Origin: a virus
Length of the DNA stretch: 13,485 bases
IMG/VR virus record: IMGVR_UViG_3300017987_004412
Location: 1-13,485 of that record
Reading direction: 5' to 3' (one strand)
Each line of letters starts with the position of its first letter. Position 1 is the stretch's first letter. Shown piece by piece: positions 1 to 13,485 of this stretch. Below the pieces are notes generated by a model. It was not told where the DNA came from. It saw nothing but the letters and a program-made list of their open reading frames with translations, and made no database searches. Both the position numbers and the translations under genes were made by a program.

Positions 1-32
1 ATACCAGCTATAAGAAAAATCTTCCTACACGA

Positions 33-446
33 ATGCGGACTCATAAATATGCTCTCACTACTGATCTCCCTTTTGCTTCCAAGTATACTTCAGACAGGGA
101 CATTATTAATCATCTCTTTGTAAAGCAACTTCCGGATATTATTCGTAAGAGTGTCCTGAGAAGAGTGAGATTTGTTGGAGACGAATACCGTGCCTGCCGA
201 TATATACTCAACAGATTCCTGATGAGAAAGCAGGTTATATCGAATGTGCTCAAAACGAGGTATAATATACCCGAGGAACAACACAAATTCCTGGTGGATT
301 TTGTAGCAGCCAGATCAAGAGTAGAGCTCTACAAATTGAGAAAGGGGATAGACTTGGACCTCGATAACAATACGAATATGTTGATATCCTTGAGAGATTA
401 TGATCGAGAACTGAATTATGACAGGAATCAGAATAGTCAATACTAA
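33..446 (+). CDS. hypothetical protein (137 aa), no recognisable motif
   Basis: Complete ATG-initiated ORF with the same orientation and spacing as the downstream operon. Its end overlaps the next gene by 29 nt. No conserved motif recognised by eye. Confidence 0.4.
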   Translation: MRTHKYALTTDLPFASKYTSDRDIINHLFVKQLPDIIRKSVLRRVRFVGDEYRACRYILNRFLMRKQVISNVLKTRYNIPEEQHKFLVDFVAARSRVELYKLRKGIDLDLDNNTNMLISLRDYDRELNYDRNQNSQY

Positions 447-843
447 GGTAGCTGCAAACCATAAGTCATTTCGAAATGCTTTGGAAATCGCACTTATGAT
501 GAGTCATAAGTATACCCTCCTTCCAGAGATCTATTCAGTTTTTGGCCGAGATGGTCTTCTTAAGTTCATTGATGTCTTTGGGGGTTGTACCTTTACTGTT
601 CCAAGCCAGGAGGACTTCATGCGGACCGTCATGGAGGTTCAGATATATCTGGAGATGAATAATCGGGAAAAGTTTGATCTGAAGATGAAAGACATTGCGG
701 ACAGATACGGTATAAGCGTGCAGTCGGTTCTCTCTATCTACAAAGATATGAGAAGTACCGTTGGGGCCCTTGAGGGGCTCACCTTGGATGATATTTTTAT
801 CCCTAATGAAGAGTCGGAAGAGACAGACAATGGAAGAGAATAG
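418..843 (+). CDS. Mor-family-like HTH DNA-binding protein (possible transcription activator)
   Basis: Residues FGRDGLLKFIDVFGGCTFTVP then NNREKFDLKMKDIADRYGISVQSVLSIYKDMR resemble the Mor/C-family signature: a GG..hY/T.P core followed by a C-terminal helix-turn-helix with (K/R)YG(I/L)S. Start is uncertain: ATG at 418 or the ATGATG at 496. Confidence 0.45.
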   Translation: MTGIRIVNTKVAANHKSFRNALEIALMMSHKYTLLPEIYSVFGRDGLLKFIDVFGGCTFTVPSQEDFMRTVMEVQIYLEMNNREKFDLKMKDIADRYGISVQSVLSIYKDMRSTVGALEGLTLDDIFIPNEESEETDNGRE

Positions 844-1333
844 CCAAGATCAAGACACGACTGATGTGGGCTTTCTTCGGGATCTTTTCAATGAAGATGA
901 GGTCATGAAGATTGCAAGAACGGTATTCATGAGGAGCCTTGATGATTTCAAGGTAAAGATAAACCTGGCACTTGCGTTTATGACGAAGAAGCGAATTGAG
1001 AATTGGGCAGATCTGTTTAATGATAGATCCGATGCCAAGGAATTAGTAAAGTTCAGACTCCCTTTCATGAATGACAAAGACCTCATTGCAGCTTTCAAGG
1101 AATTTGATGACCAGATGCGAGAGACTGCTCAGGAACTTACCGAGCTTGCCAAGGTGGAAACAAAGTTACGCAGCGGTGATACATACAACATTAACATGCC
1201 AACCAATGTTGTTAATATTTCCCGGGAGCAGGAGATGAGAGAGGCAAAGTCAAGACAGGACGTCAGTCGGATTGTTGATATATTTATTGCAAAGGCCAAA
1301 GAGATTCAGGATAATGACAAAAGTGAAGATTGA
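830..1333 (+). CDS. hypothetical acidic/helical protein; positional candidate for small terminase subunit
   Basis: The ORF-track start at 761 is a TTG. The in-frame ATG at 830 overlaps the upstream stop by 14 nt and has a weak GGAAGAGA SD. The 167-aa charged, helix-rich product lies immediately upstream of TerL and overlaps it, which is the usual position of TerS in T4-like clusters. No diagnostic motif. Confidence 0.4.
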   Translation: MEENSQDQDTTDVGFLRDLFNEDEVMKIARTVFMRSLDDFKVKINLALAFMTKKRIENWADLFNDRSDAKELVKFRLPFMNDKDLIAAFKEFDDQMRETAQELTELAKVETKLRSGDTYNINMPTNVVNISREQEMREAKSRQDVSRIVDIFIAKAKEIQDNDKSED

Positions 1334-4300
1334 TGAGGATCTCCTCAGACAGTGCATACTGCTGATGAAGGATGATGGTCTCTACAATGATTTTGATAAT
1401 CTCTCTATGGAAGAGCAGGAAACTGTGTTACAGTGTCTTCAGGAATATCTGGATGGTGGCCATTCATCCACCCACCTGCAGCTTAAGGAGCCTGACTTCA
1501 AATACACTCCGCCTACTCCCGAAGAATTTTTGACAGATCCGTATTTCATGGGGGAGCGCGCCAAGGATATATACCCGAGGTGGGTGGATGAATTACTTTT
1601 TGTACTCGATCCTGTGAATAGAATAAAAGAGTGGATTTTATGCCTTTCCGGAGATACTTTAATTCCCCTCCTTAATGGTGAAGTATGGAAATTAAAAGAC
1701 TTATATGCATCCTGGTTAAAGAAAGAAGAGCCATTTTGGGTATATTCCGTATCACCCTCGGGTGAGGTAGTTCCGGGGGAGTGTGAATCGGTTGTTAAAT
1801 TCGCAGAGGATCAGCTCTATAAAGTGACTCTTGACAATGGCACTTCTTTCAGGGCAAATGCTTCGCATGAGATGGTTCTACGTAATGGAACAAAATGTAT
1901 GATTAGGGACATGAAGATTGGGGACAGACTGATGCCCTTTCATACTACGGAGAAAGCAATGGATAGGCAGAGATTGGATGGGTATGAGCAAGTTTATCTT
2001 CCTGGACCCCAAAAGTATGCTTATACCCACAGAGTAGTAGGTAAGATGATAGCAGGAGGAGAGTGTCCTTTAGTCATAAATGAAGATAGAGCAGTTCTGC
2101 ACCATAAAGACTTAAATAGGAAGAATAACGATCCATCCAATTTAGAATGGATGGGATGGGCGGAGCACAGAAAGTTACATACAGTAAAGAAGACACCCGA
2201 GCATCTGGAAAAGATAATAGAATCTGCTAGAAAAAGAGCTAAGGATCCCAACTCTAATTTTCAGAGAGCCAAGGTTCGTTTTCTCAAAACTGAAAGAGGT
2301 AGAAAATTATCCATCCGGAATTTATCCAAGGCAAAAGTATCAATTGAAGAACGTAGACGCAGGCTGAAAAAAGCCACCACAATAAGATGGGCAGATCCTG
2401 ATCAACGTAAACAGGCATCTATACGTTGTGCTGAGAGGAGTAAAGGGAATCAGTGGGGAAAGTTGTTGATAGATAACAGCATAACCTTGGAGGATATAAG
2501 AAGAGAGTATTTTAGGCTGGGGGATTTACAAAAAACTAGAAAGTCTCTTAGGATGTCTCGAAATCGAATGGTAAGGGTATTACATGATGCGGATATGACT
2601 ATGAGAGACCTCAAGCAAGAATATAATCTCCACAAGACTAAGTTAAAAGGGAAAAAAGAGATAAGATACAGTAAACTATTAAAGACAGATGTATCAGTTA
2701 ATGATATTTATGAAGAATATGAAAAAGTTGGAACTACAGCAGGAGTATGTAGAAATCTCAATATAGATCACAAGAGACTTTCTAGAATACTTGGCAATGA
2801 AAATCTTGATATCTGCGACCTTAGGGCCAATTACAAAAATCATAGAGTAGTTTCTATTCAAAAAGACAATGTTGAGAATGTCTATTGTTTGAATATACCT
2901 AAATGGGGAAACTTTGCTATTGTTACAGATGAGATAAAAAAATCAGGAGTCTTCTCGGGCAATACGGGGTCCATAGGTCAGGGAAAAAGCTGGGTAAGCA
3001 ATTTTGCTCAAGCATACAAACTCTGTTTCCTGTCCTGTTTGAAGAACCCCCAGCAGTACATTGGCTTGGCCCAGGGAACTTCTATTGTATTCAGCGTATT
3101 CAATCTTACTCTGGCAAAAACCGATCTTACTTTATATAAAGACTTCAAAAGTATCTTAAACTCTTCACCATTCTTTAGAGACAATTTTCCGTTAAAGACA
3201 GTATATGGGTCGGGGGGAGTAGAAAAGGAGATTGACTTCCCGAATGATATAATTTTGGTATCTGGTTCAAATGCGACACATGCACTCAGTTTGAATGTCT
3301 ATAGCTGTACTCTTGATGAAATGAATTTCAGGGACTCCAAGTATGTCATATCTTATGAGGAAAAGAGTCAGGCTTTTGAGCTTTACCGGAACATTCATAC
3401 TCGTATCGTTTCTCGTTTTGTTGGGTACGATCCGGGTATATTGGTCTTGATCTCATCCAGAAAGACAATAACAGACTTTCTGGAGAAGCATATTGAGAAG
3501 CAGTCGAATAAGCAGTATGTGCATATCTCGGACTTTGCTTTATATCAGGTAAAACCTAAGATGCGATTCTTTCCCTCTGGTAGGACGTTCAGAATGGTAA
3601 TAGGGGATAGATCTCATCAGATGACGTCGAGAGTTTTGAGAGATGGCGAAGAAGTAGAGGATGGAGTAAAAGTAGTTGAGGATATACCAGTAGAGTTGAA
3701 GGAAGATGCGGAGCTTGATCCAGATGGCTTTGTTCGGGATGTGATTGGCGCAGCCACTTATCCCTCGTCACCATTGATATCGGTAAAGGAAAGAATCACT
3801 GACTGTACTGACTTTACCAGGTCTCACCCCTTCACTGTTGGATCAGTTTGTCTAAACATTAACACGCCGGATACGATTGAGGAGTATTTAATTCTCGACA
3901 AGCTCGTAAGAGACGCAGGAGCGTCAGGATTGAAGCCCCTCTTTTGTCCAGAGAAACCCAGGATTATTGGGCTGGATTTAGGTTTGACAAAGGATTCAGG
4001 AGCGGTAGTTATGGGATTTCCTCATACTGTCAAGACTGTGAGAACGTCAGTAGAGGATCCTGCCACGGGTAGGCTAATTCAAAAGATGCTTCCAAGATGG
4101 TTCATTTATTACGATTTTTTTCTGGAGATCGCTGCCCCTCAGAAGGGCACTGGGGAAATCGACTTTGAGAAGATTGAGAAATTTGTTATTTATTTGAGAG
4201 ATACTCTCCATTTCAATATAAGGAGGGTATCATCAGACGGTTTTCAATCTCGCCATATGAGACAGAATCTCTACAAGCGGAAGTTCGATGCTGTCATAAC

Positions 4301-4697
4301 CTCAGTAGATCGGGATGATATTGCCTACATTGAGTTACGGCAGGCTATCTTGGAGCGAAGAACGTCCTTCTATTTCTATGAACCTTTCCTTGAGATAGAA
4401 TACTTGTATCATGACCGACGAGGCAAGAAAGGCAAAGTTGATCACTTTAAGGGCAGAAAGAAAGATGTTACTGACGCAGCTGCTGCTGTGGCATTCCATT
4501 GCTCTGAGTTTCCGATGCATGAAGTCTTGGTTCCGGATCAGCGCATGCCTCATTTGAGATCCAGCAGGCTGAAGAAGGATGCCAAAGTTATGGATCTTAA
4601 TTCGAGGCTTCTGGATGACTATGCAAAGACAACATCTAAGGGGAGGAAGTACAGAAGGATCATAGATGTAAATGATACAGGAAATCCCCTTATTTAA
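1314..4697 (+). CDS. terL: terminase large subunit (ATPase/nuclease) interrupted by an in-frame intein
   Basis: The ORF-track start at 1272 is TTG; the first ATG is at 1314 (MTKVKIDEDLL). After removing residues 124-564 (ORF numbering), the extein reads ...RIKEWIL|TGSIGQGKSWVSNF, a GxxxxGKS Walker A. Walker B-like hhhhDE is present (LNVYSCTLDEMNF), the ILVSGS ATPase-coupling region is present, and a long C-terminal nuclease-sized domain follows. Position immediately upstream of a T4 gp20-like portal. Confidence 0.85.
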   Translation: MTKVKIDEDLLRQCILLMKDDGLYNDFDNLSMEEQETVLQCLQEYLDGGHSSTHLQLKEPDFKYTPPTPEEFLTDPYFMGERAKDIYPRWVDELLFVLDPVNRIKEWILCLSGDTLIPLLNGEVWKLKDLYASWLKKEEPFWVYSVSPSGEVVPGECESVVKFAEDQLYKVTLDNGTSFRANASHEMVLRNGTKCMIRDMKIGDRLMPFHTTEKAMDRQRLDGYEQVYLPGPQKYAYTHRVVGKMIAGGECPLVINEDRAVLHHKDLNRKNNDPSNLEWMGWAEHRKLHTVKKTPEHLEKIIESARKRAKDPNSNFQRAKVRFLKTERGRKLSIRNLSKAKVSIEERRRRLKKATTIRWADPDQRKQASIRCAERSKGNQWGKLLIDNSITLEDIRREYFRLGDLQKTRKSLRMSRNRMVRVLHDADMTMRDLKQEYNLHKTKLKGKKEIRYSKLLKTDVSVNDIYEEYEKVGTTAGVCRNLNIDHKRLSRILGNENLDICDLRANYKNHRVVSIQKDNVENVYCLNIPKWGNFAIVTDEIKKSGVFSGNTGSIGQGKSWVSNFAQAYKLCFLSCLKNPQQYIGLAQGTSIVFSVFNLTLAKTDLTLYKDFKSILNSSPFFRDNFPLKTVYGSGGVEKEIDFPNDIILVSGSNATHALSLNVYSCTLDEMNFRDSKYVISYEEKSQAFELYRNIHTRIVSRFVGYDPGILVLISSRKTITDFLEKHIEKQSNKQYVHISDFALYQVKPKMRFFPSGRTFRMVIGDRSHQMTSRVLRDGEEVEDGVKVVEDIPVELKEDAELDPDGFVRDVIGAATYPSSPLISVKERITDCTDFTRSHPFTVGSVCLNINTPDTIEEYLILDKLVRDAGASGLKPLFCPEKPRIIGLDLGLTKDSGAVVMGFPHTVKTVRTSVEDPATGRLIQKMLPRWFIYYDFFLEIAAPQKGTGEIDFEKIEKFVIYLRDTLHFNIRRVSSDGFQSRHMRQNLYKRKFDAVITSVDRDDIAYIELRQAILERRTSFYFYEPFLEIEYLYHDRRGKKGKVDHFKGRKKDVTDAAAAVAFHCSEFPMHEVLVPDQRMPHLRSSRLKKDAKVMDLNSRLLDDYAKTTSKGRKYRRIIDVNDTGNPLI
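1641..2963 (+). mobile_element. intein (441 aa) with HNH homing-endonuclease domain and tandem NUMOD-like DNA-binding repeats, inserted at the TerL P-loop
   Basis: Starts with CLSGDTLIPLLNGEVWKLKDLY, a classic Hint block A with Cys1. HNH motif is LHHKDLNRKNNDPSNLEWMGWAEHRKLH. Three to four ~35-aa repeats (ITLEDIRREYFRLGDL..., MTMRDLKQEYNLHK..., VSVNDIYEEYEKVG...CRNLNIDHKRLSRILG, LDICDLRANYKNHRV) lie at nt ~2472-2862. Block F/G-like end is NVYCLNIPKWGNFAIVTDEIKKSGVFSGN, followed by Thr+1 of TGSIGQGKS. The C-terminal dipeptide is GN rather than the canonical HN. Confidence 0.75.
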
Positions 4698-4715
4698 CCC
4701 AAGGAAAGGGAAAAC

Positions 4716-6569
4716 ATGGCAAAATATGATAGGTTAATGCCCTTATTGCGCCTTTTTTCGAAGTATGATCCAGAGGAGGCTGCGATCCGTCAGCGGAGCT
4801 CATCAGCCAGGTATCAGCGCCGCAGGGAACTTGATGATTTGACTCATCCCTGGAGAACGCTTGAAGAATGGCAGAAGTGGCTGCGGGATTCAGTCTCTGT
4901 ATCCTATGAACGAAAAAAGATGTATAAGGACTATATTGAGATGGATGATAAGTCCATTGAAGTGTCTGGTGCTCTAAGCACCTATGCGGACGATGCTACG
5001 GCAATTGATTGGAAGAAGAAAGTCAATATCGACATCGAGTCTTCAGACTACACAATAAAGAAGGAGCTTGTGGGCCTTATTAATAAGCTCGATGTCTATG
5101 ATATACTATGGGCCGTAGGAAGGAACCTTGCAAAATATGGGGACAACTTTGAAAGGCTGATTTTTGCCAGAAACCCGGATGGGACACCTATCATAGGAGA
5201 AGGTACTCGAGGCATTATTCAGATCCGGTTTGCTGATCCGAAATACATTGAGCGTGTTGAAGATAGGTATTCCAGACTGATGGGTTTTCACGATGCTGAC
5301 CCGTGGTATGTGAAATCGGTTAAAGAGGCAGTAAAGAAAAAGGAATTAGATAAAAAAGTTGCCGAGGCCAAATCTTTGTCCAGAAGAGCCCCGTGGGACT
5401 TTGCTCATTTCAGGATGCTTGGTAGTCGCCGTAACTCCATGTACGGTGACTCCATGATTGAGAATGCCAGGCCAATCTGGAAGATCCTTGATCTCTTGAC
5501 TGAGGTTATTGCCATAACTCGTCTGTCCAGGGCTCCGTCCAGAAGGATTTATTATATTGATGTTGGCGAGGGGACTCCGAATGAGGAAGCTTGGGACACT
5601 GTAAGGTTCTGGAGGCAAAAATTAAAAAAGAATACCTGGATAAATCCAATTACTGGTGAATACAGAAGCATTCATGATCCGAGGTCCCCCAGCGAGGATC
5701 TATTCTGGCCGCTTTTTGGCCAGCGATCGACGTCCAGGGTAGAGGAATTACCCGGCCTGGTTGATGTAAAAGAGATGGCTGATATCAACCTCATGTTTAT
5801 ACGACTGTTCTCAGCTCTCCGGATCCCGCCGGCTTATTTTGGTTTCATGTTTGAGGGAGGTGCATATGGAACGACACCCAATAATGCGAGAACGTTGACT
5901 TTACAGGATCTGCGATACGCAAGAACAATCAAGAGACTTCAGAACTCGATTGTTCGCGGGTTCCATAGAATATTTGATGTTCATCTGGCTTTGCTTGGAG
6001 TGGATAAGTCGAGGTTCAGGGGTAAGTATAAAGTCCTTTTGACACCTGTCTCAACCGATGAGGAGATGCAACGGGCTGAGATTATGGCGTCCAATCTTAC
6101 TCAGGCATCGCAATGGGGTGACATTGTAGATCGTTTTGGAGCAAACAAAGAGGCAATGCTTAGACATGTCCTGAAAGAAGTCTTAGGGTTCTCGTCTGCA
6201 GAGACTAGAAAGTTTACCAAGGCCCCCCCTCCTGGAAAAGAGGGAGCTCCAGGTGGTTTAGCCCCCGGTGATATCAATCCCTACGCGATGATGATGCAAC
6301 AGCAGGCAGGACAGCAACCTGGTCAGACTCCAGGTGAACAACAACCTCAGGGAGCCCAACAGCCCCCGGGTGAGAAGGAGACACCAGAGGACTATTCATT
6401 AGAGCTGGCAAACATGGTAGAGAGAATTACTGAAAACCCGGAGTTGGCAGAGGCTGTCTTGAATACTTTAAATCGGAATGTTGATGTTGATGAGAGTATC
6501 TATATGGATGATGACCCTCTTCCCGGAAATGATACTGAGTATCCTGATGATGAGGATGATAGTTTATGA
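4716..6569 (+). CDS. portal protein, T4 gp20-like
   Basis: RBS AAGGAAAGGG precedes the ATG. Internal motif ITRLSRAPSRRIYYIDVGEGTP matches the T4 gp20 core IYRITRAPDRRVWYVDTG closely. LRIPPAYF parallels gp20 LRVPLSRIP. Lies immediately downstream of TerL. Gln/Pro/Gly-rich linker and acidic C-terminal tail (DDDPLPGNDTEYPDDEDDSL). Confidence 0.85.
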   Translation: MAKYDRLMPLLRLFSKYDPEEAAIRQRSSSARYQRRRELDDLTHPWRTLEEWQKWLRDSVSVSYERKKMYKDYIEMDDKSIEVSGALSTYADDATAIDWKKKVNIDIESSDYTIKKELVGLINKLDVYDILWAVGRNLAKYGDNFERLIFARNPDGTPIIGEGTRGIIQIRFADPKYIERVEDRYSRLMGFHDADPWYVKSVKEAVKKKELDKKVAEAKSLSRRAPWDFAHFRMLGSRRNSMYGDSMIENARPIWKILDLLTEVIAITRLSRAPSRRIYYIDVGEGTPNEEAWDTVRFWRQKLKKNTWINPITGEYRSIHDPRSPSEDLFWPLFGQRSTSRVEELPGLVDVKEMADINLMFIRLFSALRIPPAYFGFMFEGGAYGTTPNNARTLTLQDLRYARTIKRLQNSIVRGFHRIFDVHLALLGVDKSRFRGKYKVLLTPVSTDEEMQRAEIMASNLTQASQWGDIVDRFGANKEAMLRHVLKEVLGFSSAETRKFTKAPPPGKEGAPGGLAPGDINPYAMMMQQQAGQQPGQTPGEQQPQGAQQPPGEKETPEDYSLELANMVERITENPELAEAVLNTLNRNVDVDESIYMDDDPLPGNDTEYPDDEDDSL

Positions 6570-6856
6570 GATACACCAAATTGATACAAGAGATAAACAA
6601 AAGATCTAAAGTCCCTACGAAGGTTATCACCAAAGTTCTGCACACTATGGTTGAAGTGACCAAGGAGACTCTTGTGGAGGGGGATTTCATAAGTCTGGCA
6701 AATCTTGGAACCATGGAGCTTGAATATCTGCCGGCCAGCTTCCATATGGGGCAGAAGTCTCAGCAGGGTCGGATTAAGTTTACTGCACACCCCTTTGTTC
6801 TTAAAGAGATGGTAGCTGGGGCAATGAAATTACTTGAAGAGGAGGAACGGGAATGA
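6566..6856 (+). CDS. HU/IHF-like (DNABII) DNA-binding protein
   Basis: Length (96 aa) and layout match bacterial HU: N-terminal helices (MRYTKLIQEINKRSKVPTKVITKVLHTMVEVTKETLVEGD), then the beta-arm region (ISLANLGTMELEYLPASFHMGQKSQQGRIKFTAHPFVLKEMV; compare GDKVQLVGFGTFEVRER...IKIPASKVPAFKPGKALK). The ATG overlaps the portal stop (ATGA) and is preceded by a GAGGATGA SD. Confidence 0.5.
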   Translation: MRYTKLIQEINKRSKVPTKVITKVLHTMVEVTKETLVEGDFISLANLGTMELEYLPASFHMGQKSQQGRIKFTAHPFVLKEMVAGAMKLLEEEERE

Positions 6857-7041
6857 AAACAGAAGAGAGATCCTTTAATGACACGGAGAACAAAGGACGT
6901 GATGCCGTAATTTGCCCTCAATGTATTGGCAAGGGGCAAGTAACATTGGGCGGCGCCGTTCTTGTCTGCGGGTTATGCAGAGGTGCGGGCTGTATTCTCA
7001 AGGAAACAGACAAAGATGAACCTCAATTGTTACTGGATTAA
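6853..7041 (+). CDS. small DnaJ-type zinc-finger protein (2x CxxCxGxG)
   Basis: CPQCIGKG and CGLCRGAG are two copies of the DnaJ central cysteine-rich CxxCxGxG unit, 62 aa total. Strong SD GAGGAGGA; the ATG overlaps the upstream TGA. Confidence 0.5.
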   Translation: MKTEERSFNDTENKGRDAVICPQCIGKGQVTLGGAVLVCGLCRGAGCILKETDKDEPQLLLD

Positions 7042-7047
7042 GACAGA

Positions 7048-7542
7048 ATGATTGGCACCTATAAATACTTCAGAGTTCCCCCATGGATGGAAGTAGCCTT
7101 TAAAGAATTGGGGGTTGAGGAAATACCAGGTTTGGAAAGTAATCCAAAAATAGATAAATATCTGGCTGTTACTGGCATGTCTCCGGATGATTCTATCCCC
7201 TGGTGCGCAGCTTATTTGTCCTGGGTATTGGAGCAGACCGGTATTGAGAGTACAAGGAAAGCGAATGCCAGGTCTTATCTGTCGTGGGGAAAAGAAATTG
7301 TTGAGCCTAGATTGGGCTGCATTGTTGTCTTATGGAGAGTATCTTTGAATTCCGAAAGTGGTCATGTTGGTTTTTTCTGTGGATTTTCGGATGACAGCAG
7401 AATATTCTTGCTGGGCGGAAATCAATCGGATAAGGTGGGTATTGCATCTTATTCTACTGGTAGGATTTTGAGCTATAAGTGGCCGTTGAAGGTCGGTGTA
7501 AGTAATGAAACTATAAACGAAAGGGGATTGAACGATGAGTAA
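7048..7542 (+). CDS. TIGR02594-family / CHAP-like peptidoglycan hydrolase (endolysin or virion-associated lysin)
   Basis: Pattern PWCAAYLSWVLEQTG...SYLSWGKEI...GCIVVLWR...GHVGFFCGF...LLGGNQSDKVGI. This is a Cys nucleophile after Trp followed by a downstream His, characteristic of the CHAP/NlpC-P60-related TIGR02594 phage-associated family. Confidence 0.6.
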   Translation: MIGTYKYFRVPPWMEVAFKELGVEEIPGLESNPKIDKYLAVTGMSPDDSIPWCAAYLSWVLEQTGIESTRKANARSYLSWGKEIVEPRLGCIVVLWRVSLNSESGHVGFFCGFSDDSRIFLLGGNQSDKVGIASYSTGRILSYKWPLKVGVSNETINERGLNDE

Positions 7543-8257
7543 GAAAGAAGAAATTTTGAACAATCTGGATATTGTTGAGAAGAAACTTTCTAACGAGGCA
7601 AAGGAGATTGAGAAAGAAGTCTTGGATGATTCGGAAAAGAAAGCAACGGTTTCGGTTCAGGCACCAAAGGTTGAAAAACTCTCGCAGGAGGATCTCAGCA
7701 AAAGGGTTGTATTCTTGGAGCAGAAGCTGGATTCCATTGCCAAGGCTTTGACAGAACATCATGCACATCTCAAGGGTGTTGTTCATCACGGATTTACAAG
7801 GATGGAGGCTGTCCTGAATATCCTGAGTGAGAAGGATATTGTAAATGAGGACGGTCTTCGTAGGGGGTATAAGCGAGTTACTGAGTACCAGGTAAAGATT
7901 AATGAGGTACTGAGCGGCAGGGAGCCTATGAAAAATAAGATTGAGAAGGTACATAAATGGAATGAAGATGAGAACAGGATACCTATCCGTATGACTGATA
8001 TTGGGCTGCCTGCATATCTTATAAAGAACCCGGATAATCTGACCTTGGATGAGAGGATAGAACTTGCAAAGAGGGGTGATTTGGATAGCCAGGTTTTTAC
8101 TATGCTGGCTCAGGAGAATCTCTCTAAGAAATCACCTACCGAGGTTAGTACCGGTTCCGGGGTGGTGGATATGTCACATAAGGTTGATATGGAGATTGTT
8201 AAAGAGAAAAAATCGGAGAAAAAAGCAGAAAATCAGGAAGACCCTATTGACAACTAG
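7535..8257 (+). CDS. highly charged coiled-coil protein (scaffolding-protein-like by composition and position)
   Basis: SD AAGGGGA 6 nt upstream; the ATG overlaps the upstream TAA. 240 aa, Lys/Glu-rich with predicted long helices (EEILNNLDIVEKKLSNEAKEIEKEVLDD...). It sits between portal and downstream genes, where T4-like phages place gp22-type scaffold. No diagnostic motif. Confidence 0.5.
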   Translation: MSKKEEILNNLDIVEKKLSNEAKEIEKEVLDDSEKKATVSVQAPKVEKLSQEDLSKRVVFLEQKLDSIAKALTEHHAHLKGVVHHGFTRMEAVLNILSEKDIVNEDGLRRGYKRVTEYQVKINEVLSGREPMKNKIEKVHKWNEDENRIPIRMTDIGLPAYLIKNPDNLTLDERIELAKRGDLDSQVFTMLAQENLSKKSPTEVSTGSGVVDMSHKVDMEIVKEKKSEKKAENQEDPIDN

Positions 8258-8317
8258 GGTTTTTTGATTATATTAATTAGGGTAGAAGTTTATAATCTTA
8301 GAGTAGGGAGTAAAATA
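8243..8317 (+). promoter_or_regulatory. intergenic regulatory region: weak hairpin + T-run, consensus TATAAT, SD for downstream zinc-ribbon gene
   Basis: CCCTA-ttgacaac-TAGGG followed by TTTTTT around 8244-8266. TTGATT at 8264-8269 and a perfect TATAAT at 8291-8296, but the spacing is 21 nt, so not canonical sigma70 geometry. AGGGAGT SD at 8305-8311 ahead of the GTG at 8318. Confidence 0.2.

Positions 8318-13485: not shown

Follow-up and report, generated by a model that had tools for sequence, protein, structure and literature searches.

Among phage proteins, the large terminase TerL hosts inteins most often, and insertion sites in its P-loop have been published. Phage inteins often lack the penultimate His, and in the case of the Bethlehem gp51 (RDF) intein, which has a penultimate Gly, splicing is complete and the G316H mutant is slower (PMC5050341); a penultimate Gly has also been noted in a ClpP intein (Wang & Liu 1997, as cited in PMC5050341). 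Across inteins the residue at position F:4 is most often Asp, with Cys next and Trp after that (PMC4031507). Most actinophage inteins (712/784) carry LAGLIDADG endonucleases, and in-frame HNH inteins are also known, including one in cyanobacterial GyrB (bioRxiv 10.1101/2025.01.02.630785, citing Dalgaard 1997). Self-excision of the cyanophage CL131 intein has been demonstrated in E. coli (PMC6293099).

We analysed a stretch of 13,485 nucleotides, referred to here as the window, in which a TerL gene is interrupted by an in-frame insert that is very probably a class-1-type mobile intein carrying an HNH nuclease. The features of the locus are as follows:

1314–4697, + strand: TerL precursor ORF, from the ATG at 1314 to the TAA at 4697 (ORF list and translation), 1127 aa including the intein
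1314–1640, + strand: N-extein, ending ...NRIKEWIL, the ATPase strand beta1 (aligned with intein-less TerLs)
1641–2963, + strand: intein, 441 aa, Cys1 to Asn441
1641–1946, + strand: N-terminal splicing half, with blocks A and B placed by alignment
1641–1679, + strand: block A, CLSGDTLIPLLNG, containing Cys1
1839–1880, + strand: block B, GTSFRANASHEMVL, in which B:7 is Asn73 and B:10 is His76
1968–2183, + strand: HNH (His-Me finger) nuclease core (Pfam HNH_3, PHROG, conserved motif and model)
2091–2180, + strand: HNH motif, AVLHHKDLNRKNNDPSNLEWMGWAEHRKLH, with the residues HH, N, P, N, H and H
2184–2477, + strand: basic region, helical throughout, separating the nuclease from the HTH units, with one W-x-D-P motif
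2478–2636, + strand: predicted HTH unit 1, aa 280–332, three helices forming the HTH and one more as a tail
2637–2690, + strand: linker between the HTH units, 18 aa, basic
2691–2846, + strand: predicted HTH unit 2, aa 351–402, a tandem duplicate of unit 1
2847–2963, + strand: C-terminal splicing half, with blocks F and G placed by alignment
2877–2924, + strand: block F, NVYCLNIPKWGNFAIV, with Cys416 at F:4 and Gly replacing the usual block-F His
2946–2963, + strand: block G, GVFSGN, with Ser439 at G:5, Gly440 at G:6 and Asn441, followed by Thr +1
2964–4697, + strand: C-extein, beginning at Thr +1
2967–2990, + strand: Walker A, GSIGQGKS, in the C-extein
3306–3329, + strand: Walker B, CTLDEMNF (LDEMNF), in the C-extein

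The host gene is identified as TerL by its Walker A and Walker B motifs, its homology to terminases and its position next to a T4-type portal gene (portal_T4), which lies directly downstream. The 3.4-kb ORF is read through 1127 codons without interruption, and removal of the 441-aa intein gives a predicted spliced TerL of 686 aa that shares 29–32% identity with annotated phage large terminases over 85–91% of its length (best tblastn E-value 6e-56 against annotated TerLs). The precursor is identical to a database protein, P0009, for which the domains PF27249 and PF14890 have been precomputed; the spliced TerL had no match in the copy of Pfam we searched. Megablast found no match for the whole window among phage records, and the source is an uncultivated tailed phage that is kin to phages of ~200 kb. 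Two further ORFs lie antisense within the intein (nt 2021–2251 and nt 2450–2635, minus strand), and we rejected these as candidates for an antisense endonuclease as a family search found no match for them.

The insert matches Pfam Intein_splicing with 46.6 bits (cut-off 35.8), and this match, the open frame and the boundaries all agree with the intein of nt 1641–2963 that the earlier note had proposed, starting with CLSGDTLI (nt 1641) and ending with ...GVFSGN (nt 2963) before TGSIGQGKS. Single-sequence phmmer searches of the PDB with the intein or the nuclease half gave only marginal matches and a family profile was required for the alignment of blocks to solved inteins. With this profile, blocks B and F align to the Npu and Ssp DnaE and DnaB inteins with E-values of 6e-8 to 8e-7 (block F is aligned to Npu DnaE NVYDIGVERDHNFAL), and His76 at B:10 is aligned with the DnaE and DnaB inteins, with Asn in place of Thr at B:7. 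The Hint blocks A, B, F and G, which the earlier note had looked to as the formal signature of an intein, were all found by alignment to solved inteins, and the Gly-Asn ending with Thr +1 is read directly from the translation. A model of the structure had been put forward as a check for a Hint fold with an inserted HNH domain, and it recovered the Hint fold, with the HNH part giving only the weak structural match described below. The penultimate residue (G:6) is Gly440; a His at this position is usual in inteins without being obligatory.

In total, 3264 relatives with Hint domains were detected. At least 20 inteins make up a lineage at this same TerL site (referred to here as site-a) in uncultivated phages, some on contigs of more than 100 kb. 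These share 30–60% identity with one another and include full-length and mini forms, the closest full-length inteins being P0138–P0141 (52–56% identity with the window's intein) and the mini-inteins being 146–190 aa with Thr +1 and with remnants of the endonuclease in the form of HTH-tail pieces. All 20 have Cys1, Asn(B:7), His(B:10), Cys(F:4), Ser(G:5), a terminal Asn and Thr or Ser at +1, and a longer F–G loop with Arg/Lys (TDEIKKS in the window's intein). The G:6 residue is Gly in twelve, Ser in seven and Arg in one, and on these alignments Gly-Asn|Thr is a trait of the lineage; the suggestion that the Gly-Asn ending is an isolated oddity in need of a special explanation is not borne out, given that G:6 is Gly, Ser or Arg throughout site-a and that the gp51 precedent splices well (PMC5050341). 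We also observed co-varying deviations beyond G:6 that had not been remarked on earlier, namely Asn at B:7, Cys at F:4, a missing block-F His and an F–G loop of greater length.

The nuclease core lies at the edge of detection by Pfam HNH_3, scoring 24.9 bits where the cut-off is 24.8, and it matches PHROG HNH families down to 4e-10. Across 40 homologues the motif residues HH, N, P, N, H, H show little or no variation, and all are present here; the model of the core (pLDDT 85) has a strand-strand-helix arrangement at the motif. The best PDB match of this model is I-HmuI (1u3e), which is weak (prob 0.90, E 0.11, 21% identity), and the other top matches are I-PpoI, the IscB HNH and McrA, with none at E ≤ 0.001. 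It should be noted that the nuclease was modelled from a shorter core query after the nuclease-plus-HTH alignment was discarded, the HTH having been misaligned onto block F/G of the homologues. The assignment of the nuclease to the HNH rather than the LAGLIDADG type is supported by HNH_3, the PHROG HNH families and the I-HmuI-type top structural match.

Downstream of the nuclease, the basic arm has a W-x-D-P motif of a type that recurs as repeats in other HNH inteins, and it can be aligned to the RW.DP repeats found in both P0005 and the GyrB intein P0008. Its helices are predicted at pLDDT 60–79, a Pfam search of nt 2184–2477 found no match, and the wider region that includes the arm (aa 181–405) has 58 Lys+Arg against 29 Asp+Glu. 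The two units that follow can be aligned over 52 aa without gaps (BLOSUM62 score 71, z = 12, with 0/2000 shuffles scoring as high), and Tandem Repeats Finder did not find a DNA-level tandem repeat in nt 1600–3000. P0138–P0141 each have one such unit, and the linker and unit 2 are an insertion absent from these closest relatives. In place of the three to four ~35-aa repeats that the earlier note had seen in nt 2472–2862, we therefore recognise two 52-aa units with an 18-aa linker; apparent extra copies arise because the tail of a unit (DLKxxYxxH) resembles its start. The NUMOD label given to the repeats must also be set aside, as Pfam matched neither NUMOD nor HTH families in the window's own repeat region. 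The units are probably HTHs, judging from the homologue P0002 (HTH_29 37.5 bits, HTH_23 27.6 bits) and the structure model, and the broader view that modular helical units for DNA binding come after the nuclease is upheld by the tandem alignment and the same model.

The intein may be fixed and competent for splicing, with its nuclease decaying towards a mini-intein and homing already lost; we regard this as rather unlikely, though it deserves to be kept in mind. The site-a mini-inteins with HTH remnants indicate that such decay does occur, the HNH_3 score only just reaches its threshold, Pfam missed the HTH units of the window, and the HTH region has a lower G+C content (0.34–0.35 compared with ~0.43) and the helices of the basic arm are of lower confidence. 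However, the HH, N, P, N, H, H motif is complete, the nuclease region is in frame and full length, and the HTH module has been duplicated, not deleted.

A different doubt concerns the splicing chemistry. In a class-3-like or hybrid reaction, Cys F:4 with His76 (B:10) and Ser439 (G:5) would act as the class 3 Cys-His-Thr triad, and the lineage would bridge class 1 and class 3 as a natural intermediate. Class 3 inteins have Cys F:4 and Thr G:5, prefer Thr or Ser at +1, and occur in the P-loops of phage-type ATPases including terminases (PMC2807308), and Cys F:4, Ser G:5 and Thr/Ser +1 are found in 20/20 site-a inteins. Furthermore, all nine inteins of the HNH-intein clade without a nucleophile at position 1 (eight with Pro1 and one with Asp1) have Cys F:4, and such HNH-clade relatives, with this nucleophile lost and Cys F:4 kept, lack the WCT motif. 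Among representatives clustered at 50%, and with kinship ignored, the penultimate His is present in 133/143 inteins with Asp at F:4 compared with 10/49 with Cys. Against this, Cys1 is invariant in the lineage, as expected if it is used, and the WCT motif is absent (B:12 Met, F:4 Cys and G:5 Ser in the window's intein), the lineage having Met, Phe or Leu instead of Trp at B:12. Many relatives also pair Cys1 and F:4 Cys with His-Asn|Cys (e.g. the RtcB inteins), and as these are common we dropped F:4 Cys as a diagnostic marker of class 3, since it cannot be diagnostic alone. We consider a class-3-like mechanism improbable. Class 3 inteins with an N-terminal nucleophile were reportedly described by Tori and Perler in 2011. 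It is likewise improbable that the TerL site-a inteins are a natural link between the two classes, combining Cys1 and Thr +1 with the triad Cys(F:4)-His(B:10)-Ser(G:5) and having already shed both the penultimate and the block-F His; if this were true, with Cys416 taking part in the first acyl transfer, class 3 chemistry could arise stepwise from class 1, a route that has been argued to be implausible (PMC7664689).

The absence of the usual helpers (B:7 Thr, block-F His, G:6 His and F:4 Asp) means that a single copy could splice slowly or conditionally, and could also suggest a splicing-defective relic that has lost its catalytic helpers, with an immature precursor and a non-functional TerL copy as might be found in a defective or decaying phage. 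Neither the penultimate nor the block-F His is present, nor is the B:7 Thr, and for the contig, just 13.5 kb long, phage records hold no DNA sequence that is closely related. This explanation is nevertheless very improbable: the 1127-codon frame is unbroken, a phage intein with a penultimate Gly outperforms its His mutant (PMC5050341), and the same substitutions are fixed in 20 full-length and mini inteins that are 30–60% identical, which indicates purifying selection on a working active site. We infer that the intein is competent for splicing.

The insertion point, L|T, is one residue upstream of the first Walker A Gly, at the junction of strand beta1 and the P-loop, and TerLs that lack the intein read across it without a gap, both in P0010, P0011 and P0012 (55% identity) and in Vibrio phages (32% identical). 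These proteins read ...EW[IL][IL]-[TS]G.IG.GK[ST] across the junction, with beta1 ending in IREWII in P0010, ITEWLI in P0011 and YIEIVL in Vibrio phage VHB1, and the residue equivalent to +1 is T or S. One intein-less relative has its genes arranged as in the window (small ORFs, TerL, T4-type portal and HU-like), and its empty site is identical to the window's joined flanks (CCTGTGAATAGAATAAAAGAGTGGATTTTA|ACGGGGTCCATAGGTCAGGGAAAAAGCTGG) at 35/60 nt. The TerL intein of Bacillus phage HSE3 was considered as a same-site relative and rejected, as it is at a different site, before Walker B. The comparison with intein-less TerLs that the earlier note had called for consequently shows the exteins joining seamlessly and the insertion missing from homologues, and the possibility that the insert is a native domain of the TerL family, which has its in-frame position and nothing else in its favour, can be given practically no credence, being refuted by the seamless junctions of these nearest TerLs, by the Hint fold, by the presence of Cys1, the terminal Asn and Thr +1, and by homologous inteins in unrelated hosts (RtcB, GyrB, gp25-like, caspase-like and ThyX). 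The description of the intein as splitting Walker A needs correcting: the intein borders on the GxxxxGKS motif, which is itself intact and is separated from beta1.

For a mobile class-1-type HNH intein, we propose the following sequence of events. Translation would produce the 1127-aa precursor with the nuclease-bearing Hint domain between beta1 (KEWIL) and the P-loop (TGSIGQGKS), and the TerL ATPase would be unable to fold before the intein departs. Cys1 would form a thioester, the N-extein would be transferred onto Thr +1, and cyclisation of Asn441 would free the intein, yielding a TerL of 686 aa whose Walker A is normal. The active site is a variant one, with Asn at B:7, Cys at F:4 and Gly at both the block-F and the penultimate position, where the usual helpers are Thr, Asp, His and His, and in it Ser G:5 and the enlarged F–G loop with its conserved Arg/Lys may stand in during Asn cyclisation, as the pattern of conservation suggests. 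The I-HmuI-like HNH, the basic helical arm and the two HTH units (one a lineage-specific duplicate) within the Hint domain presumably target intein-less TerL alleles during co-infection, where a nick or cut would drive homing, and the mini-inteins at the same site would be decayed descendants of a full HNH intein.

This lineage adds a coherent non-canonical active site with Asn B:7, Cys F:4, Ser G:5, neither His and a basic enlarged F–G loop, and offers a comparative set for asking what substitutes for the penultimate His. One site may also display every stage of the homing cycle, from the full HNH intein to the duplicated-HTH intein and mini-inteins with remnants, and the mini-inteins could be candidates for protein engineering. 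In annotation, the ORF should be treated as a terminase plus an intein, with the P-loop formed only once spliced. Inteins with a penultimate Gly, those with an HNH nuclease and those in the TerL P-loop all have published precedents, and current understanding is not overturned.

The mycobacteriophage TerL1-a and TerL1-b inteins (Kelley et al. 2016, PMC5050341) are likewise found in the Walker A region of the TerL ATPase domain, and as in those P-loop inteins the active site needs splicing and a homing endonuclease is present. They differ in that TerL here is PF27249-type with an adjacent T4-like portal and not Terminase_1 or Terminase_6, in that the intein enters at the beta1/P-loop junction, eight residues upstream of the classic GK|T site, and in that the endonuclease domain of the tested TerL1-b and TerL1-c inteins, though identifiable, is untyped whereas this intein has an HNH. 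The Bethlehem gp51 and Chlamydomonas eugametos ClpP inteins are class 1 with the same Gly-Asn end but in different host proteins, and the ClpP intein is said to require a His for splicing in E. coli.

The GyrB and CL131 HNH inteins share the layout seen here, in which the Hint domain carries an in-frame HNH and basic helical repeats come after it, P0008, of GyrB type, being a detectable homologue (E 2.6e-7, 28% identity) and the CL131 dCTP deaminase intein a distant relative (26.6% identity over aa 1–260), but they have the canonical Asp F:4 and His-Asn end (P0008 VYDLEV...FVHN|S) and no duplicated HTH. I-HmuI from Bacillus phage SPO1 (1u3e) is similar in its HNH_3 and probably in its overall layout, in which helices and a C-terminal HTH come after a beta-beta-alpha-metal core, but is free-standing and intron-encoded with one HTH, whereas here the nuclease is Hint-embedded with two putative HTH units. 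The class 3 inteins (WCT; Tori et al. 2010, PMC2807308) resemble this intein in Cys F:4, a hydroxyl residue at G:5, Thr +1 and a phage-ATPase P-loop location, but here Cys1 is present, there is no Trp at B:12, G:5 is Ser and not Thr, and the penultimate His that class 3 keeps has been lost, and in sequence and fold this intein is nearer to class 1 than to class 3.

Nucleotides 1641-2963 (+) encode a genuine HNH intein with clear boundaries, bordering the terminase P-loop. Translation of the ORF showed the coordinates of the earlier note to be exact, with 441 codons starting CLSGDTLIPLL, ending GVFSGN and followed by TGSIGQGKS, and the Pfam Intein_splicing model spans both ends of the insertion (46.6 bits against a cut-off of 35.8). 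Once the intein is removed, the 686 amino acids left align over 85–91% of their length with annotated Vibrio siphophage large terminases (best E = 6e-56) in one unbroken alignment across the junction, and YIEIVL-TGGIGTAKT of the Vibrio phage VHB1 TerL lies opposite IKEWIL/TGSIGQGKS in the window (slashes mark intein junctions). Three metagenomic TerLs without the intein (P0010–P0012; 55% identical, 682–700 aa) read IREWII-TGAIGSGKS, ITEWLI-TGAIGTGKS and IREWII-SGSIGSGKS here, and the empty site at the P0012 locus (L003) is identical to the joined flanks of the window at 35 of 60 nucleotides. The intein reading is backed by these homologues because they have no such segment at all, and none carried it as native TerL sequence.

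Formal alignment of the splicing blocks led to the same result. A profile made from five members of the same intein lineage with the nuclease cut out (A1) aligned blocks B and F to solved class 1 inteins (halophilic DnaE, 6e-8; Npu DnaE, 6e-7; Ssp DnaB, 8e-7), with DGSSLRANADH opposite DGSxIRATKDH in block B and NVYCLTVPEAGNFAI opposite NVYDIGVERDHNFAL in block F. The intein plus five residues of each extein was modelled with AlphaFold2 from a 44-sequence alignment, giving a mean pLDDT of 84.3 (>90 over the Hint domain), and a Foldseek structure search agreed with a Hint fold.

The window is a complete 13,485-nt metagenomic contig with a gene layout of the phage late-gene type:

418-843: Mor-family late activator, upstream of the terminase
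between this activator and the 1127-aa ORF: two small ORFs, as listed in the layout
1314 (ATG) to 4697 (TAA): 1127-aa ORF, TerL plus intein, identical to the database protein P0009
after the 1127-aa ORF: T4-type portal gene
6566-6853: HU-like protein gene, directly after the portal gene
7048-7539: CHAP-domain protein gene, beyond the HU-like gene and with more genes after it

The gene order at L003 is as in the window (small ORFs, TerL, T4 portal, HU-like), and the TerL–portal–HU order shared with P0012, whose longest contig is 205 kb, suggests a large (jumbo-like) phage as the source of the window. We also note an 895-aa ORF (9420-12104, +) whose residues 573-686 strongly match PF11978, the shoulder domain of the Major Vault Protein (95.6 bits), and which, more weakly, matches the Pfam Vault_3 repeat and SPFH/Band_7, with no match in the PHROG search; an MVP/SPFH-like protein amid phage structural genes is unusual. 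Directly 5' of it, and overlapping it by a few bases, is a 309-aa ORF (8494-9420, +) matching phrog_4285, a PHROG 'transposase' family (1.8e-32), with a weak match to Transposase_20 (IS110 family) in Pfam.

The Walker A motif (G-x4-G-K-S) is GSIGQGKS at C-extein positions +2 to +9 (nt 2967-2990), and the intein therefore lies one residue before it, between strand beta1 and the P-loop. The description of the intein as splitting Walker A was loosely worded, as the motif itself is not interrupted, but it is reasonable that there is no ATPase until the intein has been spliced out. The native Thr provides the +1 nucleophile, and intein-less alleles have Thr or Ser at this position. The TerL family PF27249 is a hot spot for inteins, which occupy at least four insertion points no further than about 10 residues from the P-loop (database hits P0003, P0190, P0138, P0140, P0143, P0164, P0017, P0019 and P0087-like):

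L/TG: the window intein
V/CSGG, one residue upstream of L/TG: P0021
SG/SIG: about 50 near-identical entries (listed at 90%-identity clustering), which are ~825-aa TerLs on ~200-kb contigs
GK/T, the classic site: LAGLIDADG inteins, in P0017 and P0019

P0003 and P0190 each have a pair of P-loop inteins spaced eight residues apart (P0190 has three inteins in total), and other TerLs of the family have extra inteins near Walker B. The TerL of the cultured Bacillus phage vB_BceM-HSE3 (L001, MF418016.1, 1447-4409) has been split in the annotation into three CDS (an 'intein splicing region protein', a hypothetical protein and a 'putative terminase large subunit'); its intein is placed before Walker B (GKDVF/CLTGST...VVVHN/CAMLDE), and its middle part contains frame changes and stops which come either from decay of the endonuclease or from errors in sequencing.

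The endonuclease is of the HNH type, as first proposed. Intein residues ~110-181 barely pass the Pfam HNH_3 threshold (24.9 against 24.8 bits) and also match several PHROG HNH families (best 4e-10), and the motif AVLHHKDLNRKNNDPSNLEWMGWAEHRKLH keeps all of the HH, N, P, N, H and H residues, positions which are invariant or nearly so across 40 homologues. The best PDB match of the nuclease-core model (pLDDT 85) was I-HmuI, though weakly (E 0.11, prob 0.90), followed by I-PpoI, the IscB HNH and McrA, all weak and all His-Me finger nucleases. Residues 182-279 are basic and helical and align with repeats of the RW.DP type found in other HNH inteins, a GyrB intein among them; they are followed by two repeats separated by an 18-aa Lys-rich linker:

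2478-2636 (aa 280-332): HTH unit 1, a 52-aa unit
2691-2846 (aa 351-402): HTH unit 2, a 52-aa unit

A gapless comparison of the two gave 13/52 identities and a BLOSUM62 score of 71 (z = 12; 0/2000 shuffles). The modular repeats noticed earlier do exist, but as two 52-aa units and not three to four of ~35 aa, an appearance which arises because each unit's tail (MTMRDLKQEY, LDICDLRANY) resembles the unit heads (ITLEDIRREY, VSVNDIYEEY). The NUMOD-like label was not retained, as a Pfam search of the window's own units found neither a NUMOD nor an HTH family; homologous units in P0002 pass HTH_29 and HTH_23. The four closest inteins (P0138–P0141, 52–56% identical) have a single unit, against which the window intein has a ~68-aa insertion comprising the second unit and linker, an old, lineage-specific tandem duplication. 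Other relatives have two or three HTH units, or in their place zinc-finger-like CxxC...HxxxxH modules, and the DNA-binding end of the nuclease is therefore modular. G+C over the HTH-repeat part (2401-3000) is 0.34–0.35 compared with ~0.42–0.45 in the flanking terminase, and the strongly positive AT skew there reflects A-rich Lys, Asn and Arg codons.

An exhaustive HMMER search across 1.84 billion cluster representatives gave 3264 proteins at E ≤ 1e-3 (219 at E ≤ 1e-30) and a word-indexed profile search 120 more; 379 inteins were parsed from both, 20 of them at the window's TerL site. In all 20, B:7 is Asn (usually Thr) and F:4 is Cys (usually Asp); Cys1, His B:10, Ser G:5 and Asn G:7 are also invariant, B:12 is Met, Phe or Leu, and the F–G loop has 6–19 residues, compared with two in 141 canonical relatives, with a basic residue (Arg or Lys) 1–3 positions ahead of block G. 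The block-F His of HNF is kept in only two, G:6 is Gly in 12, Ser in seven and Arg in one, and the +1 residue is Thr in 19 and Ser in one. The Gly-Asn ending and Thr +1 first noticed in the window are thus present, but a non-His G:6 in 20/20 makes the ending a lineage trait and not an isolated oddity. The lineage includes full HNH inteins as well as mini-inteins of 146–190 aa which retain fragments of the HTH tail (e.g. ISRNAVVRLLRDAGLTLDDVKSGYRNH in P0031) and have thus arisen by deletion, as expected from the homing cycle. Retention of one variant residue set at 30–60% identity in an essential gene argues that these inteins do splice, and by sequence the window intein belongs to a sizeable lineage from uncultivated phages with a coherent, non-canonical set of predicted catalytic residues.

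The window intein is class 1 by the defining criterion. In its F:4 Cys, its G:5 hydroxyl, its Thr +1 and its phage-terminase P-loop site it does recall class 3 inteins (PMC2807308), and the nine parsed inteins with no nucleophile as first residue (Pro in eight, Asp in one) all carry Cys at F:4. The residue at F:4 and the penultimate one are associated: among 50%-identity representatives of the 379, the penultimate His is found in 133/143 inteins with Asp at F:4, 10/49 with Cys and 0/17 with Thr, which mostly have Lys instead (relatedness ignored). However, Cys1 is invariant throughout the lineage, which has no Trp at B:12; many relatives, the RtcB inteins and P0021 among them, have Cys1 and F:4 Cys together with an entirely canonical His-Asn/Cys; and by both sequence and fold the Hint domain is closer to class 1 structures than to those of class 3. 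We consider a class-3-like or hybrid role for Cys416 unlikely. The Pro1 (P0142, P0144, P0156, P0157, P0205, P0234, P0237 and P0249) and Asp1 (P0235) HNH inteins share about 31–39% identity with the window intein and have no position-1 nucleophile, as in the Pro1 pattern NL/PVHKDT.IPLLDG..., with boundaries inferred from HMM alignment only. The Pro1 inteins have a penultimate Gly, Ser, Ala or Lys and P0235 has His; none has Thr at G:5, Trp B:12 is found in some only, and they look like class-3-type inteins without the WCT triplet.

Standard class 1 chemistry is most likely for the window intein: Cys1 would form the thioester, Thr+1 would carry out the transesterification, Asn441 would cyclise, and an O-to-N acyl shift would complete the ligation. 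Lineage-specific residues would do the work of the missing histidines, and from conservation we infer that Ser439 (G:5) and the Lys or Arg in the enlarged F–G loop (here Lys434/Lys435) are the best compensating candidates. The putative nuclease presumably nicks or cuts intein-less TerL alleles during co-infection, like I-HmuI-type enzymes. Any potential use would come from the comparative set of inteins, and less from the single copy in the window.

Published precedents take away most of the surprise. In phage inteins the penultimate His is often replaced by Gly, Lys or Ser, and the Bethlehem gp51 intein with Gly shows complete splicing, with G316H slower (PMC5050341). In-frame HNH inteins were already known in 1997 and are present in actinophage TerLs (bioRxiv 10.1101/2025.01.02.630785), and a distant HNH-intein relative, from cyanophage CL131, self-excises in E. 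coli.
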